Part shown: piece by piece, positions 1 to 64,000 of the stretch
Numbering within the stretch: the stretch's first letter is position 1
How the letters are laid out: every line of letters begins with the position of its first letter
IMG/VR virus record: IMGVR_UViG_3300039074_000056
Coordinates: 16,926 to 80,925 of that record
Origin: a virus
DNA: 64,000 nt
Strand: one strand, 5' to 3'
The notes under the pieces: model-generated
Seen by the model: the letters and a program-made list of their open reading frames with translations, nothing else
Told to the model about the DNA's origin: nothing
Database searches by the model: none
Program-made: the position numbers and the translations under genes

Positions 1-492
1 GGCGGCGGCAAGGGCGGCGCATATGCAAGGCGAAACGCTTGGCCGGTAAATCCGGGCGATGTTATAACTATTGTCATCGGCAATAACTACGGCATAGATA
101 CGACTATTGCTGTAAATGGCACTATCGTTTTGCGAGCATCCGGTGGTGCAGCAGGTACGGCAGGAACAACTCTTGCTGGCGGCACCGGAGCCACAACCTA
201 TGTTTCAACGCCGCTTGGCGATGTCATTTTTAATGGCGGCAATGGCGAAAATGGCGGGGTAACATCGGCGGGAGCTGGTGGTGGTGGCGCTGGCGTTGCG
301 GCGAATACAACAGGGCAAGGGCCGATACAGCAGTTCCTTGCGACACTGACAGGCAGGGGCGGCGACCCCGGCACGGCACTGGCAGGCGGGGGCGTTGTGC
401 AGTCTTTCGGTGGCGCTCAAGGCGGCATTGTTCAGGCGAGCGGCAGAGCAAGCTTTGTGCCCGGCGGCGCTAAAATTACATACACGCTTTAA
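1..492 (+). CDS. Glycine-rich virion structural protein, 3' part (5' end outside window)
   Basis: Frame 1 is open from base 1 (GGGKGGAYARR...NPGDVITIVIG...RASGGAAG...GGAKITYTL); Gly-rich pattern typical of phage fibre/minor structural proteins; GC-rich. Confidence 0.7.
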   Translation, partial: GGGKGGAYARRNAWPVNPGDVITIVIGNNYGIDTTIAVNGTIVLRASGGAAGTAGTTLAGGTGATTYVSTPLGDVIFNGGNGENGGVTSAGAGGGGAGVAANTTGQGPIQQFLATLTGRGGDPGTALAGGGVVQSFGGAQGGIVQASGRASFVPGGAKITYTL

Positions 493-502
493 GGTAAAGA
501 AT

Positions 503-670
503 ATGATAACTCTATTTGTTGAATACAGTTATACAGTCACTAGCGAGCAAGAATACAACGAGATGATTGCTATGATTGAAGGCCAGAAAACAGTTCACGA
601 TAGTTTAAGGGTTTTTGAGAATCGCGCAGAGCTTAAAATTAAATGCAATTTAACTGTTTCAAAAGATTAG
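503..670 (+). CDS. Small hypothetical protein
   Basis: ATG at 503 after AAGG; fills the gap between neighbouring genes. Confidence 0.55.
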   Translation: MITLFVEYSYTVTSEQEYNEMIAMIEGQKTVHDSLRVFENRAELKIKCNLTVSKD

Positions 671-688
671 TGATAAAGGAGCAATAAA

Positions 689-1249
689 ATGAGTAATGAT
701 AAAATGGGTCGTAAGGGGCTGCTTACTCTTGCCATCAAAGCGGAAAATTTGGCAGGCATTAATGTTCAAGCCGACAAGGTGTGGATTGAGGACGGTATTC
801 TTTATGTCCAACACCACAACGCCTATGTCAACACTGGCCTGAATAACAGCCTTGACCGTGAGTTTGGTCTTGGTGGAACAGCGGTTGGGTTCATTGGCGT
901 ATCCAGCAATACGACAGCGGTTACAGCAACTACTGTCAACCTGAATGGTGCATCCGGTGGCACTGCTGCTAACACCATCATCAAGGCAATCAGCCCAGCA
1001 GCAACGCGCACAGGCCAGACAGTTACGGGCGGAGCTACTTTCGTCAATGCTGACTTCACCTCCGGTGTGTTCATCTGGAATAAGATCGGCTTCTTGATTA
1101 CCAGCACAGACGCAGGTACTGGCCTTGTCGATGTTATTGGCGGCACGGGTGGCACAGCTCCGTATAACAAGACTTTTGTTCTTGACTTGACAGGCGCTGG
1201 CGCATTTACTGTTACTGCTCAGATTGCGGTTACGGCTGTTGCTGTTTAA
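689..1249 (+). CDS. Putative virion structural protein (Thr/Gly/Ala-rich, beta-rich)
   Basis: AGGAG RBS; composition typical of minor structural proteins. Confidence 0.6.
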   Translation: MSNDKMGRKGLLTLAIKAENLAGINVQADKVWIEDGILYVQHHNAYVNTGLNNSLDREFGLGGTAVGFIGVSSNTTAVTATTVNLNGASGGTAANTIIKAISPAATRTGQTVTGGATFVNADFTSGVFIWNKIGFLITSTDAGTGLVDVIGGTGGTAPYNKTFVLDLTGAGAFTVTAQIAVTAVAV

Positions 1250-1480
1250 GGACATTCTTAATGAGGGCTTATAATTTTCAGTTGTGGTACGTGGAAGTGG
1301 CACAGTCGCGAAGAGTCTGGACACGGACACAGAACTATTGCTCACAAAGTGCTAAACAAAGTAGCTCCTATAAGCAACATTAAGTTAGCCCTATATTTCA
1401 TTCTTTGTGTGATTATCCTTGCCATTCAGGTTGGTGAAAATTATGTCTGCCTGTCGATAGATGACTAATGTATCAAGAAC

Positions 1481-1948
1481 ATGGGAGAATATATGTATTT
1501 TGACGTAATCATCAAGAAACGCCTTCTCCCAATTCAAGATAGAAAAGTCTTCGGGTATGTCTACAGAATAAAAGATTTGAAGTTAAATAAGAGTTATATA
1601 GGCATCCGCTACAAGGAAGGAATAAATATCCATCAGGATTTAGGGGTTGCCTATTTTACTTCAAGCAAGGGTGTAAAACGGCTCTTAGAGATAAATCAGA
1701 ACAACAGGTCGCGCTTTGCATTTGAAATCAGGAAGATATATTATTATCCTGTAACAAATATGTTGCTTGCCTACCATAAAGCTGATATAATATCAACGAG
1801 AAAAAGGCTTAAATTACAAATCTGTAATTATGAAAAATCCCTCCTTAAAAAGCTAAAAGCTGGCACTAATCCTCGCCTTATGAATCTTATTCATGGCCAT
1901 AACGATTGGCAGCATTACAAAGCTTTCAACGCAACGAAGGGGCATTAA
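1481..1948 (+). CDS. Free-standing GIY-YIG (Seg-like) endonuclease
   Basis: FGYVYRIKD...KSYIG...YFTSS motif; basic protein; AT-rich gene. Confidence 0.7.
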   Translation: MGEYMYFDVIIKKRLLPIQDRKVFGYVYRIKDLKLNKSYIGIRYKEGINIHQDLGVAYFTSSKGVKRLLEINQNNRSRFAFEIRKIYYYPVTNMLLAYHKADIISTRKRLKLQICNYEKSLLKKLKAGTNPRLMNLIHGHNDWQHYKAFNATKGH

Positions 1949-2704
1949 ATGTCTAAGAAATATGCTGCCACTTCCGCTATGGTTGAAAACCAAAGTAAAG
2001 GAAGGGCACTAAAGAAAAAGAAAACAGCTAGAAGCTATTCATCGCCATACGAAATGACGGCTAAGTCATTTAATGATGAACTAACACTAGATGATATTAA
2101 AGCAACATATTCTTTTCTTGTAAAACAAAAAGAAAAAATCAATAAATATAATGTTGATACAGATGGTCAAGCCACAGAAGCATATCTGGATTGGCTTGAC
2201 GGCGGTGCAACAGCAGGTTTAGCTTTTACAACTATGATTCTGCAAGATGAAGGAATCTTGAAAAGCGTAACTAAAGAAGTTGATGAAGAAGAATTAGAAG
2301 CTGTTGAGAAAAGTAAGTGGACAAACCTAAGCGTCCAGAAAGCAGCAAACGAAGAACTTATGCAAGTGACCTTTGTTGCTATGGTTGAAGGCATTGATGC
2401 CCATGCTGACTTCGTTGATGAAAATGAAATCAGAAAAGCAAAAGAAAGTTTTAACAAGTCCTCGATGAAATGCAAGATGTTTCATTTGTGGGATACGAAT
2501 GGGGCAGAAGTAATTGAGTCCTTCCAGTCACCAGTTGACTTCATTCTAAATGATCGTTTCATTTCTAAAGGTACATGGCTAATGACCTTCCAGATTTATG
2601 ACGAGACACTTTGGAAGTGGGTTAAAGATGGCACGATCAACGGAATTAGCATTGGCGCAATGGCGCAGTGCATTAAAATAGAGGATGACGATGAATCAGC
2701 CTAA
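1949..2704 (+). CDS. XkdF-like putative prohead serine protease
   Basis: DAHAD...MFH...VIESF...KGTWL...W.WVKDG.INGISIG motif; lies upstream of scaffold and capsid. Confidence 0.8.
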   Translation: MSKKYAATSAMVENQSKGRALKKKKTARSYSSPYEMTAKSFNDELTLDDIKATYSFLVKQKEKINKYNVDTDGQATEAYLDWLDGGATAGLAFTTMILQDEGILKSVTKEVDEEELEAVEKSKWTNLSVQKAANEELMQVTFVAMVEGIDAHADFVDENEIRKAKESFNKSSMKCKMFHLWDTNGAEVIESFQSPVDFILNDRFISKGTWLMTFQIYDETLWKWVKDGTINGISIGAMAQCIKIEDDDESA

Positions 2705-3758
2705 GAAAGCAAAAAGAGTTTTGAAGAATATTGATTTTAGTGGGCAAGATGCACACATCAGTTTTGTTGGCCCTGATGTTGGCGGCCCAGCAAATTTACA
2801 AGATTATGCTCTTGTGATGAAATCAACAGCACACTTCTCCGAAGAAATCATTGAGAAGGCACAGCGTATTTCTGTAGAAATGGAGCTTCCTGAGTTTCTT
2901 CGTACAGTGTTTGATATGTACTGGGAAGATAGTGAAGTTTTGGCTCGCTTGATGGGATATGTGCCAGAAGAAGAAAACGATGAAGCCGACTACATGTGTC
3001 GGGATTATATCGCAGAGCGTTTAGAGTCTTTTACTGTACTGAAAGCTCTGCACGAATCACAGAATTTGGTTGAAGAACTTAGTAAGCTAGATGGTAACAC
3101 CTATCTTTCTATGTTGCAAGACCAAGAACGAGTTGAGAAAGCCTTGAAGAATAAAGCCTCTCTTGATTCGGAAGCAGTAGTTGAAAAAGCTACCGCAAAA
3201 CAGCCTGTTGTGGCTGAACCAAAGAAACCAAAAGCTCGTATCGTTACAAAAGCTAAAGTTTCTGAACAAGGCCACAAGGCCGAGCCTGTTGATAAAGCAG
3301 GTATTGACGCTAAGGCTGATAAAGCCGAACCAAAGAAAACAGAGGTATCAAAAATGACCGTGAAGACTGTCGAAGTCGAAAAGACCGAACAGATCGAGAT
3401 GGTGGAAAAATCCCAGTACGAATCAATCGCCAAAGCTCTTGAAGAGCAGCGCGTTGAGTTGGAAAAGGCTTCTGCCCTAATCGCTCAGTTTCAAGAAGAA
3501 AAGAAAGTAGCTGTTGCCAAGGCTCGTAAGGCTGAGTTGGTTGCTGCTGTTTCGGAAGAAGATAAGGCTGAACAGCTTTTCAAAGCAGTTGGTGAGCTGG
3601 CTGATGAAGCCTTCCAAGCTGTTGTCGAAGTTGTTAAGGCTCTGTCTGCTAAGGCTGAAGCCGACCCAATGTTTGTCGAAAAGGGCGCTGCTAGTGAAGA
3701 AGCCGCCGTTGAAGAAGACGAACTTACCAAGCTGCTCAAAGCAAAACACCGCAAGTAA
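2691..3758 (+). CDS. Capsid scaffolding protein
   Basis: GAGG RBS at 2681; acidic, Ala/Glu/Lys-rich helical C-terminus; between protease and decoration/capsid genes. Confidence 0.75.
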   Translation: MNQPKKAKRVLKNIDFSGQDAHISFVGPDVGGPANLQDYALVMKSTAHFSEEIIEKAQRISVEMELPEFLRTVFDMYWEDSEVLARLMGYVPEEENDEADYMCRDYIAERLESFTVLKALHESQNLVEELSKLDGNTYLSMLQDQERVEKALKNKASLDSEAVVEKATAKQPVVAEPKKPKARIVTKAKVSEQGHKAEPVDKAGIDAKADKAEPKKTEVSKMTVKTVEVEKTEQIEMVEKSQYESIAKALEEQRVELEKASALIAQFQEEKKVAVAKARKAELVAAVSEEDKAEQLFKAVGELADEAFQAVVEVVKALSAKAEADPMFVEKGAASEEAAVEEDELTKLLKAKHRK

Positions 3759-3784
3759 TTGCTCCCAATAAAGGAAAATAAGAT

Positions 3785-4189
3785 ATGACAACTATTGCAA
3801 CTGAGAGCAAGCGCCTCTCAAATTGGTTGAAGTGGGAGTTGGCTGTTGAAGTAGCCTACTGCCGTAAAGAAGTAATTGCTAACGAAGCTGGCGCTATCGC
3901 CTATGTTTCCGGTGATGTGCTTGGTAAAGTTACTGCCACTGGCAAGTACAAAATTTCCAAGGCCGATGCCGTAGACGGCAGCGAAGTCCCCGCTGGTATC
4001 GTTATTTATGACACCGCCATTGCCGCTGCTACTGACAAGGGTGTTGCTATCCTTGCTAAAGGCCCAGCTATTGTAGGTAAGAAGGGTATTCGTCTGGATG
4101 CTACCTTTAACACCGCCCCAGAACTGGCTGCTGCTTATGCTGCTCTGGAAGCCCTCGGCATCAATGTTGTCGAACAGATCGGCGTTTAA
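3785..4189 (+). CDS. Head decoration protein (lambda gpD-like)
   Basis: GDVLGKVTATGKY...A.DGSEVPAGI motif and ALEALGI C-terminus; directly before the capsid gene. Confidence 0.85.
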   Translation: MTTIATESKRLSNWLKWELAVEVAYCRKEVIANEAGAIAYVSGDVLGKVTATGKYKISKADAVDGSEVPAGIVIYDTAIAAATDKGVAILAKGPAIVGKKGIRLDATFNTAPELAAAYAALEALGINVVEQIGV

Positions 4190-4203
4190 GGAGATAGTAT
4201 AAA

Positions 4204-5229
4204 ATGACAACCGCTCGTAGTTTTGAAAACAATGGTCAATTCACTCTGACCGACCTGACCCCACAGCTAAACCTCATCACCCCACAGTGGTCGCTGGTTG
4301 GCGATATGGGTATTTACCGTGAATCTGGTATCACCCAAGACAACCTGACCGTTGAAGTTGTGAATGATACCATTCAACTCATCGGTGATGTTCGTCGTGG
4401 TGCTCGTCACACTGTTAACTCGGATGATACTCGTAAGCTCATTGCTCTGCAAGTCCCTCACTTTGTTCTTGATGACGCAATCTTTGCTGCTGAACTGGCA
4501 GGTCGTCGCGCCTATGGTAGCGATGGTGCTTCCACTGAAGCTGAAGTAAAAATGCGTAAGATGGAAAGCATGATGAAGAAGTGGGATGCTACCCATGAAG
4601 CCGCTCGTGTTTGGACTATCACGCAGGGTGCTGCATACGCACCAAATGGCACTGTCGCCATTGACTTCTACGCTGAATTTGGCGTTATCCGCAAGTCGGT
4701 TGACTTCCTGCTTGGCACTGGCACTACTGACATTGTTGCTAAGAACGAAGAAGTTATTGCTCACATTCAGGACAATGTTCTGTCTGCTGGCAGCGTAACC
4801 AACACGAAGGTTCTCGCCTCCCCAGAGTGGTTCTCCAAGTATGTTAACCAAGCTGGCGTTAAAGAAGCCTACAAGTTCTATTCCTCGACACAGGAACCAC
4901 AGCGCAACCGTCTGGGTGGCAACGCAACTCGTTTCCGCACATTCGTTCACGCAGGTCTTGACATTGTTGAGTATCGTGGTTCGTTCAACGGTGTTCGCCT
5001 CGTTCCTGCTGGCAAGGCTTATGCTTTCCCAGAAGGTGTAGACGATATGTTTGAGTTCTATAGCGCACCTGCACAGACTTTTGACCTCGTTAACACGGTT
5101 GGTGAAAAGGCTTACATGTGGGAACAGCGTTCGCAGCGCAACGACCAGATCACCTTGGAGTCCGAATCGAACTTCTTGGCTCTGTGCCGCCGTCCACAGG
5201 CTATTGTTGAGCTGACCAGCTCCAACTAA
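4204..5229 (+). CDS. Major capsid protein (lambda gpE-like family)
   Basis: 341 aa; IDFYAEFGV and ESESNFLALCRRPQAIV motifs; strongly biased codon usage. Confidence 0.92.
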   Translation: MTTARSFENNGQFTLTDLTPQLNLITPQWSLVGDMGIYRESGITQDNLTVEVVNDTIQLIGDVRRGARHTVNSDDTRKLIALQVPHFVLDDAIFAAELAGRRAYGSDGASTEAEVKMRKMESMMKKWDATHEAARVWTITQGAAYAPNGTVAIDFYAEFGVIRKSVDFLLGTGTTDIVAKNEEVIAHIQDNVLSAGSVTNTKVLASPEWFSKYVNQAGVKEAYKFYSSTQEPQRNRLGGNATRFRTFVHAGLDIVEYRGSFNGVRLVPAGKAYAFPEGVDDMFEFYSAPAQTFDLVNTVGEKAYMWEQRSQRNDQITLESESNFLALCRRPQAIVELTSSN

Positions 5230-5240
5230 TAGTTTGTAAA

Positions 5241-5299
5241 TTATATCAATATTGATATAACAGAAGCCCTTGTTAATTCAGGGGCTTCGATTATATTTC
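5241..5299 (+). terminator. 20-bp perfect palindrome followed by a terminator-like hairpin after the capsid gene
   Basis: TTATATCAAT/ATTGATATAA at 5241-5260; GAAGCCCTTG-ttaatt-CAGGGGCTTC at 5263-5288; weak U-tail. Confidence 0.6.
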
Positions 5300-5319
5300 T
5301 ACAATAAGGGGAATAAGCA

Positions 5320-5790
5320 ATGGCACTAACCGATGTGCAGAAAGTAGAGTTAGAAATCGGGTTGTCGTCATTTGAACCTCCTATTTTGACTCAAGAAGAG
5401 CTTGAATATTTTTTAGAGAAAAACAACGGTAGCATTCGTCGTGCAGCAGTTGATGCCGCAAAGACAGTATTGTTTATTATTTCTCAATATGTAAAAGAAA
5501 AGACAGCTATTGAATTAGAGATTAGTGGTAATCAATGGTTCACTCAGTACATGCAAGTATTGAAGATGTATATCTCTGACCCAAACTACTCTATCGCTAT
5601 TCAAGGAGCTACCCCATTTGCAGGTGGCATTAGTAAACAAGATGCCTATGACAACATCACTAATGTTGACAACATTACTGTTAATGTAGATAAAGGTGTT
5701 CCGCAGGATTATGATGCCTCTGGGTACTATGGTGGTGAGTCAAACCCTTTTGACAGAGATGCTTACAGAACAAATCCATTTGGTTTTTAA
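5320..5790 (+). CDS. Head-tail adaptor protein
   Basis: V.LEIG...ILTQEELEYFLEKNNG..RRAA motif; first gene after the capsid gene. Confidence 0.7.
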   Translation: MALTDVQKVELEIGLSSFEPPILTQEELEYFLEKNNGSIRRAAVDAAKTVLFIISQYVKEKTAIELEISGNQWFTQYMQVLKMYISDPNYSIAIQGATPFAGGISKQDAYDNITNVDNITVNVDKGVPQDYDASGYYGGESNPFDRDAYRTNPFGF

Positions 5791-5802
5791 CGGAGAATAT
5801 CT

Positions 5803-6177
5803 ATGTCCGTTACAACACGATTTGGTAGTAGCGCCAAAAGAAACATTACAAGATTTGGCAAGCTAGTTAGCTACAAAAGAGTGGTAGAAGGCGTTTACGA
5901 CCCAGACACTGGTGTGACAAACACAAGCACAACAACTTCTATCAAAGCATTCAAAACTCAAGTAAGTGCATCCGATGCGAAGAGTCCAAACTTAGTTGGT
6001 AAAGAAGTTTCAGGCTTCTTGGTTAGTGGAGTAGATATTTCTTTTGTCCCATCCACAGGTGATGAAATCACATATACCAATAAAACAGAGACATTCACTC
6101 TTCGTGTAGTTAATGTAAAAGAATATTGGGCAGGGGATGAAGTGGCGATGTATCGTCTATTGTGCGCTGCTGTTTAA
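5803..6177 (+). CDS. Head closure / head-tail joining protein
   Basis: RFGK.V...G.YDPDTG motif; position in the neck cluster. Confidence 0.7.
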   Translation: MSVTTRFGSSAKRNITRFGKLVSYKRVVEGVYDPDTGVTNTSTTTSIKAFKTQVSASDAKSPNLVGKEVSGFLVSGVDISFVPSTGDEITYTNKTETFTLRVVNVKEYWAGDEVAMYRLLCAAV

Positions 6178-6189
6178 CGGAGCAAAACA

Positions 6190-6699
6190 ATGGCTGAGTA
6201 CAAAGGCTCGCAAGGTATTGCTGCATTAAAGAAAAAGCTAGAGCTGCAAGCCAACATGCTTGTTCAACTGGCAGCAACAAGCGTTGCTAGGCACATTGTT
6301 GACGAGAGTCCTGTAGGTATTGATATTTATCCATCTGCTGTCGGTGGTATTGAGAACGACCCCGGTGATTTCAAGAACTCTTGGAAAGTTGGTGTTGGAG
6401 CTATTGACTACGACATAAGAGAAGCTGATAAAAATGGCTTAGGTGCGTACTCAGAAGCTGAAACGGATGCCTCTCGTTTTGATCATAAACGACAAGATGA
6501 AATTTATATCACCAACTCAGTAGACCATGCAGGTCAAGTGGAGAATGGGTGGTATGCTTCTGACGACCCAGATCGAATTGCTCTTGGTTGGGAAGATAGA
6601 GATGGCTACCATGTCGTAGAAAATAATAAAGACAAGATGGTTGGTATTCTAAAAGATGTGGCTAATTTTATTGCCTCTGGTGGCACAACAGCTAGATAA
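6190..6699 (+). CDS. Neck / tail completion protein (HK97 gp10-like)
   Basis: SPVG...GDFKNSW...IYITNSVDHA..VENG motif. Confidence 0.7.
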   Translation: MAEYKGSQGIAALKKKLELQANMLVQLAATSVARHIVDESPVGIDIYPSAVGGIENDPGDFKNSWKVGVGAIDYDIREADKNGLGAYSEAETDASRFDHKRQDEIYITNSVDHAGQVENGWYASDDPDRIALGWEDRDGYHVVENNKDKMVGILKDVANFIASGGTTAR

Positions 6700-6711
6700 G
6701 AGGATGATTAA

Positions 6712-7116
6712 ATGTCACAAGTAAATATTAGAAAAGCTTTTGAAAAGAAGTTAATTACTTTTACACCAGCTAACACAATATCCTTTGAGAATGCAAGTTT
6801 TACACCAGTAGCTAATGTCCCCTACTATGTTTGTAGGCTTGCTCCACAAGATGTTCTTAACCCAACGCTTGGTGACAACTACCACCGAGAAGTCGGTATA
6901 TTTCAAGTGGTGCTTTGTTTTCCTGCCGGAAATGGTGGACAAGCTACCGCTGCTAAAGCAGAAGAGTTAAAGCAATTCTTCAGACGATCAACCACTTTGG
7001 TTGAAGGCGATACCACAGTAATTGTAAATAAAACACCAAGTATTGGTAGTGCTTATACAGAAGGCAATCGTTATTGCGTACCTGTAAGAGTAAGTTATTT
7101 TACAAACGAATTTTGA
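6712..7116 (+). CDS. Tail terminator protein
   Basis: FENASFTP...GIFQV...PAGNG...FRR...VPVRVSY motif; precedes the tail tube gene. Confidence 0.75.
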   Translation: MSQVNIRKAFEKKLITFTPANTISFENASFTPVANVPYYVCRLAPQDVLNPTLGDNYHREVGIFQVVLCFPAGNGGQATAAKAEELKQFFRRSTTLVEGDTTVIVNKTPSIGSAYTEGNRYCVPVRVSYFTNEF

Positions 7117-7225
7117 GTAAAATCAAAAACATACTCATTCGTAAGAATGAAAGTTGAAGACACACAAGTGTCACCTATTATGGCGCATTTGCGTCTTTAA
7201 CTAAATTATTCTATGGAGAATAAAT

Positions 7226-8440
7226 ATGTCGAACATTGCCGAAGGCATTCGCAAGAGTATCCGCTACAAGAAAGAAACAACTGCTGGCGTTCTCGCTGGC
7301 CCAACAGGAGCTAAGACTGTTCGCCGCGTAACTGGTGCGTTTAACTTAGCCAAAGAAGCCTACAACTCGGAAGAAGTGCGTGTTGACTACCAGATGGTAG
7401 ACTTCCGTCACGGTGTCCGTTCTGTTGAAGGAAGCCTTAACGGTGAATTATCCCCCGGTACTTACTCTGACTTTTTGGCATCTGCTGTAGCTCGTGATTT
7501 CACTGCTATTACTACAACATCGCCCGGCAGCGTCACTGTTGCTGGTACAGGCCCAACTTATACGATCTCTCGTGCAACAGGTAGTTACATCACCGACGGT
7601 ATTCGCCCCGGTATGGTTATTCGTTTCACTGGATTGACTGCTACTGCCGATAATAACAAAAATCTACTCGTCACTGCTGTTACTTCAGCAACAAGCATTA
7701 CCGTTGTTGCTCTGCAATCAATGGGCGGTATGACTGCTGGCACTACAGCAACAGGCGCTGCATTCACAGTTCCCGGTAAGGTAACTTATGCCCCATCCAC
7801 TGGTCACACAGATGACAGCTATACAATCGAAGAGTTCTACGAAGACATTGCTCAGTCAGAAGCTTTCGTAGGCTGCAAGGTTGGCAGTGCTAATATTCAG
7901 CTCCCAGCTACTGGCCTAGTGACCACTGACTTCTCCTTCATGGGTCTTGATCTAGGTCGTAGCGATACTACGCAGTATTTCACAAACGCAACTGCACAGG
8001 GTACTTCAGGCATCTTCGCTTCTGTCAACGGTGTTTTACTTGTTGATGGCTTACCAGTTGCTCTGGTTACTTCGCTGTCGATTTCGCTTGACCGTGGCCT
8101 TGCTTCTGAAGCCGTTGTTGGCAGCAATATTAAGCCTGAAATCTTTGAAGGTAAGATCATGGTGAGCGGTGAGTTTAGTACGCTGTTTTCTGACCGCGTA
8201 GTTTCCGATTACTTCGTGAATGAATCAGAAATCAGCTTAGTAGCTGCCCTGACTACATCGAATGCTAACAACTCTGACTTTATGACAATCACCTTACCTC
8301 GTATCAAAGTTAACTCCGATACCAAGGCTGACTCCACTGGTGCAATCGTTGCTTCTAACAGCTTCCAAGCCTTGAAGGGTACTGGCGCTGGCAACCAAGA
8401 AGTCACCACTATCCTGATTCACGACAGCCTAGCTGTCTAA
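7226..8440 (+). CDS. Major tail tube protein, with an inserted beta-rich domain
   Basis: Y.KETT.G, SEEVR.D, G.LNGELS, SYTIEE and LPRIK motifs; biased codon usage. Confidence 0.85.
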   Translation: MSNIAEGIRKSIRYKKETTAGVLAGPTGAKTVRRVTGAFNLAKEAYNSEEVRVDYQMVDFRHGVRSVEGSLNGELSPGTYSDFLASAVARDFTAITTTSPGSVTVAGTGPTYTISRATGSYITDGIRPGMVIRFTGLTATADNNKNLLVTAVTSATSITVVALQSMGGMTAGTTATGAAFTVPGKVTYAPSTGHTDDSYTIEEFYEDIAQSEAFVGCKVGSANIQLPATGLVTTDFSFMGLDLGRSDTTQYFTNATAQGTSGIFASVNGVLLVDGLPVALVTSLSISLDRGLASEAVVGSNIKPEIFEGKIMVSGEFSTLFSDRVVSDYFVNESEISLVAALTTSNANNSDFMTITLPRIKVNSDTKADSTGAIVASNSFQALKGTGAGNQEVTTILIHDSLAV

Positions 8441-8473
8441 TTGTTTTAACAACGCTGTAACGCTGTAAAGAGT

Positions 8474-8510
8474 GGGGTGTCGTTTTGATGCCCCTTCTTA
8501 TTTTATTTTA
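8474..8510 (+). terminator. Rho-independent terminator
   Basis: GGGGTGTC-gtttt-GATGCCCC followed by a T-rich tail. Confidence 0.75.
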
Positions 8511-8527
8511 GTCCGAGGAAACATATC

Positions 8528-8941
8528 ATGGGTTTTGACCTAAGCAAAAACAACCTTTCTGAATTAGCAGAGGTTGGATACGAGTTTGAATTGAAAATGC
8601 CGGGTACTAACGAAGGTACTGGCGCTTTCATCACTGTGCGTGGAGCGCAGTCACCAAAAGTAAAGAACTTCGCAAAGAAGAAGTTCAACGAAATGCAGCT
8701 AAAAGAGACACAAGCCAAGCGTAAGGGTCGTGACACAGACCCAATGACCCTTGATGAAGCGGAAGAAATGGCTATTGAGTCGGCAGCTATCCGCATTATT
8801 AAGTGGAAAGGTATTGAGGAAGGCGACAAAGCTGTTCCTTGTACAGAAGAGAATGTAAAGCGCGTCCTTAAAGAACATGCGTGGATTCGCGAGCAAGTGC
8901 TTGAAGAAAGTGACCAGATTGTAAATTTTATCAAGAGCTAA
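8528..8941 (+). CDS. Tail assembly chaperone (gpG equivalent)
   Basis: Between tail tube and tape measure; W.G...WIREQV motif. Confidence 0.8.
   Translation: MGFDLSKNNLSELAEVGYEFELKMPGTNEGTGAFITVRGAQSPKVKNFAKKKFNEMQLKETQAKRKGRDTDPMTLDEAEEMAIESAAIRIIKWKGIEEGDKAVPCTEENVKRVLKEHAWIREQVLEESDQIVNFIKS
8923..8929 (+). promoter_or_regulatory. Programmed -1 frameshift slippery site A AAT TTT
   Basis: In-frame X XXY YYZ heptamer; the -1 frame has no stop through to ORF 8980-9339. Confidence 0.75.
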
Positions 8942-8979
8942 TTACCGAGGCAACAGACTTCGCTAATTGGCAATTCAAA

Positions 8980-9339
8980 ATGCAGGGCCGTCAAAAGGAC
9001 GGTGCTTCATTGCAGCAACACATGGAGAAGGCACAGGCTAGTCCCTTTGCCGCTCCCGCTTTAATTCAAGCGATTGAAGATGAAGCTGAGACAGCCCCCA
9101 TGCTTCCTGAAGCGGCTGCTTTTGTTTGGAGTTTCTTCTTGAAGCTTCATCAACAGCGTCCATCGGGAGGCATGGGGGTTTCTTGTTTGTCATTCACAGA
9201 TATAGATAGTTTCTGTCGTTTGACAAAGATGGAATTAGAAAGTTTTGAGCTAGATTTGATTCTGGCATTCGATAGATGTTTTTTGACAGTCTATTATGAA
9301 CAACAAGAGAAAGAGCAAAAAGCTCAAAACAAGAAATAA
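8980..9339 (+). CDS. Tail assembly chaperone, second part (gpT equivalent; probably made as a frameshift fusion)
   Basis: W.FFL.L...R..G.G...LSFTDI..F motif; no clear RBS of its own; lies in the -1 frame of the upstream gene. Confidence 0.75.
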   Translation: MQGRQKDGASLQQHMEKAQASPFAAPALIQAIEDEAETAPMLPEAAAFVWSFFLKLHQQRPSGGMGVSCLSFTDIDSFCRLTKMELESFELDLILAFDRCFLTVYYEQQEKEQKAQNKK

Positions 9340-9351
9340 TAAGAGGTGGGT

Positions 9352-10107
9352 ATGGTCGACATTGTAACTATTGGTTATAGGATTCAAACAGAAGGTCTCG
9401 CTCAAGCCAATAAGGAAATTGACGGTCTACTTAAAAAGAGTGATAAGTTAAATAATACTAAGGTTTCCCCAAAGACAGATTCCAAAGGTCTTGACGATGT
9501 TGCAAGAGCTTCTGCTAAGGCCACTAAAGAATTGTCTGTCCTGCAAAAACAGAAAGAGAACTTAGAGAAAGGCTTTAACAAGTCAACTAGCCTAGCTCTT
9601 GCCCGTATGCAAGTAGCTGGTGTTCCTCCTGCCACAATAGCAAGCTATGCTAATGCAAGAAAGCAAGTGGATGAACTTTCAAACAGCATGTCGCGACTTA
9701 GAGTATCCACTCAAGGTGGTTTAAGTTTAATCTCTGGTCTTGGTATTGGTCTTGGTACGGCGGTCTTTGGACAACTTGCCGTTGGTGTTGGTAAGTTAGC
9801 TGACAGCATGACGCTTCTTCAAGCCCGTATTAAGCTCGTCACACCAGTTACAGAAAACCTTAACGCTGTACAGCAAAGGTTGGTTGATACAGCCATTGCA
9901 ACAAGAACAGACCTCACCTCAACAATTACATTGTATAATCGACTTCAGCCAGCATTGTCTCGCTACGGTAAGACAACCTCGGAGGTACTGGATATTACAG
10001 AAGCATTTGGTAGAACACTTCTACTATCAGGTGCGAATACGCGAGAAGCAAGTGCTGCAATCCTACAGTTCTCTCAGGCTATGGGTAGCGGTAAACTTGC
10101 AGGTGAT
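9352..10107 (+). CDS. Tape measure protein, exon 1
   Basis: Tape-measure N-terminal domain (LLLSGA...AAILQFSQAMGSGKLAGD) cut in mid-motif; GAGG RBS before ATG 9352. Confidence 0.9.
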
Positions 10108-10360
10108 AGATAAATTTGTCACCCTACGGAGTAATTCGTAGCACAAACACTACCTAAAACGGGAAACTCCTTCAGGACAATCCGTTGCTAAATATAGAGC
10201 TAAAGCTCTATTAAATGCCCAACGACTAGCCGCAAGGCGTACACTCAAGTGAGTGGAAATGGTAGTCTCCCTTACGGGATGAAGATATAGTCTCATCTGC
10301 ATGGCAACATGCAGCAGCTTAATTGCGGCATAAGCCTAACGACCTTATGTGAAGATAAAG
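10108..10360 (+). ncRNA. Group I self-splicing intron (IA2-like), 253 nt, no internal ORF
   Basis: P1 GGUGAU/GUCACC with a U-G pair at the 5' splice site; P7 GACUA/UAGUC within AAGAUAUAGUC; P3, P4, P7.1, P7.2, P8 and P9 helices; terminal G at 10360; removal restores the frame. Confidence 0.93.
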
Positions 10361-13300
10361 GAATTTAGATCGGTAGCAGAAGCTGCACCAGCCTTGCTAG
10401 ATGCCTTAGCTAAAGGCGGTAATGTTGCTCGTGACTCACTAAAGAAAATGTCACAAGATGGTTTGTTGACAACAAAGTTCGTAGCTGATGCTTTGCAAAA
10501 GAGTATGCTTGATTTAATCGTTGCAACAGAAGGCATCCCAAAAACTGTTGGACAGGCATTTCAGAACTTGTCAACAGGCTTTCAATTTTTTATCGGGGAA
10601 CTGAATAAAACATACGGAATTACAGAAGGTCTTTCAGGTATTATCTCAGAACTAGCCTCTGGTATGGTTGGACTTGGTAAGTCACTTCAAGATGGCAAGT
10701 TTCAGGAAGTTACCAATAATCTGTTAATTATGACAGGTGTTATTGGTGGTGCTGCTACTGCATTTTACATTATGGATGCCGCTAACAAATCCGCTAATGT
10801 TAGTTTGTTAGAATATGTAAAGAACCTAAGAATTGCCACAGGCGCTCAAGCCTTGTTTAACATTGTTGCAGCAGCTAACCCTTATGTAATTCTAGCTGCA
10901 ACAATCATCGGTGTTGCAACAGCCCTCTACTCGATGCGTAATGCTACAGTGGAAGTTGGTGGCACTACTGTGAGCATTGGCTCGCTAATTGTTTCTACTT
11001 TTGAGTCTTTGAAAGAGCGTGTTGGAAGTGCCTTTATATTTATAACAGAATCTTACAAAAAGATTACCAAAGGACTGCAAGACGCTTTTGTTGGAATCTT
11101 TAATTTCCTTAAAGACACTATTGCAGGAAAGATTCTTGGTGCTTTGGTAGATGCTTTTACTAACACCCTGAAAGCTCTCGGACAAATTGGCATAAGATTC
11201 GCTAAGGCACTTGGTCTTGATAAGCTAACTGAGCAATTCAATGCTTTCGTATCTGATCTTGGGCAAGATATTGTCATTGGTGCAGTAGTAAGAGATAGCA
11301 AAGGCGCGAAGCCTGAAGCAGTTAATCCATTTTTGGGGGGTGGTGGCACAGCTACCGTAGTTGAAACCGAAGCCACTAAAAAGCTCCGCGAAGAAAGAGA
11401 ACGCCTTGCAGAACAGAACGCTGAGTTTCGCAAGAATTACTTAGCAGAAACTGCACTACTCCAAAGTGTTAATGATTTAATTGCACAGGGTTTGCCACTG
11501 AAAGAGGCTGAATTAGAAGCACAGAAGTTAGTTGACACTCAGAAGGCAATTTCTGCTGGACTAACTCAACTTCAAATTGACAAGCAATACGCTTTGCGTG
11601 ATGCTATTAAAGCAACTGCCGATGCTGAAAAAGCTCGCGAAGATCAAAAGAAATATCAAGATTCTGTTGATAAAGACTTTGCTAAAAACCAAGAAGCTTT
11701 TCTTAAACCAGAAGAGCTTAAAATTGGTGATTTGTTTGGTGATGCAAGCAAGGGTGCTGGCGCTTTAATCAATGCTTTTCAGGACATTAATAAACAGCAA
11801 GAGGCTTATAACGAACTTCTAGCTGACGCTGTTGTCAACAACAGAGATGTTACTGACATTGAAAAGCAAAGAGCTAAGAACGAACTCCGTAACATTGGCA
11901 ATATCCTCGGAGCTACTAAAGGATTCTTCAAAGAGAAGAGTGCTGGATACAAGGTATTGTCTGCTGCTGAAAAAGCCTACAAAGCTTTTGAGTTGGCATC
12001 TACAATCAAGAATTTTGCTATTGAGAAGGGACTGACGCTAGAAACTATTGGCATTAAGCTTTCTGGGTATGCCCAGACCGCTATTGCCGCTGTCTCAAGT
12101 GCAGGCACATCTATTGCGGCATTGCTTGGTATTGGCGCTACTGCCGGTGCTGTTGCTCCCGTAACAGCCGCTGCCGGAACACCCGGCCCTGCTGCGTTTG
12201 TTGCATTCGCTGCGATGGCTGCGCTTGTGGCTGCCGCCGGATTTGGCGGCTCAAAAACAAAAGGTTCTTTCGCGCCAACTAACGAAGGTACAGGTACAGT
12301 CTTTGGTGACAAGTCTGCTAAATCTGAAAGCATTAAACGCTCTATTGATTTGCTTGCTGAGAACTCTAAAATAGAGTTACCAATCACTTCTGCAATGCTG
12401 AGAAGCTTGCAGAATATTGAGTCTAATATTGGTGGTTTGACTAACCTTGTTATTCGTAAGGGGGCTGGCGAAGACCTAGCAAAAACCGTAAGCACAGGCT
12501 TCAAAGAAAGTGGACTAGGCAAGGGACTTCGCACCGCTGTAGGTATCGTAACTCTTGGAGCATCGGAGTTACTTGGTATTGGAAAGTTAATTGGTGGACT
12601 ATTTGGAACTAAAATTTCTATTAAAGGCCAAGGTCTCTTAGGTGAAGCGCAAAATCTATCCTCTATTACTTCGGAAGGTTTTAATCTTAGAGAATATGTA
12701 GATATAAACAAGAAGAAAAAATCTTTTGGTTTTACTACATCTAATAAGAACTCTACGAGAACCTCAGCAGCTTCCGATGAATTGGAAAGACAGTTTACCT
12801 TAATTTTTACTGGCTTTTACGATGCTATCAAACTGGCAGCCGTTCCCCTAGGTCAAAACCTAAATGATGTTACCTCTCGCCTAGACAACTTTGTTGTTAA
12901 GATCGGCAAGATTAACCTAAAAGGCTTAAAGGGTGAAGAAATCCAAGAGAAGTTAGAGGCTGTGTTTGGCGCTGCTGCTGATAGTATTGCACAAGCAGCT
13001 ATTCCGGGCTTAGAAGACTTCCAGAAAGTGGGTGAAGGGTATTTTGAAACTGTAGTTAGAGTATCTTCGGGCATTGAACAAGCAGCACAGGCTCTTGATT
13101 TGTTTGGTGTTACGGCAGTCAACTTCAAAGACATTATCTTAAAACAAGGTGATGTTGGAGCTGAAATTGTTAGACAATCCTTAGTTCTTGCCAACGGAGT
13201 TAGCGGAGTTTCTGAAATACTTAGCATTGCTTCAGTTGATAGTGTAGATGCTATTGTGGAGCTTGCTACTCAGTTGTACTCTCTTCGTGACAATGTTATT

Positions 13301-14260
13301 GCTATTGGCAATGGTTTTGCTGATGTAACTATTAGCTTGATTAAAGGAGCTGGTGGAGTAGATAGACTGCAAGATGGTCTTGATACTTTCTTTAACGATT
13401 TCCTTGATTCTCAAGAGCAAACAGCCGAGCTTACCCGTCGTACTACGCGAGAGTTTGCAAAACTTGGTTTGGCACTGCCTGCAAGCAAAGAAGCTTTTAA
13501 GACTCTTGTTCAAGGTATTGACACCACAACAAGCTCTGGTCAAGAGTTACTTGGCAGCGTACTTGCGTTGTCACCAGCTTTCCTTGAAATGAGTAGCGCA
13601 GCAGAAGACGCTGGCAGTAGCTTAACTGATGCCGCCAGAAGCCTTTACGAAACTATTAGAGATGCTAGGGTTGAGTCGTTAGTACCTACACAGCAACTAG
13701 ATGTATTGCTATCTGAGTACCAGAGCGCAGTGAATCTAGCAACACAATCAACAGGACAAAATCTTGCTGATAATGCTGGCGTGGTGAATAACTTAATCAA
13801 ACCGCTCCTTGATTCTATCAAGAGTGTGTTTGCTAGTGGCCCTGAAGCACAGCGTTTGATTGATAGCGTCCTTGGGCAAGCTAAGAATGTAGCTGATAAA
13901 GCTGCTAACGAAGCTTTCACTTATCAGGATGAGTCTCTGCGTCTGCTACAAGCTCAAGTCAACGAGCTAGAGGCTATTCGTTCGGCACTGAGCATTGGTG
14001 TGTTTACTCCTGTAAATCTTGGTACGGCAAGTAATGTTGTTCCTATTACAACAGGAAATACAGGTAGCTTAAATGTTAGTGTTCAGAGCACGACAGACAA
14101 TACAGCTATCATCACTGCTCTAACAGAAAGCAATGCTCACGCAGCAGCTCTTGTTAGATTGCAACAAGCAGCTAACCAACAAATCATTGCCAAACTTACA
14201 GAAATGGAAGAAAGGCTTGATGGTTTGGAGTCATCTGCAAGCTTGGCAGCATCTGCCTAA
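10361..14260 (+). CDS. Tape measure protein, exon 2 (spliced product about 1551 aa)
   Basis: EFRSVAEAAP continues the tape-measure motif; long Ala/Gly-rich helical protein with ANP motif. Confidence 0.9.
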   Translation, partial: EFRSVAEAAPALLDALAKGGNVARDSLKKMSQDGLLTTKFVADALQKSMLDLIVATEGIPKTVGQAFQNLSTGFQFFIGELNKTYGITEGLSGIISELASGMVGLGKSLQDGKFQEVTNNLLIMTGVIGGAATAFYIMDAANKSANVSLLEYVKNLRIATGAQALFNIVAAANPYVILAATIIGVATALYSMRNATVEVGGTTVSIGSLIVSTFESLKERVGSAFIFITESYKKITKGLQDAFVGIFNFLKDTIAGKILGALVDAFTNTLKALGQIGIRFAKALGLDKLTEQFNAFVSDLGQDIVIGAVVRDSKGAKPEAVNPFLGGGGTATVVETEATKKLREERERLAEQNAEFRKNYLAETALLQSVNDLIAQGLPLKEAELEAQKLVDTQKAISAGLTQLQIDKQYALRDAIKATADAEKAREDQKKYQDSVDKDFAKNQEAFLKPEELKIGDLFGDASKGAGALINAFQDINKQQEAYNELLADAVVNNRDVTDIEKQRAKNELRNIGNILGATKGFFKEKSAGYKVLSAAEKAYKAFELASTIKNFAIEKGLTLETIGIKLSGYAQTAIAAVSSAGTSIAALLGIGATAGAVAPVTAAAGTPGPAAFVAFAAMAALVAAAGFGGSKTKGSFAPTNEGTGTVFGDKSAKSESIKRSIDLLAENSKIELPITSAMLRSLQNIESNIGGLTNLVIRKGAGEDLAKTVSTGFKESGLGKGLRTAVGIVTLGASELLGIGKLIGGLFGTKISIKGQGLLGEAQNLSSITSEGFNLREYVDINKKKKSFGFTTSNKNSTRTSAASDELERQFTLIFTGFYDAIKLAAVPLGQNLNDVTSRLDNFVVKIGKINLKGLKGEEIQEKLEAVFGAAADSIAQAAIPGLEDFQKVGEGYFETVVRVSSGIEQAAQALDLFGVTAVNFKDIILKQGDVGAEIVRQSLVLANGVSGVSEILSIASVDSVDAIVELATQLYSLRDNVIAIGNGFADVTISLIKGAGGVDRLQDGLDTFFNDFLDSQEQTAELTRRTTREFAKLGLALPASKEAFKTLVQGIDTTTSSGQELLGSVLALSPAFLEMSSAAEDAGSSLTDAARSLYETIRDARVESLVPTQQLDVLLSEYQSAVNLATQSTGQNLADNAGVVNNLIKPLLDSIKSVFASGPEAQRLIDSVLGQAKNVADKAANEAFTYQDESLRLLQAQVNELEAIRSALSIGVFTPVNLGTASNVVPITTGNTGSLNVSVQSTTDNTAIITALTESNAHAAALVRLQQAANQQIIAKLTEMEERLDGLESSASLAASA

Positions 14261-14262
14261 TT

Positions 14263-14296
14263 AATAGGGAATCTCCGGATTCCCTGTTATTCTTTT
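14263..14296 (+). terminator. Rho-independent terminator
   Basis: AATAGGGAATC-tccg-GATTCCCTGTT followed by ATTCTTTT. Confidence 0.75.
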
Positions 14297-14347
14297 AACA
14301 AATAGGTATTTAATAAATTAAAAGTACCTCTCTCTTAGGAGAATAAT

Positions 14348-16015
14348 ATGGCTTTACAAAGAATTTGGTTAATGGAGATTGAAGCTCTTAATGAGTTTGA
14401 TGAACCAGTAGAACTTACATTCTCTTCAGGTGAGTATATTTCGCCAGAAGGGATTTATTACGATAACAGAATTAAACAACCTGCCCTCTATACATCATCG
14501 GCTTTTGCAGGTGATTTAGTTAAGAGTGGCAGTCGTTCAGCTTACGGCGAAGCTGTTTTAGTAAACCCAGACGGTGAATTAGATTATCTTGTGGATTATA
14601 GCCTAGATGGTAGAGGGCTAACAATTTCACTGAGAGATGAGTTTGGTAACATAACACCTATTATTTTTGGTACAGTAAATAACTTAACTTTCTCTGATAC
14701 AACAATTTCTATTAGACTGCGTGACCCACAGGAAATCTTAAACTTAGATGACCCTGAAGAATACTACTTAGGCAACAATATCCTACCTAATGGAGTAGAG
14801 GGCGTTGAGACAGATATTCAAGGAAAGATTAAGCCTAAAGTATTTGGTATGGTGAGGAACGCTGACCCCTACTTAGTCAACACAGCCCAATTAGTTTATC
14901 AAGTGCAATCGCTGCCAATTAACACCAATATTACGGCAGTATATGACAGGGGCGTACTAATACTTCACCACACAGAATACCCCAGTCTTTCTGCACTATT
15001 AGCTGACAATATACCTAGTGGAAAATACGGGGCATACCAAGGATACTTTAAGTTAGGCAGTAATCCTGCTGGCGAAGTAACTTGTGATGTAGATACTGAT
15101 GTTAGTTTAGCAGGAGAGGTGTTTTCCTACTTAGCTTCACGACAAGGATATGCTACTACGATAGAGAGTATTGCTGAGCTTAACACCCTTGGTGAAGTAG
15201 GAATCTACCTAAAAGATAAAAAGAAAACATCGGAAATGCTGGATAGTATCGCCAAGAGTATTGGTGGTTATTGGGTTATTAATGCCGATGGCAGTCTATC
15301 TGCTTTACAGCTAAAGCCACCAACAAATGTTCCAGATATTAGTATTTTTGATTACCAGATTCTCAACATAAATAGAACAGCGTCGGGAAGCGGCGGCAAT
15401 GGACTTCCTGTTAGCAGTGTCACTGTTAAAAGCGACAAGGTGGAGAAAGTTCAAACAGATCTAGCAGGCAGCGTTTCAGCAGACAGAAAGGCTAGATTGG
15501 CAGAGCAATTTCGACTAAACACAGATACCTTAGATTATGTAAAACAAAGACATCCTCTTTCTGAAGACTTAGTTATTGAAACCGTCCTAAGAAACGCCGA
15601 GACAGGTTTTTTCTTAGCCAATAGGCTGACAAGACTTCTTTCAAGGCGGAGAGATACTGTACAAGTAGAGGTTAGATTAGATGAGACAATTACTCCTAAC
15701 ATTGTAATTGGAAACACCGTCTATCTAGAGTCAATCAAGCTTGGATACTCTTCAGGAGGCTACTTCACTATTCTTGGTTTTACCCTAGACGCTAGGCTAT
15801 CTAAAGCTACATTATTCTTGTGGGGTAACTCAAGTATATTTGGTGGCTTTGACCTTCTAGTTGGAGATGGTATACAAACACTACTGGTTGATGGAAACCA
15901 ATTTGGATTAAGAACAGAAGTACCTATTACTCACAGTGGTAATCATGTACTATACGATTATTTATCTCCTTTAGCAATCAATGAGCTTGGAGAATACTTG
16001 AGAACTAAATTATGA
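14348..16015 (+). CDS. Tail tip / hub protein
   Basis: Follows tape measure; G..KP.VFG.V.N..P.LVN and VYDRGV motifs. Confidence 0.7.
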   Translation: MALQRIWLMEIEALNEFDEPVELTFSSGEYISPEGIYYDNRIKQPALYTSSAFAGDLVKSGSRSAYGEAVLVNPDGELDYLVDYSLDGRGLTISLRDEFGNITPIIFGTVNNLTFSDTTISIRLRDPQEILNLDDPEEYYLGNNILPNGVEGVETDIQGKIKPKVFGMVRNADPYLVNTAQLVYQVQSLPINTNITAVYDRGVLILHHTEYPSLSALLADNIPSGKYGAYQGYFKLGSNPAGEVTCDVDTDVSLAGEVFSYLASRQGYATTIESIAELNTLGEVGIYLKDKKKTSEMLDSIAKSIGGYWVINADGSLSALQLKPPTNVPDISIFDYQILNINRTASGSGGNGLPVSSVTVKSDKVEKVQTDLAGSVSADRKARLAEQFRLNTDTLDYVKQRHPLSEDLVIETVLRNAETGFFLANRLTRLLSRRRDTVQVEVRLDETITPNIVIGNTVYLESIKLGYSSGGYFTILGFTLDARLSKATLFLWGNSSIFGGFDLLVGDGIQTLLVDGNQFGLRTEVPITHSGNHVLYDYLSPLAINELGEYLRTKL

Positions 16016-16575
16016 CGGATAAATATGTAAATCAATTAGCTCCGGCTGCACTGCCTATTATCGACTCGGACTATATTCTTGTTTCACGAGATGGTATTGT
16101 ATTAAACCAAACACCAGCGACTAGCATTAAAGACCATGTTCGTTCTGTGTACTACAGCCTAGCTGCCGTAACTAACAACAGCAACACCACATTAGCTAAC
16201 TTAACAGAACTTCAATTTCCTGTCGTGGCAGGTAAAAATTACTTCTTTAATTACACCATTCGCTATCAAACAGCAGCAACAACAACGGGTATCGTATTCA
16301 CAGCAGCAGCACCTGCTGGTATTTTATCTGGGATGTTTCATGCGGTTGTTGCTGCGGATGGTACAGCAGGTGGCTTCCAAGGCTCTATTACCACCCCCGG
16401 CTATTTGGTAAGTACAACTACTGTTGCAGCAGCTAACACAGACACTGTTGCTATCTTTACGGGTATTTATAACTGCACAACAACTGGCACCTTCACCCCT
16501 CAGTTTAGGTCAAGTGCCAACGGAAGTAATGTGGTTGTGGGTATTGGCAGCGCAGGGCTTGTAATTAGCAGCTAA
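16012..16575 (+). CDS. Small tail-associated protein with a KxVNQL-type N-terminus
   Basis: Overlaps the upstream stop; N-terminus similar to 22595-24826; beta-rich C-terminal domain. Confidence 0.6.
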   Translation: MTDKYVNQLAPAALPIIDSDYILVSRDGIVLNQTPATSIKDHVRSVYYSLAAVTNNSNTTLANLTELQFPVVAGKNYFFNYTIRYQTAATTTGIVFTAAAPAGILSGMFHAVVAADGTAGGFQGSITTPGYLVSTTTVAAANTDTVAIFTGIYNCTTTGTFTPQFRSSANGSNVVVGIGSAGLVISS

Positions 16576-16588
16576 CAGGGGATTCTAA

Positions 16589-17449
16589 ATGGCAAATGTA
16601 TTATTAGCTTGGCCTAATAGAATTGAAAAAGCTACATCTCTTACAGGTGGAAGTTATTTAGAGACATTACCACTAGCTAATGCTTCAAACAGAGTATTAG
16701 CTAAGAAAGCACGAACAACTGACACGCTGGAATCAAGTACAAGATTTGAGTGCACATTTAACGAAGGTCGTCCAGTGAATGTTGTAGCTATAGCTGCACA
16801 CAATTTAACAACGCAAGCAATGTGGCGAATTAGGTTGTATGCTGAATCAGCCAAGATTACTCTGGTTTACGACAGCGGAGAAATCCCTGTCTGGCCTGCT
16901 ATCTTCAACACAAGCGATCTTGAGTGGGAATATAATAACTGGTGGGAAGGTACTATTAGTGACGACGAAAGGACTAACTATACGCCACTAGCATCAAACA
17001 TAAGTACAAATCTTAATATTGCGCTTTCAATGGTTGTTGACATATTTGACTCCTCTAACCCAGATGGATATATCGAGTTTGGTAGAATCTTTATTGGAGA
17101 GTCCTTCCAGCCGACTATTAATATGAGGTATGGCGCACAGCTTGGCTATGAAGAAAACACGAATATTGAGTTAACACTTAGCAATAATGAATACTTTGAT
17201 GTAAAAACTCCTCGCCGCACCGCATCGTTTCAGCTTGATGGCTTATCTAAGGACGAGGCATTCACAAAAACTTATGTAATGCAAAGACAACAAGGAATCC
17301 ATTCAGAAGTATTCTTTTGCTATGACCCCGATATTGACCAAACAATGTATCTCAGGACATTCTTGGGCAGGTTAAAAAGCATTGACCCAATCTCTCAGCC
17401 TTATGTTGACAGGTATGAAACTTCATTCAATTTAATTGAAATATTATAA
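16589..17449 (+). CDS. Minor tail protein
   Basis: HNLT...NPDGYIEFGRIFIG...P.IN..YG motif; within the tail operon. Confidence 0.7.
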   Translation: MANVLLAWPNRIEKATSLTGGSYLETLPLANASNRVLAKKARTTDTLESSTRFECTFNEGRPVNVVAIAAHNLTTQAMWRIRLYAESAKITLVYDSGEIPVWPAIFNTSDLEWEYNNWWEGTISDDERTNYTPLASNISTNLNIALSMVVDIFDSSNPDGYIEFGRIFIGESFQPTINMRYGAQLGYEENTNIELTLSNNEYFDVKTPRRTASFQLDGLSKDEAFTKTYVMQRQQGIHSEVFFCYDPDIDQTMYLRTFLGRLKSIDPISQPYVDRYETSFNLIEIL

Positions 17450-17460
17450 GGAGCTGCTAT

Positions 17461-18819
17461 ATGAGTAGCGTGACATTTAGAGACGGTTTTACCGTTGACG
17501 ATAGTGCCGGTGCAAACGGTCTTGCGGGGGGAGGTCATCGTGTTAGATTTGTTCCAGCACTGTCTCATGCAGTAGACACGGCACTAGAATCTAAAAACTG
17601 GGCATCCCTAACAGGTGCTATTGTTTTTGATGGCGAGTATTCTGCCAAAGAATATGCCGTAGGCAACCTAACCACACAAACAGGTGGTAGTGCAAAAGCT
17701 TGGGCTATTGATAGCGATAGCGTCACCGTAGATGGTAGTGACTACTCTGCTCGCGCTCATGCTATTGGTACGGTTATCCCTAGCGGTAGCGCCAAGGATT
17801 GGGCTATTAAAGATGACAGTGGCCTTGTGTCTACAATAGATTACTCTGCTAAAGCATATGCCATTGGCACATCAATCCCAACAGGAAGTGCTAAGGACTG
17901 GGCAGTAGGCACAAGAAACATTGGTGGCTTGCTTTCTGCTCGTGTTTATGCTGATAGTGCAAGCTCTTCCGCTCTTTCTGCGCTTAATGCGCCGGGAACT
18001 ACAGCTACATCTACAACAAGTAACAGCATCCCTACTACATTCCCTGATACAAGAACTTTTGTTATCCAGACAGGTAAAACAATTGTAGTTGGTATGTTTA
18101 TGATTGCTGCAAGCACGGCATCACCAGCTAACTACATGATTGGACAAGTTACTGCCTATAACTCAGGTACTGGCTCGCTAACCCTAAGCGTTGCTGAGGT
18201 TACTCAAACAGGCGGCACAGGTACTTTTGCTGCTTGGTCAATCTCTCTTACTGCACTGGCCAATGTCGCTGGTGCGGCAACTTTAGCTGGTAATAACAGC
18301 CTTAGCGGTCAAAACACCTTTAACAATGCCACTGCACCAATTATTACAGCAAAGCTTGGGCCAAGTTCTACGCAGCAACACGCACTACCTGTTGTGGCTT
18401 CCGATACAGTCGCATTACTAGATGCTACACAGACAATAGTAAACAAGACAATTAATAACTCTGTTGTTAACGCTACAAGCCTCTCTTACTCAGGGGAAGG
18501 TACGACTACAAGCGTTTCTGCTTTTCAAGTTCCGGTAGGCACAACAGCTCAACGACCAACAGCAGCAAACGGTAAGATTCGTTTCAACACTACACTAAAT
18601 GAGTACGAAGGATACAACGCAACCACAGGATTGTGGTCGGCACTAGGTGGTGGAGCTGGGGGTGGCGGTACTGATAAGATTTTTTATAAGAACGACCAGA
18701 CCGTAAATACGAGCTATACAGTAGTCACAGGCGAGAACGCGATGTCTGCTGGGCCGATTACAATTGCCAATGGCGTAACAGTTACCGTACAGAACGGTGC
18801 AAGATGGGTGGTAGTATAA
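17461..18819 (+). CDS. Tail fibre protein
   Basis: About 8 SAK(D/A/E)(W/Y)A repeats; PVGTTAQRP...IRFNTT...EGY motif; C-terminal NAMSAGPITI...WVVV domain. Confidence 0.85.
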   Translation: MSSVTFRDGFTVDDSAGANGLAGGGHRVRFVPALSHAVDTALESKNWASLTGAIVFDGEYSAKEYAVGNLTTQTGGSAKAWAIDSDSVTVDGSDYSARAHAIGTVIPSGSAKDWAIKDDSGLVSTIDYSAKAYAIGTSIPTGSAKDWAVGTRNIGGLLSARVYADSASSSALSALNAPGTTATSTTSNSIPTTFPDTRTFVIQTGKTIVVGMFMIAASTASPANYMIGQVTAYNSGTGSLTLSVAEVTQTGGTGTFAAWSISLTALANVAGAATLAGNNSLSGQNTFNNATAPIITAKLGPSSTQQHALPVVASDTVALLDATQTIVNKTINNSVVNATSLSYSGEGTTTSVSAFQVPVGTTAQRPTAANGKIRFNTTLNEYEGYNATTGLWSALGGGAGGGGTDKIFYKNDQTVNTSYTVVTGENAMSAGPITIANGVTVTVQNGARWVVV

Positions 18820-18820
18820 T

Positions 18821-19231
18821 ATGAGTACAATTTCAGTAAGTACCGTAGTAGCAAGTGATGTTACTGCGGGTACATTAAGAAGTACAGATGCAAATCCTCC
18901 GGTTATTAGAAATAACGCTGGAGTTGAAATTGGGACGCTGTGTCGGGCTTGGGTTAATTTTGATGGTGCGAATGGTACACGAAGATCAAACCATAATGTA
19001 TCTAGCGTAACTAGGGTTGGTGTTGGAGATTATGTTGTAAATTTCGCTACGCCAATGCCAGATGCTTTATATACAGTAGTAGGGGCCGCTGATTATTTAC
19101 AAAATGTTAGAGCGCCGCTGTACTTCCAGAAAAATACAGCTAATACCTCTACCCAAGCTTTTGTAGAAATTAGAGATGTTAATACTCAATTTAGAGATGC
19201 GTCGGCGGTATTTCTAAACTTCTTCAGATAA
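18821..19231 (+). CDS. Small tail-fibre tip protein (CRAWVNFDG type)
   Basis: CRAWVNFDG...NVSSVTR...G.Y.VNF...MPDA motif. Confidence 0.7.
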   Translation: MSTISVSTVVASDVTAGTLRSTDANPPVIRNNAGVEIGTLCRAWVNFDGANGTRRSNHNVSSVTRVGVGDYVVNFATPMPDALYTVVGAADYLQNVRAPLYFQKNTANTSTQAFVEIRDVNTQFRDASAVFLNFFR

Positions 19232-19245
19232 TAAGGTAATCCAAA

Positions 19246-19491
19246 ATGAAAATCATTTATCCAAACCAAGATAACACAATCGCTATTCTCATGCCATGCG
19301 AATGTGGCTTAACAATCAAAGAAATCGCCATGAAGGATGTTCCTGCTGGTGTTCCATATATCATCTGCGAAGACTCTGATCTTCCCTCTGATTGGTCTAC
19401 ATCTGCTGCATGGGAAGTAGATTTCAGTAAACCCGATGGCTATGGAATTGGTGCAGAACAATTCTTTGCGTTAAGAGGAGTACAAGTATAA
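19246..19491 (+). CDS. Tail-fibre-associated small protein / chaperone
   Basis: IA.KDVPAGVPY.I...DLPSD...AW motif. Confidence 0.6.
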   Translation: MKIIYPNQDNTIAILMPCECGLTIKEIAMKDVPAGVPYIICEDSDLPSDWSTSAAWEVDFSKPDGYGIGAEQFFALRGVQV

Positions 19492-19679
19492 TGCTAGTCA
19501 GTATTAATACAGAAAAACTAAAGGCTATCCAGAACGAGAAAGCAAAAGCCGCTCGCGCTGAAGCATTTAAGAATGAGTACGACCCTTTGGTGGGTAAGCA
19601 TCTTCGTGGCGAAGTTACTCAAGAAGATTTGGTAGCTCTTGCTGAAGATATTCGTAACAGATTCCCATATCAGGAGTAA
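19491..19679 (+). CDS. Putative tail fibre assembly protein
   Basis: R..AF..E.DPL...IR.RFPY motif; translationally coupled to the upstream gene. Confidence 0.55.
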   Translation: MLVSINTEKLKAIQNEKAKAARAEAFKNEYDPLVGKHLRGEVTQEDLVALAEDIRNRFPYQE

Positions 19680-19682
19680 TAT

Positions 19683-20048
19683 ATGCCAACTGCAATTTCA
19701 GGCGATACTGGTGTAGATCAGCTTCAAGCTATTGCATTATCAGCGTTTTTTGGCGGTTCTAATCAGTCTTTGGCAACTAATGGATACCAAAAATTTCCAA
19801 ATGGCTTGATTATTCAGTGGGGTATAGCATCAACCCCTAATGACGCATATACTCGCGTCAATTTTCCAATTTCGTTCGGTACTCAATGTTACACAGCTTT
19901 AGCTAGTCCAATATATGTTGGTGCGATTGGTGGTGGTAGTGTTTTAGGTTCTCATGTTGGTTCAGTCGATAACTCTGGATTTAGTATTGGAGTGTCAGAG
20001 AATATTGCGACTATTACACAATCATATTGGATTGCCATCGGGAGATAA
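19683..20048 (+). CDS. Tail fibre gp53-like / H-type-lectin-like domain protein
   Basis: NGYQKFPNGLIIQWG...FPISF...YWIAIG motif. Confidence 0.8.
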   Translation: MPTAISGDTGVDQLQAIALSAFFGGSNQSLATNGYQKFPNGLIIQWGIASTPNDAYTRVNFPISFGTQCYTALASPIYVGAIGGGSVLGSHVGSVDNSGFSIGVSENIATITQSYWIAIGR

Positions 20049-20050
20049 TA

Positions 20051-20524
20051 ATGTCTACAATTAGTACAAATGCAATTCAATCCGTAGGCACTACCTTACA
20101 GTTAGGTACGCAGAATAACACAAAAGCTCAAGTAGATTCAAGCGGTAATTTCTCTTCGGTAATTCCGGGCGGAAGTACATTGCTGCCGGAGTTTAGGTGC
20201 AGGGCTTGGGTTAATTTTGATGGTACAACAGGTGCTATCAGAGCTTCTGGAAATGTAAGTAGCGTTACAAGAAATGCTACTGGTGTTTATACATTAAACT
20301 TCACTACAGCTATGCCGGATGCCAATTATGCGGTTTCCGGTGGTGGTAGATCAACTTTGGCAACTGATCGAGGTGCATTTTTTAGTGGAATACAAGGAAC
20401 TGCACAAACTCCAAGCGCATATTCTACAACGCAAGCGACTTTAACTTTCACTGGTAATAATCAAGCAGGGAATGGTATTGGTGCGGCAGACCCTACGATT
20501 GCAACTATAGCCCTTCACAGATAA
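20051..20524 (+). CDS. Small tail-fibre tip protein (paralog of 18821-19231)
   Basis: CRAWVNFDG...NVSSVTR...G.Y..NF...MPDANY motif; GGAG RBS before ATG 20051. Confidence 0.7.
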   Translation: MSTISTNAIQSVGTTLQLGTQNNTKAQVDSSGNFSSVIPGGSTLLPEFRCRAWVNFDGTTGAIRASGNVSSVTRNATGVYTLNFTTAMPDANYAVSGGGRSTLATDRGAFFSGIQGTAQTPSAYSTTQATLTFTGNNQAGNGIGAADPTIATIALHR

Positions 20525-20605
20525 GAGTTAAAAATGCCAAAAATTAATAAATCAGCAGTCAGTAATACATACCTTGTAAGTTACATATTTATGGAATAAC
20601 AATAT

Positions 20606-21460
20606 ATGCTACTAGCAACACTTTCAGCAATAGCTCTACCACTACTAGATAGGATGCGCGGAGCAACAAAACCACCATTCCCGCGTCCTATTGTCAAAGC
20701 ACTAATGGCTCTAGCTTGTCTAGCTGCTCTGTTGCAAACATTAGCTTTCCCTTGGCAAGTTTTAGTATTATTTGTCATTGGGCACATGATAGGTGAATCT
20801 TTCGGCTGGGGTGCAGCAATAGGCTCTGGTTTAAGGGATGTAAGCATGGAGCAATGGCGAATTAACAGAGTAGGTTCGCCAGAAAGAAAGCCAGAATGGT
20901 ATGTTAGGATTCCAATCATTAACTACTCTTGGCAAACAGCTTTATTGTTTCGCGGGGTGCTGTGGTCTTTACTCCCAGCTCTTGTTCTCTTGCATTTTAT
21001 AGGGGTGTTGCCTGCATTAATCCTTCTAGTCAGTCACTCGATTGGCATGGTAGGCGGCATCTACGCGCAACGCATCATGGTGGGTAAGGATGGGGCGCTG
21101 ATGAAGGTTATTAGCAAGCTCTCCATGACCGGCTTCACGGCTGACGACCGATGGGCTTGCCAAGAAGCCTATCGTGGCATGATCGTGGCGGCTGTGCTGT
21201 TAGCTGGTTCATGTTTTATCTCGTTGCCAGAAAAGGCTCCTGCAAAGATTGTTGCCCCAGCTCTAGTTATTAAGCAGACACCACCAGCTCCTGTAACCCC
21301 TGTACAAACTATCGTTAAAGAAATTGTCATCAAAGAAAAGATTGTATTTGTTGACAAAATCATTAAAGCACCTGTACAAGAACGCCCTGTCTCAGAAGTA
21401 AAGTCTACTTGTAGTATTACCTCCATGACACCGGAAGAAGCTCTAGCATATAAAGAATAA
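20606..21460 (+). CDS. Multi-pass membrane protein, hypothetical
   Basis: Several hydrophobic segments and a Pro/Lys-rich C-terminal tail. Confidence 0.6.
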   Translation: MLLATLSAIALPLLDRMRGATKPPFPRPIVKALMALACLAALLQTLAFPWQVLVLFVIGHMIGESFGWGAAIGSGLRDVSMEQWRINRVGSPERKPEWYVRIPIINYSWQTALLFRGVLWSLLPALVLLHFIGVLPALILLVSHSIGMVGGIYAQRIMVGKDGALMKVISKLSMTGFTADDRWACQEAYRGMIVAAVLLAGSCFISLPEKAPAKIVAPALVIKQTPPAPVTPVQTIVKEIVIKEKIVFVDKIIKAPVQERPVSEVKSTCSITSMTPEEALAYKE

Positions 21461-21485
21461 TACTTACTCAGAAGAGGGGTGTTGT

Positions 21486-21893
21486 ATGAATAGTAAGATA
21501 TTTGTTATTTGTGTTGCACTTCTCTTATCTCCTGCTTCACACGCAGGAGAAGAGGATAAGCTATTAAGCTTTAGTTTCTCTTTTGGTTTTGGTGCTTCTT
21601 TTGGGATGATTTATTCTCCTCAGAAGGCATGTGCCATAGCCCTTCTTCCGGGTATTGCGAAAGAGATATACAACAAACTAGACAAAGGCTTGTTCAGCTT
21701 TCAAGATGTTGTTGTAGATGGTATAGGAGGCTGTGTTGGAGCTTATGCTGCTAATAGATTCTCTAAGCAATACAAGAAGTATAAGCAACTTGAAGAAGAA
21801 CAAAAACCTGCTAGTGCGCCCACTGTCGTAAAAGAAGAGCTATCCCATAGAGATTGCCCAGATTCTTCAATCATTAGAGTTTGTAATAATTAG
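21486..21893 (+). CDS. Hypothetical exported or membrane protein
   Basis: Signal-peptide-like N-terminus; DK...G..KE..D...FS..D...D..G pattern resembles YfiM-like proteins. Confidence 0.5.
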   Translation: MNSKIFVICVALLLSPASHAGEEDKLLSFSFSFGFGASFGMIYSPQKACAIALLPGIAKEIYNKLDKGLFSFQDVVVDGIGGCVGAYAANRFSKQYKKYKQLEEEQKPASAPTVVKEELSHRDCPDSSIIRVCNN

Positions 21894-21910
21894 TAACAAA
21901 GAGGTGAGGA

Positions 21911-22141
21911 ATGTTTGAATACTTAAAACAAGTAATTGCTGACGCAACAGGAAACCCGCGCTCTAATGTATTCATTAGCGTATTAGCTGGCATTACATTA
22001 TGCACAGGGTTTCTGTTCTCTGTTGGCTTTCTCGTAACAGGCAATGCTATTAGCGATGCTGTTGTCCTAGGTTTGGCAGGTATTATTGCTGGCTTAGCCG
22101 GACATAACTATCGTGTAGCGAAGAAACAAGAAACCAAGTAA
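21911..22141 (+). CDS. Holin-like two-TM protein
   Basis: 76 aa; two hydrophobic helices; basic C-terminus. Confidence 0.5.
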   Translation: MFEYLKQVIADATGNPRSNVFISVLAGITLCTGFLFSVGFLVTGNAISDAVVLGLAGIIAGLAGHNYRVAKKQETK

Positions 22142-22165
22142 TTTAAATTAATTAGGAAAAATAAA

Positions 22166-22444
22166 ATGGCAACGATTGATACAGGCCCAAGTACACAAGG
22201 TGATGGTTATATAGTTCCGGCTATGCCCTCTCATGCATTTAGCGTAACGAAGTCTGATGTAGATGTTTTTATTCATGGTATTCACATTTACGTAGGAACC
22301 AGCGGAGATGTTGCTGTTGTTCCAGAAAATGACAATACCTCCGTAGTATTTAAAAACTTTCCATCTGGCCTTGTCCTGCCAGTAAAAGTAAAGAAAGTTT
22401 TGTCTACTGGGACAACAGCTAGTGATTTGGTGGGGGTAAGCTGA
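22166..22444 (+). CDS. Head spike base protein (RcGTA Rcc01079-like)
   Basis: AFSVT.SD...IYVGTSGDVAV...V.F...G.VLPV.V.KV..TGTTA.DLV motif. Confidence 0.75.
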   Translation: MATIDTGPSTQGDGYIVPAMPSHAFSVTKSDVDVFIHGIHIYVGTSGDVAVVPENDNTSVVFKNFPSGLVLPVKVKKVLSTGTTASDLVGVS

Positions 22445-22584
22445 TGCTGGGACTTTACCTCGGATTAACTATGTATTCTTCTGTATATGGTGGTTTTGCC
22501 GCCGCTTATGGTGAATATCTTTTTGTAAATAATAATAATGACTACCTAGAGATTAACTCTGGTGGTGATTTCTTAACAACGTAA
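22444..22584 (+). CDS. 46-aa putative head-spike adaptor (absent from the ORF track)
   Basis: TGATG coupling to the upstream gene; MLGLYLGLTMYSSVYGGFAAAYGEYLFVNNNNDYLEINSGGDFLTT; N-terminus resembles the head-fibre LGLGL anchor. Confidence 0.65.
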   Translation: MLGLYLGLTMYSSVYGGFAAAYGEYLFVNNNNDYLEINSGGDFLTT

Positions 22585-22594
22585 GGAGATTCTT

Positions 22595-24826
22595 ATGGCT
22601 GGGGTAAAGGTTAATCAACTCCCTGTAGCAGCAACCCCTGTTTTGCTGACAGATACGGTACTCCTCTCTAGGGATGGAGTACAGCTTAATAAAGGTACAG
22701 TGGCAAGCCTTGGGGATGCTATCCCTATTGTGAAATATGCCGCCACAAAGTCCGCAGGCGACACACTATCCGCTTCGTTGCCTGATGGGGTGACGGTTAT
22801 TACAGACGAAGATGAAGCCGCCACTCCTATTGGTGTGCAGACTCGGCGCACTGTGTTGAGTGGCGCGCTAACAGCCATCGCGTCATTTCTTAAAACATCA
22901 ATGATTGCGTGGAAGCATGGCGGCACTGGCGCTGTTTGGCGCACGCTTTATGCTAGGTTGAATGACCTGCCTGTTAGCGTGAAGGATTTTGGTGTGTCTG
23001 GAAATGGGTCTGATGAAACAGCTAATTTTTCTCTTGCTTTACAGTCGTCTAGTGGTCTTATATTGGATGGCTGCGGCCTAACTGTTCGTGTGGACGCGGC
23101 AATTGTTTCTACAGCAGAAAATATCACAATTAAAAATCTAACTTTAGATTTTTCCAGCGCCCCTAATATATCTGCTGACGCAGACTTCATGCTTACATTC
23201 AGAGGCAGCCAAGGATCACAAGTCTTGGTAACAACAGATGTTCAATCGGGCTTTGCTATTATTCAGGTCGCAAATTCAGCTTCGTTTTTATCTGATGGGT
23301 ATGCGTGGTTGGAGAGTGACGCTGAGTTTGCAACCGGCTCCACAACCGGGCAAGTAGTAAAAATAAAGTCAGTAGATTCTTCGACACAAATAACATTATA
23401 CAGTGATGTTCTATACGACTTTAATGTAGCAGATTCTGCAAGAATTTCCCCTTTATCTCTTAGGGAAAATATTGTTTTACAAAATGTAAAAGTTATTGGC
23501 GCAAACACAAACAAACAATCTGCGGTAAATTTTGAGTTTTGCTATGCGCCAAAAGTTCATGATAGCTTTTTTTCTTATGTCGATCTTATTTCAATCCGCG
23601 CTAAAAGATGTGTGTATCCTTCGTTCACACAAAACAATATGGTACACACTAGGGATTCTGCGTTGGGTTATGGTGTAGCTATTGTAGATGGATGTTACGC
23701 AGCTAATGCATCTAAAAACACTGGCGAGGACATGAGGCATCTCGTGACTTTCGGTGGAGACAGTGGCGTAAACATTTTTTGCACAGCCGAAGGAAATTTC
23801 GGATCAGGCATGAAAGACGCAGGTATTGATGCACACCCGTCAACAGATTTCACAAAGTTTGTCGGAAATACCATAGAAGGGGTTTACTCGTCAGCATCGC
23901 CTACTCCAAGGGATGGCATCATATATCAAGGCGCAAACCCAACAATCATTGGAAACTATATTATTGGCGCGTATGTGAGAGCTATTGCAGTGGAGCATTA
24001 CGCAAAGATCGGAAAATCGACTATATTGGTTGCGGATAACCACATAAAAAACACAGGGGACGCCGGTACAACATCGGTTGGTATCAGCGTAGAGTCTGAG
24101 CAGTCAGGAACTACTGATATTATTGGTTTGGCCATAGGTGGTAATGTAATTGGCGGAGATAATGACCATGCTATCTTCTTAAAAGCAGAAACAAGTAGCA
24201 TTAAAAATCTATCAATATGCAATAATGTAGGCGAAAGCCCCACCGATAGTTTTAGTATTTACTTTCAAGCATCTGCTTCGGAGAGTATTACAAACTTTGC
24301 TATTAATGGAAATATTCTTGAATCTACTGGGGCATCCTGCGTTCACCTTGCGGCTGATTCACTATCAGGAATCAGCCTTGGAACTATTTCTGGAAATAAT
24401 CTAAAGGCAATTAATTATGCAATTCGTTATATAAATTGTAGCGAAATAGTTGAGCGCAGCAATATCCTTAAAGCATCAACAAATATAAACTTTGTTGATT
24501 CTGGTTCTTTTGACATAAACATAGATAGAAGCTACCGAGGAATAAGAACAACAACAAATAGCGCATCAACGGTCGCTGAGATTGATAGCTATATTATCGT
24601 CAATAGAGCAGGTACGCACACCATGACGCTACCAAGCCCCAGTGTGTACCCAAATAGAGAGCTGACAGTAAAAACCATTCAGGCGCAGCAAGTAATATCA
24701 TCTAGCTCAAATGTGGCGCCAATTGATTCGGCTTCCGTAGGGCAATCCATCCTGCCAGCAGTGGCTGGTTCTTGGGCATTGTTGAAAAGCAACGGATCAA
24801 ATTGGGTAATTATGCAAAAAGGATAA
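22595..24826 (+). CDS. Tailspike-like right-handed beta-helix protein (putative depolymerase / receptor-binding protein)
   Basis: VSVKDFGVSGNG.DET.. pectate-lyase-like start; many I.GN/I.NN beta-helix rungs. Confidence 0.85.
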   Translation: MAGVKVNQLPVAATPVLLTDTVLLSRDGVQLNKGTVASLGDAIPIVKYAATKSAGDTLSASLPDGVTVITDEDEAATPIGVQTRRTVLSGALTAIASFLKTSMIAWKHGGTGAVWRTLYARLNDLPVSVKDFGVSGNGSDETANFSLALQSSSGLILDGCGLTVRVDAAIVSTAENITIKNLTLDFSSAPNISADADFMLTFRGSQGSQVLVTTDVQSGFAIIQVANSASFLSDGYAWLESDAEFATGSTTGQVVKIKSVDSSTQITLYSDVLYDFNVADSARISPLSLRENIVLQNVKVIGANTNKQSAVNFEFCYAPKVHDSFFSYVDLISIRAKRCVYPSFTQNNMVHTRDSALGYGVAIVDGCYAANASKNTGEDMRHLVTFGGDSGVNIFCTAEGNFGSGMKDAGIDAHPSTDFTKFVGNTIEGVYSSASPTPRDGIIYQGANPTIIGNYIIGAYVRAIAVEHYAKIGKSTILVADNHIKNTGDAGTTSVGISVESEQSGTTDIIGLAIGGNVIGGDNDHAIFLKAETSSIKNLSICNNVGESPTDSFSIYFQASASESITNFAINGNILESTGASCVHLAADSLSGISLGTISGNNLKAINYAIRYINCSEIVERSNILKASTNINFVDSGSFDINIDRSYRGIRTTTNSASTVAEIDSYIIVNRAGTHTMTLPSPSVYPNRELTVKTIQAQQVISSSSNVAPIDSASVGQSILPAVAGSWALLKSNGSNWVIMQKG

Positions 24827-24832
24827 CCACAT

Positions 24833-24895
24833 ATGAAATGGATGGATGAAGCACGCCGCCACGTCGGTCTAAAAGAAACCAACGAGGGTTTTTAA
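24833..24895 (+). pseudogene. 20-codon stub resembling the N-terminus of a TIGR02594-family lysin
   Basis: MKWMDEARRHVGLKE(TNEGF*); AAGGA RBS upstream. Confidence 0.55.
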
Positions 24896-24943
24896 ATGAT
24901 CAACTCACGTGACCTAAAAGAACTACTACCATTGAGGGTATGA
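24896..24943 (+). pseudogene. 15-codon stub resembling the N-terminus of an M15 L-Ala-D-Glu peptidase lysin
   Basis: MINSRDLKELLP(LRV*); GAGGG RBS upstream. Confidence 0.55.
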
Positions 24944-24944
24944 T

Positions 24945-25076
24945 ATGAACCTATCCGCGAATTTCACACTTGACAACCAACACAGCTGGAGCCAACACCC
25001 AATGGGTGTTGGTACACCAAATAAACAGGAGGTAAGTCGTGCTGACCAAAGAAACACTTCAGCAGATCGCCCCTAA
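24945..25076 (+). pseudogene. Stub resembling the N-terminus of a peptidase M15A lysin, running on into unrelated sequence
   Basis: MNLSANFTLD then unrelated residues; GAGGG RBS upstream. Confidence 0.55.
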
Positions 25077-25644
25077 AGCAAAAGATATTGATAAGCTGCT
25101 AGAAGCTCTTCTTACCTACATGCCTAAGTTTGGTATTGACAGTAAGAACGAGATTGCTATGTTCTTAGCTCAAGCTTGCCATGAATCAGCTCATTTCACA
25201 GCATTCTCTGAGAACTTAAACTACTCTGCTAAAGGCTTACGCAATACATGGCCTTCTCGTTTCCCATCAGACACTATTGCTAATAAATATGCTAGACAGC
25301 CACGCGCTATTGCCAACTATGTATATGCTGGTAGGTATGGTAATGGTGGTGAATCTAGTGGCGATGGGTGGAACTATCGCGGGAAGGGGCTGTTCCAGAC
25401 AACTTTTAAGGCTAACTACATTGCTTTAGAAAAAGCAACAGGAATTAAGTGCGTAGCTAATCCAGACCTACTCACTCAGATTCCTGAAGCTGTCATTGCT
25501 GCCTGTTACTTCTGGCAATCAAACAAGCTGTCTGCTTCAGCAGAAAAACAAGATGTAAAAGCTAACACAAAGATTCTAAATGGCGGGGCTATTGGCCTAG
25601 CTGATAGACAAGCTTTGTTTAACAAGATAATTAAACTACTGTAA
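25039..25644 (+). CDS. Endolysin, glycoside hydrolase family 19
   Basis: AMFLAQ..HES...ENLNYS...DGW.YRG.G..Q.T...NY...NGG.IGL.DR motifs. Confidence 0.92.
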   Translation: MLTKETLQQIAPKAKDIDKLLEALLTYMPKFGIDSKNEIAMFLAQACHESAHFTAFSENLNYSAKGLRNTWPSRFPSDTIANKYARQPRAIANYVYAGRYGNGGESSGDGWNYRGKGLFQTTFKANYIALEKATGIKCVANPDLLTQIPEAVIAACYFWQSNKLSASAEKQDVKANTKILNGGAIGLADRQALFNKIIKLL

Positions 25645-25665
25645 TTTGATGTAAGGAGAGCGAGG

Positions 25666-26118
25666 GTGTCTGAAACGCAAGAGAAGTACGGGCAAGAAAA
25701 AATTGCATCTATTGAACAAAAATTAGGATTCTTTGATTTTCGTCTTACGAAGAGCGAAGCAATCTTAGAAAAAATTGAAGAAAACCTCTCAAAGATTACA
25801 ATTCTAATTGAGAAACATCAAGTATTACGAGAAGACCTCACTATTCTTGAAAAGAAAGTAGATACTCGTACAGCTAAAACAGACCCAATTATTAATATGG
25901 CTGAAAGAACTGTTGGCAAGATTCAAGGAGCTGGTTTAGTTATCACTATGTTTCTAGGGTTGCTGACATGGATTGGCGCAGGAGTTGTTGATAGGGTTGT
26001 TGTTCTTGAGAAAGACCACAAGGATATTGAGCTTCGAGTGCAAAAGAATGAAGGTGAGCTACACGCTCACATGGTACAAGACCAAGTACAACATGAAGCA
26101 GAACAAGCTGAGGAATAA
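25666..26118 (+). CDS. Lysis-cassette membrane protein (putative holin or antiholin)
   Basis: Coiled coil plus one TM helix; between endolysin and spanins. Confidence 0.5.
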   Translation: MSETQEKYGQEKIASIEQKLGFFDFRLTKSEAILEKIEENLSKITILIEKHQVLREDLTILEKKVDTRTAKTDPIINMAERTVGKIQGAGLVITMFLGLLTWIGAGVVDRVVVLEKDHKDIELRVQKNEGELHAHMVQDQVQHEAEQAEE

Positions 26119-26122
26119 AACT

Positions 26123-26509
26123 ATGCCACCATTTCTATTGAAACTTATTATGAATAAATATGTCATCATTGGTGTGGTGGCACTATCTTTATTCTTGTAT
26201 GTTAAGCATCTTAATACAAGCTTGTCTAAGGCACGAAAAGAGCTGACTCTTCACACCCAGACGATTAAGGAGCAAACGCTTCTCCTTGATGCTCGTGAGA
26301 AGGCTTACAGCCATCAAACTAAAGCATTAGAAGTGCTATCTAAGCAAAAGAAAGATGTTGTTGTAAAAGTGGAAGAAAGAGTCAAACAAATTGTTAAGTT
26401 GGAGAAAATCTATGTTAGTAAAGATAATCAGTGTAGCTTGTCTGATGACGCTTATCGGATGCTCTCCGACAGTTATAATGAAGCCAATGGTAGTCCTGCC
26501 GCCAAGTGA
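26123..26509 (+). CDS. Inner-membrane spanin (Rz-like)
   Basis: N-terminal TM helix, coiled coil and a C-terminal Cys; overlaps the o-spanin gene. Confidence 0.75.
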   Translation: MPPFLLKLIMNKYVIIGVVALSLFLYVKHLNTSLSKARKELTLHTQTIKEQTLLLDAREKAYSHQTKALEVLSKQKKDVVVKVEERVKQIVKLEKIYVSKDNQCSLSDDAYRMLSDSYNEANGSPAAK

Positions 26510-26672
26510 AATGCTTGTGAGATGTGAAGCTTATCCTGTGAAGGATAAAGAGATAGCTTCTTTAGTAGAAGCGCAGGTGAGGAACTACGGAGCTATTCAA
26601 TCCTGTAACACACAGATTGAAGCTATTGAATCTTTCCTGCTGAAACAGAAAGAGATTTACGAAAAGAAATAA
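26412..26672 (+). CDS. Outer-membrane spanin lipoprotein (Rz1-like)
   Basis: Lipobox LIGC; Pro-rich segment; two further Cys; GGAG RBS. Confidence 0.8.
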   Translation: MLVKIISVACLMTLIGCSPTVIMKPMVVLPPSEMLVRCEAYPVKDKEIASLVEAQVRNYGAIQSCNTQIEAIESFLLKQKEIYEKK

Positions 26673-26744
26673 AGCTCATCCATGAGCTAAAGAAATAACA
26701 ATAACTATAAAGAATCATGCTGTGAAGCATGTTCTCCTCGGAAT

Positions 26745-26772
26745 GGGGCGTTAGCCGCCCCTATTTTATTTT
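26745..26772. terminator. Terminator between the convergent late and replication operons
   Basis: GGGGCG-ttagc-CGCCCC followed by TATTTTATTTT. Confidence 0.75.
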
Positions 26773-28508
26773 TACTGGCAACTTTCGCAGTCAGTAATTC
26801 GCGTCACATCCCCTGCTCCACGCATAGAGTAGATGTAGTACAAACTCAAGATGTTTTCATTTAAGAAAGCCATGCGATGAATTTGTGCAATATACTCCTC
26901 GCTGTCATTACTTGTGAAGTACAAGTTAATTGATTGCTGTTGGTCAATATACTTTTGACGACTTGCCGCAAGAATAATAACCCACTTCATATCAATTTCA
27001 AAAGCTGTTCTAAACACAGCCTTCTCATGCTCAGTCAACCAACCTTCTTTCTGAATACTCCCCTTTGCTCGCGCAATTCGTTCAACAGTATCGGGATTGT
27101 AGACACCTCGCTCTTTCATCAAAGCAAGCAGCACTTTGTTAATCTTAAAAATCTCACCACCTGCTGTCTGTTTAGTATAGACCATAGCAGTGTCAAGACC
27201 AATACCCTCTGAACACGAAGCGGCTAGTTCGCTGGTTGATTTAGTTGGCGGCATCATTAACCGTGTCGCATTTCTAATACCAAGCCCTAGACAACCTTCT
27301 GGCTCCCCCATAACCTCTGCAAGCCATTCAGTAGCTTCTTTGCTATCCCTATCAAGCTTAGAGAAAATCTCTTGGTTAAGGAAGATACTTTCCATATCAC
27401 CAACAACAATTCGTCGCTTCTGAAACAGAGTGTGTAAGCCAAGTACACCACTGCCCAGAGCACGGAACTCTTTAGTGAAGCGGTAAATCTTAGACATAGC
27501 CTTTTTATCATACTCACTCATAGCTTCCATGCACTCTAAGTATTCGCTAATGTTGCAATCGGACATTACTTGCCCAATGAATACTAAATGCTCAGGCCAA
27601 CGATCATAAAGCTCCAAATTGTAATTCAAAATCACGCAGGAGAATGTGTAATTTTCATCTGCTGGGAGACATGTCTCTTGGCAAAGATTGCTTGCCTTTA
27701 CTGTTAAACCTTTTCTCTTAAACGCTTCTGCTAAGTGCCGGTTCATCTTATCAATAAAAGTATAATACCCCTTACCTTTTGGCATCTTAACAGAGAGAGT
27801 ATCAGCTAAACGCTGCATTGCACCTTCATCTTCTTGCTGAAGCTTCTCAACAAAACCGTCTTTAATAAGCCATCCCAAATTGTTGCCTTCTGGGTCTTTG
27901 TACAATAAGTTCAGTGCCTTCAAAGCGTCACCATGTTCAATATCCAAGCTATATGCTAGGCTACCACGACGACTACCTTGTGTTACTTCCGACATGCAAT
28001 TAACAAAATCACGAATCAGAGGGATAACACCCTTGCTATGACCTCCACGAGCCAACTTAGCTCCCTCACAAGGCCAGTCATCTACGCTGTAACTTGTACC
28101 ATGTCCGTGCTTGGTAAGAACGGCTGCCTCTGTAATGGCATTGTAGCGGTCAAACAAATTGTTTCCAACATAGCCACCAGCACAACTCACTGTCGTACCG
28201 CGCTTTCGCAGACCAGCGTTTGCAAACATTGGTGTACTTGGAATTACCAACCCATCCCAAAGAACATTAAAGAAAACATCTTCCCAAGTCTTGCCTGCTG
28301 TGTATGTATCAACATTCCACCAGCTAGGGTATTCTTTTGGTGCATGTTTTGCCATAGTCTTCGCAACAGTTTTCCAACGGCGCTTTGGAGTCTCTTTACG
28401 ATAAGAATACTTTTCGTAGAATAATTGAAGTCCTCCTGTCGAGTACCATTCAGGAACTTCTTGTTCTGCCGTCAACTGCTTTCGTAGCGCAGAGTAATCA
28501 ACACTCAT
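26772..28508 (-). CDS. nrdA: Ribonucleotide reductase class I alpha subunit (short, no ATP cone)
   Basis: PSTP...VSC, SNLCQE, PPTKS, LYY and C-terminal CESCQ motifs. Confidence 0.92.
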   Translation of the reverse strand: MSVDYSALRKQLTAEQEVPEWYSTGGLQLFYEKYSYRKETPKRRWKTVAKTMAKHAPKEYPSWWNVDTYTAGKTWEDVFFNVLWDGLVIPSTPMFANAGLRKRGTTVSCAGGYVGNNLFDRYNAITEAAVLTKHGHGTSYSVDDWPCEGAKLARGGHSKGVIPLIRDFVNCMSEVTQGSRRGSLAYSLDIEHGDALKALNLLYKDPEGNNLGWLIKDGFVEKLQQEDEGAMQRLADTLSVKMPKGKGYYTFIDKMNRHLAEAFKRKGLTVKASNLCQETCLPADENYTFSCVILNYNLELYDRWPEHLVFIGQVMSDCNISEYLECMEAMSEYDKKAMSKIYRFTKEFRALGSGVLGLHTLFQKRRIVVGDMESIFLNQEIFSKLDRDSKEATEWLAEVMGEPEGCLGLGIRNATRLMMPPTKSTSELAASCSEGIGLDTAMVYTKQTAGGEIFKINKVLLALMKERGVYNPDTVERIARAKGSIQKEGWLTEHEKAVFRTAFEIDMKWVIILAASRQKYIDQQQSINLYFTSNDSEEYIAQIHRMAFLNENILSLYYIYSMRGAGDVTRITDCESCQ

Positions 28509-29509
28509 TCATCTTCTCCTTTCTTTAATCCACGAACAAAACCGCTTGTATCCCAGCCAGACTCATACTCGTTACCTACACCGGCAGTAAAGAAGTCAAT
28601 GCTCTTGTAAGAGTAAGTACCTAACTCAAACCACTCCTTTACACTGCACTCTCCAATCTCAAAGAAGGGCGGCAACTGCAATCGCTCTAAGTAGACATTA
28701 AGGCGAATCTTTACATACTCTTTGTATTCTTGTTTGGCAACTCTGTTAAAGTAGTCACTAGGAATAGCCAAGTCAATAATACGACATTCGTGCTCAAAGA
28801 CTTTTTGAACAGCCTCTTTAATCTTCTCGTACCGAACTACATCATCTACTAACTTTTCACCAAGTTCTTCATAATAGGTGTTGATAATTTCAGCACTGAT
28901 AATACCATGAAGGTCTTCATCAATAGCACTTTGGTTTGTGCCTCGTACAATCACAGGAATTAGATTATTACCGTTGCTTTGGAATGACTTTAGGATAGCA
29001 AAGGCACTAAAAAGCAAAGCTGTCTCTGTCATAGAAAATACAGCCACTGCAAGAATATCATCTTCATCTTCAAGCACTTCACCAAGCCAATCTACGCGAG
29101 CTTTCAAATCTGGGTCTTTTGTATAAGCAGTGTAGTCCTTGTCACGATCAAGTCCAAGTACAACATTGATTTGATTGTAAAACTCTGCATGTACAGCCAA
29201 CTCAAACATTGTAACCACAGAAGCCACCAAAGCAACCTCTGGGCGAGGGAAAGCCTTTACAACACGACTTCCCCAAAACTCACCACCGACAATCAACTCA
29301 TAGCGCAAGAAGATAGTGAGAACGGTCTTAACTGCGTGTAGTTGCTCTTCACTAAGTTCGTACTTCAATTGCATCTTGTCAAGCTCAACCTTCATTTCTG
29401 TGCTTGTCCAAAATTGATCTTCCAAATGCTCATTAGCCAACTCAACTAGACGGGGATAGTGCCGCCGATAGCTGTCTGTTGTTGTTCTAATTTTTGGTTG
29501 TTTCATCAA
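28505..29509 (-). CDS. nrdB: Ribonucleotide reductase class I beta subunit
   Basis: FWT.TE, ELAVHAEFY, DEDLHG and DFF...NEY motifs; adjacent to nrdA. Confidence 0.9.
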   Translation of the reverse strand: MMKQPKIRTTTDSYRRHYPRLVELANEHLEDQFWTSTEMKVELDKMQLKYELSEEQLHAVKTVLTIFLRYELIVGGEFWGSRVVKAFPRPEVALVASVVTMFELAVHAEFYNQINVVLGLDRDKDYTAYTKDPDLKARVDWLGEVLEDEDDILAVAVFSMTETALLFSAFAILKSFQSNGNNLIPVIVRGTNQSAIDEDLHGIISAEIINTYYEELGEKLVDDVVRYEKIKEAVQKVFEHECRIIDLAIPSDYFNRVAKQEYKEYVKIRLNVYLERLQLPPFFEIGECSVKEWFELGTYSYKSIDFFTAGVGNEYESGWDTSGFVRGLKKGEDE

Positions 29510-29865
29510 TCATTTTCCTTCTTTTCAGTGTTAACTTCCTTACTACCCTTTGTCATATTCCGAATCTCTTTCACAAGAGACTTGTCTTCGGAGTAAATAC
29601 GACATTCGTGCGAGGAATTGCCTGACTCTCTCCAAAATTTGTCAATTCTCTCTAATCCTACAATACGATCAGTAACGCAAACCCCACAAAGTTTGGTGCG
29701 AGTTTCTAATCCAGTTTGCAGTTCAATTCCATAATCAGTATCAAGTCCCAAATTATGCAACAAAGCACGAACATCACCCTTATGGGTTTCCAACATACTT
29801 ACCTCAAAATGAGGGACAATCTTCTTAATATCAGCTACGCAAATTACAATAATTGGACGGCTCAT
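29506..29865 (-). CDS. Hypothetical protein
   Basis: Coupled ORF within the operon. Confidence 0.6.
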   Translation of the reverse strand: MSRPIIVICVADIKKIVPHFEVSMLETHKGDVRALLHNLGLDTDYGIELQTGLETRTKLCGVCVTDRIVGLERIDKFWRESGNSSHECRIYSEDKSLVKEIRNMTKGSKEVNTEKKEND

Positions 29866-30566
29866 TTATTTGTTTCCTTCTTATCAAGTTCTTCTGTCAA
29901 TAATGCAGCAAATGTTGCTGGATAGCAAGGAACAACTACTTCCTTAATCATCTCAGCCAGCTCGCCTGCTGCGCGTTGTGCGCCACCACCAACTCGTTGT
30001 TTAATTACACGAGCAAAAGCCATAGCACTCCCTGTCCACACCCACTCTGTCATTGTATTCTGAGGAAGAATCATACGAGCCTCTTCGGGTGCAACGCCAC
30101 AAGAGATCATAGCAGCATACCACTCAACAATACCAGACAAATCTTGTTTAATGCTTTGTTCAATAGTTTGCTGTTGTGGACAATCAACATTCGTAGCCAA
30201 CATGTAAAAATTAGCATCATCGCTGCTACCCTGCTTAACGTTATCTGGCTTATTGTGCCAAATAGCAGGCCAATAGAACTCAGGTTCTGATGAAACATAG
30301 CGACGACTTACTTCATTCCATGTCAATCCAATCTGATGCTTCTTAAACTGTGCTGCAAGAAACATCGGAGCCTTGATGCGAATACTAATACTGGTATGTG
30401 CAAAAGGACTCCAGTGGTCGTGCTTTGCAAGGTAGGACAGAAGCTTTGCGTCCTTGTCTGTAAACTCATCTACTACTTTATTAAAGCTCACTCGTGCTGC
30501 ATTTACTACATTTACATCTGACCCCATGTGGTCTACATATTCCACAGACATTGGTACGATATTCAT
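29862..30566 (-). CDS. thyX: FAD-dependent thymidylate synthase
   Basis: VNAARVSF, H.SPF, NEVSRRY and APEEARMILPQ motifs. Confidence 0.93.
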   Translation of the reverse strand: MNIVPMSVEYVDHMGSDVNVVNAARVSFNKVVDEFTDKDAKLLSYLAKHDHWSPFAHTSISIRIKAPMFLAAQFKKHQIGLTWNEVSRRYVSSEPEFYWPAIWHNKPDNVKQGSSDDANFYMLATNVDCPQQQTIEQSIKQDLSGIVEWYAAMISCGVAPEEARMILPQNTMTEWVWTGSAMAFARVIKQRVGGGAQRAAGELAEMIKEVVVPCYPATFAALLTEELDKKETNK

Positions 30567-30764
30567 TTATCCTCCTTCTACTGTATAATCTTGTTGTTCC
30601 ATTTTCTCATTGCTAATCTCATACTGACTAACAAAGCAACCAGCATCTTTCAGAAGATCTAACCATGTGTTAGTGGGAATACTATGACCATCTTCGTACA
30701 GCTTGCCATTAACAATCAAAGCTTCCCAATCACCATCAGGACATGTGAAATGTTCTACTTTCAT
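30567..30764 (-). CDS. Hypothetical protein
   Basis: GDWEAL.VNG.L..DGHSI motif; coupled ORF. Confidence 0.6.
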   Translation of the reverse strand: MKVEHFTCPDGDWEALIVNGKLYEDGHSIPTNTWLDLLKDAGCFVSQYEISNEKMEQQDYTVEGG

Positions 30765-31222
30765 TCATCCTCCTTCTTCATTTCAAGCGCACGACTAATA
30801 GAGTCAATAGCCTCTTGCCAATCCTTAGTTATATCCTTACCACCACCACGACCACCAGAAACAAGAAGCTTCTTGATTGCATGTTGAATGCAAGGGTTGC
30901 TTACTCCAAAAAGATCAATGACACGATAAACATCAATGTAAGATAAATGACTTACATCTTTGTAATAGTGCGGGTGCTTTTTTCCCCTGTTCACAATTTC
31001 AGGCTGTTCACTTTTTGTGAACACATCTTCTACTCGATTAACCACGCTATACAAATCTACTTCATCTAACTTGAAATAATAACTATCACCATCAGCACAA
31101 TTACAAACTAAAGTAGCGTATTCTGTATCTGGATTAATGATATGTTTTACTGAATAGACAGTCTGAAATTCCCAATGATCTTCTTTCTTAGCAGTGACTT
31201 CATCACCAATTTTAATTAGCAT
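30761..31222 (-). CDS. Conserved phage protein (DUF3310-like C-terminal domain)
   Basis: HPHYYK...IDVYRV...F.V..P..QHAIKKLL..G.RG..KD motif. Confidence 0.6.
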   Translation of the reverse strand: MLIKIGDEVTAKKEDHWEFQTVYSVKHIINPDTEYATLVCNCADGDSYYFKLDEVDLYSVVNRVEDVFTKSEQPEIVNRGKKHPHYYKDVSHLSYIDVYRVIDLFGVSNPCIQHAIKKLLVSGGRGGGKDITKDWQEAIDSISRALEMKKEDE

Positions 31223-31497
31223 TATAAAGCCTCCCTGACAATATCTGCAAGATGAGCATTCTTTAGATTCTTGCTCACCCAATGCTGCAAGCTCAATTCA
31301 CGAGAAGACTTATAAATAGCTTCAATTAGCTCTTGGTCAATGATATAACCAGCTTCGTTAAGAAGCTCAAGATATTGCTTAGTCAGCAATGTCCATGTCA
31401 TGTCTTCAGCATCAATCTTCTTTACAATCTTTTTGGCAGGAATGATTTCATTGTCCCACTCATTTTCTTCGCTCTTAATTGTGATCTTAATCTTCAC
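31222..31497 (-). CDS. Hypothetical protein
   Basis: GGAG RBS; coupled ORF. Confidence 0.6.
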   Translation of the reverse strand: MKIKITIKSEENEWDNEIIPAKKIVKKIDAEDMTWTLLTKQYLELLNEAGYIIDQELIEAIYKSSRELSLQHWVSKNLKNAHLADIVREAL

Positions 31498-31528
31498 ATT
31501 AATTCTCCTTACGTTTCTTTAGCTTGGG

Positions 31529-32086
31529 TTAGTCATCTATTTCTACTTTCCTAGCCCACAAAGCCTCTGGTATTCTAGGGTCAACACAATTTTCATTATA
31601 AAGTATGTCGGCTACACTTTTAAACACCCCTTCTTTACCTGCTTTATAGAATAAAAAAGCTTCTTCTATATTAGTGAAGCTTTTTCTAAAAAGCTTTCCG
31701 CTAGTATCTGTATACTGCGCTCGGTATAAAGACCTGTCTTTTTCAAGACAAACACCTATTGGTGTATCACCTCTGGAGGCTTTCTTTGTTTTTACTAGTT
31801 GATTGAGCCAGCTAGGTACAAAAACACAAAAATCCTCGGAGTAATGTCTGTTATTCTTAAACAGTATATCTTTATCAAGCTCCCAATATCTTCCTGTAGA
31901 AGATTTGTTATTATAACCTACTTGATTTTTAGCCCAATCAACGAACCAAAATCTGTCTTTAAAATTATCGCTGATTGTGCAATCTCGATAATGTCTGTAG
32001 TTCTCTTTTAAATTACCAACTCTCCTGTTCATAGCCCTGTAAATGTCTCTTAATCTTAGATCAGTCTTGCTATATCTATTGCTCAT
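31529..32086 (-). CDS. HNH-like homing endonuclease with an AP2-like C-terminus
   Basis: WELDKDIL..NN..YS...CVFVP..LN and PIGV...YRAQ motifs. Confidence 0.75.
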   Translation of the reverse strand: MSNRYSKTDLRLRDIYRAMNRRVGNLKENYRHYRDCTISDNFKDRFWFVDWAKNQVGYNNKSSTGRYWELDKDILFKNNRHYSEDFCVFVPSWLNQLVKTKKASRGDTPIGVCLEKDRSLYRAQYTDTSGKLFRKSFTNIEEAFLFYKAGKEGVFKSVADILYNENCVDPRIPEALWARKVEIDD

Positions 32087-32275
32087 AAATCCTCCTAGTA
32101 GTATATTATCTCATACCCAAGGGTATTTAGTCCACATATTTATTTTTCTTTGTCTCTCTTGACTTTCTCTTAACAAGCTCTCGTTCCTTCTCTCGCTTGC
32201 GTTTCATGTAATCAGACAAATTGCTATCATCCTTGATAGCTTCTTCGTAGTCTAAACGATTACCTCTGTTTCCCA

Positions 32276-33310
32276 TTAACCAATATACCTCTTCTTCAAG
32301 AAATCCAATGAAACAAAGCTTGGGTCGGCATAGCCGTCCTTTGCACCATACAGCATAACAATACCTCGGAAGTGGTTGTTGCCCTGATATCCTTTGTATC
32401 CTTCATCAAAAGGATAGCTCGCGCCAGCTACAATACCAAGTTGCATCTTACCATCAATCGTTGGTCGGATAGCAACATCCAGAGTTTGCTTGTGTCCTAC
32501 AACAAAACTCTTACCAACATTCTTTAGCTGGTTCAAAGCTGTACCACCATAAGGCTTACCAGTAAATGGGTTAGCTAAGTAATGCACAAAATAGATGCCT
32601 TGAATCTCAACTGGCTTCAAGAAGTCATGCACTTCCCAACCATCTTCCTCAAGAGCAAGAAGTTCGTAGCTAATGAAGCCGTCAAACTCTGGTTGGCTAC
32701 TCGGAACACGCATCAAGCGTTCCTCGTGGTTGCCCATAGTGAACACCATACGAGGGTTGTAATCTTTCAGCTTCTTCATTGGAGCAAGCAACCTATTCAT
32801 ACCCTCACGACCAGCAGCAATGTCAGCCTTTAGGCGACGACCCTCAAATGAAAGCTTGCCTTTATCATAGCTGCTCAGACTTGGGAAGTCAAAGAAATCG
32901 CCAGCACACACAATAACATCAGGCTTCTTGTCAGCTAAGTATTGACCAATCCAATCAAGATAAGAAAGGTCTTCGCCTACTTTAACTTGTGGGTCTGGGA
33001 TGTACATAATTTTCAAGCCATCACCATTGATATTTTTAATAGCAAAGTCGATGTGCTGGCGCAAATTTTTCATTTCTTTGCTTTCAAATAACTTGCCATT
33101 AGCTGGCTTGCTAAGATCAAAGTCAATGTTCGTTGTCAGATTTGTTGTGTCAATGGGTTGTGAAATCTCTACTTGACGAGCCAACAAATCATTCACTGTA
33201 CTCTTCTTACTCTCAGAGCCAAGAACCGCTTTCGCAATGAGCCGTGAAGTCAAGCCTTCTGCTTTTAATCGAAGAATCTTATCTTTCTGTTCTTGTGTCA
33301 GCTTACTCAA
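32276..33310 (-). CDS. Calcineurin-like metallophosphoesterase with an N-terminal HTH
   Basis: IPDPQ, GDFFD, GNHE and GHKQ motifs. Confidence 0.85.
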   Translation of the reverse strand: MSKLTQEQKDKILRLKAEGLTSRLIAKAVLGSESKKSTVNDLLARQVEISQPIDTTNLTTNIDFDLSKPANGKLFESKEMKNLRQHIDFAIKNINGDGLKIMYIPDPQVKVGEDLSYLDWIGQYLADKKPDVIVCAGDFFDFPSLSSYDKGKLSFEGRRLKADIAAGREGMNRLLAPMKKLKDYNPRMVFTMGNHEERLMRVPSSQPEFDGFISYELLALEEDGWEVHDFLKPVEIQGIYFVHYLANPFTGKPYGGTALNQLKNVGKSFVVGHKQTLDVAIRPTIDGKMQLGIVAGASYPFDEGYKGYQGNNHFRGIVMLYGAKDGYADPSFVSLDFLKKRYIG

Positions 33311-33555
33311 TTAACACCTCCTGAAATATTCATGTCACGACTACAGCTTTTACCACAACTTTCTTTCCACTGCGCTTGCCCAGAGCAATTAGTGAAATAG
33401 CGGTAAGCACCATCATAGAAACGATAAACCGTACAGCTATCTACTGTGAATAGCTTATCAACTGTGTACTCCCCAATAGGAGTGGTTTGCTCGGCTTTCT
33501 TTGCACAACCAGATAAAGCCAAGACAGATAGAACAACAGCAACGACTTTAATCAA
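33307..33555 (-). CDS. Lipoprotein (DUF4884-like)
   Basis: Lipobox LSGC; LF.VD.CTVYRF.D...YFTNC motif. Confidence 0.7.
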   Translation of the reverse strand: MIKVVAVVLSVLALSGCAKKAEQTTPIGEYTVDKLFTVDSCTVYRFYDGAYRYFTNCSGQAQWKESCGKSCSRDMNISGGVN

Positions 33556-33749
33556 TTTTTATCTCCAATAATAAGGCTAGCTATTAGCGTAGGTAGCCAA
33601 ATCAGTGTTACCACTACGAAGAACTCTTTCTCTGTTAAATCTGGGTCAATAATTAGGTCTGGATTAGACTTAGAGTAGTGCCACAAACCATAGGAGATGG
33701 AAGCTCCGACGAATAAATAACCTGTTAGCCAATATAAAAATGTAATCAT
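33552..33749 (-). CDS. Small membrane protein
   Basis: Two hydrophobic segments. Confidence 0.55.
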   Translation of the reverse strand: MITFLYWLTGYLFVGASISYGLWHYSKSNPDLIIDPDLTEKEFFVVVTLIWLPTLIASLIIGDKN

Positions 33750-33961
33750 TCCTGAAGCTCCTTTAGTTTTTCAACAAGCGCGTCAATCTCAGTTTGGATT
33801 TCTTTCGCAAGCCAGTTATTGGCTTCTTGCTGTGTCTCAAAATAAATATACATTCCATCTCCAAACAACGGTGGAAGCTCAAAACCAATGGGTGCATCGT
33901 CGTCAACTTCGACATACTCTACTGTCTTGTAGTAATTATCTGCTCGATATAGTTTTTTCAT
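33746..33961 (-). CDS. Hypothetical protein
   Basis: GGAG RBS; coupled ORF. Confidence 0.55.
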   Translation of the reverse strand: MKKLYRADNYYKTVEYVEVDDDAPIGFELPPLFGDGMYIYFETQQEANNWLAKEIQTEIDALVEKLKELQE

Positions 33962-34105
33962 TTTGTTAAAATCTCCTTAGTTTTGGTTGAAGTGAACCAA
34001 TCCGTACCTCGCATATCATCCCACTGGTACAACATCTGAGTTGTAGATTTATTGCCTGCTTTGAGGTTTGTAATAAGTTGACTCAAGGCTTTCTCAAAGT
34101 TTCCG

Positions 34106-34648
34106 CTAATCTCTTTTTGCACTTAACGCCTCCTTTACTTGCTCTCTTCGTAGCTTCTGATTAGAAGCTGGAACAACGCCATTGTCAATCAAAAATTGCT
34201 TGTCTTGCTTGTCTTTCATAATCTGAATCACTTTCTTCTCCACTATTGCTTCTTCGATACTTGTGCCATTCTTTTCAGCCAAGGTCTTAGCTTTATGGCA
34301 AGGCTTACAAAGAATAGCTAAGTCATCAAATGTAACACAAACAATACCTTCAATGAAAGCCTGTAAGTCAGATAACTGCCTAAGAGAATGCCCACCTTGA
34401 CGATGGTCAACCTCGATATCCTTCATCGGGAAGTCTTTGTTGCAAATCTCGCAAGTTGCTCCAAACACCTCCCTTAGCTTACCTCTTGGATTTGGATTTA
34501 CAATCTTCTTCTTGTGCTTCTTTAGAAACTCAAGTTTGATTGGCGACCTTGACCACAAGCTACGACGGATACCTCCACGCAAAAAACTCATAAAGCTACT
34601 TTCTGTTGCCCAGATGTGGCTGAATTCTTTCCAAGGTATTTTAGTCAT
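34106..34648 (-). CDS. HNH endonuclease (replication / recombination module)
   Basis: CEIC...EVDH...LCKPCH..KT motif. Confidence 0.8.
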   Translation of the reverse strand: MTKIPWKEFSHIWATESSFMSFLRGGIRRSLWSRSPIKLEFLKKHKKKIVNPNPRGKLREVFGATCEICNKDFPMKDIEVDHRQGGHSLRQLSDLQAFIEGIVCVTFDDLAILCKPCHKAKTLAEKNGTSIEEAIVEKKVIQIMKDKQDKQFLIDNGVVPASNQKLRREQVKEALSAKRD

Positions 34649-35652
34649 TTAATCTTAGCATACTTCAAGATGCTCCTCAAATCATACTTGTATGTTGGGC
34701 TTCGCTTCATTACTACACAATCACAGTACATTTGCCAAATCTCCAAGTAGTTCTTAGTATGCTCTGTGCCATCCCAAGCAGTATATGTCACAGGCTCTGG
34801 ATACCACTCTTTGTATTTGTCATGCACCTTCTGCAAGGCATCGTAGTCATCTTCACAATCTTTCAGCAAGTCATAACTACTTTTCTCACCAAACTTCACC
34901 CCACACAACTCTGTTGGCTTGTAACAGTCTGTGCTGTCTCCGATTAGCATCTGATGGTACATGCCCAGCCTGCCGTTAAACTTTACATCACCTTTGTCAT
35001 TAAGCCAAAGCTTGCCAAACTCAGGAAGCATCTCTACTTCTGGATTTTCTTGTGTCCAATCCAACAGCCTCGTAGAAAATGCCTGTCGATTATCTTTATC
35101 TAGCGAAGCCACAATAATCTTCTCTGTCTTACTTTGCTTTGCAAGCATTGCTCGATATACAAGCATGTCATCAGCCTCTTCATCAACAGCAACAATAGCC
35201 TTGTGATGCTCAATAAGGTACTGCCTACACTGTGCAAGAAGAACGGGGCGCTCTACATCTTCTCGCTTTCCTTTGTACTTACTTGGCAGAGGAAGCCTAT
35301 CACGAAAGTTTGTATCACCAGACAAATAGATTTCATATTCACTTGCACCAGCCAACTTCATAATCAACTTAATCTGTTGCTTAATACTGTGTAAAGCATT
35401 TGAAACATCATCAGCTACACGCTTGTCTGTAATAGTGAAGTCATCCTCAACAAAGGGTGTCTCTCGCTCTTTGTTAATCTCAGCAAGCCATCCACCACTA
35501 TGTTTCTTGTCTCTGCCGTAAAACTCTGTTCGTGTCTTAAACTCTTTCATCCTACCGGTTGCTTTATGGACAACCTCAATCGTTCGCTTTTCAGCAGCAG
35601 CGGAACACCTAAACGCCAAGAGGTCGCCATCAATGGCTACAATAGTTTTCAT
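34645..35652 (-). CDS. 5'-3' exonuclease (T7 gp6 / RNase H-like)
   Basis: IDGD, NFR...YKG.R, EADD, DKD and Q.L.GD..D motifs. Confidence 0.88.
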   Translation of the reverse strand: MKTIVAIDGDLLAFRCSAAAEKRTIEVVHKATGRMKEFKTRTEFYGRDKKHSGGWLAEINKERETPFVEDDFTITDKRVADDVSNALHSIKQQIKLIMKLAGASEYEIYLSGDTNFRDRLPLPSKYKGKREDVERPVLLAQCRQYLIEHHKAIVAVDEEADDMLVYRAMLAKQSKTEKIIVASLDKDNRQAFSTRLLDWTQENPEVEMLPEFGKLWLNDKGDVKFNGRLGMYHQMLIGDSTDCYKPTELCGVKFGEKSSYDLLKDCEDDYDALQKVHDKYKEWYPEPVTYTAWDGTEHTKNYLEIWQMYCDCVVMKRSPTYKYDLRSILKYAKIK

Positions 35653-35739
35653 CCTACCTCCAAATAAAAAGCCCCATAGACAGTCCACATATAGCGGAAT
35701 ATCTATGAGGATAAAATGGCTCAACAGCCGTTCAGATTG

Positions 35740-35973
35740 TTATGCAAGCTCTTCTGTCAATTCGATAAAGCTCTTCATCTTCTCAACTGCCTCACCTTCT
35801 TTGGCTAGGGCAATCAATTTAGCAAGCTTGTTAATTGCGGCAACATCTACATCTTCTGGCAATACTTCTTTAGCTTCTGCGATCAGTGCTTTTGTATCTT
35901 CAGATAGAAGGTTAATTTCACGATAGATTGCAACAAGGTCAGTCAATACTTTCTTTGGTGTTAATTTCTGCAC
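35740..35973 (-). CDS. Small helical protein, possibly DNA-binding (DsbA/GapR-like)
   Basis: All-helical pattern E...L.ED.K....EAKE...D...INKL; GGAG RBS. Confidence 0.4.
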   Translation of the reverse strand: MQKLTPKKVLTDLVAIYREINLLSEDTKALIAEAKEVLPEDVDVAAINKLAKLIALAKEGEAVEKMKSFIELTEELA

Positions 35974-36110
35974 TACGCTTTCTCCTGATTTGATACTGAT
36001 TTAATTCGTTGGTATGCTCGGCTGTAAAACTCAATTTCTTCCAAGCTGCTGTCCTTCATTACTCCTAAAATCTTTTTGAAGGAGTTCATCTAAAACCTTT
36101 TGTTCAGTCA

Positions 36111-36302
36111 TCAATTATTCTCCTTAACAGTTTTCCACCCACGAATAAAAATACCAAGCATTACCGTAGCTGCCCATGTTTCCATTGTCAGAGGAATGGC
36201 TGTTAGGAACAGTACATTAACAGATAGAATTACCAAAATAGGAACTAAGATAATCAAGCCAATGAAAAAGGCAATCAACAGCAAGTTTTTCAATACTTCC
36301 AT
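36111..36302 (-). CDS. Small membrane protein
   Basis: Hydrophobic; SVN.LF...IP...TW.A motif. Confidence 0.55.
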   Translation of the reverse strand: MEVLKNLLLIAFFIGLIILVPILVILSVNVLFLTAIPLTMETWAATVMLGIFIRGWKTVKENN

Positions 36303-36505
36303 TATACTTTCTCCTCATAAAATTTAATGCGCTTTTCAAGAACATTAGCGTAGCTGCTCATGTAATCAAGCTGTGTGTAAAGCAATGATTGATCGTAGCT
36401 CGTAAGCTCTTGCCAATCTGTGTTGTCGTAAATGAAGCTCTGCAATTCAAAAATCTTTTGAGTCAAATCTGTGTGTTCGTGACGACTAAGATCAATAGCT
36501 GACAT
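36302..36505 (-). CDS. Small coiled-coil hypothetical protein
   Basis: LL..QL..M..Y..VL..RI pattern. Confidence 0.6.
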   Translation of the reverse strand: MSAIDLSRHEHTDLTQKIFELQSFIYDNTDWQELTSYDQSLLYTQLDYMSSYANVLEKRIKFYEEKV

Positions 36506-36580
36506 AATAATTCTCCAATGTTTAATTAAAGCAGAGAAATTATAGTGTTAGTATAAAATCTCTGCATTTTCTAAGCTAGA

Positions 36581-37207
36581 TCAGAAAGGGGACTCTTCAC
36601 CCTGTTCTTCTTCAACAGGCTTACGAGTTGTCTTCTTAGCTGCTACAGGCTTTGCAGGAGCTTCAGCAAAGTCTTCCTGTCCAGCAACTACAGGAGTACC
36701 GAAGTCATTATCTACCCCACCACTACCTGTTTGAGTGTATTCAATCAAGTTGTCAACCTTAACAGCACGAAGGCGAACAAAACGACCGTAGGAGTTTTCA
36801 CTCTCTTCATAGCTCACCCAACCAGTTGAGCCATTAGCCACCAAAGTATCAGTGATGTTCTCAATACCGTTACCACGATCAATAAAGACCTTTGGTTTGA
36901 ACTTATCAGGGATAGGAGTACCATCCTTATAAGCTACACCACGCTTCAGCTTAATAACATGCTGCTTGCGCTGTTCAGGGAACGGAGGGTCAATCTTGAA
37001 GATTTCCTTAAACTCAGAAGTCTTCACAGCCTTACTTGGCTGCTTCTTGTAGTTTTCATCCCAAACATCAGCTTCATCTTCTGAAACTACAATGTCTAAC
37101 GACCATTCGAGTTCATCGCTTTGGTATTTTTTTGCTGGCTGTGCAATCTTAGTGTAGCACAATACGCCGTATACAGTTTTCACATTAGTGTTTTGTGAAG
37201 TTGTCAT
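36581..37207 (-). CDS. Single-stranded DNA-binding protein (T7 gp2.5-like)
   Basis: LVANGS.G.V...L.AV.V.NLIEY motif; acidic tail ending in PF. Confidence 0.75.
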   Translation of the reverse strand: MTTSQNTNVKTVYGVLCYTKIAQPAKKYQSDELEWSLDIVVSEDEADVWDENYKKQPSKAVKTSEFKEIFKIDPPFPEQRKQHVIKLKRGVAYKDGTPIPDKFKPKVFIDRGNGIENITDTLVANGSTGWVSYEESENSYGRFVRLRAVKVDNLIEYTQTGSGGVDNDFGTPVVAGQEDFAEAPAKPVAAKKTTRKPVEEEQGEESPF

Positions 37208-37226
37208 ATTAAGTTTCCTCTTAGTT

Positions 37227-37817
37227 TTAGTTTAGTGTTCCGTGTCGATCTGTATAACCTGCACCACTATTGTTGAGAAGCTCGATCATTTCTTCTCTCC
37301 AATTCTTTGCCATCTCGAAAGCTTTGTCGTAACCAAGCTTTTCAATGTTAAAAGCCTTACTCCTAAGTTTGCCAGACAAGTCTACATAGTGTGCCGAAAA
37401 GTATTCGGCAGTCTTGCTCTTAAACTTCCTCGTAACAAGCCTAACCCCAGTCACGCCTGTTGTGTTTTTATCAAACTGCTTCCTGTTTCTGTTATTAACA
37501 GCCATAGAAACTAGCCGAAGATTTGAAATCTTATTATCACAAGAATCGCCATTAATGTGATCTATACACAAACCTTCTGGTATTTCCCCAAAAAACATTT
37601 CATAAATAACTCTGTGCACTGAATAAGTCTTAGACTTAAATCTTATTTTCCAATATCTCTTATCCCCTACGGTTCTTAGAGTTCCGGCAACATCTCCGAT
37701 GTCTCTTAAGTAATCCTTTCGCTTTGACATATTACTTGTCTTTAGCACAAGACCTGTAGGACTGTCCTCACTGTAAGCAACCCTATCAAATATTTCTTTA
37801 GGTATTTGTTTGGCCAT
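37227..37817 (-). CDS. HNH homing endonuclease
   Basis: HRVIY...IDHINGD..DN.ISNLR...N.RN motif; YTDRHG end. Confidence 0.88.
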   Translation of the reverse strand: MAKQIPKEIFDRVAYSEDSPTGLVLKTSNMSKRKDYLRDIGDVAGTLRTVGDKRYWKIRFKSKTYSVHRVIYEMFFGEIPEGLCIDHINGDSCDNKISNLRLVSMAVNNRNRKQFDKNTTGVTGVRLVTRKFKSKTAEYFSAHYVDLSGKLRSKAFNIEKLGYDKAFEMAKNWREEMIELLNNSGAGYTDRHGTLN

Positions 37818-37889
37818 CTTGATCAACACCATATTGAAGGCTTTGTGCTTCCATTTCTAGAAGCAATTCTGTTTCATCGGTCATATTCA

Positions 37890-38090
37890 TTAATCTCTCC
37901 CTAAATTAAAGCTTGAATTAGTAATAGATGTTGTCGTAGACAACGAAGAACTAATAGCTTGGATGGCAGCAATCTTTACTGCATCACCTGCACTAGACTC
38001 CAAGATTCGCTGAATAGCGTCTGAGCCACCTTCGATTGTCTGTTTGCTTGGTGCTTCAACATAAACACCATACTTTGCTTTCTCTTTCAT
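37890..38090 (-). CDS. Hypothetical protein
   Basis: GGAG RBS. Confidence 0.55.
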   Translation of the reverse strand: MKEKAKYGVYVEAPSKQTIEGGSDAIQRILESSAGDAVKIAAIQAISSSLSTTTSITNSSFNLGRD

Positions 38091-38247
38091 TCCACTTCTC
38101 CTTTTGTTTTCAAAAAATCTGTGTCTTGCAATGCTGCTGTGATTAGGTCTTTAAGGCGGGATAGGTCTTCAACACTAAGGGCAACAAACCAACCCTGCTC
38201 ATCCTCATCAATAACCCAAACCCCACCCCCAAGATTTTTCAATGTAA

Positions 38248-38463
38248 TCATCGTTGAAATACTCCATACTTCTCTGAATTGTAGTTGTACTCTACTACCT
38301 TAAACATATAATCACTTGAAGGAAAATCTTCTGGTGACTTTACGATGTATGTTCCTTCTTCATCGTATGTAAGGTATTCATAAACACGATCTTCACCATG
38401 TCCATTAGGCACTTGTTCAGTAGCTTGTTTGTAGATATAGATCAACAATGGAAAGCCTTTCAT
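38248..38463 (-). CDS. Hypothetical protein
   Basis: GGAG RBS. Confidence 0.55.
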   Translation of the reverse strand: MKGFPLLIYIYKQATEQVPNGHGEDRVYEYLTYDEEGTYIVKSPEDFPSSDYMFKVVEYNYNSEKYGVFQR

Positions 38464-38485
38464 ACTTCTTCTCCTAATTTAGTGC

Positions 38486-40639
38486 TTATTGTACAATGTT
38501 TTGCTGGTTGGTGTCAATACATTCTTCAGAAATAATCAACTTATTTGCTTCAGAAATGTAATAGTCATAATCCAAATCCCACTTAAACTTTGTAATGTCG
38601 TTACAAGGTTTAACATTCCACTCTACATCAATACCAAGTCTACGAAGCTCACCGCCTTCCACAAGAGGAGGCATAATCTTAACCAATTTACCACCTTGTT
38701 TAGAAGGGTAGTAACGACAGATATTTTGTAGCTTTGCTTCAAAACCATCTTCATAAACCAATACCAAACTACTGCTACGAGGAACCTTTGTTCTCAACAT
38801 GAAATCATACTTGTCTTTATGATTCATAATATACTCTTCAACGGGTGTTCCATGTAACATAAAAGCCTCTACAGCCTTCGGTACAACGAGACAGGATTGG
38901 TTTTGATGCCAACCTAAACCTTCATACTCATAAGCACCTTTGCGTTTTACCTTACCGTTCGTATAAAGTGCAATATAATTATTTACATCTCTCACAAACA
39001 TAGCCGAGTAGTCCGCATACTCCAATTCAAGCTTTACATCCTTCTGCCACTTAGTACAAATCTCATCATACATCTCTTGATAAGCACTTGGGTACATCAC
39101 AGTAACGCCGTCTGTATTCACCTGAACAATCTCCAAATCAGGAATTGTCAAGAGTCTTTCAGCCAACATGCACAATGACAACTGCCCATTGATTGTCGTA
39201 ATCATAGTATATTGTGGGTCATAAAATGGACTATATTGGTTATTGCTATCGCCGTATACCCCATTCAAAGCCAATTTCATGACAGCGTTCTCTGGACTAT
39301 CTTTCGGATACATTTTACGCTGGTTGTAAACATCTTGGTAAATGTCACAAAACTTAGCTGTCAAATGCAAAGGATAAACTCTGTTAGAGATAGCAATGTT
39401 TGGATACATGGAAGCCACATCAGCATCTTTCAACGTCCAACCTTCTTTAGCTCTAACAATCTTTGACTCAACACTACCATGAATACCGCCAGTACCAAAG
39501 TCAAAGCGAAATCCATTTACAACAACATTCAATGTCTCAGCAACTTTCCAACAACCCCAATAGCTGATCTTGTGAACCTTTGTTTTCACGCCATCAACCA
39601 ATACGGTGTAAGTAGCTTTAAGCTCTTGCTCTTCAATCCAACCCATAGGATGTTCTTCTTTGAATCGCTTCGCCTCTTCCTCAGTTGGTTTGTCCTTAAA
39701 CTTCTTGCGCTTCACCACCACTTCTGCATACTTAGCAACATCACCAAGATTGTGCTCTTCTACATCGCTGAATACTCCCTTTGTCTCTGTAATCTTTTGA
39801 TTACGAAACCATTCCAAAATTGCAACAAATGCTGGTTGTTGGAAGTCATAGTAGTCAAACAAACAATCGCGGATATTAATAACCTTTCGCTTAGTTTGAT
39901 TCAATACTCGCTTTGGGCCTTGCATTTTATAACAACTTCCGGGCATAGCATTTTCAAGCTTATTAATGAAGTAGTCCTTACCTACCTTAGTATCATTGTG
40001 ATTGGTGAAGTCAATACCAAAACTAATACCAAGCTTCTCACGGAAACGAATTGCATCCAGAGAAGCACGATAGAAGTCAAGAGTCATTTTAACATCATGC
40101 TCGTTATACTGAATGAGAACATCAATCTCCTCATCTGTCAGAATCTTACCAACAGGAAAAGGGAGGTCTTCAATGTTATCAGACTTCATATTGAACTCAA
40201 GCATCTTCAACGATGTAGAACGAGCCTTGTTGTCAAAGTGATGAATCTTATACAAATCTACTTGCTTAATCATAACATCGGAGGTAGGAATTGTGTGACC
40301 AAACCCTTCACCCTTAAAACTTTCAATCTGTTTCATTGCCACTTTGTAAATAGCCTTAGCGTCCATAACATATTCTTCATCAATCTTCTTAGCCAGAATT
40401 GCTTCTGACAGAATATGGTGGAGAACAGGATAGTCAAATCCTAAATTGTTAAAACCTACCATCCTGCACTTGTTAGACTTCAAGTAACGCAAGCAATGAA
40501 GAATCTCTGAGGTTTGATTCTTGCGATCACTTACCTCAAAAGTTTTCTTGTGACGACCATCAGAGTGAATGATGGAGAATGTGAAAACATTAGGGTATGT
40601 TTCCAAGTCGTAAATATAGTCTTTCTCAATAAAATCCAC
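38486..40639 (-). CDS. Family B DNA polymerase with 3'-5' exonuclease domain
   Basis: Exonuclease motifs YDLE, FN..FD and YN.HDV; polymerase motifs DVASMYP, K..LNG.YG and NTDG; GTG start after AGGAG. Confidence 0.92.
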   Translation of the reverse strand: MDFIEKDYIYDLETYPNVFTFSIIHSDGRHKKTFEVSDRKNQTSEILHCLRYLKSNKCRMVGFNNLGFDYPVLHHILSEAILAKKIDEEYVMDAKAIYKVAMKQIESFKGEGFGHTIPTSDVMIKQVDLYKIHHFDNKARSTSLKMLEFNMKSDNIEDLPFPVGKILTDEEIDVLIQYNEHDVKMTLDFYRASLDAIRFREKLGISFGIDFTNHNDTKVGKDYFINKLENAMPGSCYKMQGPKRVLNQTKRKVINIRDCLFDYYDFQQPAFVAILEWFRNQKITETKGVFSDVEEHNLGDVAKYAEVVVKRKKFKDKPTEEEAKRFKEEHPMGWIEEQELKATYTVLVDGVKTKVHKISYWGCWKVAETLNVVVNGFRFDFGTGGIHGSVESKIVRAKEGWTLKDADVASMYPNIAISNRVYPLHLTAKFCDIYQDVYNQRKMYPKDSPENAVMKLALNGVYGDSNNQYSPFYDPQYTMITTINGQLSLCMLAERLLTIPDLEIVQVNTDGVTVMYPSAYQEMYDEICTKWQKDVKLELEYADYSAMFVRDVNNYIALYTNGKVKRKGAYEYEGLGWHQNQSCLVVPKAVEAFMLHGTPVEEYIMNHKDKYDFMLRTKVPRSSSLVLVYEDGFEAKLQNICRYYPSKQGGKLVKIMPPLVEGGELRRLGIDVEWNVKPCNDITKFKWDLDYDYYISEANKLIISEECIDTNQQNIVQ

Positions 40640-40656
40640 TCTGTTCTCCTTTAATT

Positions 40657-42390
40657 TTACCAATCAACCCTTTCTGGAACTCCATCAGGGAAGTATTCTA
40701 ACTTGTTGTGCAACATGTGACTACCATTGTCATAGTAGTAATCACCGGCATGTCCGGTGTTGCCTGACCATCGACATTTGCTCATAATAATGTGAGTAGT
40801 ATTCTTTTCAATAGGGTCGTCAGCATACTTATTTCGTGTCATAAGGATGTTAGCCCCAGCACTCTTAAAAATGCTACTACTACCTTGAAAATCTTCTTCA
40901 CTAATCCATGCACCAGCACTATTAGCTTGGCTACCCACTTGATTCTTTCGAGTATGGTTTACATTAAAGAATGTCACACCATGACTCTTAACGAAGCTCT
41001 TTTGCCAGCGCATAAACAATGATTGATCTTCGTTGCTTAAACCATCAAGCAAATCTTGAAGTGGGTCAATCATAATAATACGACAGCCACAAGATACTAC
41101 AAGTTCCTCAATCACAGTCTTTACATTGTCAATACTACCATCTCGATCATCAAGCAAATGGAATCGGTTTTCACCGTTCTCCGTTGTGAACAACTCCTTA
41201 GCCTTCTGCTTAACAAAATCTGTTTTCAGGTAGTCCATCTTTTCTTCTGTATCTTTCATTAGAGCAATCTTTTTCTGTAAGTGGCGAGATAACAACACTT
41301 CACCATACTGACCGCAATCAAGCTCTAATGATACTACTCCCACAAGGTATTGACTATTGAAAATCCAATGATAAAGAATCTCATTGATAATACTTGTCTT
41401 ACCTGTACCTGATGCACTACCAAAGTTTACAATATATCCTAGTGGGATACCACCCGCCATCATCTCCTGCAACTGCGACATAAATGGCGGCAATGGAATC
41501 TTAACAGTATTTGCATTCTCCAATACACGATCATACAAATCACCACTACCAACTACGCCAACAGGCATGTGTTTCTTAGCTGCATAGAAGTCGCTAACAA
41601 ATCGCTTAGTCTCATTCTCTACCAAGTATTCATTAGGGTCTTTCTTTGTCCACTCAGCAATATAAACTTTACCTTTTGGAAGGAATGGAATAATTTTCTC
41701 AGCACCTTCCTTACCTGCATCATCTGAATCAAAGCCAATAATAATTCGTTCAAAGCGATTGAAGAAGTTAAATTGTGCCTGAATCTGCTTACCGCAACCG
41801 CTTTCACCCACTGTAGGGGAGACAACTGCTACAGCGTCATACTCACCATTACCACGGGAGATTTGATAATCACGAAGCATCTGGTATGCACTAAGAGCAT
41901 CAATTTCACCGCCTACAATTAAACAATCACGACTCTTACTTCCCTTAAAACGGAACTGACCAAAAAGGTCACATTCCATACCTGTCAGACCAATACTACC
42001 GCCAAAAGTCTTTGGTAGGGTGCGTGGTTTATATCCAGAAAGACTATTCTTAATTGTTGTAGGGCAATACTGCTTTACTGGTTGACCATCTACCATCTCA
42101 TAACGAACGCCAAAGAACTTATGCGTCTCTTTGCGAATACCACGATATTCAATGTTAAAAGTAGTATTTGTTTTGATTTCTGAATTTTGTTCATCTGTAA
42201 TCTTTGGCTTATCTGTCTTTACTTGTTCTACCACTGCACTACTCCTCTTCTTAGCTACTGTTTCGTTATATCCACAAGCAAAGCAATGGGCGCTGTTGTC
42301 TTGATAGCGAACAAGATTGTCTCCGCTGGTATCATTACCTCGCTCACTGCACTCTGGACATTGTTCTTTTCGTAATACAACTCCACCCAT
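40657..42390 (-). CDS. Primase-helicase (T7 gp4-like)
   Basis: Zn finger CPEC...HCFAC; TOPRIM GEIDA...FDSD...KDPNE; Walker A SGTGKT; IDP and H.RK motifs. Confidence 0.92.
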   Translation of the reverse strand: MGGVVLRKEQCPECSERGNDTSGDNLVRYQDNSAHCFACGYNETVAKKRSSAVVEQVKTDKPKITDEQNSEIKTNTTFNIEYRGIRKETHKFFGVRYEMVDGQPVKQYCPTTIKNSLSGYKPRTLPKTFGGSIGLTGMECDLFGQFRFKGSKSRDCLIVGGEIDALSAYQMLRDYQISRGNGEYDAVAVVSPTVGESGCGKQIQAQFNFFNRFERIIIGFDSDDAGKEGAEKIIPFLPKGKVYIAEWTKKDPNEYLVENETKRFVSDFYAAKKHMPVGVVGSGDLYDRVLENANTVKIPLPPFMSQLQEMMAGGIPLGYIVNFGSASGTGKTSIINEILYHWIFNSQYLVGVVSLELDCGQYGEVLLSRHLQKKIALMKDTEEKMDYLKTDFVKQKAKELFTTENGENRFHLLDDRDGSIDNVKTVIEELVVSCGCRIIMIDPLQDLLDGLSNEDQSLFMRWQKSFVKSHGVTFFNVNHTRKNQVGSQANSAGAWISEEDFQGSSSIFKSAGANILMTRNKYADDPIEKNTTHIIMSKCRWSGNTGHAGDYYYDNGSHMLHNKLEYFPDGVPERVDW

Positions 42391-42400
42391 CTATCTCTCC

Positions 42401-42745
42401 TCAACGAAAATTAACTAACCATTCCTTAAACTCTTCTTCATTCAAGGCGCGAATACTATCACCTTTGAACCAAAAAAGAAAGGCTTCTAAGCTCTCAAAC
42501 TTGAAATCTTTGTAAGTTTTACAAGAGTATGTGCTACCACTCCTCGTAACCCAAAAATAAGTAGAAGGAATATCATCTAATACTGTTGTACTATCAATTT
42601 CTTGGATAGCTGTACTAAAGCGCCAACCGTCTCTGCTCAACCCATCTATACTGTAAGCATGGTAGGTGGGCAAGCCATCTGTTATAATCTCAAAGATTTG
42701 AAAGCTGTGTCTTTCCAATCCTTTCTGTGCTGGAAGACTGTACAT
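42401..42745 (-). CDS. Hypothetical protein
   Basis: WRFST.I...T.SGS.Y.C motif. Confidence 0.6.
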   Translation of the reverse strand: MYSLPAQKGLERHSFQIFEIITDGLPTYHAYSIDGLSRDGWRFSTAIQEIDSTTVLDDIPSTYFWVTRSGSTYSCKTYKDFKFESLEAFLFWFKGDSIRALNEEEFKEWLVNFR

Positions 42746-42746
42746 A

Positions 42747-42920
42747 TTATTTACCTCCTGCCATAATGCCTTCTACACAAGAAGCACTTTTTACAGCAAA
42801 TCTCCCCTGATACCAATTGGCAGCATCTACGCAAGATTCCTTGTTAGCCATAGGAATTGTAACCACACCACCCGCATAACTGTACTTCATAAAAAGAACT
42901 AAATACCAAACTGAAATCAT
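42747..42920 (-). CDS. 57-aa small protein (absent from the ORF track)
   Basis: MISVWYLVLF...KESC..A...SCVE; GGAG RBS. Confidence 0.55.
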   Translation of the reverse strand: MISVWYLVLFMKYSYAGGVVTIPMANKESCVDAANWYQGRFAVKSASCVEGIMAGGK

Positions 42921-42947
42921 AATTATTTCTCCTTAGCAGTAGCTAAA

Positions 42948-43127
42948 TTAACCACATTCACTTTCAAAATCAGCCTTAACTACTTGCTGCTTTGCTAATT
43001 CGCTATTAAATTTAACGACAGCTTCAATATGCCTTAGCATCTCTACTACTCGCTTCTGCTTTTCAACAGAGAAGTCATCGTACAGGTTAGCTACTTCAAA
43101 AGCTAAGTCCTCATAAACGTCTTTCAT
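42948..43127 (-). CDS. 59-aa hypothetical protein (absent from the ORF track)
   Basis: MKDVYEDLAFEVANLY...; overlaps the upstream stop codon. Confidence 0.5.
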   Translation of the reverse strand: MKDVYEDLAFEVANLYDDFSVEKQKRVVEMLRHIEAVVKFNSELAKQQVVKADFESECG

Positions 43128-43342
43128 TGCTTTCTCTCCTCCAACATAGCGTCTGCCATCACATACGCAAGACGCACAGTATCTTTTATCGCTCCCTTAG
43201 TATCAAAGACCTTGCCCGTAATGCAAACCTTAGCAAAATCATCTCGCAGCTTGCTTTCATCAACGAACAAAGCCTTAGCTTCTTGTAAAGACAAACCATG
43301 CACATCTCGTAAAGTGTCAATATAATTCTTTATGCTACTCAT
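43124..43342 (-). CDS. Hypothetical protein
   Basis: LRDDFA...AY.MADAML.ER phage motif. Confidence 0.65.
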   Translation of the reverse strand: MSSIKNYIDTLRDVHGLSLQEAKALFVDESKLRDDFAKVCITGKVFDTKGAIKDTVRLAYVMADAMLEERKQ

Positions 43343-43381
43343 TTCCAGCGTTCCTCCGTAAGTTTTGTTCCAATGGCTCGA

Positions 43382-43410
43382 AGTATAAACGATACTACCA
43401 TCCATGTCAA
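43382..43410 (-). promoter_or_regulatory. Sigma70-like promoter
   Basis: TTGACA-17-TATACT on the - strand. Confidence 0.7.
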
Positions 43411-43477
43411 GCCTGTTGCAAGAATTAAGATAAATCCTAAGAACAGGATAGGGATAAGAGGAAGAACAAGGAGTTGT

Positions 43478-43744
43478 TTAATTTTGTTCAATAACTTCAC
43501 GTTTCTCTTCCTCTGGAATTACAGTCCACTCTCCCTCTTGTGCATCAATCTGAACAAACAACCCCTGCTCTGTCTCTGCTTTGCGTGTAGTCATCAAATC
43601 ATTACGATTTCTACGACTCATCGCAATTTCCATCTTGGCTTGGAAGTCAATAAGCTGTTCTTGTGTCATCATGTAGATGTTATATTGCAAACCATCAAGC
43701 CATGCTCGAAAGCTTACAGGATCGTTTAAGTGACTGAAATTCAT
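43478..43744 (-). CDS. Hypothetical protein
   Basis: ORF in the - strand early/middle cluster. Confidence 0.5.
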   Translation of the reverse strand: MNFSHLNDPVSFRAWLDGLQYNIYMMTQEQLIDFQAKMEIAMSRRNRNDLMTTRKAETEQGLFVQIDAQEGEWTVIPEEEKREVIEQN

Positions 43745-43874
43745 TGCCCTGCAACCCCCGCACCAACAGCAAGCAGCAGGTAAATAAGACCTGTAATTTG
43801 CAAAACATATTTATCAGATGCAATACCGCTACACCACCAAACACTACTCATAAGCATTAAAAACTGAAACCATG

Positions 43875-44096
43875 TCATTCTTCTTCTCCTAATTTATCCC
43901 TAATCTTCATGTCAATGGCTCCTAGAATATCTTCTGGAATATTCCCTACAAGCTCTACATGACTTCCAAGAAGTGTAATGCTTGTATAGGCTATTGTCAA
44001 TGTCTTATTTCGTTCGTATGTTCCACATACATAGTATGTAAGAGTGCCTACAGTAACATAGCTTGTGAATGAGTTGTCTGTGATGTAGCCTTTCAT
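43875..44096 (-). CDS. Hypothetical protein
   Basis: GGAG RBS; coupled ORF. Confidence 0.5.
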   Translation of the reverse strand: MKGYITDNSFTSYVTVGTLTYYVCGTYERNKTLTIAYTSITLLGSHVELVGNIPEDILGAIDMKIRDKLGEEE

Positions 44097-44398
44097 GTTA
44101 GCTCCTTTGGTAGTGGCATCCAGTGGGTGGGGTTTGCACAAATTTCTCCGTCCGAACCTTCTAGCGCCCAATAGCCGGGATATACTATATAGCCACCTTC
44201 CCAGTCGCCACACTCTTGCTCAGGAAATCTGCCTACAACATAAATACCATTAGGGACATGCCTGTACGCCTCGCAAGCACTAGCGTAATCTGTTAGCTTC
44301 TTTGTACCAAGAATGTATACTGTATCCGCTTCATGGTTGCAGTAAGCTAAAATTGGTGTTCCATCTTTTGGTGCAGTCTCAATAGGTTGCCAAGTCAT
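44093..44398 (-). CDS. DUF551-like phage protein
   Basis: WQPIETAPKDGT...PTHWMPLP motif. Confidence 0.75.
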   Translation of the reverse strand: MTWQPIETAPKDGTPILAYCNHEADTVYILGTKKLTDYASACEAYRHVPNGIYVVGRFPEQECGDWEGGYIVYPGYWALEGSDGEICANPTHWMPLPKELT

Positions 44399-44745
44399 TT
44401 ACTCACCTCCATTAGCAAGCAGTAGCCCTCATATCCTATATCACAAGTCACAAGAGTTTGCGAATGCACTTTCTTAAAACCAAAACTACCTGCATACTTT
44501 AGTGGCTCTTTGCTTGACTTGTAATTGCTGGAATCATAGCACCTGCCCTTATCCAGCGAACAAATTAGAATTGTTCTATTAGCTGCTACTTCACGACTTT
44601 TTTGAGAAGCTGTGCTGCTCTTTCCCTTTGAATTACTACTTGATACAACAGCTCCCGCCACTGCACCACCTACAGCCCCTGAGACAAACCCAGCGTTAGC
44701 TAAGGAGGGAATTAGTAGTGCGACTAACAATAAAATCTTATTCAT
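44395..44745 (-). CDS. Hypothetical exported protein
   Basis: Signal peptide ending ANA; glycine zipper; four Cys. Confidence 0.6.
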   Translation of the reverse strand: MNKILLLVALLIPSLANAGFVSGAVGGAVAGAVVSSSNSKGKSSTASQKSREVAANRTILICSLDKGRCYDSSNYKSSKEPLKYAGSFGFKKVHSQTLVTCDIGYEGYCLLMEVSK

Positions 44746-44911
44746 TTGTAATCTCCATTTCTATCAAACATAGTTTTCTTCCACTTCTTAGCTTGCTCTA
44801 TTTCAACAAGTCTGTCAAGTTCCCATTGCATCAGGCTACGAACATAGTCATCCTTTGTTGTGCCAATAACAAGGTACAACCCAATAAGACGGGTGATGTA
44901 ATGCCTTGGTG

Positions 44912-45250
44912 TCATTCCTCTTTCTCCTTACTGTGCAACCAGCAGCTACCAGAAATTACATAGCGCCCTGTTGGGAATCTGTCTTCGTTCTCCATCCTTG
45001 GACATTGGCAGCAAGGCGTAGTCCAATACTTGTAGTAATTGGGGTTAATAGGGAATCCCCATAGCGTCTGAAGCTCTTCCTCAATCTTAAACAACATCTG
45101 CCCCACTTCGTATGTCAGCTTACGATTCTTAGCTTCAATCAACAGAGGGATGCTGTTGTGCAAACTATCACGGAATGTATGCAGGCGCTCAATCTGTAAG
45201 ATTGTTTCTGTAGACAAGCCTTGCTTCTCTGCCAGTTTTAGGTTAATCAT
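44912..45250 (-). CDS. Conserved Cys-rich phage protein
   Basis: LQ.LWGF...W..P.C.CP.M.N...C.LH motif. Confidence 0.65.
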   Translation of the reverse strand: MINLKLAEKQGLSTETILQIERLHTFRDSLHNSIPLLIEAKNRKLTYEVGQMLFKIEEELQTLWGFPINPNYYKYWTTPCCQCPRMENEDRFPTGRYVISGSCWLHSKEKEE

Positions 45251-45468
45251 TTTTCTCTCTCCTTCTTTATCTGATTGATGTGGGACTTGGCCCTGTAACT
45301 TGACCAATTCCTCTCGAAGTTTGATGCTAAAGTTCCAAAAGATATGACAGTCACTATTCCATCAAGAAGTTCCATAAAACCTTGAACCCACCCCATGATG
45401 TGCATCTTCATGTTCTGATGCTTCCAGCGGATAATACGAATACCAAATGGAAGTTTAATACCGCTCAT
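45247..45468 (-). CDS. Hypothetical protein
   Basis: Coupled ORF. Confidence 0.5.
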   Translation of the reverse strand: MSGIKLPFGIRIIRWKHQNMKMHIMGWVQGFMELLDGIVTVISFGTLASNFERNWSSYRAKSHINQIKKEREK

Positions 45469-45749
45469 GTTTGTTCTCCTTCAAACTTAGCCTTCAACTC
45501 AAGATAACGCTTGCGCTCACTCTCAAGCTTCTTGGCTTTCTTCTCTGCCTTTTCTTTAGCAAGGCGCTCTTTCTTTTGTTGGGTTGTCTCTTTTAGAACG
45601 ATGTTTAGTGTTCTCTCATTATTGTATCCATAGTAATCACTTTCAATGGTATAACCTTTTCCAGTATATTTTGACAGGTATTCAATAGCTTTCTCTACTG
45701 TTTCACCATGCCCAAATTCAAAATCTTGCTCAATAAATATGTCGTTCAT
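45465..45749 (-). CDS. Hypothetical protein
   Basis: GGAG RBS; E...YL.LKAKFE C-terminus. Confidence 0.6.
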   Translation of the reverse strand: MNDIFIEQDFEFGHGETVEKAIEYLSKYTGKGYTIESDYYGYNNERTLNIVLKETTQQKKERLAKEKAEKKAKKLESERKRYLELKAKFEGEQT

Positions 45750-45780
45750 GTTTGTTCTCCTCTTTTGATTGAATGCGAGT

Positions 45781-45810
45781 ATCCTACACCAATTCACTAC
45801 TCTGCGTCAA
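45781..45810 (-). promoter_or_regulatory. Leftward sigma70-like promoter
   Basis: TTGACG-18-TAGGAT on the - strand, heading the leftward operon. Confidence 0.6.
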
Positions 45811-45863
45811 GCACTAATTTCAAATAATTTTGCAAGAGATAGGGTTTTATAGTGAGAAAGTTG

Positions 45864-45893
45864 TTGACACGGGGAAGGTAGGTGTAGTACAAT
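45864..45893 (+). promoter_or_regulatory. Rightward sigma70-like promoter
   Basis: TTGACA-18-TACAAT; back to back with the leftward promoter. Confidence 0.7.
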
Positions 45894-45899
45894 CGGCCT

Positions 45900-46240
45900 G
45901 TTTTCTGACTAGAAGGAAAACATGTAACCAAGGTTTTCTGCGTTGACGACTGTCGGCCTTGGTGATTGTGCCCGTAGGCAAGGGGAAGAAGATCACGGTA
46001 CGCCCCAAAGTGGTAAGCGAATTTATCAGCCACGAACCGTTAGTGACTCTTAAGTGAGGTAAATGATAAACTGTATCTGGCAACAGCCAGCCTAAGCCTC
46101 GTCTGAATTTACAGAGAGATTTATGGGGGACAGAGCTAGCCTGTGTTGAAGGGAATGGGGCAGTGTAGGAACTGCTCTTAAATACCTTCTCTATAGGGTT
46201 AGTATAAGCTCTGTTTCCTAGCCTGAACTGATTTACAGTA
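45900..46240 (+). ncRNA. Candidate structured ncRNA A (about 340 nt)
   Basis: Directly after a promoter; no credible ORF; multiple helices, some with G-U pairs. Confidence 0.55.
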
Positions 46241-46350
46241 GTATATAGATAAATATTAATATAAGATATAATTTAGATAAGATCAACAAACATGCAGTAA
46301 AAGAGCTAAACGAAAGAATAGCTTTGCTTAGGATTAGATGAAGAAGGGTG

Positions 46351-46379
46351 TTGACATAGAATATCACCTTCTATAGTAT
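46351..46379 (+). promoter_or_regulatory. Sigma70-like promoter
   Basis: TTGACA-17-TAGTAT. Confidence 0.55.
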
Positions 46380-46410
46380 CTGCTTATGTTGAGCAACAGG
46401 AGAGATTTTT

Positions 46411-47127
46411 GTGGAGCAAGCCAAGCAAGTAGTGTACCTAATGAAAAACAGTATGTCTTTATATAAGATAGGCATTAGCGTAGACCCTAAGAGAAGGTGT
46501 AACGACATACGACTGGCTTCTGGCATTCATACAGAAATATTAAAGACATTTGATACAACAAACGAAGCAAGGCTAGTAGAGCAATCTCTGCACAGGCACT
46601 TTTCTTCAAAAAGAAAAGAAGGAGAATGGTTTCGTCTTACTAAAGAAGATTTGCAAGACATTGCAAAAACAGTAGCTCAGGTGGATTTTGCCATAACAGA
46701 CGGCATAAACAATGTTGCCAGTTCAGCAGAAGAGTTGACTGTTGAAGAGTTGTTTAACTTTATTGCCTCTTTCGGTTTGCCGGAAGACTTTACAGTAAGT
46801 GACTGTCAAAGATTGTGGGATTCTCAGGTGGCTTTCTTTAAGTGCCTTCTTTCTGTATCTAATACAAAGTTTCGTCAGCTTTTAGAGATGTTGTTGGATA
46901 GGGGATACCATGTTAGTGAAAATATTTGTAATATAGATGAAAGAAAACCATTTTGGGCAGGGGTTACTTTTTGCTCTTTCGTTATTGAGTATTATCCCGT
47001 GGTTCCAAAAAATCTTTTAGGAAATGTTTCATCCGTATACAAATACGAAACTGCTAAGAGGATGTATGAAGAATACTTTCAACACTGCTCCAAGTACAAA
47101 ATAGAACCTATGGAGATAACAAAATGA
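46411..47127 (+). CDS. T5orf172/MUG113-type GIY-YIG domain protein
   Basis: VYLM...YKIGIS.DP.RR...E..LH..F...R..GEWF.L motif. Confidence 0.8.
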   Translation: MEQAKQVVYLMKNSMSLYKIGISVDPKRRCNDIRLASGIHTEILKTFDTTNEARLVEQSLHRHFSSKRKEGEWFRLTKEDLQDIAKTVAQVDFAITDGINNVASSAEELTVEELFNFIASFGLPEDFTVSDCQRLWDSQVAFFKCLLSVSNTKFRQLLEMLLDRGYHVSENICNIDERKPFWAGVTFCSFVIEYYPVVPKNLLGNVSSVYKYETAKRMYEEYFQHCSKYKIEPMEITK

Positions 47128-47360
47128 CAATAGGAACAATCTACATTGATGGATTTGCATACCACTCCCGCCTTTCTGAATACAATGACGCTTTAGGGTG
47201 GTATGAGAAAGAAGAACCTATCTATGAACAAATGGAGTTCTTCGGCGGTGAAGTGGTTGAGGGATTGATGATCCCTAAGACTAGCTGCCTATGCTTCGCA
47301 CACAGCAGTAGTGAATGTTGTTGTGGTGCTTGGGATTACACTCAATACATGGAGGAATAA
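47124..47360 (+). CDS. Small Cys-rich hypothetical protein
   Basis: C.C.AH...ECCCGAW motif. Confidence 0.55.
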   Translation: MTIGTIYIDGFAYHSRLSEYNDALGWYEKEEPIYEQMEFFGGEVVEGLMIPKTSCLCFAHSSSECCCGAWDYTQYMEE

Positions 47361-47361
47361 A

Positions 47362-47631
47362 ATGAACGAACAAATTAAGTTTTGTAAAGATTGTAAGTGG
47401 AGTGGCTTGTCAGCAAACTTTTGCCATAGTCCAAACAACGGCACTACCCTTGTAGATGGAAGTAGTAAAGTTAGGTTTTCAGAAGTCAATCGTGGTGATT
47501 CTTATTTTGGACTACCAACTTGTGGCAGTGAGGGTAAGTGGTGGGAGCCAGTAAAATACTACAAAGAAGAAGTATCTGAGAAGCAATCTTATTGGCAAAA
47601 AGTAAAGACTTTATTTGCTAAAAAGTATTGA
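47362..47631 (+). CDS. Small Cys-containing hypothetical protein
   Basis: FCKDCKW...C..P...CG.EGKWWE motif. Confidence 0.6.
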   Translation: MNEQIKFCKDCKWSGLSANFCHSPNNGTTLVDGSSKVRFSEVNRGDSYFGLPTCGSEGKWWEPVKYYKEEVSEKQSYWQKVKTLFAKKY

Positions 47632-47656
47632 CACAAGCAGGCTATTCAGGTACGCT
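47628..47656 (+). promoter_or_regulatory. Sigma70-like promoter
   Basis: TTGACA-17-TACGCT. Confidence 0.55.
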
Positions 47657-47791
47657 AGCCTTTCACTAATAAACAAGAGGTAACACAAAATGATTTGGAT
47701 TCTTCACATTATGGCTGCACTTTTCTTCTGGCCTGCATTGTTTCTGACAATCGGCATCCACATCCTAAAAAATAGTAAGTAAGGTGCTTAC

Positions 47792-48064
47792 ATGAACAAC
47801 TATTCCTACCTTCTACGCCCTTGTAAGAGAGCCTTAGATGAGCGATATGTCACTACCCTTTGTCCCGCATCATCTACAGCACGAATGAAGCTAGAATCTC
47901 TCTATACCAAGGCAGGAATGCTTGTTCTGGATGATAGTCATCCCTATGTCTTAGCATCTTCTCCCTGCAATCTCTATGTAGAGACTTGTGATAGAGAAAA
48001 TATTAGTAAGGGGTTGACATTGTGGGCTGAATGCAATAGGCTTGGTTTGTTTAGGAAATTATGA
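47792..48064 (+). CDS. Hypothetical protein
   Basis: AAGGT RBS. Confidence 0.45.
   Translation: MNNYSYLLRPCKRALDERYVTTLCPASSTARMKLESLYTKAGMLVLDDSHPYVLASSPCNLYVETCDRENISKGLTLWAECNRLGLFRKL
48014..48042 (+). promoter_or_regulatory. Sigma70-like promoter
   Basis: TTGACA-17-TAGGCT. Confidence 0.5.
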
Positions 48065-48075
48065 GGAGAAATGAA

Positions 48076-48645
48076 ATGAGCGAATTGAAGATGCGGGAGG
48101 CTTTGGAGTGCATAGTTGAGCGCTTTAGTCCCATTGAAAGCACTTTTGCTTTTAGTAGGCGCATGGCAATCAAGAAATGCCGCGAAGCCCTATCCCAGCG
48201 CGAGGCGCATCCGGTAGTCGCCCGTGTCGGCGTTGGTGAGTATGTGGTGGCAATGAGCGATGGTAGTGACCTACCTGCTGGCGAGATTAAGGTGACAGCC
48301 AAGCGCGAGGCGCAGGAGCCGGTGGCAGAGATTCGCACAGAGGATGTTGGTCATCCATATAACGCCATGCGAGTTGCGGTGCATTTTTTCAGTGAAGTTC
48401 CACCCGTCGGTACAAAGTTCTACACCGCCCCACCATCGCGTGAAGTGCCGGTGGAGTGGGTGGAAGTCATGCGGGGTCTGGTTGAATGTGCCAGAGACGA
48501 ACTTGTGCGATGCGAAGGCATGAAGTGCCGAGAGCCTAACTGTATTTCGTGCAACGATGAGCAGGAGGCGTTAAGCAGTATTGAGCGCAGTCGTGAGTTT
48601 ACTTCCCGCGCCCGCGCCCTTCTCGCCAGCAAAGGGGGGTTGTGA
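48076..48645 (+). CDS. Hypothetical protein (mosaic Ea/Nin-region type)
   Basis: QEPVA...P.GTK.YTAPP motif; GC-rich. Confidence 0.6.
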   Translation: MSELKMREALECIVERFSPIESTFAFSRRMAIKKCREALSQREAHPVVARVGVGEYVVAMSDGSDLPAGEIKVTAKREAQEPVAEIRTEDVGHPYNAMRVAVHFFSEVPPVGTKFYTAPPSREVPVEWVEVMRGLVECARDELVRCEGMKCREPNCISCNDEQEALSSIERSREFTSRARALLASKGGL

Positions 48646-48646
48646 A

Positions 48647-48799
48647 ATGGAACAGCATTGGCTAGAAAAACTGAAGTGGTGGTTATGCGAAAAAGCAGGA
48701 CACCGACTTGATGAAGGCTGGCATTACGAAGGCAAGCACCATCGCAGATGTGCGTGGTGTGGTCGAATTATTAGCAAACCAGAGGAGCTAAGCCAATGA
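48647..48799 (+). CDS. Small protein (DUF1660-like, C..GH...C..CG)
   Basis: LCEKAGH...CAWCG motif. Confidence 0.5.
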   Translation: MEQHWLEKLKWWLCEKAGHRLDEGWHYEGKHHRRCAWCGRIISKPEELSQ

Positions 48800-49101
48800 A
48801 CAGAGAACAGATTGCGGCGCGGATGTGGGCAGAAATTGGCACTGTGTTGGCAGATGATGTCATGACTTTATTCGAAGCCATCGTGCGCGAAGCCGTGGAA
48901 GCGGACAGAAAAGAGTTTGCTGCGGAATCGAGCGCAGACGCTGAGCGGTATCGCTGGCTACGCGCCAACTGGACGACCATTCGCTCACACGCAACAAACA
49001 TAACGCTCGGATTTACAACCGACGGAGAGCCTTGGGCTCAATTTGGGCATGATGTGATCGACGCGGCTATCGACCGCGCTCGCGGGGAGAAAACGGTATG
49101 A
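48796..49101 (+). CDS. Hypothetical protein
   Basis: DAERYRWLR...IDAAID.A motif. Confidence 0.65.
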   Translation: MNREQIAARMWAEIGTVLADDVMTLFEAIVREAVEADRKEFAAESSADAERYRWLRANWTTIRSHATNITLGFTTDGEPWAQFGHDVIDAAIDRARGEKTV

Positions 49102-49367
49102 ACATTCACGAATTGCTTGAGCAAAAGTTCCGCAGCGGGAACGGCGTCGAAGTAAGCAGCGTCCGTATCAGCCGTGCTGAGTGGGAGGCCGCCCAGCCAG
49201 TTGCGGTGCCGGATGGTTTTGTGCTGGTGCCGAGCGCACTGATCGACGGATTTCCCGAAATCAATCCGAGCAACTATGACCACGACGATGCGTGCGCACT
49301 TAACGCATGGGGTGTCGAGCTGGCTCTCGCCGCCGCCCCGAAGCCCGAGCAGGAGCCAAAGAAATGA
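49098..49367 (+). CDS. Hypothetical protein
   Basis: VPDGFVLVP...LAAAPKPE motif. Confidence 0.65.
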   Translation: MNIHELLEQKFRSGNGVEVSSVRISRAEWEAAQPVAVPDGFVLVPSALIDGFPEINPSNYDHDDACALNAWGVELALAAAPKPEQEPKK

Positions 49368-49744
49368 GAAATGAACGAGTGATAAGCCTTCGCGCACATT
49401 TTGATAGTTGGTGGGTTAGTTGCTGTGAGATGGGGATGTTTGACAAAAAGCATGGGTTGACTGATCGCGGTGTCGCTTGGTTGGCAGTCAGGGCACTGGC
49501 TGAGTTCAGTGCATCGTGGTGCGACCAGCGTATGCGCCACATTGGAGTCATTCATGTCAGCGACGACGCAAAACAAGCCGCTGCTGTATCTGCCGACCTC
49601 TCCCAGAAGCCTGATCAGCAGGAAGCGCAAGAGCTGACGGACGAAGAAATCAAGCATGTATACGATGTACCACATAGCAAACTGCATATTCATGGGTGTC
49701 GCCTATTGATAGCCGCCGATCGAGCCAAGCGAGGTAACAAATGA
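49364..49744 (+). CDS. Hypothetical protein
   Basis: LTDEEI motif; ATGA coupling. Confidence 0.5.
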   Translation: MRNERVISLRAHFDSWWVSCCEMGMFDKKHGLTDRGVAWLAVRALAEFSASWCDQRMRHIGVIHVSDDAKQAAAVSADLSQKPDQQEAQELTDEEIKHVYDVPHSKLHIHGCRLLIAADRAKRGNK

Positions 49745-49995
49745 ATAGCTTTTATCATTGCTGGACACAAGGTAAGCACTACTATGTATCACACGAATGG
49801 AAAGATTATCCAGACGGAGGAGGAACAAACTTCTCTGTCTTTAAGGATTACAAGAGAGCCTATAGACTTCACATGAAGCAATGTCTTAACATTCGTCACA
49901 TGGCTGTTAGATTTCATGCTCCTATGTTTATGCGTAGGAACTTCAAAGCGTATTGTGTTATGGCTTATAAGGAGAGAGTGAGATATGAAAGCTAA
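49741..49995 (+). CDS. Hypothetical protein
   Basis: GAGG RBS. Confidence 0.5.
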   Translation: MNSFYHCWTQGKHYYVSHEWKDYPDGGGTNFSVFKDYKRAYRLHMKQCLNIRHMAVRFHAPMFMRRNFKAYCVMAYKERVRYES

Positions 49996-50302
49996 AATTA
50001 TGCCTTTGCGTGGCAAATACTACGGAACAGAAATTAAAATCTTTGATGAGGATGGTACAGACGAGATTAAGCTTTGGGACTCAGGTGACTTCATTCCCTC
50101 TGAGCGAGAGCTAAAAGCTTGTGGACTTACATTAAAACAGTGGGTTGACAATGAAGAAGTAGCGCTAGATGATGGCAAGACTTTAGCTAAGGCAAAAGAC
50201 ATTCTTGAAATCTGTGACTCTCATTTTGAGAGCGACTTGACTTACAAAAGAGCGTTAAAGATTGTAACAGCAATTAACCTGTACATGGGAGAACAAAAAT
50301 GA
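49985..50302 (+). CDS. Hypothetical protein
   Basis: PLRGKYYGT...PS.RE...D.HFES motif. Confidence 0.6.
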   Translation: MKAKIMPLRGKYYGTEIKIFDEDGTDEIKLWDSGDFIPSERELKACGLTLKQWVDNEEVALDDGKTLAKAKDILEICDSHFESDLTYKRALKIVTAINLYMGEQK

Positions 50303-50631
50303 ATTATGATGCGATGATTACGAGAGTTAAACTTGAGCGAGAAGAGGATTGGGAAAAGTATGTCAAAGAAATTCCATATCTAAGCTTTCCTGATACATGG
50401 AAGGTAAGGTCAATCCCACCATTTGGTGGAGCTATTGTCCGTTACAATATTATCCTTGATTGTGGTATGCACAAGAGCATTTATCTGGATGCTTTTGATC
50501 GTCTTGGGTATTTCGGCAGTCCGTATTGGGAAGTATACCCCTATGAAGGTGATGTTGGTCGTTGCTATATGCAAGATACAGAAAAGCTGATGGAAATGAT
50601 ATCTAACACAGAGGAAGGAGAACAACAATGA
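50299..50631 (+). CDS. Conserved phage protein
   Basis: IP...FP..W....PPF.GA..R...SIYLD....LG....PYWEVYP motif. Confidence 0.65.
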   Translation: MNYDAMITRVKLEREEDWEKYVKEIPYLSFPDTWKVRSIPPFGGAIVRYNIILDCGMHKSIYLDAFDRLGYFGSPYWEVYPYEGDVGRCYMQDTEKLMEMISNTEEGEQQ

Positions 50632-50864
50632 GTAACCCAGCATACGAACATTCCCTTACAATAGATGGAGTATGCCTAATTGTAGAGTACGAGTGGTGTC
50701 CTGTTGATAATGTAATCTGGCAAATCAATAGTATCCGTGTGGAAGGAAGTGATAAAAACATTGAATCATTGCTTTCAGATGGTACGATTGACCAAGTATG
50801 TGCTTCTATCTATTCTTGCCGTAAGGAAGAAGAAGAGGAAGCTAAGTGGGGACATTTGGTATAA
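50628..50864 (+). CDS. Hypothetical protein
   Basis: GGAG RBS; coupled ORF. Confidence 0.55.
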   Translation: MSNPAYEHSLTIDGVCLIVEYEWCPVDNVIWQINSIRVEGSDKNIESLLSDGTIDQVCASIYSCRKEEEEEAKWGHLV

Positions 50865-50887
50865 ATGTATTTAGTAGATTAAAGTTG

Positions 50888-50916
50888 TTGACAAGGATGT
50901 TTAGTTTAACTAAGAT
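50888..50916 (+). promoter_or_regulatory. Sigma70-like promoter
   Basis: TTGACA-17-TAAGAT. Confidence 0.7.
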
Positions 50917-50947
50917 AGCTACACACAAACAAGGCAGGAGATACAAA

Positions 50948-51196
50948 ATGGATTACCAAGACTGTCGCAACCTGATTCGTAAGCACTCTGTTGGAGTTGT
51001 AGAGTTTATTAAAAAGGATGGGTCAAATCGTCGCTTGATTTTCAACAATGAGTTGGGTAAGATGTATTTGAATGGTGGGACATACTCTGCGAAGCACATT
51101 GATTCGTTGGAGCCTGTCTTCGAGGTGACAGCTTCTGGTGAGCCTGTAGGTTGGAAGAGTGTTTCACTTGATAAAATTATTAACTTGAGCGTATAA
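50948..51196 (+). CDS. SH3/WYL-like beta-barrel protein (DUF2693-like)
   Basis: V.F.KKDGS.R...GWKS..LD.I motif. Confidence 0.6.
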   Translation: MDYQDCRNLIRKHSVGVVEFIKKDGSNRRLIFNNELGKMYLNGGTYSAKHIDSLEPVFEVTASGEPVGWKSVSLDKIINLSV

Positions 51197-51207
51197 GGAG
51201 AGCTACT

Positions 51208-51642
51208 ATGGAACTTTCAACTGGTTGGATTGTATTTGTTGTTTATTTGATGGGTCAAATGGATTCCATTATTAGCTTTTTCTTAACTATTACTTTTTGT
51301 GGTTTTTTGCTTTTGGTTGCCCTTGGTATTGGTATTTTATGTAACATGCCAGATGGGTACGACATTAAGCACAGAACAGAGCTTGTCGCCGAGATGGTTG
51401 AGAATAGGAAGAAAATTATTAAGTGCGTAAAACTAACTTTGGTACTTACTTTGATTGCTTTTGCAACAGGTACACTACTTCCAAATAAGGAAACTACAAA
51501 AGAAATGGCTATTTCATTTGGCGCAGCAGAAGTGCTACAATCTGACGCAGCAAAGAATGTTGCTACAGAGATTTCCAAGATTGCTGGTAAGACGGCAGAT
51601 GTTGTTAATAAGAAATTAGACAAGGCTTTAGAGGAGAAATAA
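51208..51642 (+). CDS. Membrane protein
   Basis: TM helices; LP.KET..M motif. Confidence 0.65.
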   Translation: MELSTGWIVFVVYLMGQMDSIISFFLTITFCGFLLLVALGIGILCNMPDGYDIKHRTELVAEMVENRKKIIKCVKLTLVLTLIAFATGTLLPNKETTKEMAISFGAAEVLQSDAAKNVATEISKIAGKTADVVNKKLDKALEEK

Positions 51643-51643
51643 T

Positions 51644-51880
51644 ATGTCAGAAGTTAACAAAAGCCCTTTAGAAATCTATCGCGAGCGTGTTGCTAGTGGT
51701 GAGATTGAAGCCACGCCACGAAAGACATTAGAAGAGCGATTTGCTGATAAACCAACAGTGGGTATGGCTGTTAAATTATTCTGTAAGCACTGTATGGGAG
51801 ATGCACCAACATACAAGACAGACATTAAGAATTGCTCTTCTAAGGTTTGTCCCTTGCATCAATTCCGACCATACAAATAG
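51644..51880 (+). CDS. Small Zn-binding-type phage protein
   Basis: AVK.FC..C.G...I..C....CPL..FRPY motif. Confidence 0.65.
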   Translation: MSEVNKSPLEIYRERVASGEIEATPRKTLEERFADKPTVGMAVKLFCKHCMGDAPTYKTDIKNCSSKVCPLHQFRPYK

Positions 51881-51889
51881 AGGAATAAA

Positions 51890-52483
51890 ATGAAAAAATG
51901 GATAAGCCCAATGACAATCCCAACTGGAAAGTCTAAGACTAAACGAGTTAGGCAATATGCCCTTTGGACTTCTATGGTAGATAGGGTAAAGGCACACAGG
52001 ACAAGTTGTGCGTCGTATGCCGGAACAAGTATATCTACTAATTTTATGGACTATGACTACTTTTACAAGTGGTGTGAGGAGCAAAAAGGATTTAACTCTA
52101 TTGATGAAAATGGTGATAAATACTGTTTGGATAAAGACATACTGTCCCAAGTTGAGAAACAATATAGTGAGTTAAATTGTGTATTTGTTCCATCAAAAAT
52201 TAACTCATTTTTTGTTAAGCAAAAATGCACAAAATATAATCTGCCGACTGGCGTTTCATACTCCCTTAGAGATAAATCTTATGTAGCATCTATAAGGGAC
52301 GCTGATGGAGTTAACTTAAGAATTTGTCAAGACAAATCTGTTGAATATTGCGCCGATGTTTACAAAATATTCAAGAGCATAATTGCAAATGAGCTTGCTA
52401 TGCGTTATTATGGCGATGTTGACGAAAGAGTTATAAAAGTTCTGCAAAACTATTTAGAATATTACGAAAGTAAGGAGAAATAA
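51890..52483 (+). CDS. HNH-like homing endonuclease (same family as 31529-32086)
   Basis: W..M..R...LDKDIL...YS...CVFVP..IN...LPTGV motif. Confidence 0.75.
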   Translation: MKKWISPMTIPTGKSKTKRVRQYALWTSMVDRVKAHRTSCASYAGTSISTNFMDYDYFYKWCEEQKGFNSIDENGDKYCLDKDILSQVEKQYSELNCVFVPSKINSFFVKQKCTKYNLPTGVSYSLRDKSYVASIRDADGVNLRICQDKSVEYCADVYKIFKSIIANELAMRYYGDVDERVIKVLQNYLEYYESKEK

Positions 52484-52484
52484 C

Positions 52485-52688
52485 ATGATTGACACTGGCT
52501 ATTTAGTAGTTGCTTCTCTGGTTTGTTTCATACTTGGTGTTCTTTTTATAGACGCTTTTGGTTACAAAGAAAATCGTTATGATGCTATTGACAGCGTAAG
52601 AGTAGTATGCGAAGCTAGTGGTCTTGAAACAGAGCTTACATACTCAAAAGAAAATTGGTTTACAGCTAAATGCAAAGGAGATAAATAA
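52485..52688 (+). CDS. Small membrane-anchored protein
   Basis: N-terminal TM helix; GGAG RBS. Confidence 0.55.
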   Translation: MIDTGYLVVASLVCFILGVLFIDAFGYKENRYDAIDSVRVVCEASGLETELTYSKENWFTAKCKGDK

Positions 52689-52689
52689 C

Positions 52690-52893
52690 ATGCTATTTGC
52701 ACAGAAACGATTTATCCTAATGGATAGCTTTACAGGTCGTGTTGTCTACGCAAACGATGATTTGGATAAAGTAGTGGACATGGGTAATAAATATTCCTTA
52801 TCTGGTGGTAAGGACTATTCTGTATTCACTAACTTGATGAGGCTTAGCCACACTAAAGTACCAACGCTACAGACATTTGGAGAAGAGCAATGA
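52690..52893 (+). CDS. Hypothetical protein
   Basis: GGAG RBS. Confidence 0.5.
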   Translation: MLFAQKRFILMDSFTGRVVYANDDLDKVVDMGNKYSLSGGKDYSVFTNLMRLSHTKVPTLQTFGEEQ

Positions 52894-53114
52894 ACATGAG
52901 CCTACCACCAGCTTTAGAAAAAGAAGGTAATAAATATTTCTTGACAATGGAATGGACAGCTACGCATGTATTTGTTCGTTATCAAGCTTCCTATCACGAG
53001 GATGATGATTTACTTTCGATGTGGGATAAGCAAGATAAGATGGATAGTCTGCTTGAGAAAGTGGGAAAAGAAGTTAAGAATATGGTTGGTGAGGGTAAGG
53101 TGGTTGTAGTATGA
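52890..53114 (+). CDS. Hypothetical protein
   Basis: Coupled ORF. Confidence 0.5.
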   Translation: MNMSLPPALEKEGNKYFLTMEWTATHVFVRYQASYHEDDDLLSMWDKQDKMDSLLEKVGKEVKNMVGEGKVVVV

Positions 53115-53145
53115 TGTATTCATCAAGACAAAAGGGGAAAACAAA

Positions 53146-53715
53146 ATGTTTAAGATTGGTGATGTTGTGGTAAGAACAGGAAATATATGCAAGAGCTTTC
53201 CTGCTCGTTGCGTGCAAGGCGTTCCCGTAGTTGTATCAAACACCAATAATTTTGGTAGAAGTCTGTTCTTCTCTGAAGAGGATGGTGGTGATTGTGGTGG
53301 TACAGGCTGGGATAGTCGTTTCTTCTCTATCTATGAAAAGAAGCCTATCGACCTAAAGACAATGCCTTGGAAGATTCTTGTTAACTCGCCAGAAGAGTCT
53401 CGTATGGCACAGGAGTGGTTATTCTCTCAAGGTATTAAGTGGGTGGGTGGTAGTAATGTGGTAGATAATCGTGGCTCTCCGATTCTAACAAACTGCATGA
53501 AAGGAACCCTTACACCAGAGCCAAACTTTATGCACAGTTACAAAAATGACGACAGAGATTTAGCACCCACAATCAAGTTGACATTTGGTGTTACTGAGGT
53601 AGAATATCCAGAAATTCCTGCAAAGGAAACAGAAACACAGAAGAAGCTGAAAGAGCTTGAAGAACAACAGCGAAATATTGCTGAAGAGCTTGCAAAGCTT
53701 CGTGAGAGTATGTAA
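53146..53715 (+). CDS. Hypothetical protein (paralog of 56274-56834)
   Basis: FK.GDVVVR...DGGD...PW.IL; coiled-coil C-terminus. Confidence 0.65.
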   Translation: MFKIGDVVVRTGNICKSFPARCVQGVPVVVSNTNNFGRSLFFSEEDGGDCGGTGWDSRFFSIYEKKPIDLKTMPWKILVNSPEESRMAQEWLFSQGIKWVGGSNVVDNRGSPILTNCMKGTLTPEPNFMHSYKNDDRDLAPTIKLTFGVTEVEYPEIPAKETETQKKLKELEEQQRNIAEELAKLRESM

Positions 53716-54120
53716 GATAATGGCATTGAAATGTAAGCTTCCTGAAGAGCTAGTGAAATTCTGGCGAAACCCCTTGTGGGTCGGAGCAGCCAGTAAGCTA
53801 GGTGAAAGCTATTAGCGTAAATACTATCCTGTGAGAAAAGGCTTATACACAGGCGCTACGGCACGACATACCAACTTCCTATTGGTGTAGAATATGCCCC
53901 GTAAGGCAAGGACTTCCGCTCTGGCGAAGTAAAAGGCCAGAAACTACAAGAGTGTCCATTGGAAATAGTGGGAAGTCCGTCACTTCCACCCTTGACGGAA
54001 GGATAACAGTGGGCATTCTTGTGGTGCAAGGTTCAGGTTCCGCTGAGTGAGATAGAGTGATAAACACTCTTCAAAGAACTTTTCAGGTCGCTACTGATTA
54101 TGTCTCAGCCACCACAACTT
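53716..54120 (+). ncRNA. Candidate large structured ncRNA B (about 400 nt)
   Basis: Intergenic; 19-bp helix with G-U pairs; crossing long-range pairings; many hairpins. Confidence 0.65.
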
Positions 54121-54142
54121 TTAATAACAAAGGAGAAACAAA

Positions 54143-54454
54143 ATGCAAGAAGAAAACACAGTAACAGAAGCAGTAAAGCCATCCAAGCGCGAAGTTATCT
54201 TACTTCTAAAGCAAGAGATTGAAGCTCTTAAAGCTACTCTTGCGAAGCAAGTAGAAGAAACTAAGAAGTTTGAAGGCTACTATAAGATGTACCAAGACAA
54301 CGCCAGTAAAGCAGACGCTACAGTAGAAGAGATGCACTGCTTGCTTGATACGCTTCCGGGTGTTGTAGGTCGCAAGACCAGCGAAGATTACTACTCCAAG
54401 CCATACAGCCTTTCAGCTCGCTTCTGTAGCTGGCTTGCTACACGGATTAATTGA
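54143..54454 (+). CDS. Coiled-coil hypothetical protein
   Basis: AGGAG RBS. Confidence 0.6.
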   Translation: MQEENTVTEAVKPSKREVILLLKQEIEALKATLAKQVEETKKFEGYYKMYQDNASKADATVEEMHCLLDTLPGVVGRKTSEDYYSKPYSLSARFCSWLATRIN

Positions 54455-54464
54455 GGAGGTAAAT

Positions 54465-54683
54465 ATGACTCTTAACGAATACATTAGGGAACTCAATGAC
54501 CTTGCAGGACTTAACCCAGAAGTTGGCAATATGCCAGTTGTATATTCAAAGGACTCTGAAGGTAACGGCTTCTATGCTGTGGATAGTCTCCCATGTGTTA
54601 TGAAGTTTGAAAATGAAGGTTCTTATTGCCTTGAACCAGTTGAAGACGACGAAGATGGGTTTGAAGCTGTCTGTGTAAACTAA
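54465..54683 (+). CDS. Hypothetical protein
   Basis: V.S.D.EGN.F motif; GAGG RBS. Confidence 0.6.
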   Translation: MTLNEYIRELNDLAGLNPEVGNMPVVYSKDSEGNGFYAVDSLPCVMKFENEGSYCLEPVEDDEDGFEAVCVN

Positions 54684-54863
54684 GAACAAAGCCCTGAGTA
54701 TGGCTTATAACTGCTCATAATCTCCCATATCTGCTTCATAAATTCCTCTCTAAGAGCTTGAAATACAGCTCTTATGTCCTTGAAAACAAAGCATTTATTC
54801 CAAAATAAATTGCAGGCTTTTCGTTTCAAAATACAAAAAATCTAAAATAAATCGTTTTTCTTG

Positions 54864-54893
54864 TTGACAGAGGTGGGGGAGTTGTTGTATGCT
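54864..54893 (+). promoter_or_regulatory. Sigma70-like promoter with an AT-rich upstream region
   Basis: TTGACA-18-TATGCT. Confidence 0.6.
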
Positions 54894-54925
54894 TCTCTCA
54901 TTGAAACAGCACATGGAGAAACAAA

Positions 54926-55495
54926 ATGTTTAATTGGTTTAAGAATATCAACAAAGAAGTTGTAGAAGAAGCTACTAAGCCAAAAATTAGCTTTGAAATC
55001 TTCTATCTAGGTGACAAATATCTTCATCTTGAGGAAGAGTTAAAGAAAGCTCTTGAAGATAGTGGATTTCCTTCTACCTACTCAGGAGGTGGTACTTTTA
55101 ATTTCTTAGGGTATGCCAGTAATTACGGTTTTCGGAATTTTAAGCGATACACCTTCAATCCTTTTGCTTATGAAGCAAACAAAGCTTTTGTCTCTGACAC
55201 AGAAATCAAAGAGACAGATCGTGTAAAGTCGCCTACAATTAAGCTGTGTCATTCCCTTATCTCAGAGCACGATAGTTGGGGTTATGAATATTCTGAAGAT
55301 GGCTGCAAGCGTTATTGGCACTACAAAAACAATGGTCGCGTGTTGATCAATAACAACACCACATGCGATTCTTTTAATAGCGCAGAGGCTATATTAATTA
55401 AGTATTTTCAAAATAAGTGGTTGACAAAACAAGCTGAGAACACTAGGATTGCTGAACGTAATCACCTTGAAGCATTATTTGGAGAAACAAAATGA
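54926..55495 (+). CDS. Hypothetical protein
   Basis: GGAG RBS. Confidence 0.6.
   Translation: MFNWFKNINKEVVEEATKPKISFEIFYLGDKYLHLEEELKKALEDSGFPSTYSGGGTFNFLGYASNYGFRNFKRYTFNPFAYEANKAFVSDTEIKETDRVKSPTIKLCHSLISEHDSWGYEYSEDGCKRYWHYKNNGRVLINNNTTCDSFNSAEAILIKYFQNKWLTKQAENTRIAERNHLEALFGETK
55421..55449 (+). promoter_or_regulatory. Intragenic sigma70-like promoter
   Basis: TTGACA-17-TAGGAT. Confidence 0.5.
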
Positions 55496-55986
55496 CAAAC
55501 ACTGCACGATTTACAACAGTAGCAGAAGCTGCTAAGTTCCTTGACAAGCAAGTAGAAGGCTGGGCTAAGAAGATTGACTTGGATTTACTTGATATGGGGC
55601 ACTGGGGTAAATGTGTTCTTGGTCAGCTTTATGGAAACTGGGCAGTTGGTCTTGCTAGGTTTGATTTGAAGTATGGTATTGAAAAAGCTCTTTTTGGGTA
55701 TGAGTATGCAGATAGATTACTAAATGTACCGGAGTGTACCCAACTTTGGATTAAAGAAATCAAAGCTCGTCTTGCTCCCGCAAAGACTCGCCAGCAAGAG
55801 CTTGAAGAAAATATTGCTGCTATGCAAAAAGAGCTTGAGGACTTGAAGAATCCTAAGATCAGTGTTACTCTTAGTAAGTCGGATTGGAAGAATCTTGTAG
55901 ACATTTTACAAACAGTAGGGCGAACAGGTGGCACTATTTCTAGTCTCGCGGAAGTTATTGAAAACCAAGTCGGAGAACAAGCATGA
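55492..55986 (+). CDS. Conserved phage protein
   Basis: A..LD....GW...IDLD.LDM....CVLGQLYG motif. Confidence 0.65.
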   Translation: MTNTARFTTVAEAAKFLDKQVEGWAKKIDLDLLDMGHWGKCVLGQLYGNWAVGLARFDLKYGIEKALFGYEYADRLLNVPECTQLWIKEIKARLAPAKTRQQELEENIAAMQKELEDLKNPKISVTLSKSDWKNLVDILQTVGRTGGTISSLAEVIENQVGEQA

Positions 55987-56171
55987 AACAATTTAGCGTA
56001 GGACAGACTGTGGAGTGCAATGCACACACTTTTTGGATGACGATACAAGACAAGAAGTCAAATGGTAAATACTCTTGCTATTTTGGTTCTGTCGGTAAGA
56101 ATGGCACATTTGAGCATAAGAAATATGCTGGGGAATATGAAGCAAAAGACTTGCGGGAGTATAAGTGGTAG
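55983..56171 (+). CDS. YodC/DUF2158-like small protein
   Basis: F.VG..V......MTI......C.F pattern. Confidence 0.45.
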   Translation: MKQFSVGQTVECNAHTFWMTIQDKKSNGKYSCYFGSVGKNGTFEHKKYAGEYEAKDLREYKW

Positions 56172-56273
56172 CAATATGAAATTGCAAAAGATACGCAATA
56201 TCTGCTTAGACAGCTTGCCAAGAAGTGCTATAGGGTCTATACTATCCCCATTCAACAAGTAAGGAGAATACAA

Positions 56274-56834
56274 ATGTCTAAATTTAAAGTTGGTGATGTC
56301 GTTGTTCGTGCTGAAGATTTTGACATTACAGGCATGTATGAGTGCTGTACTGGCAAGCCTGTAAAGATCATGGGAATTATTAGAGATCACCTTATCTTTT
56401 GTCCTAAGGATGGTGGCGATGGTTGGTGGGCTGCAAGCAATTTTGAGCTTTACAAGCCTCCTTTCAATCCCCTAGCCGACCCTTGGTACATCCTCACACC
56501 TACAAAAGAAGCATTTGAGGATGCTGTTGCTTGGGCTAAGAGTGTTGGTCTTGAAGATTTTACCTTTTGTATCTACACGGAAGGGGGTTACTATATTCGT
56601 AACTCTGAATACCTGAATATTCGAGCTGTGTCTGGCACTGAGCTTGACTTTAGACACGGCTCTTGCGACAACCACAAACAAATCACCCTCACAAAATCCA
56701 TCTCTTACGAATACAACATCGTAGAAGAGGAAACAGAGGAACAGAAAGAAGCTAAGAAGAAGGCAGAAGAGATCAATGCTGTTCGCATTGAAATGGAAGC
56801 ATTGGCTAAACGATTGAAAGATTTGGAGGGGTGA
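56274..56834 (+). CDS. Hypothetical protein (paralog of 53146-53715)
   Basis: FKVGDVVVR...DGGD...PWYIL; coiled-coil C-terminus. Confidence 0.65.
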   Translation: MSKFKVGDVVVRAEDFDITGMYECCTGKPVKIMGIIRDHLIFCPKDGGDGWWAASNFELYKPPFNPLADPWYILTPTKEAFEDAVAWAKSVGLEDFTFCIYTEGGYYIRNSEYLNIRAVSGTELDFRHGSCDNHKQITLTKSISYEYNIVEEETEEQKEAKKKAEEINAVRIEMEALAKRLKDLEG

Positions 56835-56835
56835 C

Positions 56836-57024
56836 ATGAGTGACTACTATACCCTAGAGATTGATAACACAGAGCAAGGAGTTCTTACAGTGGATTATGA
56901 GTATTCTTCTTACGATCAAGCGTTTGCTTCTGGACTCAGTTTGAAGAAATACAATGAATTTAACAAGGCGTTCAGAGTGCATCTTGTAACTACAATTCCT
57001 GTGTCTGAGTGGATTCCAGTATGA
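56836..57024 (+). CDS. Hypothetical protein
   Basis: GGAGG RBS. Confidence 0.5.
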   Translation: MSDYYTLEIDNTEQGVLTVDYEYSSYDQAFASGLSLKKYNEFNKAFRVHLVTTIPVSEWIPV

Positions 57025-57203
57025 AACTAATATGTTCAAGCCCTTCTGACAAAAACCAGAATGGTCTTTATTTTAATAGTCTTGAGAAAGCAGAGTATCA
57101 CCAAGAACGAATGAACTTTCTCTTGCAATTTTATCCAGAAGGGTTCAATGTAGAATACTGGAAAGATGAACCCTTACCTTGGGAAATTAAGGAGGTAGTA
57201 TGA
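57021..57203 (+). CDS. Hypothetical protein
   Basis: ATGA coupling. Confidence 0.5.
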   Translation: MKLICSSPSDKNQNGLYFNSLEKAEYHQERMNFLLQFYPEGFNVEYWKDEPLPWEIKEVV

Positions 57204-57412
57204 AAATTGAAATTACAGACTACTCCCAGATTGAAGGTTATGGGACTTGGTACAAAGAAAGAATTACCCTGAGTATCTTTGACCAAGAAGATAATCAAAC
57301 AATGGAATTTATGTGCAATGTTGATGGAGCTAAGAAGATTGCTCAAGAGCTACAACATGCTGTTAATAAATTGCTTCATTGGGCAGAGAAGCGCGAAGAG
57401 GAGGAAGAATAG
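57200..57412 (+). CDS. Hypothetical protein
   Basis: GGAGG RBS. Confidence 0.55.
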   Translation: MKIEITDYSQIEGYGTWYKERITLSIFDQEDNQTMEFMCNVDGAKKIAQELQHAVNKLLHWAEKREEEEE

Positions 57413-57645
57413 TGTGGATTCTAACACGAGAGATTAACGCCTACGACCAAGATGGCGAATATTATGTGAAGGCTTGGATTAACAAGCCAACAGAACAGGA
57501 TATTAAGACAATATTTACTCAGGAATGTGGGTACTATTATTGGGATAATGGTAAGATTTCAAGTCTTGTTCAACATGTACTTTCTGGTGGTGGCAGGCGT
57601 GAGTACGAAACTGAATGGTACTACTTGCGAGAGGAGGGAGAGTAA
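57412..57645 (+). CDS. Conserved phage protein
   Basis: WILTRE.N.YDQDGEY....W..KP...GGGR...E.EWY.L motif. Confidence 0.6.
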   Translation: MWILTREINAYDQDGEYYVKAWINKPTEQDIKTIFTQECGYYYWDNGKISSLVQHVLSGGGRREYETEWYYLREEGE

Positions 57646-57827
57646 TGAAAGATTTTATTAAGTTCTTTATTCTTATGAATGTCTTAATTATTATTGCATT
57701 CTGGCTTACATGTATTTTAGTCATCCTTTGTCATTTCCTTGGACTAATCTTTGGAACTGTACTAGGTTTGTGGCTTACATTTGGTTGTTCGTATTTAATT
57801 TTTAAGGTGCTTGAAAAATCTGAATAA
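57645..57827 (+). CDS. Small membrane protein
   Basis: Two TM segments. Confidence 0.5.
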   Translation: MKDFIKFFILMNVLIIIAFWLTCILVILCHFLGLIFGTVLGLWLTFGCSYLIFKVLEKSE

Positions 57828-57872
57828 TTTTGTAGCATTTAGCTTTACAAATCGAAAAAGTTGGGAGAATTT

Positions 57873-58253
57873 ATGTATCGCCTTAGCACTAAAGAAGAAG
57901 CTTTATTAGACAACCTCTACTTTGATTGCAGCTTCCTTACATTCCAAGAGACGCAAGAAGCTCTTGTAGAGCTGTGTGAGAAGCATAAATATGGCCTTGT
58001 AGAAACATTAGGGAGTCAATACACAGCTTTCTATCTCTCTGTGCAGCTTCCAGCTTACAAAGGGAAGGCTAAGCATGTAGGGGCTATCTTGGAATGGAAT
58101 AGAAACAAGGGAGATGCTTATTTAGAGCTATCTTGGACACAGGATAGCGTAGAGGCATATCTAAGCTCTAAAAGAGCTGGGAAAGATATGTATGAGAAAA
58201 TAATGCAATCTTTAGTGGGAAAGTTGTTGACAGAGTGGAGCTTGAAGGTATAA
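57873..58253 (+). CDS. Hypothetical protein
   Basis: GGAG RBS. Confidence 0.55.
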   Translation: MYRLSTKEEALLDNLYFDCSFLTFQETQEALVELCEKHKYGLVETLGSQYTAFYLSVQLPAYKGKAKHVGAILEWNRNKGDAYLELSWTQDSVEAYLSSKRAGKDMYEKIMQSLVGKLLTEWSLKV

Positions 58254-58256
58254 GAT
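58227..58256 (+). promoter_or_regulatory. Sigma70-like promoter
   Basis: TTGACA-18-TAAGAT. Confidence 0.6.
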
Positions 58257-58296
58257 AGCTTCATTGAAATTTGAAAACAAAACAGGAGAATTTGAA

Positions 58297-58527
58297 ATGC
58301 AAATAGACCTGCCATACTTTAATGGATTCCGTATTGACTTAGAATCTGAAATTTTATACTTGCATCTTGCTGGATTTGCAAATGGAAGTGATGACCTGAG
58401 TTGTTATACATCATTTTCTAATGCAGACGAGGTATATGATGTAGTAAATAATCTTGAGAGAATTACTAAAGAACTGAAGTTAATGCTAAAATCTTCAAAC
58501 AAAGAGGGTGGATTTTATGCAAGCTAA
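58297..58527 (+). CDS. Hypothetical protein
   Basis: AGGAG RBS. Confidence 0.5.
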   Translation: MQIDLPYFNGFRIDLESEILYLHLAGFANGSDDLSCYTSFSNADEVYDVVNNLERITKELKLMLKSSNKEGGFYAS

Positions 58528-58972
58528 AGCTAATTGGTTCTCAGTGTCTGTGGAAGATTTTTATAATCCTGTAACAGATAAATACGAGATTCCTTCTGAT
58601 TATCTTACTAAAGGTTGCAAGAAGAATATAACGCAGTGCATTTCTAATTACATGAAGAAAGAGCATGACACTGTAGTGCAGACTGCCCTTACATCATCTG
58701 GGAGAGCTAAATACATTGAGGCTATGTGGGCAGATGATAAGTCAGCTAAAGTGGCTTTGGATAGTGTTATTGAAGCAATGCTGAATCGAGCTGAGTGCAT
58801 GGCAAGTGCAAAGACAAGAGAGTTTGTAAATAACATTCGAGGGCAGCTTTGGATTAGCTATAAGCAGTTTGTTGTTCTTTCTTCTATCCTAAATAAACCA
58901 GCATCTAATGCTTATTGGGAAAATGATAATGACGAGGAGTTGTCTAAGTCTTATCTTGCATTGAATAAATAG
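58517..58972 (+). CDS. Hypothetical protein
   Basis: GAGGG RBS. Confidence 0.55.
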   Translation: MQAKANWFSVSVEDFYNPVTDKYEIPSDYLTKGCKKNITQCISNYMKKEHDTVVQTALTSSGRAKYIEAMWADDKSAKVALDSVIEAMLNRAECMASAKTREFVNNIRGQLWISYKQFVVLSSILNKPASNAYWENDNDEELSKSYLALNK

Positions 58973-58980
58973 TATATTGC

Positions 58981-59202
58981 AAATGCAGATTCAAGGTGCA
59001 GATTGAGTTTAGTTAATAATGCAGACTGAATATGTATAAATGCAGATTGCAGATTTAACTTTTAGTAAATGCAGATAGCATTCCTGTATAATGCAGACTC
59101 GATTCCTTGATATCCAATTTTTGACAGCCATTACTTCCCGATTTTTGACAGCCTATATAATGCACTTGCATTAAAATACACTTGTATATATATATATATA
59201 TA
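58981..59202. repeat. Short direct-repeat array: 7x TGCAGA, 2x ATTTTTGACAGCC, then (TA)9
   Basis: TGCAGA at 58984, 58997, 59020, 59041, 59048, 59070 and 59092; 13-mer at 59117 and 59141; TA run at 59185-59202. Confidence 0.85.
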
Positions 59203-59465
59203 ACCCTAGTCTAATTATATCAAAATAAATTGATTTACAATTCTTTTGTAAAAACGCTTGCAAGCCTATCACCTATCGTGCTACTCGCGTGGGCGCGTGA
59301 TATAAAAGGCATCGCAAGCGATTGCACACGATTGCTCAAAAAATAAGCAAACGATCAAAAGACAAGAAAAAAGATTGAAAAATCGCTTGCAAAGCGTCTC
59401 GTGAGTCTTTAATGTTCGCTTTGTCGCTAGGCAATAACGCAAAGCGCAAAACGATAGGTGGCATC

Positions 59466-59882
59466 ATGACTAACTTTACTTTTGATAGTGGCACAATTCC
59501 TCAAGTTCAAAGCGCAATTAATCAAGCGTTCAATCATGGCTTGCGTATTCGCGTATGGTACGGCGACACAATGACGGGCGCATCATGGGGCGACGAATAC
59601 GACATTATTGGCACTATCGGACGTTCAACCGGAATCAATAAGATTCCGCTATTGATAGCAAACAAGCGTTCGTTAGGTGGCGGTGCTATCCTGACTTCGC
59701 GAATAATCAGAATTGATACAACGGACGGAGGAAAGCTATACAGGCATCCTTCCTTTCATCATGGATTTACACAAGACGGAAATAATGTGCTTAAGTGGGG
59801 CGAATTGTACGCTAATTGCAAAGATGAAAAACAAGCGGCAAAGTTGGTCGGTTTTATGTCTGGCGAACGCTACTCAAAATAA
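59466..59882 (+). CDS. Conserved early phage protein
   Basis: RIR.WYGD..TG..W..E.D..G.IGRSTG..KIPLLI...RS.GG.AIL motif. Confidence 0.7.
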   Translation: MTNFTFDSGTIPQVQSAINQAFNHGLRIRVWYGDTMTGASWGDEYDIIGTIGRSTGINKIPLLIANKRSLGGGAILTSRIIRIDTTDGGKLYRHPSFHHGFTQDGNNVLKWGELYANCKDEKQAAKLVGFMSGERYSK

Positions 59883-59900
59883 CCATTTATAGGTGATAAC

Positions 59901-60143
59901 ATGACACTAGCAGAACAAGCAAAACAAGCGTGCTCTGATTCTACCGCTTTTACACTGTACGGAGCTTACGCTTTGAAATGTACTCGTGAGACTGTAAAAT
60001 TTGCGCATGGCGTAAATGAGCTAGAAAAGCGAAACGATAAAGGCCGTGTAATTAAGTCACGCTGGCGCTATGCCGACAACAGCGTGTTAGAGTATGTCTA
60101 CAGTGAAGCAAACGAAACTTATAAATTAAAGGCGAGCGCATAA
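59901..60143 (+). CDS. Hypothetical protein
   Basis: AGGTG RBS. Confidence 0.55.
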   Translation: MTLAEQAKQACSDSTAFTLYGAYALKCTRETVKFAHGVNELEKRNDKGRVIKSRWRYADNSVLEYVYSEANETYKLKASA

Positions 60144-60144
60144 C

Positions 60145-60336
60145 ATGAAAACCAAAAACAAACGAACAATTAGCCAAGCCGTCTTTGATAGTCATCAGGC
60201 TCGCAAAATTACAAAAGCAGGTCATGAGCAAGCCGTACTAGAATTGGCAAAAACGCCAAGGCATAAATTGGATAAATCAAATCCGAATAACCCATACTAT
60301 GATTTCAGAATTTTTGAAGTAAATACACTAGCATAG
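60145..60336 (+). CDS. Small basic protein
   Basis: ORF starting MKTKN. Confidence 0.5.
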   Translation: MKTKNKRTISQAVFDSHQARKITKAGHEQAVLELAKTPRHKLDKSNPNNPYYDFRIFEVNTLA

Positions 60337-60355
60337 TCAAAAGCGAGCAAATAAC

Positions 60356-60481
60356 ATGAAAACCAAAAACACCACATTGCAATTTTCACGCAAACAAGCG
60401 GAAAAAGAACGCGATTTAATGCGCAAGAAAAAGCGCAAAGATAAGCAAATTGAGCTGGCCTTTTATAGCGCAAGCGTTTAA
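60356..60481 (+). CDS. 41-aa basic protein (absent from the ORF track)
   Basis: MKTKNTTLQFSRKQAEKERDLMRKKKRKDK...; start region duplicated from the upstream gene. Confidence 0.45.
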   Translation: MKTKNTTLQFSRKQAEKERDLMRKKKRKDKQIELAFYSASV

Positions 60482-60524
60482 CCTAGTTAAATCAATTTTG
60501 ACAACCACAAAAGAGTAAATAGCC

Positions 60525-61028
60525 ATGTTTAAGAAAGTAAAAAGCCCAGTAAGTGAAACGGAACAAGCCGTCATCGACTACATGCCGACAATCGGAAAGT
60601 CATTCAAGCTTACGCACATTTGCTTAACAGAGGATGAGAGAGGCTGGAAATATGACCAATGGCGCGTAGAATTAGCGGGGCAGACTTTTGAATACAAAAC
60701 AGGCATTGGTCATCGCACCATTAATAAATGCCTTTCGCAAACCGATATACAATGGCTAAACAGGCTAAAGTCGCCAACACTTGATATAATAACGCGATAT
60801 ACTCGGCAAAATACCCCTGATTTAGCTGGCGTTATTTATTCTTTAATTATGGATAGCCAAGCTGCCCAAGAATCATTCTCTGATTTTTGTGATAACTACG
60901 GGTATTCAAATGACAGTATCAGTGCATTACACACCTATCAAGAATGCGATAAAATCAAAAATAAGTTAGTTAAAGTATTTACCCGCGAGCAAGTATCATA
61001 CTTGCAAGAATTGTTGCAGGACTATTAG
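60525..61028 (+). CDS. Conserved early phage protein
   Basis: Y.TGIGHR...P....V..SL..D....SF.DFC...GY..DS..A...Y..C motif. Confidence 0.7.
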   Translation: MFKKVKSPVSETEQAVIDYMPTIGKSFKLTHICLTEDERGWKYDQWRVELAGQTFEYKTGIGHRTINKCLSQTDIQWLNRLKSPTLDIITRYTRQNTPDLAGVIYSLIMDSQAAQESFSDFCDNYGYSNDSISALHTYQECDKIKNKLVKVFTREQVSYLQELLQDY

Positions 61029-61039
61029 GATTAAAAATT

Positions 61040-61246
61040 ATGAAACGCACTAAACTTTGCGCCACTGATTTAATGACGCGCCACCACATACCGCATGATA
61101 AAGACTTTTTCACCTTGTCTTTTTCTGAAGTGGAAAATGTATTGAATGCAGCGGACGAATGGAAATATAAAAAGCCAGTGAATGCTAATGGCAGCAAGGC
61201 GCGTTACTTTCACGCCTTCCTTACAAGACTAATTGCGAGAAAATAA
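61040..61246 (+). CDS. Hypothetical protein
   Basis: DF..L...V...A....Y.KP.NANGS.AR.F motif. Confidence 0.6.
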   Translation: MKRTKLCATDLMTRHHIPHDKDFFTLSFSEVENVLNAADEWKYKKPVNANGSKARYFHAFLTRLIARK

Positions 61247-61249
61247 ATC

Positions 61250-61735
61250 ATGCCATACTCAGCCCAAGCAAAAAACATTATGCGCCAATGGCGGAAAGTA
61301 AACCTAGATTCGCTTGTAAGCGGATATATTGAGGCAGCATTGTGGTCTAGTACACCATATGATGACAATGGCGAAGTGATAGCAGAGGATTTTCTAGGCT
61401 TCACCTTGTCTGATAGCTTTAAGCAAGCCATGCGCGAGAGAGTAGCCTGTACACTATTAAAGCGTGATACCCGCGCCTTATTTCGCATAGCTACTTTGCG
61501 AGGAATCAAAAAAGATGGCGTAAACACCCATACGCGTAATAATTGGGAATATGACCAAAACCAATTCGGGCATGATTTATGGCTAACTGAGAACGGGCAT
61601 GGCGTTGGTTTCTGGTGTCGTGAGGAATTGGAGATTGATATTAAAGGCAATACACTAGGCGATGAGCTAACAGAGGCCGTTCAGTATCGGGAAGCGAGTC
61701 TATATCTTGACGATCAACAACGCGTTTGCATTTGA
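61250..61735 (+). CDS. Conserved early phage protein
   Basis: GYIEAALWSS...GHDLWLT.NGHG.GFW.R motif. Confidence 0.7.
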   Translation: MPYSAQAKNIMRQWRKVNLDSLVSGYIEAALWSSTPYDDNGEVIAEDFLGFTLSDSFKQAMRERVACTLLKRDTRALFRIATLRGIKKDGVNTHTRNNWEYDQNQFGHDLWLTENGHGVGFWCREELEIDIKGNTLGDELTEAVQYREASLYLDDQQRVCI

Positions 61736-61764
61736 ACCAATCAATCAATTCGAGAAAATAAATT

Positions 61765-62061
61765 ATGAGCGTATACGGAATCAACTCTAAGACTTCAGGA
61801 TTCATTGAAACAAGCCATTCAGAGAGAGGCGCAAAGAATCACGCCTCGCGCAATGGATACCGCGCAGTCTATCGTATGTGCGAGCATTCATGGCTTGTTA
61901 CCCTAGTGTCGGTGTTTGTTGCCGACTATGGGCTAAATGGTAAATGGATGAATCCAGACGACGCGAGAGAGTGGCTAGACAAACAAGCGGAAAAAATACA
62001 CGCAAGCAACGTTCAGCGAGCAAACGAAAACCATTCAAAAATATACGGAACGGGAGTGTAA
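61765..62061 (+). CDS. Hypothetical protein
   Basis: S.SERGAK.HA.RNGY..V motif. Confidence 0.6.
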   Translation: MSVYGINSKTSGFIETSHSERGAKNHASRNGYRAVYRMCEHSWLVTLVSVFVADYGLNGKWMNPDDAREWLDKQAEKIHASNVQRANENHSKIYGTGV

Positions 62062-62232
62062 GCGCATGATTTATCTGATTTTATTGGCTTTTGTTATGGT
62101 AAAAATGAGTAGGACGTTCTCTTAAAAATAAATTAATTTTGGCCTAAATTGACAGAACAAAAGCTAAAAAGCGTGTATACTTGTCTGCATGGGGCGGCAA
62201 TGGTGCAACCCCTAGCCTATATGGTGGACGCT

Positions 62233-62442
62233 ATGAATAGCCAGAAAATCGTTGCTCGCTTTGAAACTACTACACACAAAGCCATTGTTTGGGAAAATGG
62301 TTTCCTTAAATTTTCCGTCCACTTTTACTCTGCAAAGAATGCAAGCAATGCAGGGTATGGCGATGAGCTTAACTTTGATACTCGCGATTATGATGCTGCA
62401 ATCGCGATTGCCGTTAAATACGCCACCACTGGCAAAATTTAA
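62233..62442 (+). CDS. Hypothetical protein
   Basis: GTGGA RBS before ATG 62233. Confidence 0.5.
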   Translation: MNSQKIVARFETTTHKAIVWENGFLKFSVHFYSAKNASNAGYGDELNFDTRDYDAAIAIAVKYATTGKI

Positions 62443-62500
62443 TAAATGGCATAAGCGCCTCGTAAGAGGCGCAACACCAACAAAAGAGAGAGAATCAATC

Positions 62501-62803
62501 ATGAGCGACTATATCATCCCAGCATTCACGCCTAGCGTGAAAAAGCAATCCAATCGGTGGAATTTAGCCATGAGTAAAAGTAATTATGAGCTTCAGCTAG
62601 CCTACTACAAACAAGAGGCCTTACAAGGTCACTATAAAGCGGTATACGCCACGCATGACAAGTTTATGAGTCGCACTATCACTGTAGTGGATAACGCCGG
62701 TAATGCTCATGTCGTCTTTAATGAGACACAAAGCAAGCAAACGGAATTGGACTATTACGCTTCACTTGATTCCCTGCCTTATCATGCTGGAGACTACCAA
62801 TGA
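62501..62803 (+). CDS. Hypothetical protein
   Basis: ATG after GAGAG. Confidence 0.5.
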   Translation: MSDYIIPAFTPSVKKQSNRWNLAMSKSNYELQLAYYKQEALQGHYKAVYATHDKFMSRTITVVDNAGNAHVVFNETQSKQTELDYYASLDSLPYHAGDYQ

Positions 62804-62917
62804 GTACCCAAACAAAAGACAATCTAGGCTTCGCTTTATTCTTATTAGCTTGCCTACCCATTGGCTATGCTTTCTGGTCTAGCGCGTTATCTTCCTTTTA
62901 AGATAGGAATTAAGAAA

Positions 62918-63172
62918 ATGAAAACAATTTACTTAGAAGGCGTAAGAGGCGAGCTAACAAAAGTGAGAGTATTGGCACTAGTCAAGCGGGAGTTTATAAG
63001 TAGCAATGCAATAAAGGTAGAACTTCTGGAATCAGCCAATGGCTACAAAAAAGGCGATATTGTAATTACTTATGCGCGTTGGTTAGTCACAAACCCAAGA
63101 CTAAAGGGGTTTGGAATTGTAGTCGATCAGGCGGAATTGCCAGATAACCTGCCCACAATAAAGGAAGCATGA
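62918..63172 (+). CDS. Hypothetical protein
   Basis: AGGA RBS. Confidence 0.5.
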   Translation: MKTIYLEGVRGELTKVRVLALVKREFISSNAIKVELLESANGYKKGDIVITYARWLVTNPRLKGFGIVVDQAELPDNLPTIKEA

Positions 63173-63332
63173 AATATGGCTATTATCAGCATTAAACAGC
63201 CTACAATCGCCACCAAACAGCGTATAGAACGTCTTAAAGCGTTGGCTAGACTAAAGCGTCAGGTAGTCATTACAAGCGAACGTAAAGCAGCATTACACAA
63301 CACTACAGCTAACAAAAGTGAGAATGTATAAC

Positions 63333-63590
63333 ATGAGCACAATCTACTATCAGGTAATCGACTTCAGCAATAAGAAAAGCGCCTTATCATGCCGTAGGGC
63401 ATTGATTAAACTAAAGTCCACTGTGTCATGCAGTGAACCTATGCAGTATTACTTCAGCCAAACATGGCAGGAGGAACACGCTTTATATGTCCACACTACA
63501 ATGACAGAGGAACAACTAGACCACTGGCTTTATAGTGTAAAGGCGTCTGGCGACTATATAGGCTGTACTTTAAAGCTAGATAGTCAGTAA
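63333..63590 (+). CDS. Hypothetical protein
   Basis: T..TE.QLD.WLY...DY.G motif. Confidence 0.55.
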   Translation: MSTIYYQVIDFSNKKSALSCRRALIKLKSTVSCSEPMQYYFSQTWQEEHALYVHTTMTEEQLDHWLYSVKASGDYIGCTLKLDSQ

Positions 63591-63645
63591 TGGCATTCTA
63601 TAGCGTAGAGCCTCGTGAGAGGCGCGAGCACATCAAGTAAACAAT

Positions 63646-63676
63646 AAGAGGCCTCTTAATTGAGGCCTTTCTTTTG
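63646..63676 (+). terminator. Rho-independent terminator closing the early operon
   Basis: AGAGGCCTC-ttaatt-GAGGCCTTT followed by CTTTT. Confidence 0.75.
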
Positions 63677-64000
63677 TCTGCTATATAACAGTATAGTATT
63701 AGACTATTAAGTAATGCACTAATGATAGTATTTAGACTCACATTTAGAATCTGACACCCTCTCGTATCAAATATAACAAATAAATTATTTTCTTTTGTCA
63801 TTATAAAATCACTATAATTCTATTATATGCACAATAATAGTGCATCATTATTTAGCTTATAATCATTATAAAATAACATCATTATTACTCATAACATGGC
63901 ACAATAACATGCATTAAATAGCATTCTGTTATTCGTTTTAATGTCATTAGTATAATCAATAATCCTCTGTAAGCCTTGATATTAAAGGCTTTAGATATTT

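Follow-up and report, generated by a model that had tools for sequence, protein, structure and literature searches.

Introduction

The tape-measure gene, termed "frequently interrupted" in the accessible sections of a study of the Vibrio cholerae phage ICP1 (Barth, Dunham & Seed 2023, PMC10448857), contains in that phage three RT-PCR-verified introns, two of which are usually empty. Splicing of the ICP1 introns was seen there by RNA-seq as well as RT-PCR (PMC10448857, accessible sections). In Bacillus cereus-group prophages, the group I introns TMP-IVS1, IVS2 and IVS3 of the tape-measure gene have been described (Tourasse & Kolsto 2008, PMC2504315, accessible part). The joint action of ORF-less introns and free-standing endonucleases is known as collaborative homing (Bonocora & Shub 2009; Zeng, Bonocora & Shub 2009, both as cited in the accessible sections of PMC10448857). 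The initial annotation of the locus reported here stated that introns in structural genes are known mainly from phages of Gram-positive hosts; this does not hold for ICP1, which infects V. cholerae and has three of them (PMC10448857, accessible sections).

In the present study, a window of 64,000 nucleotides, meaning the whole stretch of DNA that was analysed, was considered together with the complete 80,925-bp genome of the uncultured phage from which it derives and whose nearest cultured kin infect Proteobacteria. Judged from its sequence, the segment 10108-10360 is, with a probability of roughly 0.93, a true group I ribozyme intron of the td-like (IA) type that lacks an endonuclease gene and is located inside the TMP_3 domain of the tape-measure gene; a group I intron also lies inside this domain in ICP1, the phage of a Gram-negative host. 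The features of the locus, in positions of the window, are the following:

9352..10107, plus strand: tape-measure exon 1, 252 codons (TMP_3 and homologs; the open reading frame 9346..10113 begins at GTG 9346)
10102..10107, plus strand: 5' strand of P1, the last six exon bases GGUGAU (6/6 pairs with 10118-10123; within the Rfam P1 columns)
10108..10360, plus strand: predicted group I intron, no endonuclease gene (RF00028, helices and td homology to the terminal G)
10112..10123, plus strand: internal guide, AAAUUU (10112-10117, P10 strand) and GUCACC (10118-10123, 3' strand of P1)
10149..10266, plus strand: first part of the catalytic core (P3, P4, P5, P6/P6a, 5' strand of P7, P7.1, P7.2)
10268..10314, plus strand: P8, 3' strand of P7 and P9 (helix pairing; Rfam alignment)
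10361..14260, plus strand: tape-measure exon 2, 1299 codons and stop (TMP_3 and homologs)

Interruption of the tape-measure gene

The gene was identified as the tape measure by its TMP_3 score and by its place after the genes for the tail tube (7226-8437) and a chaperone (8980-9336). The TMP_3 profile (PF20155, cut-off 41 bits) is divided between the two exons, with 98.3 bits in exon 1, where residues 150-254 (numbered from GTG 9346) correspond to profile positions 5-109, and 60.6 bits in exon 2, where residues 1-83 correspond to positions 110-192 (Pfam). The former segment closes on the final residue of exon 1, and the latter opens on the first residue of exon 2; the intron lies between the Asp and Glu codons of SGKLAGD↓EFRS (the arrow marking its position), which is the most conserved motif of TMP_3. 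Exon 1 ends with GGT GAT at 10107, and the following AGA TAA closes its frame, the UAA stop of the unspliced frame being at 10111-10113. The frame reopens at GAA TTT (10361) as EFRSVAEAAP, and the translation of exon 2 is free of internal stops; in a related wastewater contig, the differences are nearly all at third codon positions, counted from 10361. A terminator-like hairpin (14262-14289) is located 3' of exon 2. The likely start codon is ATG 9352 and not GTG 9346, because the ribosome-binding site AAGAGG is found 5 nt upstream of the ATG; the homolog P0033 starts with MVDIVTIGY. Counted from this ATG, the two exons give 252 + 1299 = 1551 amino acids, in agreement with the approximate size predicted initially for the product after excision.

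The intron-less homolog P0004 (1557 aa) is uninterrupted through GKLAGD↓EFRS. Exon 1 is 65% identical to its residues 5-252 and exon 2 is 68% identical to its residues 253-1548, with D252 of P0004 aligned with D254 of exon 1 and E253 with E1 of exon 2. The exon 2 motif stands directly next to the exon 1 match, in the same frame, in all of the IMG/VR tape-measure loci with such a match (40/40), and removal of the intron restores one continuous frame matching the uninterrupted homologs. The alignment with these homologs, together with the Pfam profile, fixes the site and establishes the junction GGTGAT↓GAATTT that the initial annotation had proposed. Its warning that standard annotation would report two genes proved justified, since P0031 (253 aa) and P0003 (1303 aa) are gene calls that split the tape-measure gene in this manner. 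A GTG codon in frame with exon 2 is present at 10349, just upstream of 10361, and no purine-rich ribosome-binding site is visible by eye upstream of it.

Structure and kinship of the ribozyme

As read from the sequence, the intron comprises 253 nt with G10360 as its last base, which is precisely the extent between GAT (10107) and EFRSVAEAAP (10361) initially described. The Rfam search proposed as a check returned RF00028 at 10098-10314 with 76.0 bits (E 1.6e-17, gathering score 50 bits), covering the full model (1-253). This was the sole Rfam family found in the 64-kb window, and the whole genome contains one RF00028 match, none besides the intron. Together with the break of the TMP_3 profile at 109/110, the Rfam match upholds the original reading of an ORF-less group I intron splitting the tape-measure gene.

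All of the helices originally named (P1, P10, P3, P4, P7, P7.1, P7.2, P8 and P9) are fully paired. In P1, the 6/6 pairing of GGUGAU with GUCACC, in which U10107, the U of the 5' splice site, forms a wobble pair with G10118 of the guide, continues for 3 bp more into the intron, and P10 pairs AAAUUU with GAAUUU (6/6), the latter being exon 2 bases 10361-10366. Six of six pairs are present both in P3 (10149-10154/10261-10266) and in P4 (10158-10163/10181-10186), seven of seven in P6a, and five of five in P7, whose 5' strand is 10224-10228 and whose 3' strand is UAGUC at 10288-10292. The hairpins P7.1 (GCC-GCAA-GGC, 10229-10238, 3/3) and P7.2 (CACUC-AAGU-GAGUG, 10242-10255, 5/5) appear in the Rfam alignment as an insertion after P7, and they are followed by P8 (10268-10271/10276-10279, 4/4) and P9 (10297-10303/10308-10314, 7/7). 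In the P8-P9 part, the run GAUGAAGAUAUAGUC is identical to the Rfam consensus in every letter. The core from P3 to P8 is complete, including the P3/P7 pseudoknot and the P4-P6 domain. Single-strand folding of 10096-10372 gave -81.1 kcal/mol, compared with -61.8 ± 4.75 kcal/mol for 200 shuffled sequences (z -4.06), none of which folded equally well (0/200); the fold contains P1, P2, P3, P4-P6, P7.1, P7.2, P8 and P9.

In BLAST comparison, 83% of the intron aligned with td introns of T4-like phages at 71.5% identity, and 68% of it with T4 nrdD introns at 71%. The ORF-less td intron of Escherichia phage vB_vPM_PD112 is the same ribozyme from P3 to the terminal G; its alignment with the present intron reaches the 3' end, where G10360 stands opposite the terminal G of td, and mean column identity is 80% in the pairwise alignment, flanks included. 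Compensatory differences relative to the td intron are found in P3, P4, P7.1, P7.2 and P8. In 1990, Michel and Westhof reportedly distinguished subgroup IA2 by two additional hairpins, P7.1 and P7.2, located after P7 and before the 3' strand of P3, and the T4 td-like type, to which the present intron belongs, is presumably the one so named. The T4 record labels the nrdD intron "group 1A". Of the subgroup IA2 assigned in the initial annotation, the td-like type with P7.1 and P7.2 stands; the name itself, which follows from these two hairpins and from td homology, is a presumptive choice between IA1 and IA2.

Distribution among relatives and mobility

An intron at the same site is indicated in four diverged relatives (P0005, P0006, P0032 and P0033), where it is known through read-in and read-out peptides only. 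P0032 and P0033 end in GKLAGDRQICHP(T/V)K, which is the read-in to the same P1/P2 sequence, and P0005 and P0006 start with MKIKEFRS and MKVREFRS, respectively, which are the read-out from the same intron end. Exact searches yielded no matches for a 21-nt P3-P4 pattern in IMG/VR and none in JGI/ENA metagenome contigs for a 22-nt P1 pattern, which misses the relatives' variant, whose P1 loop, as deduced from the read-in peptides, has CAA for TAA; a degenerate pattern spanning the intron end and exon 2 also had no match in IMG/VR. Protein-guided searches found 10 IMG/VR loci, all intron-less, and in metagenomes only three loci, which are distant. Megablast of the tape-measure gene against named phages gave no match. 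The two-piece tape measure of Pseudomonas phage PSV3, considered as a same-site insertion, turned out to result from the tandem duplication of 121 nt, accompanied by a shift in frame, and contains no intron.

An intron much better conserved than its exons is the usual sign of horizontal transfer. In plankton contig X3 (record 7), the intron copy differs at 6 positions in 264 nt (98% identity), and one of these differences, C10238U, preserves the pairing of P7.1 as G-U; the exon flanks are diverged, with only 17 of 30 upstream and 9 of 16 downstream bases matching (hand count). In contig X5 (record 15), 2 of the differences listed lie in the final 101 bases of the intron, and about 27 of the 29 in total would then fall in the 279 bases of exon 2. 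At the same time, P0032, which has the intron, and P0004, which lacks it, are 95% identical in exon 1. The intron is patchy among close relatives and better conserved than its exons. These figures weigh against purely vertical descent within a small clade, with a single precise loss in the P0004 lineage and no ongoing horizontal movement, which we regard as unlikely, even though it accords with the close mutual relationship of the five intron-bearing tape-measure genes (mutually closest in protein searches, 56-72% identity), with the lack of an intron at the site in all 40 of the more distant IMG/VR loci, and with the lack of an endonuclease gene within or beside the intron. Because the intron is patchy in relatives and a 98% identical copy is present in a diverged gene, the sequence comparison shows what is probably a recent gain or loss, the intron having recently moved or been lost.

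No homing endonuclease gene is present inside the intron, where the longest stop-free stretch in six frames is 61 codons; the endonuclease-like genes of this genome encode 180-238 aa. A gene that might supply a nuclease in trans is the following:

37230..37832, minus strand: free-standing HNH_3 and AP2 endonuclease gene (Pfam HNH_3 64.7 bits, AP2 23.6 bits)

A free-standing gene of the T5orf172 type (46411-47124) is also present in the genome, and the nearest candidate is approximately 23 kb from the tape-measure gene. The intron has no means of moving by itself, and its spread would most likely occur when co-infecting phages recombine or undergo gene conversion, perhaps initiated by a nuclease encoded elsewhere; it is reasonable to suppose that spread requires a nuclease in trans. 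Only tentatively, and at slightly less than even odds, do we suggest that the intron is still spreading horizontally in the diverged tape-measure genes of aquatic phages, with the G-D/E↓E-F motif of TMP_3 serving as a general landing site across unrelated tailed phages, via nucleases encoded elsewhere or reverse splicing rather than an endonuclease of its own.

Discussion

That the segment is a decayed, non-catalytic remnant, with two polypeptides (one from exon 1, ending at the UAA at 10111-10113, and one from exon 2, starting at GTG 10349) assembling non-covalently, appears very improbable. Gene callers do give the two proteins P0031 and P0003, and the frame shared by GTG 10349 and exon 2 makes separate translation of the latter conceivable, but no ribosome-binding site is visible at this GTG and the TMP_3 domain is interrupted midway. 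Moreover, all of the core helices are intact, P1 and P10 are exact matches to the exon ends as they now stand, the only variation in near-identical copies is in loops or compatible with G-U pairing, and the genome record is complete and has terminal repeats. The score of 76 bits is also on par with the 77.9 bits of the first tape-measure intron of ICP1, a phage in which tape-measure splicing has been verified by RT-PCR (PMC10448857, accessible sections). Chimeric joining of another phage's intron into the contig has a negligible probability, because, although the window was assembled from a metagenome and conserved intron cores are common to many phages of such samples (many short contigs match 10277-10314 only), an independent Logan contig of 80,848 nt, possibly from the same sample, has 0 differences over 9600-10900, the same interruption occurs in four other contigs of differing lengths, and P1 and P10 pair with precisely these exon ends.

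For the preferred reading of a genuine ribozyme, we infer catalysis and splicing in vivo, with a mechanism modelled on known group I intron chemistry. The guide GUCACC would first pair with the exon end GGUGAU in the late transcript of the tail genes, and an external guanosine would attack 3' of U10107; the guide AAAUUU would then position GAAUUU of exon 2, and the released exon end would attack after G10360, resulting in the joined GGUGAU↓GAAUUU. The spliced message would encode a single 1551-aa tape measure, and unspliced RNA would yield only a 253-aa fragment ending two codons inside the intron; dependence of tail assembly on splicing can reasonably be expected. None of the sequencing runs listed for this DNA is on record as RNA; contigs from four of them contain no joint across 10108-10360 and, as contigs only, have no bearing on expression.

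Automatic gene calling splits the tape-measure gene likewise in at least four relatives, so tail-length estimates and protein clustering will be wrong for intron-bearing genes unless introns are sought. The locus adds one more case to the repeated use of the conserved TMP_3 motif as a group I intron landing site, and the 98% identical copy in a diverged gene points to movement between phages even for endonuclease-less introns. The biological import is modest, and no new question is opened.

The present intron resembles the td and nrdD (sunY) introns in the presence of P7.1 and P7.2 and in its similar size (about 250 nt); it differs from them in P1, P2 and the guide sequence, which are wholly different, in the phage family, and in the host gene, which is the tape measure instead of thymidylate synthase or anaerobic ribonucleotide reductase. 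The combination of a nuclease-less intron with free-standing HNH_3-AP2 and T5orf172-type genes in the genome is reminiscent of collaborative homing, although in the cases of the latter the nuclease gene adjoins the intron-bearing gene (PMC10448857, accessible sections), whereas the candidate here is about 23 kb away.

According to the accessible part of their description, the Bacillus TMP-IVS introns are of IA1 and IA2 types, some without a complete endonuclease gene, and, as here, they are patchy across related and unrelated phages and have P1 and guide sequences fitted to their sites in conserved regions of the host gene; they belong to integrated prophages of Gram-positive hosts (PMC2504315). 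In ICP1 (NC_015157), the TMP_3 match ends at profile position 108 (base 41969), and the RF00028 match (77.9 bits) starts at 41978 and includes the last bases of the exon; with profile ends at 108 and 109, the first ICP1 intron lies within one codon of the present site. The G-D/E↓E-F motif also holds the intron cluster of ICP1. In ICP1, three introns and two micro-exons occupy about 1.8 kb, usually with one HNH-3 endonuclease gene (PMC10448857, accessible sections), whereas the present gene has a single intron of 253 nt, devoid of an endonuclease gene and with splicing predicted. ICP1, a myovirus, belongs to another lineage and has long insertions in P5 and after P7 of the ribozyme, whereas the present gene is a siphovirus tape measure and its ribozyme is compact and td-like. 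Tape-measure group I introns are a kind already known, since they have been published for Bacillus prophages (PMC2504315) and for ICP1 (PMC10448857), as the accessible parts of both papers attest, and the intron described here is real but ordinary.

Structure and affinities of the intervening sequence

The Rfam search that the initial annotation had proposed as a check gave a match to the group I intron family RF00028 at 10098-10314, covering the whole model with 76.0 bits (E 1.6e-17) against a gathering score of 50. No other Rfam family matched within the 64-kb window, and RF00028 had no second match anywhere in the virus record, which is complete at 80,925 bp and carries 107-bp terminal repeats. 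The frame break and the intron limits (10108-10360) were found where that annotation had placed them, and all of the helices it had named were paired when checked coordinate by coordinate:

P1: GGUGAU (10102-10107) with GUCACC (10118-10123), 6/6 paired, with the U10107-G10118 wobble
P1 extension: a further 3 bp into the intron, paired
P2: 7/7 paired
P3: 6/6 paired
P4: 6/6 paired
P6a: 7/7 paired
P7: 5/5 paired
P7.1: 3/3 paired
P7.2: 5/5 paired
P8: 4/4 paired
P9: 7/7 paired
P10: AAAUUU (10112-10117) with GAAUUU (10361-10366), 6/6 paired

G10360 is the final intron base. Unconstrained folding of 10096-10372 gave -81.1 kcal/mol versus -61.8 ± 4.75 for 200 shuffles (z -4.06) and recovered P1, P2, P3, P4-P6, P7.1, P7.2, P8, and P9, with the P7 pseudoknot missing. 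No endonuclease gene was found inside the 253 nt, where the longest stop-free stretch is 61 codons and thus leaves no room for one, in agreement with the earlier description of the intron as ORF-less. Judged from its sequence, the element is a real group I intron with precise limits and good support from comparison.

Among named phages, BLAST placed the intron nearest to the td introns of T4-like phages, with 71.5% identity across 83% of its length, and to the T4 nrdD intron, with 71% across 68%. The best match was an ORF-less td intron of ~250 nt from the T4-like Escherichia phage vB_vPM_PD112. The two introns are colinear from P3 through the terminal G, have in common the 3′ end ...UAACGACCUUAU.UGAA.AUAA.G (dots mark three differing positions), and show compensatory changes in P3, P4, P7.1, P7.2, and P8, whereas P1, P2, and the guide sequence of the window intron are wholly different. 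By pairing and td homology the intron belongs to the td-type IA introns, carrying P7.1 as well as P7.2; the subgroup label given earlier, IA2, is the usual name for this type and probably applies.

The splice junction and the spliced gene

The exon 1 frame (start at 9346 or 9352) reaches ...GGT GAT (10107) and meets TAA at 10111-10113, two codons on, and the exon 2 frame from GAA TTT (10361) is stop-free up to 14260. The predicted junction 10107|10361 is fixed by three independent lines. First, in the Pfam domain TMP_3 (PF20155), exon 1 residues 150-254 correspond to profile positions 5-109 and positions 110-192 are covered by residues 1-83 of exon 2; the domain is split cleanly in two with no part missing. 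Second, an intron-less homolog (P0004, a single protein of 1557 aa encoded on a metagenome contig of 21 kb) crosses the junction uninterrupted in the alignment that the initial annotation had suggested: it matches exon 1 with 65% identity, ending at D252, and exon 2 with 68% identity over 1303 columns, beginning at E253, and reads ...QFSQAMGSGKLAGDEFRSVAEAAPALLDALAKGGNVARDSLK... without a break. Third, among 42 distant IMG/VR tape-measure loci, 40 matched the exon 1 tail (L044 and L046, without a match, were left out), and in 40/40 of these E-F/Y/L/M... directly follows G-D/E with the frame kept; a scored exon 2 match with a gap of 0 was present in 24 of the 40, and 14 others stay open for at least 100 codons. 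Since base 10108 differs from 10361 and base 10107 from 10360, no shifted splice site yields the same mRNA.

The predicted tape-measure start is ATG 9352, with AAGAGG 5 nt 5′ of it, a database gene call of 253 aa, and the N-terminus MVDIVTIGY in an exon 1 relative (P0033). The spliced protein would then have 252 + 1299 = 1551 residues, the length of about 1551 aa expected earlier for the ORF after excision.

In-frame stops follow the conserved tape-measure motif in two of the distant loci, 47 codons on in L022 (near 3460) and 6 codons on in L027 (3483-3504), where the reading remains sensible beyond the stop (EFNAVN*ASPKLMQYL). They are unrelated to the intron site and could be due to sequencing error, a pseudogene, or stop-codon recoding. 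The tape-measure gene of Pseudomonas phage PSV3 (NC_069755.1, 1501-2278) is annotated as three ORFs. An intron was rejected as the cause of this interruption: ~120 nt that include the TMP_3 motif (LLQLSQGFNAGKLQGDEFRAVSENMPIVLDAVAKALNV) are repeated in tandem, the two copies being in different frames, and this repeat is read as a duplication or an assembly error.

Presence and absence among relatives

Protein searches over ~5.8 billion sequences yielded few close relatives: at E ≤ 0.001, the exon 2 query gave 28 matches and the exon 1 query four, the window's own protein being included in each case. Two exon 2 relatives, P0005 and P0006, have the N-termini MKIKEFRS and MKVREFRS, and their gene calls, like the window's own exon 2 call, begin inside this intron, within its final 12 bases. 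Two exon 1 relatives, P0032 and P0033, end in ...GKLAGDRQICHP(T/V)K; the window intron start translates as D-R-stop-I-C-H-P-T, and these proteins have a sense codon where the window has the stop, so that the same P1/P2 sequence follows their exon 1. The four proteins come from four contigs, all of different lengths. At least five genes, including that of the window, thus carry the intron at this tape-measure site, the proteins of the relatives being 56-72% identical to that of the window. P0004 (without intron) and P0032 (with intron) are 95% identical in exon 1 (237/249). No group I intron was detected by Rfam scan in any of 40 IMG/VR loci (L002-L033 and L038-L045).

Alignment of public contigs with window 9600-10900 provided two further cases. 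In the first set (X3), record 7, from a plankton metagenome, aligns gap-free with 10099-10362 and differs at 6 positions. Its 200 bases 5′ of this match do not resemble the window; the 30 that adjoin the match encode the tape-measure motif F-A-Q-A-L-A-S-G-K-L with 17/30 bases as in the window (hand count). Beyond 10371, record 10 of this set reads ...I-S-E-A-S, with 9/16 bases as in the window. The intron differences of record 7 lie in the P6a loop or the 3′ tail, or preserve pairing (C10238U, giving G-U). In the second set (X5), record 15, a 672-nt wastewater contig, matches 10260-10639 with 29 differences; two of those listed (10335 and 10336) fall in the last 101 intron bases and the rest in exon 2, which is ~90% identical to the window and in which nearly all of the listed differences are at third codon positions counted from 10361. 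The 292 nt upstream of 10260 have no window match at ≥85%, and this relative may have a different or enlarged 5′ intron half. Together with the comparison of P0032 with P0004, these copies show that the intron is better conserved than its host genes and that, of genes almost identical to each other, some have it and others lack it, a pattern that usually marks an intron recently gained by horizontal transfer or precisely lost.

Genome context and expected splicing

Around the tape-measure gene, the genes are ordered as in a siphovirus morphogenesis module:

just upstream of the window: terminase, portal
before the tail tube, in gene order: protease, decoration protein, lambda-E-type capsid protein, tail terminator
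7226-8437: tail tube
8980-9336: chaperone
after the chaperone: split tape-measure gene (9352-10107 and 10361-14260, plus), then distal tail genes

Directly 3′ of the tape-measure stop, inside the tail module, lies a terminator-like 12-bp hairpin with a T-rich run (14262-14289, plus). Among cultured phages, comparison of the capsid protein and of the DNA polymerase places Curvibacter phage P26059A, Limnohabitans phage DC31, and Nitrincola phage 1M3-16 closest (50-57% amino-acid identity), and the host is therefore likely to be proteobacterial. In the same genome, the classic intron targets, namely the ribonucleotide reductase subunits, ThyX, and DNA polymerase, are uninterrupted. No endonuclease-like genes were found near the tape-measure gene; all are elsewhere in the genome, free-standing in the replication module:

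37230-37832, minus: HNH_3+AP2, 64.7 bits
34109-34648, minus: weak HNH
46411-47124, plus: T5orf172/MUG113
locus L034, 6356-7111, minus: weak AP2-only protein

The DNA polymerase gene (38489-40663, minus) has the HNH_3+AP2 gene just downstream, a position typical of free-standing homing endonucleases. The 725-aa polymerase protein has no Pfam match at E ≤ 0.001 and shares 50-60% identity with proteins annotated as DNA polymerase in several phages. The match is split into three pieces in Acinetobacter phage phiAB441 and two in Pseudomonas phage phiPMW, whose polymerase genes may be interrupted.

In group I splicing, a guanosine cofactor attacks at the 5′ splice site, and the 3′-OH of exon 1 then attacks at the 3′ splice site. 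From this chemistry and the anatomy of the intron, the cofactor here would attack after U10107 in P1, P10 would then align exon 2, and the 3′-OH of exon 1 would attack after G10360. Unspliced RNA would be translated only as far as the UAA in the loop of P1, two codons after the intron begins, and no ribosome-binding site of exon 2's own is visible upstream of it; the full-length tape measure, and hence the tail, should therefore require splicing.

Comparison with known structural-gene introns

Group I introns of tape-measure genes are already known, and the window intron adds one more. A study of Bacillus cereus-group prophages (Tourasse & Kolsto 2008, PMC2504315) describes such introns at three tape-measure gene sites, of types IA2 and IA1, some without a complete endonuclease gene and patchily common to different phages. 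The tape-measure gene is called "frequently interrupted" by Barth, Dunham & Seed (2023, PMC10448857), where the transcript of Vibrio cholerae phage ICP1 is reported by RNA-seq and RT-PCR to be divided into four exons by three introns, an HNH-3 gene usually being in the middle intron only. Other structural-gene introns are described from Cluster J mycobacteriophages, in capsid and tail genes (PMC3706429), and from Shewanella phage KASIA, in terminase genes (PMC8541194).

In the ICP1 record (NC_015157), TMP_3 positions 2-108 end at base 41969 and the open frame ends ...LSKNQVMA; RF00028 matches from 41978 with 77.9 bits and takes in the last exon bases, three further matches to this model, all weaker, come next, and TMP_3 resumes with position 114 at 40171. 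Since TMP_3 breaks after position 108 in ICP1 and 109 in the window, the first ICP1 intron lies at most one codon from the window's site; the other ICP1 introns are crowded into the next few codons, whereas the window gene has one intron. The window intron contributes a td-like ribozyme re-targeted to the tape-measure gene of an uncultured phage whose host is probably a proteobacterium, the clear pattern of presence/absence and identity discontinuity for an intron without an endonuclease, and the coincidence of its site with that of ICP1.

Follow-up and report, generated by a model that had tools for sequence, protein, structure and literature searches.

The divergence point near 46 kb

The locus is the junction at which leftward replication genes (primase-helicase, polymerase, and ribonucleotide reductase) adjoin small rightward genes. 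It lies in a window of 64,000 nucleotides that corresponds to bases 16926-80925 of a virus record; the record is 80,925 bp long and has a terminal repeat of 107 bp. The first leftward gene (45465-45752, - strand; 95 aa, no family) marks the strand-divergence point, and the downstream gene on the + strand (46411-47127) encodes a T5orf172/MUG113-domain protein (PF13455, E 1.7e-15); its PHROG matches include some that bear the name homing endonuclease or endonuclease. The sign of the GC skew flips at the locus, and the cumulative skew is lowest near 46 kb. No tRNA genes were found in the window. By DNA polymerase, the nearest named relatives of this virus are an uncultured phage (59.6%), Limnohabitans phage DC31 (56.8%), which is filed under Pakpunavirus, and Curvibacter phage P26059A (54.4%). 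Close relatives are also represented in freshwater and groundwater samples by public contigs, which are short pieces that leave the interval between about 46082 and 46328 uncovered. None of the listed sequencing runs that contain this DNA is an RNA run.

A sigma-70-type promoter (TTGACA-18-TACAAT, 45864-45893, + strand) points into the gap between these two genes, matches the consensus at 11/12 positions, and is the best match within the surrounding 3 kb. A second promoter-like site (TTGACA-17-TAGTAT, 46351-46379, + strand, 10/12) serves the next gene. Both had been recognized in a preliminary description of this DNA, and both are real. Promoter-like sites as a class are not enriched here (6 found in 44500-47500 versus 6.3 ± 3.0 expected); despite this, the site at 45864 counts as a promoter because it is the best match and because it is repeated ahead of a second copy of the element, copy A, that is described below. 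In the alignment of copy A with the element at the present locus, copy B, the -10 region (GTAGTACAATC) ahead of the two is identical. Contigs from relatives that extend over the 45864-45893 promoter show 4 differences in 99 nt and in 213 nt. No terminator-like site was found on the + strand between the promoters at 45864 and 46351. In the rightward block behind copy B, terminator-like sites are not enriched (18 versus 13.1 ± 3.7). Promoter-like sites with a perfect TTGACA are found on the + strand at 46351, 50145, 50888, 53578, 54864, 55421, and 58227, ahead of small rightward genes, although taken together the promoter-like sites of this stretch are not enriched.

The longest + strand open reading frames in the gap are 38, 36, and 32 aa and all begin with TTG, in agreement with the earlier view that it holds no credible gene. 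Two 78-aa open reading frames on the - strand had been raised as possible real products of the region. These begin with GTG or TTG, lack a Shine-Dalgarno sequence, have no PHROG match, and have no protein-level counterpart in copy A or in Pseudomonas phage PAK_P1, and we do not regard them as genes.

A structured RNA and its paralogue

The predicted RNA of 341 nt folds with a minimum free energy of -107.3 kcal/mol, and its z score is -2.42 on the + strand versus -1.25 on the - strand. This stability is concentrated in the 3' 150 nt (46073-46222), where z is -4.38 on the + strand (0/200 shuffles were as stable) versus -2.30 on the - strand. For the 5' 150 nt, z is +0.57, and 144 of 200 shuffles fold as well. 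Among the helices listed in the preliminary description, the minimum-energy fold contains GUUUUC/GAAAAC, ACCAAGG (45927)/CCUUGGU (45957), and CUGGC-aaca-GCCAG, as well as each of the four helices that make up the long arm. UGCC/GGCA, GGGG/CCCC, and GUGG/CCAC, by comparison, are without support, as the 5' 150 nt are no more stable than shuffles; the centroid of the 5' half keeps only the 5' hairpin and ACCAAGG/CCUUGGU.

The 5' hairpin (GUUUUCU, loop, GGAAAAC; 45900-45921, + strand) stands at the predicted RNA start and appears in both the minimum-energy fold and the centroid. One relative's contig apparently has another stem around the same loop word (a 30-letter loose end after 45906), and another carries T45904C, which would break one pair of this hairpin. 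The helix ACCAAGG/CCUUGGU (45927-45963, + strand), which is kept in the centroid, is followed by a long-range helix of the minimum-energy fold, UUUAUCA/UGAUAAA (46022-46070, + strand), that ends 6 nt before the hairpin H1. By our reading of their positions, these two helices would be placed like helix P1 in copy A and in the phage family described below, although the conserved loop motifs are missing, and like the long-range helix of copy A; UUUAUCA/UGAUAAA would then be the positional equivalent of CCACAU/AUGUGG of copy A.

The 3' domain of copy B consists of a small hairpin, a word, a long hairpin, and the same word again (H1, R1, H3, and R2), all on the + strand. H1 (46077-46090) is CUGGC-AACA-GCCAG, and the same stem occurs in copy A with 5/5 pairs kept. 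One relative's contig apparently keeps the H1 stem with another loop (a 12-letter loose end), and H1-like hairpins with other stems were recognized by eye at the loci of phages VCM, REC, PPSC2, UAVern, and PAK_P1. Repeat R1 (46091-46114), one half of the best internal direct repeat, goes with hairpin H2 (46098-46118, loop AAUUUA) and contains the copy-specific word CUGAAUUUACAG. H3, a long G-U-rich hairpin (46124-46220), lies within the stable 3' domain, and repeat R2 (46217-46238), with the same word (CUGAUUUACAG), begins 126 nt after R1.

Copy A was located by weak collinear BLAST hits and subsequent alignment. It occupies bases 10141-10515 of the genome, outside the window and 52.6 kb upstream of copy B, and is also at a strand-divergence point. 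A covariance model built from the 3' domain of copy B alone found copy A and nothing else in the 67 kb searched (54.2 bits, E 1.6e-12). When folded alone, copy A takes the same shape, with z scores of -4.95 on the + strand and -1.86 on the - strand. The stem of H1 and the internal-loop motifs of H3, GGGAAUGGGG (46151-46160) and CUCUUAAAUACC (46175-46186), are invariant between the copies.

Comparison of copy A with copy B showed that 19 of 46 base pairs are changed on both sides and that 96.7% of the cells are paired, in an alignment of two sequences that was fitted to the structure of copy B itself. No shuffle of 500 reached this count, and slid partners were 38-55% paired. The changes on both sides affect 16 of the 34 pairs of helices 3-5, which form H3 (one cell unpaired), and 3 of the 7 pairs of helix 2 (H2); 2 pairs of helix 2 are broken in copy A. 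In our own reading, repeat R2 of copy A cannot form a hairpin of the R1 type, and the conserved feature at R1 and R2, as far as can be read from the two copies, is the word and not always a hairpin.

From the strand-specific stability, the G-U pairs, and the compensatory changes relative to the paralogue, we conclude that the element is a real structured RNA, as had been proposed, and that this non-coding RNA has its own strong promoter. The further proposal of a stand-alone early small RNA is upheld with respect to structure and promoter and not with respect to standing alone, as no terminator follows. The element looks instead like a leader, because a terminator is missing and because copy A and the elements of several relatives run into the ribosome site of the first gene; in copy A, R2 lies ~30 nt before this site. 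About 1.2 kb downstream of copy A are two matches to the tRNA model (genome 11747-11899, or L006 2748-2900; 69.9 and 41 bits), of which ARAGORN calls just one, as tRNA-Thr(tgt).

Related elements in Pseudomonas phages

Comparison of the PAK_P1 genome with itself by BLAST revealed two elements, at 28255-28536 and 89507-89780, that are 69.9% alike over 299 nt and are each preceded by a TTGACA promoter. The first of these matches 154 Pseudomonas phage records at 278 places. Each of the eight loci fetched is flanked by a leftward gene on one side and a rightward gene on the other, and the annotation there contains nothing or only small "hypothetical" open reading frames. An RNA annotation of the element was found neither among the listed matches of the PAK_P1 element nor at the eight fetched loci. 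A profile of the PAK_P1 pair (nhmmer) gave one significant match in the genome of the present phage, inside copy A (E 2.3e-4).

Model R3, a covariance model for the 5' domain, was built from 10 Pseudomonas-phage sequences only. It contains 19 predicted pairs, 11 with compensatory change, and helix P1 covaries. Many unpaired bases of the family's 5' domain are invariant; the domain also contains helices that covary, and it may possibly include a pseudoknot. Copy A scores 34.1 bits against model R3 over its full length (E 5.4e-9), and sequence comparison thus places it within the Pseudomonas-phage family. When model R3 was applied to the further genomes of UAVern, VCM, KIL4, PPSC2, and EM, it gave exactly two matches on one strand in 5/5; two copies on one strand are likewise present in this phage, and PAK_P1 has two. 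A weak match of model R3 at 50813-50886 of the window, which contains GAAGAAGAGGAAGC, is probably due to chance (7.8 bits, E 0.58).

Copy B does not match model R3 even with filters off (best score on the element, -0.7 bits). Since this match is missing and the 5' 150 nt are no more stable than shuffles, its membership in the family rests on paralogy with copy A and on the layout of the 3' domain. Copy B shares with the family a sigma-70-type promoter directly upstream, at a strand-divergence point. Based on these results, copy B is a diverged second member of an uncatalogued family of structured leaders in Pseudomonas phages of the Pakpunavirus, Otagovirus, and Flaumdravirus types.

In all 12 elements, the best internal direct repeat flanks H3, with a spacing of 95-126 nt. 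The repeat is 15-32 nt long overall, 22-32 nt in 11 of the 12 elements, and 22-24 nt in copy B. The core of the word is the same within one RNA and different between phages; it reads CUGA(A)UUUACAG in copy B and CUCA(A)UUUGGAU in copy A, and between VCM and REC a single letter of the word is changed, at each of its two occurrences. A search of the elements and two genomes for a partner complementary to the twin words found nothing consistent. A descriptor composed of H1, a word, a long hairpin, and the same word matches copy A, copy B, and 8/8 loci; 3.48 Mb of shuffled sequence and the genomes of 4 other phages gave 0 matches. The descriptor was drawn up with the sequences already known, and it misses both PAK_P1 copies. 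With an earlier, stricter descriptor, copy B was the sole match.

Other searches added no firm member to this family. An Rfam scan had been suggested in the preliminary description; when run, it gave no family for copy B, copy A, or the Pseudomonas-phage members tried. Nothing passed the gathering threshold for the element in the window or for the copy A locus, and three Pseudomonas-phage loci gave nothing at E 0.1 or better. At E values up to 10, the scan returned only 6 sub-threshold chance matches to snoRNA or miRNA families, of 18.5 bits or less. Elsewhere in the window, 10098-10314 matches a group I intron family in Rfam (76 bits versus a gathering score of 50).

By blastn, the region matched none of 50,697 phage records; for the 3' domain, a threshold of E 10 let through 2 records (E 2, about 20% coverage). 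Matches of copy B to five relatives by blastn were rejected as chance; the PAK_P3 match, which was inspected, falls within the gene for DNA polymerase. Searches with models R1 and R2 gave no match in DC31, P26059A, MW202701, SYP, phiPMW, PAK_P3, PAK_P1, or KPP10; for model R2, which represents the 3' domain of the present phage, PAK_P1, PAK_P3, P26059A, MW202701, and DC31 gave no match, and by this measure the interior of H3 is unlike that of the Pseudomonas members.

At the protein level, no relatives of the downstream gene were found in IMG/VR, and a search with the primase-helicase yielded 4 distant loci that were left out of the comparison. The neighbor proteins have 2 and 3 homologues in a large protein set, and their alignments led to no loci in IMG/VR or metagenome contigs.

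DNA motif scans covered IMG/VR and metagenome contigs. One scan gave 0 matches, another a single match inside a 326-aa open reading frame, which was rejected, and a third 9 matches, 0/9 of which fit model R2. In a scan with 21 matches, 7 represent one conserved coding context, read as a thiazole-synthase-like gene, and were rejected, and 1 weakly fits model R2 (20 bits, E 0.017). This last match, at 10303-10414 of a metagenome contig (L035), is a short hairpin with both H3 loop motifs and may be a minimal relative or chance. Three IMG/VR contigs (L019, L021, and L023) share a near-identical stretch that is in part apparently non-coding and has no match to the RNA model. In the accessible text of the literature searched (including PMC4933390, PMC10914365, and PMC5563952), this RNA is not described.

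Possible roles of the RNA

The reading that we favor, tentatively and with rather less than even confidence, is that 45864-46238 is copy B of two ~340-nt leader RNAs that act in cis early, in the manner of nut or put sites. In this mechanism, host sigma-70 RNA polymerase would make the ~340-nt RNA from the near-consensus early promoter at the divergence point. The RNA would act in cis during its own synthesis, on the read-through or the expression of the rightward genes, and a single phage-specific factor would bind to both R1 and R2, by analogy with boxB for the N protein. Against this, the rightward block behind copy B contains many other TTGACA promoters; given these and the lack of enrichment of terminator-like sites, a need for antitermination is not evident. 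Directly behind copy B, the T5orf172/MUG113 gene and the promoter that serves it may form a cassette that was inserted here and cut copy B off from its gene. Such an insertion would explain why copy B, unlike copy A, is separated from its gene.

The position of the element argues for this cis-acting role. In phage HK022, putL and putR are reported as non-coding structured RNAs just behind early promoters, and they resemble the present elements in being two look-alike copies per genome with no protein-coding role (PMC9378689). The likeness is one of position only, that is, a location right downstream of early promoters and two copies per genome. The put RNAs are ~70 nt long and have a two-stem shape; they attach to RNA polymerase during elongation and keep it from pausing and terminating in cis. 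If this length is taken, the present element is ~5 times longer, and it differs further in its twin repeated word and its long hairpin.

The nutL and nutR sites of lambda are likewise leader sites behind two early promoters. Within one phage, the two sites carry nearly identical boxB hairpin words; between phages, boxB words of the lambda type differ. In the present family, by comparison, the word occurs twice within each leader, ~100-126 nt apart, and the element is far larger. The invariant loop of H3 shares GCTCTTAAA with the boxA of lambda nutL (9 consecutive letters in copy B and 8 in copy A), a single motif that was noticed post hoc. The corresponding loop motif, CTCTTAAATACC, is found at 46175-46186 of the window and at about 1441-1452 of the copy A locus (L006) and has 8-9 letters in common with the nutL boxA region. 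This boxA-like 9-mer is partly paired inside H3, and it was not seen in those Pseudomonas members whose sequences were inspected.

A broader version of this idea is conceivable, although we consider it doubtful. The elements would represent a new phage RNA module, with a conserved and probably pseudoknotted 5' domain at the front and, behind it, a long hairpin flanked on both sides by a short phage-specific "address" word; one module would lie ahead of each of two rightward blocks. The address would co-evolve with a phage-encoded reader and set the fate of the transcript (read-through, cutting, or priming) beyond what is described for leader RNAs, and copy B would be a variant without the 5' domain. 

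The two copies offer a natural dissection, with both domains in copy A and only the 3' module with its twin word in copy B. A word that is the same within an RNA and different between phages is a concrete, testable puzzle. At least 154 sequenced Pseudomonas phages, among them those of the PAK_P1 type that are studied for therapy, carry the family behind strong early promoters, and its presence in a freshwater phage extends it beyond Pseudomonas phages. If two large gene blocks depend on the RNA for the control of their read-through, processing, or replication, it would be a main switch of the infection cycle in this phage group and also a handle for engineering these phages.

The element could instead be the precursor of a stable small RNA. 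R1 and R2 would then be cutting sites of one endoribonuclease, as in CRISPR or type III antitoxin repeats, and the freed H3 (~120 nt) would act in trans or soak up a host factor. The identical words that flank H3 in 12/12 elements are consistent with such processing, as is H3 itself, the most stable part of the RNA with invariant internal loops, and with a separate promoter for the gene behind copy B, the RNA there need not be a messenger leader. The ncRNA candidates derived from 5'UTRs that ONT-cappable-seq revealed in other Pseudomonas phages also resemble the element, being non-coding RNAs that start at a phage promoter ahead of genes; in the accessible part of that study, they are short and ended by premature terminators, and PAK_P3 is the only relative of the present phage that is mentioned (PMC10914365). 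The element itself was not found in PAK_P3 with the 3' model or the PAK_P1 profile. We rejected sRNA1 and sRNA2 of PAK_P3 as equivalents, as they are described as late, ~100 nt long, and adjoining tRNA genes (PMC4933390). Given this difference and the absence of a complementary target or a consistent partner of the words in the elements and two genomes, a small-RNA precursor is unlikely.

We assign a lower probability to an origin or primer RNA, which had also been put forward for this locus, in which a persistent RNA-DNA hybrid behind the structured part would prime DNA synthesis. Promoter-dependent origins and primer RNAs include ColE1 RNA II, T4 oriF and oriG, and the T7 primary origin. The present locus resembles these in its strong promoter at a divergence point, its structured RNA, and, for copy B only, an AT-rich tract, which we read in the sequence of the spacer behind the element (46240-46300). 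The minimum of the cumulative GC skew and the presence of two copies per genome also fit replication; the skew, however, tracks the direction of transcription here and does not distinguish replication from transcription. The AT-rich tract is not a feature common to the family, in that the ribosome site follows directly behind copy A, PAK_P1 copy 1, and the elements of UAVern and KIL4 with no such tract, and the element occurs twice and always on one strand, which differs from promoter-dependent origins. Priming would also leave the twin words unexplained, and DC31 has an AT-rich repeat region at its divergence point without such an RNA. That region of DC31 (L018 14650-14950) is very AT-rich and origin-like, with repeated words similar to GTTATAACCTAT.

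A similarly low probability attaches to a sensor-type leader, either riboswitch-like or an operator titrated by protein, through which the first rightward gene would be controlled in its translation or stability. Sensing would fall to the 5' domain and switching to R1, H3, and R2, in which the two repeats would compete for a single partner. The makeup of the family's 5' domain (its unpaired invariant bases, its covariation, and its possible pseudoknot) would suit a sensor, and R2 lies near the ribosome site, at a few nt in PAK_P1 copy 1 and UAVern and at the longer distance given above in copy A. However, a promoter lies between R2 and the gene in copy B and in phages EM and EPA1, copy B does not have the conserved 5' domain, a search for alternative pairings shared across the family found none, and Rfam gave no riboswitch match.

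That the region is no RNA element at all, and holds either an unannotated small protein gene (the - strand 78-aa reading frames) or a neutral spacer with chance helices, is highly improbable: the 5' half does fold no better than shuffles, but the reading frames lack an ATG start, a Shine-Dalgarno sequence, a PHROG match, and a protein-level counterpart in copy A or PAK_P1, and the 3' domain combines its low z score with 19 compensatory pairs relative to copy A.

Two further observations concern the Pseudomonas phages. At four loci of the Otagovirus type (L075, L076, L077, and L079, at ~1000-1100), a C/A-rich unstructured spacer lies behind the element and is followed by a ribosome site with a mini-ORF of two codons (ATG AAA TAA) and then by a conserved gene whose product starts with MRCKCC. 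In PAK_P1, the self-BLAST also revealed, at ~56.3-66.7 kb, at least 5 copies of a 40-66-nt repeat that are 76-95% alike.

What the first reader, a model, noticed from the sequence alone, without database searches (positions are those of the whole stretch)
53716..54120. Candidate ~400-nt pseudoknotted non-coding RNA among the early genes
Seen in sequence: a 427-nt gap in an otherwise tightly packed operon, with no credible + strand ORF and dense pairing. ACUACAAGAGUGUCCAUUG (53943-61) pairs with CAGUGGGCAUUCUUGUGGU (54007-25) as a 19-bp helix with 4 G-U pairs, which points to RNA-level selection on the + strand. GGACUUCC (53910-17) pairs with GGAAGUCC (53971-78), crossing that helix as a pseudoknot. 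CCUGAAGAG (53741-49) pairs at long range with CUUUUCAGG (54079-87). Local stems include CUGGC/GCCAG (twice), CCUGUG/CACAGG, AUACCAA/UUGGUGU, CCGUCA/UGACGG, GCUGAG/CUCAGC and AGAGUG/CACUCU. CUUCC occurs four times. I cannot assign it to tRNA, tmRNA, RNase P or an intron. Inference: a large ornate phage RNA comparable in kind to GOLLD or ROOL, and possibly a new class.
Basis: partly seen in the sequence, partly recalled or inferred. Interest (0 to 1): 0.85.

Follow-up and report, generated by a model that had tools for sequence, protein, structure and literature searches.

The report
Structured RNA hairpin in phage early spacer
A 427-base non-coding spacer between two early genes of an uncultured 81-kb phage holds one long RNA hairpin that a related phage keeps through matching changes on both arms, but nothing yet shows that the whole spacer is a new large ornate RNA.

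Summary
Only one feature beats chance: the 19-bp helix 53943-61/54007-25. None of 200 shuffles reaches it, and it is the longest local helix on either strand of the 80.9-kb genome. Its 4 G-U pairs work only on the + (sense) strand. Contigs of a relative differ in the outer 11 bp at 10 positions, yet all 11 pairs hold: 4 double changes, 2 one-sided, none disruptive.

The 8-bp pseudoknot and the 9-bp long-range stem are no longer than shuffles give. Whole-gap folding energy is ordinary for this genome. Rfam gives nothing at E<=10. No homolog was found in 10 related phage records or by pattern scans.

Best reading (0.4): a cis-acting structured leader or processing hairpin on the early transcript, possibly started from a strong promoter-like site at 53578-53605. 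A free-standing large ncRNA remains possible (0.25). The GOLLD/ROOL analogy is untested beyond failed model matches. No expression data were available.

The parts
53578..53605 (+). Promoter-like site TTGACA-16-TAGAAT (11 of 12), inside the 3' end of the upstream 189-aa gene. A start near 53612 is inferred.
   Evidence: It is one of only three 11/12 sites on the + strand of the genome. The other two lie directly upstream of the two other ncRNA-like gaps. Function not shown.
53716..54142 (+). Non-coding spacer between the 189-aa gene (53146-53715) and the 103-aa gene (54143-54454). GC 0.454.
53720..53815 (+). Possible 31-codon ORF with a weak ribosome-binding site. Probably chance.
   Evidence: no family hit. 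An ORF this long is expected by chance in 427 nt (my estimate).
53910..53917 (+). 5' strand of the proposed pseudoknot (pairs with 53971-78).
   Evidence: Present. Its 8-bp length equals the shuffle mean. The relative has a different sequence here with a possible shifted 8-bp partner (by hand).
53916..53952 (+). Conserved island: small hairpin CUGGC/GCCAG (53921-25/53936-40) plus the inner part of the 5' arm.
   Evidence: record 7: 3 differences in 37 nt, with sequence under 80% alike on both sides. Pair probability of the small hairpin is 0.92.
53943..53961 (+). 5' arm of the 19-bp helix.
   Evidence: pair probabilities 0.93-1.0.
53962..54006 (+). 45-nt apical domain with mutually exclusive small pairings; includes the 3' strand of the proposed pseudoknot (53971-78). 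Replaced by a longer, unlike sequence in the relative.
54007..54025 (+). 3' arm of the 19-bp helix.
   Evidence: In the relative the outer 11 bp change on both arms yet stay paired.
54018..54142 (+). 3' part of the spacer, near-identical in relatives. Contains the AGAGUG/CACUCU hairpin (54054-70) and the AAGGAG ribosome-binding site (54130-35).
   Evidence: record 8: 2 differences in 125 nt (54068 T>C, 54125 T>C). The adjoining 209 nt of coding sequence is just as conserved (5 differences). 54068 T>C puts an A-C mismatch in the small hairpin.

Best explanation
The spacer carries a genuine sense-strand RNA structure. Its one firmly supported element is a 19-bp hairpin (53943-54025) with a variable tip. 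I read it as a cis-acting structured leader or processing element of the early polycistronic message, not a free-standing ribozyme-like RNA.

Proposed mechanism:
1. The region is transcribed by read-through from the upstream early genes, perhaps also from the strong sigma-70-like site at 53578-53605.
2. The roughly two-turn double-stranded helix serves as an entry site for a double-strand-specific RNase (RNase III type), or as a barrier to exonucleases.
3. This uncouples the stability and translation of the 189-aa message from those of the 103-aa gene and the genes after it.
4. Only the helical shape is needed, so the outer helix and its tip can change freely as long as the arms stay paired.

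Shown: it is non-coding; the helix is non-random; it is strand-specific; it is kept by compensatory changes in one relative.
Inferred: transcription, the promoter, cleavage or protection, and any effect on the downstream gene.
For: - Helix statistics: 0 of 200 shuffles reach 19 bp. It is the longest local helix in 80.9 kb on either strand. Pair probabilities are 0.93-1.0.
- Strand: 4 of 19 pairs are G-U, which are A-C mismatches on the other strand, and the - strand list has no helix of 13 bp or more here. The + strand is the sense strand of this gene block.
- Relative (records 7 and 8 of run X4, depths 4.3 and 4.9): similarity stops at 53952 and resumes at 54018, bases that face each other in the helix. 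Read by hand, the printed loose ends pair with each other over 11 bp: 5 pairs unchanged, 2 changed on one side (G-U to G-C, U-G to U-A), 4 changed on both sides (U-A to A-U, C-G to G-U, C-G to U-A, A-U to U-A), none broken, plus one bulged base.
- Cis context: there is no terminator-like site in 53000-54700 on the + strand. The spacer runs straight into the ribosome-binding site of the 103-aa gene. The promoter-like site is at 53578.
- No known RNA family: Rfam finds nothing real at E<=10.
Against: - No RNA data: no RNA run was listed, so transcription and processing are untested.
- 427 nt is far longer than a processing hairpin needs, and the other ~340 nt are unexplained.
- Other intergenic regions of this early block do not carry comparable hairpins. 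In one search the other + strand helices of 15 bp or more lie elsewhere: several inside ORFs, one beside the copy A element. So this is not a repeated T7-style set of sites.
- The covariation rests on one relative and on two short contigs that I assume come from one molecule.
- The sharp identity breaks could reflect recombination that swapped a module, not gradual co-evolution.
- A variable stem closed by a conserved helix base is also what a peripheral stem of a larger structured RNA looks like.
- The host and its RNases are unknown.
Confidence: 0.4

Rival explanations
1. A free-standing large non-coding RNA of about 430-530 nt. It would be transcribed from the promoter-like site at 53578-53605, fold into a multi-stem, possibly pseudoknotted structure, and act in trans on a host factor or by self-assembly.
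For: - The three best + strand promoter matches in the genome (11 of 12) each sit just upstream of one of the three ncRNA-like gaps.
- The stretch 53612-54142 folds with z -3.19, with 0 of 100 shuffles as stable.
- GC is 0.454 against about 0.39 around it.
- The relative keeps a helix base with a variable, longer tip, as peripheral stems of large RNAs do.
- A possible shifted 8-bp pseudoknot partner exists in the relative (by hand).
- It has no Rfam family, so it would be new.
Against: - No terminator or 3' end lies before the next gene.
- Only 1 of about 12 proposed helices beats chance.
- Whole-gap energy is ordinary for this genome: 7 of 20 random windows reach z <= -2.0, and the GC-regression residual is -0.96 SD.
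- 54068 T>C in the relative breaks the AGAGUG/CACUCU hairpin.
- The 5' side is under 80% alike in the relative: about 109 nt before 53916 did not align, and the first ~90 nt of the gap were not covered at all.
- The CM of the core found nothing real in 10 related phage records, and there is no paralog in the genome.
Confidence: 0.25
2. A largely functionless spacer, such as the decayed remnant of a gene or a junction between mosaic modules. The hairpin would be a leftover inverted repeat with little or no present role.
For: - The relative is mosaic around this place. It is about 98% identical over 54018-54351, about 21% different over 54352-54452, and under 80% alike before 53916 and in 53953-54017.
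- On what looks like the same 1834-nt contig, the upstream protein of a relative is only 54% identical while the downstream protein is 89% identical (co-location inferred from equal contig lengths).
- An HNH endonuclease gene lies 1.2 kb upstream.
- Whole-gap folding is not exceptional.
Against: - Ten substitutions in the outer helix all keep pairing, which neutral decay would not do.
- All mismatches are G-U on the sense strand, in both the window and the relative.
- No frame of the gap resembles any protein family.
- The gap is kept in an otherwise tightly packed gene block.
Confidence: 0.2
3. A DNA-level element, such as a hairpin or cruciform site for replication, recombination or protein binding, with no RNA role.
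For: A long inverted repeat in a spacer is also typical of DNA sites. The identity breakpoints in the relative coincide with the repeat.
Against: - Four of 19 positions are G-T/A-C mismatches in duplex DNA and are G-U only on the sense strand.
- There are no iterons and no AT-rich tract; GC is above the local mean.
- A separate repeat array at 58975-59410 is a better origin candidate.
Confidence: 0.07
4. One or two unrecognised very small protein genes fill part of the gap: 53720-53815 (31 codons) and/or 54057-54164 (35 codons, GTG start).
For: Both frames are open. The only two substitutions seen in 54018-54142 (54068, 54125) are synonymous third positions in the 54057 frame (my reading).
Against: - The ribosome-binding sites are weak compared with the AAGGAG-type sites of neighbouring genes.
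- ORFs of this length are expected by chance.
- There are no family hits.
- Two substitutions prove nothing, and conservation also covers 54018-54056, outside that frame.
Confidence: 0.08

Closest known systems
RNase III processing hairpins between early genes of phage T7, and the lambda N-leader site (recalled textbook knowledge; no paper read here)
   Same: An intergenic position on a polycistronic early transcript. About two turns of double-stranded RNA. Shape, not sequence, would be the constraint, which fits the compensatory changes seen.
   Different: Those sites are about 60 nt hairpins, usually with an internal loop, and recur at several gene junctions. Here there is one perfect 19-bp helix with a 45-nt tip inside a 427-nt spacer, and no comparable hairpin at other junctions of this block. 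Cleavage is untested and the host is unknown.
GOLLD and ROOL large ornate phage RNAs (passages of PMC12286853 read)
   Same: Phage-encoded, non-coding, and of unknown function. [quoted passage not shown]
   Different: No match to any Rfam model at E<=10. The spacer is 427 nt, against many GOLLD members above 800 nt. There are no tRNA genes nearby, whereas both are described as often near tRNA islands. There is no covariation-supported multi-stem architecture.
Group I intron core (P3/P7 pseudoknot topology)
   Same: The order of strands A, hairpin, B, A', hairpin, B' matches P3, P4-P6, P7, P3', P8, P7' (my comparison from recalled topology). The same phage carries a real group I intron at 10098-10314.
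   Different: The Rfam group I model scores 76 bits on the real intron but gives nothing here even at E<=10. The 'P7' would be 19 bp. The element lies between two complete genes, not inside one.
Candidate cis-regulatory structured RNAs upstream of phage genes from the IMG/VR-scale survey (PMC10690425; abstract and outline read)
   Same: A structured, unclassified RNA just upstream of a phage gene in an IMG/VR record.
   Different: I could not check whether this element is among the 10,006 candidates, because supplements are closed.

Membership tests
GOLLD / ROOL (Rfam families) | Match to the family's covariance model | tested here: not met
   cmscan at gathering thresholds on the window and at E<=10 on 53600-54250 found no such hit. 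The three hits listed are chance-level, with E 2.4-9.1.
GOLLD / ROOL (Rfam families) | Large size and frequent location near tRNA islands (usual, not strictly defining; PMC12286853 passages) | tested here: not met
   The spacer is 427 nt. ARAGORN finds 0 tRNA genes in 64 kb.
Group I intron | Match to Rfam Intron_gpI | tested here: not met
   The model finds the intron at 10098-10314 at 76 bits but nothing in 53600-54250 at E<=10.
Group I intron | Interrupts a gene whose two exons join into one frame | tested here: not met
   All 9 members of the 189-aa family, window copy included, end at the same ...LRE[S/T]M residue. The 103-aa family starts at its own Met behind an AAGGAG site.
tRNA / tmRNA | Cloverleaf, or tRNA-like domain with a tag reading frame | tested here: not met
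   ARAGORN finds 0 genes.
Intrinsic terminator | GC-rich hairpin followed by a run of U | tested here: not met
   There is no + strand terminator-like site in 53000-54700. The helix is followed by GCAAGGUUCAGG.
RNase III-type processing hairpin | About 20 bp of sense-strand double-stranded RNA between cistrons of one transcript | tested here: met
   19 uninterrupted pairs at 53943-61/54007-25 between two same-strand genes. A single transcript is inferred, not shown.
RNase III-type processing hairpin | Cleavage by RNase III | not testable with these tools
   This needs an enzyme assay or RNA end mapping. No RNA run was available.
Structured RNA supported by covariation (general criterion) | Compensatory changes in several helices across several independent relatives | tested here: inconclusive
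   One helix in one relative: 4 double and 2 one-sided changes, 0 disruptive (by hand). Other helices are unseen, and one (54054-70) gains a mismatch. Contigs of further relatives could not be fetched.

The most novel reading that the evidence does not exclude
The spacer encodes a lineage-specific large RNA of about 430-530 nt from its own strong early promoter. It would have a pseudoknotted core whose long stem carries a fast-changing, helix-closed module that sets specificity for self-assembly or for a target. Together with the two other ncRNA-like elements that follow the other two strongest promoters of this phage, it would make a set of abundant early phage RNAs of a class not yet described.
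Probability: 0.12. Interest if true: 0.75.

Novelty: new member of a known kind. Interest (0 to 1): 0.35.

Why it matters
Structured RNAs of virulent phages are poorly charted, and most candidates from uncultured phages rest on folding predictions alone. This case shows which part of such a prediction survives controls: one long sense-strand hairpin, kept by compensatory change. The rest, namely the pseudoknot, the long-range stem and the overall fold energy, does not survive them.

If the hairpin is a processing or stability signal, it marks how this freshwater phage lineage divides its early transcript. Its closest cultured relatives by DNA polymerase are Limnohabitans and Curvibacter phages at 54-57% identity.

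If the bolder reading holds, this phage would carry three abundant early RNAs of unknown class, which would be worth an experiment. On present evidence it is a modest, lineage-restricted finding.

Tried and rejected
- Known RNA families: Rfam at gathering thresholds and at E<=10 gave nothing real. ARAGORN found nothing.
- Hidden coding:
  - Six-frame translation showed stops in every frame.
  - The 62-aa minus-strand ORF shares no words with any of 5.8 billion proteins, not even a called copy of itself.
  - The 57-aa minus ORF hit only 3 long repetitive proteins, through many short stretches.
  - Pfam and PHROGs on the open stretches gave only one PHROG hit, at E 0.14.
- Paralogs in the genome: blastn with word size 7, nhmmer --max and CM R1 found only the element itself. 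The motif shared with the element at 45969 is 15 of 17 letters with 2 gaps, too short to count.
- Homologs elsewhere:
  - blastn against 50,697 phage records found none.
  - tblastn of the flanking proteins found only 4 distant Pseudomonas phage records for the 189-aa protein and none for the 103-aa protein.
  - IMG/VR protein scans gave three distant relatives (32-34% identity) with no similar spacer.
  - The one metagenome scan gave a close relative, L009, whose contig starts 1.35 kb downstream of the element.
  - Exact-pattern scans returned seed-only chance matches: 2 viral and 24 genome loci, 0 and 6.
- CM R1 (53916-54090) against 10 related or fetched records gave best E-values of 0.09 and 0.59. 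I inspected only the E 0.09 match, which lies among small ORFs. I judge both spurious: 13.1 and 9.9 bits, against 229.7 for the element itself.
- Expression: no RNA holder was listed, so nothing can be said about expression.
- Conservation of the 3' part: I first read 2 differences in 125 nt as stronger conservation than the coding sequence. I rejected that, because the adjoining 209 coding bases have only 5 differences and the gene's divergence is packed into 54352-54452.
- CsrA-type sponge: 7 GGA motifs is about the chance expectation (hand count). Rejected.
- Integron attC, retron, DGR, omega-RNA and bridge RNA: there is no partner gene nearby. Not pursued.
- Literature: the PAK_P3 transcriptome paper (PMC4933390, passages read) describes ~100-nt late sRNAs near tRNAs, which are not comparable. 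Two full-text searches turned up no description of an element like this. Supplements of PMC10690425 may list it, but they are closed.

Full report
CONTEXT
- The window is bases 16926-80925 of an 80,925-bp IMG/VR virus record with direct terminal repeats.
- It encodes a tail tube protein and a tape-measure gene split by a group I intron. It also encodes ribonucleotide reductase, a primase-helicase and a family B DNA polymerase.
- The polymerase is 54-60% identical to those of a Manatee Spring virus, Limnohabitans phage DC31 and Curvibacter phage P26059A. This is therefore an uncultured relative of freshwater proteobacterial phages.
- From about 46.4 kb to the end of the window, small genes run on the + strand.

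THE OBSERVATION
The gap is real. The 189-aa ORF stops at 53715, and the next gene starts at 54143 behind AAGGAG.

It is non-coding:
- All six frames are broken by all three stop codons.
- None of the open stretches resembles a protein family.
- A 31-codon ORF at 53720-53815 with a weak ribosome-binding site is the only loose end.

WHAT BEATS CHANCE
- The 19-bp helix 53943-61/54007-25 does. In 200 dinucleotide-preserving shuffles the longest Watson-Crick/G-U helix averaged 10.9 and never passed 15. Across the whole genome, on both strands and for spans up to 200, it is the longest uninterrupted helix; the next are 18, 18 and 16.
- The 8-bp pseudoknot helix does not. It equals the shuffle mean for Watson-Crick helices (7.96), and 139 of 200 shuffles have 8 or more.
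- The 9-bp long-range stem is shorter than the shuffle mean.
- Whole-gap folding energy looks good against shuffles: z -2.61, with 1 of 100 shuffles as stable; the minus strand gives z -1.67. But it is not special for this genome. 7 of 20 random windows reach z <= -2.0 against -2.11 for the gap under the same procedure. After regression on GC over 537 windows, the gap is 0.96 SD below the line (my arithmetic). Among the 10 random windows from the early block, only 1 reached -2.0.

STRAND
Four of the 19 pairs are G-U, which is possible only in + strand RNA. The minus-strand scan has no helix of 13 bp or more here. The + strand is the sense strand of the block.

RELATIVES
- Cultured phages and IMG/VR hold no close relative.
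- The large protein collection holds 4 homologs of the 103-aa protein (61-89% identity) and 8 of the 189-aa protein (48-63%). All but one come from Logan assemblies.
- One study of viral metagenomes holds the window (run X1, probably its source) and relatives in three further runs.

I laid their contigs at 80% likeness or more:
- Record 8 of X4 (509 nt) matches 54018-54452. Differences are 2 in the last 125 nt of the gap, 5 in the next 209 coding bases, and 21 plus two indels in 54352-54452.
- Record 7 of X4 (275 nt) matches only 53916-53952 (3 differences). About 109 and 129 unlike bases lie on its two sides.
- So the relative is mosaic here. The near-identity of the gap's 3' part is no greater than that of the adjoining coding sequence.

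THE COVARIATION
- Similarity is lost after 53952 and regained at 54018. These positions face each other in the helix: 53952 pairs with 54016, and 53950 with 54018.
- The 30-letter loose ends printed for the two records, read by hand, are complementary to each other in exact continuation of the conserved inner 8 pairs.
- Of the outer 11 pairs, 5 are unchanged, 2 change on one side and stay paired, 4 change on both sides and stay paired, and none is broken. One base is bulged on the 3' arm.
- Three pairs in the relative are again G-U on the sense strand.
- I estimate the chance of this at below 0.01, given the changes on one arm.
- It assumes the two contigs come from one molecule. They have similar depth, 4.3 and 4.9, and are in the same run.
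- The relative's tip is longer, about 100 nt against 45.
- The relative's sequence in place of GGACUUCC differs. It could pair over 8 bp, 2 of them G-U, with a stretch just after its 5' arm, shifted by a few bases. Found post hoc in two 30-letter strings, that is only suggestive (0.05-0.2).
- 54068 T>C in the relative puts an A-C mismatch into the AGAGUG/CACUCU hairpin.

TRANSCRIPTION SIGNALS
- A TTGACA-16-TAGAAT site (11 of 12) lies at 53578-53605, inside the end of the upstream gene.
- Only three sites this good exist on the + strand of the genome. The other two sit directly upstream of two other ncRNA-like gaps noted by earlier readers (genome 10140; window 45864).
- No terminator-like site follows the element. 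Whatever is transcribed here runs into the 103-aa gene.

SEARCH FOR A FAMILY
- Rfam gives nothing at E<=10.
- A covariance model of 53916-54090 found only the element itself in its own genome. In 10 other records it gave two matches, at E 0.09 and 0.59. I inspected only the first and judge both spurious from their scores.
- Pattern scans gave chance seeds only.

INTERPRETATION
What is shown is a sense-strand RNA hairpin of about two helical turns, conserved in shape and free in sequence, inside a kept non-coding spacer with no terminator.
- The reading that needs the fewest extra assumptions is a cis-acting structured leader or processing/stability element of the early message, of the RNase III-site kind (confidence 0.4).
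- A free-standing large RNA stays a live rival (0.25). In its favour are the promoter pattern, the raised GC and the 'conserved base, variable tip' look of the stem.
- Other rivals are a mostly functionless mosaic junction (0.2), a DNA-level site (0.07) and hidden micro-genes (0.08).
- The GOLLD/ROOL comparison is an analogy only. The model matches fail, the size and tRNA context differ, and no multi-helix covariation exists yet.

VERDICT
This is a real but modest structured-RNA element, unclassified and so far restricted to one phage lineage. The scan's earlier notes on this genome concern other elements, and no look-alike was noted on other DNA.

Noticed in passing
window 10098-10314: A group I intron (Rfam 76 bits) splits the tape-measure gene. 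The Pfam TMP_3 match runs to profile position 109 in ORF 9346-10113 and resumes at 108 in ORF 10349-14260.
   Followed up: partly
window 45864-46290, and genome 10140-10485 (before the window): Two paralogous ~300-nt non-coding elements, each directly behind an 11/12 sigma-70-like promoter. They share blocks such as a CUGGCA-N-CAGCCAG hairpin and CUCUUAAAUACC. Rfam gave no real hit at E<=10 for the window copy, and model R1 did not detect them.
   Followed up: partly
window 45864, 46351, 50888, 53578, 54864, 58227: Promoter-like sites on the + strand of the early block often carry an extended GTTGTTGACA or similar upstream half. This suggests many separate early promoters.
   Followed up: no
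window 9093-9180: An 18-bp uninterrupted + strand helix inside ORF 8980-9339, just upstream of the tape-measure gene. It is the second longest in the genome and sits where tail-chaperone frameshift signals usually lie (recalled).
   Followed up: no
window 53146-53715 and 56274-56834; L009 835-1404, 3570-4151, 4148-4720: A family of 186-193-aa early proteins starting MxKFKxGD and ending in a charged coiled coil occurs in several copies per genome. Pfam gives no hit for the one copy scanned (53146-53715); PHROG hits for it are weak.
   Followed up: partly
window 54352-54452: The 103-aa gene is about 2% diverged from a relative over its first two thirds and about 21% diverged, with two indels, in this stretch. 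It is a local mosaic or hypervariable patch matching the variable SEDYYSKP segment of the protein alignment.
   Followed up: no
window 51890-52483: A free-standing HNH endonuclease gene (PHROG 953, E 8e-39) lies among the small early genes, 1.2 kb upstream of the spacer.
   Followed up: no
L036 (Limnohabitans phage DC31) 19819-20751 and 16848-17667: The related cultured phage has unannotated gaps of 932 and 819 nt among its small early genes. Rfam found only its five tRNAs.
   Followed up: no
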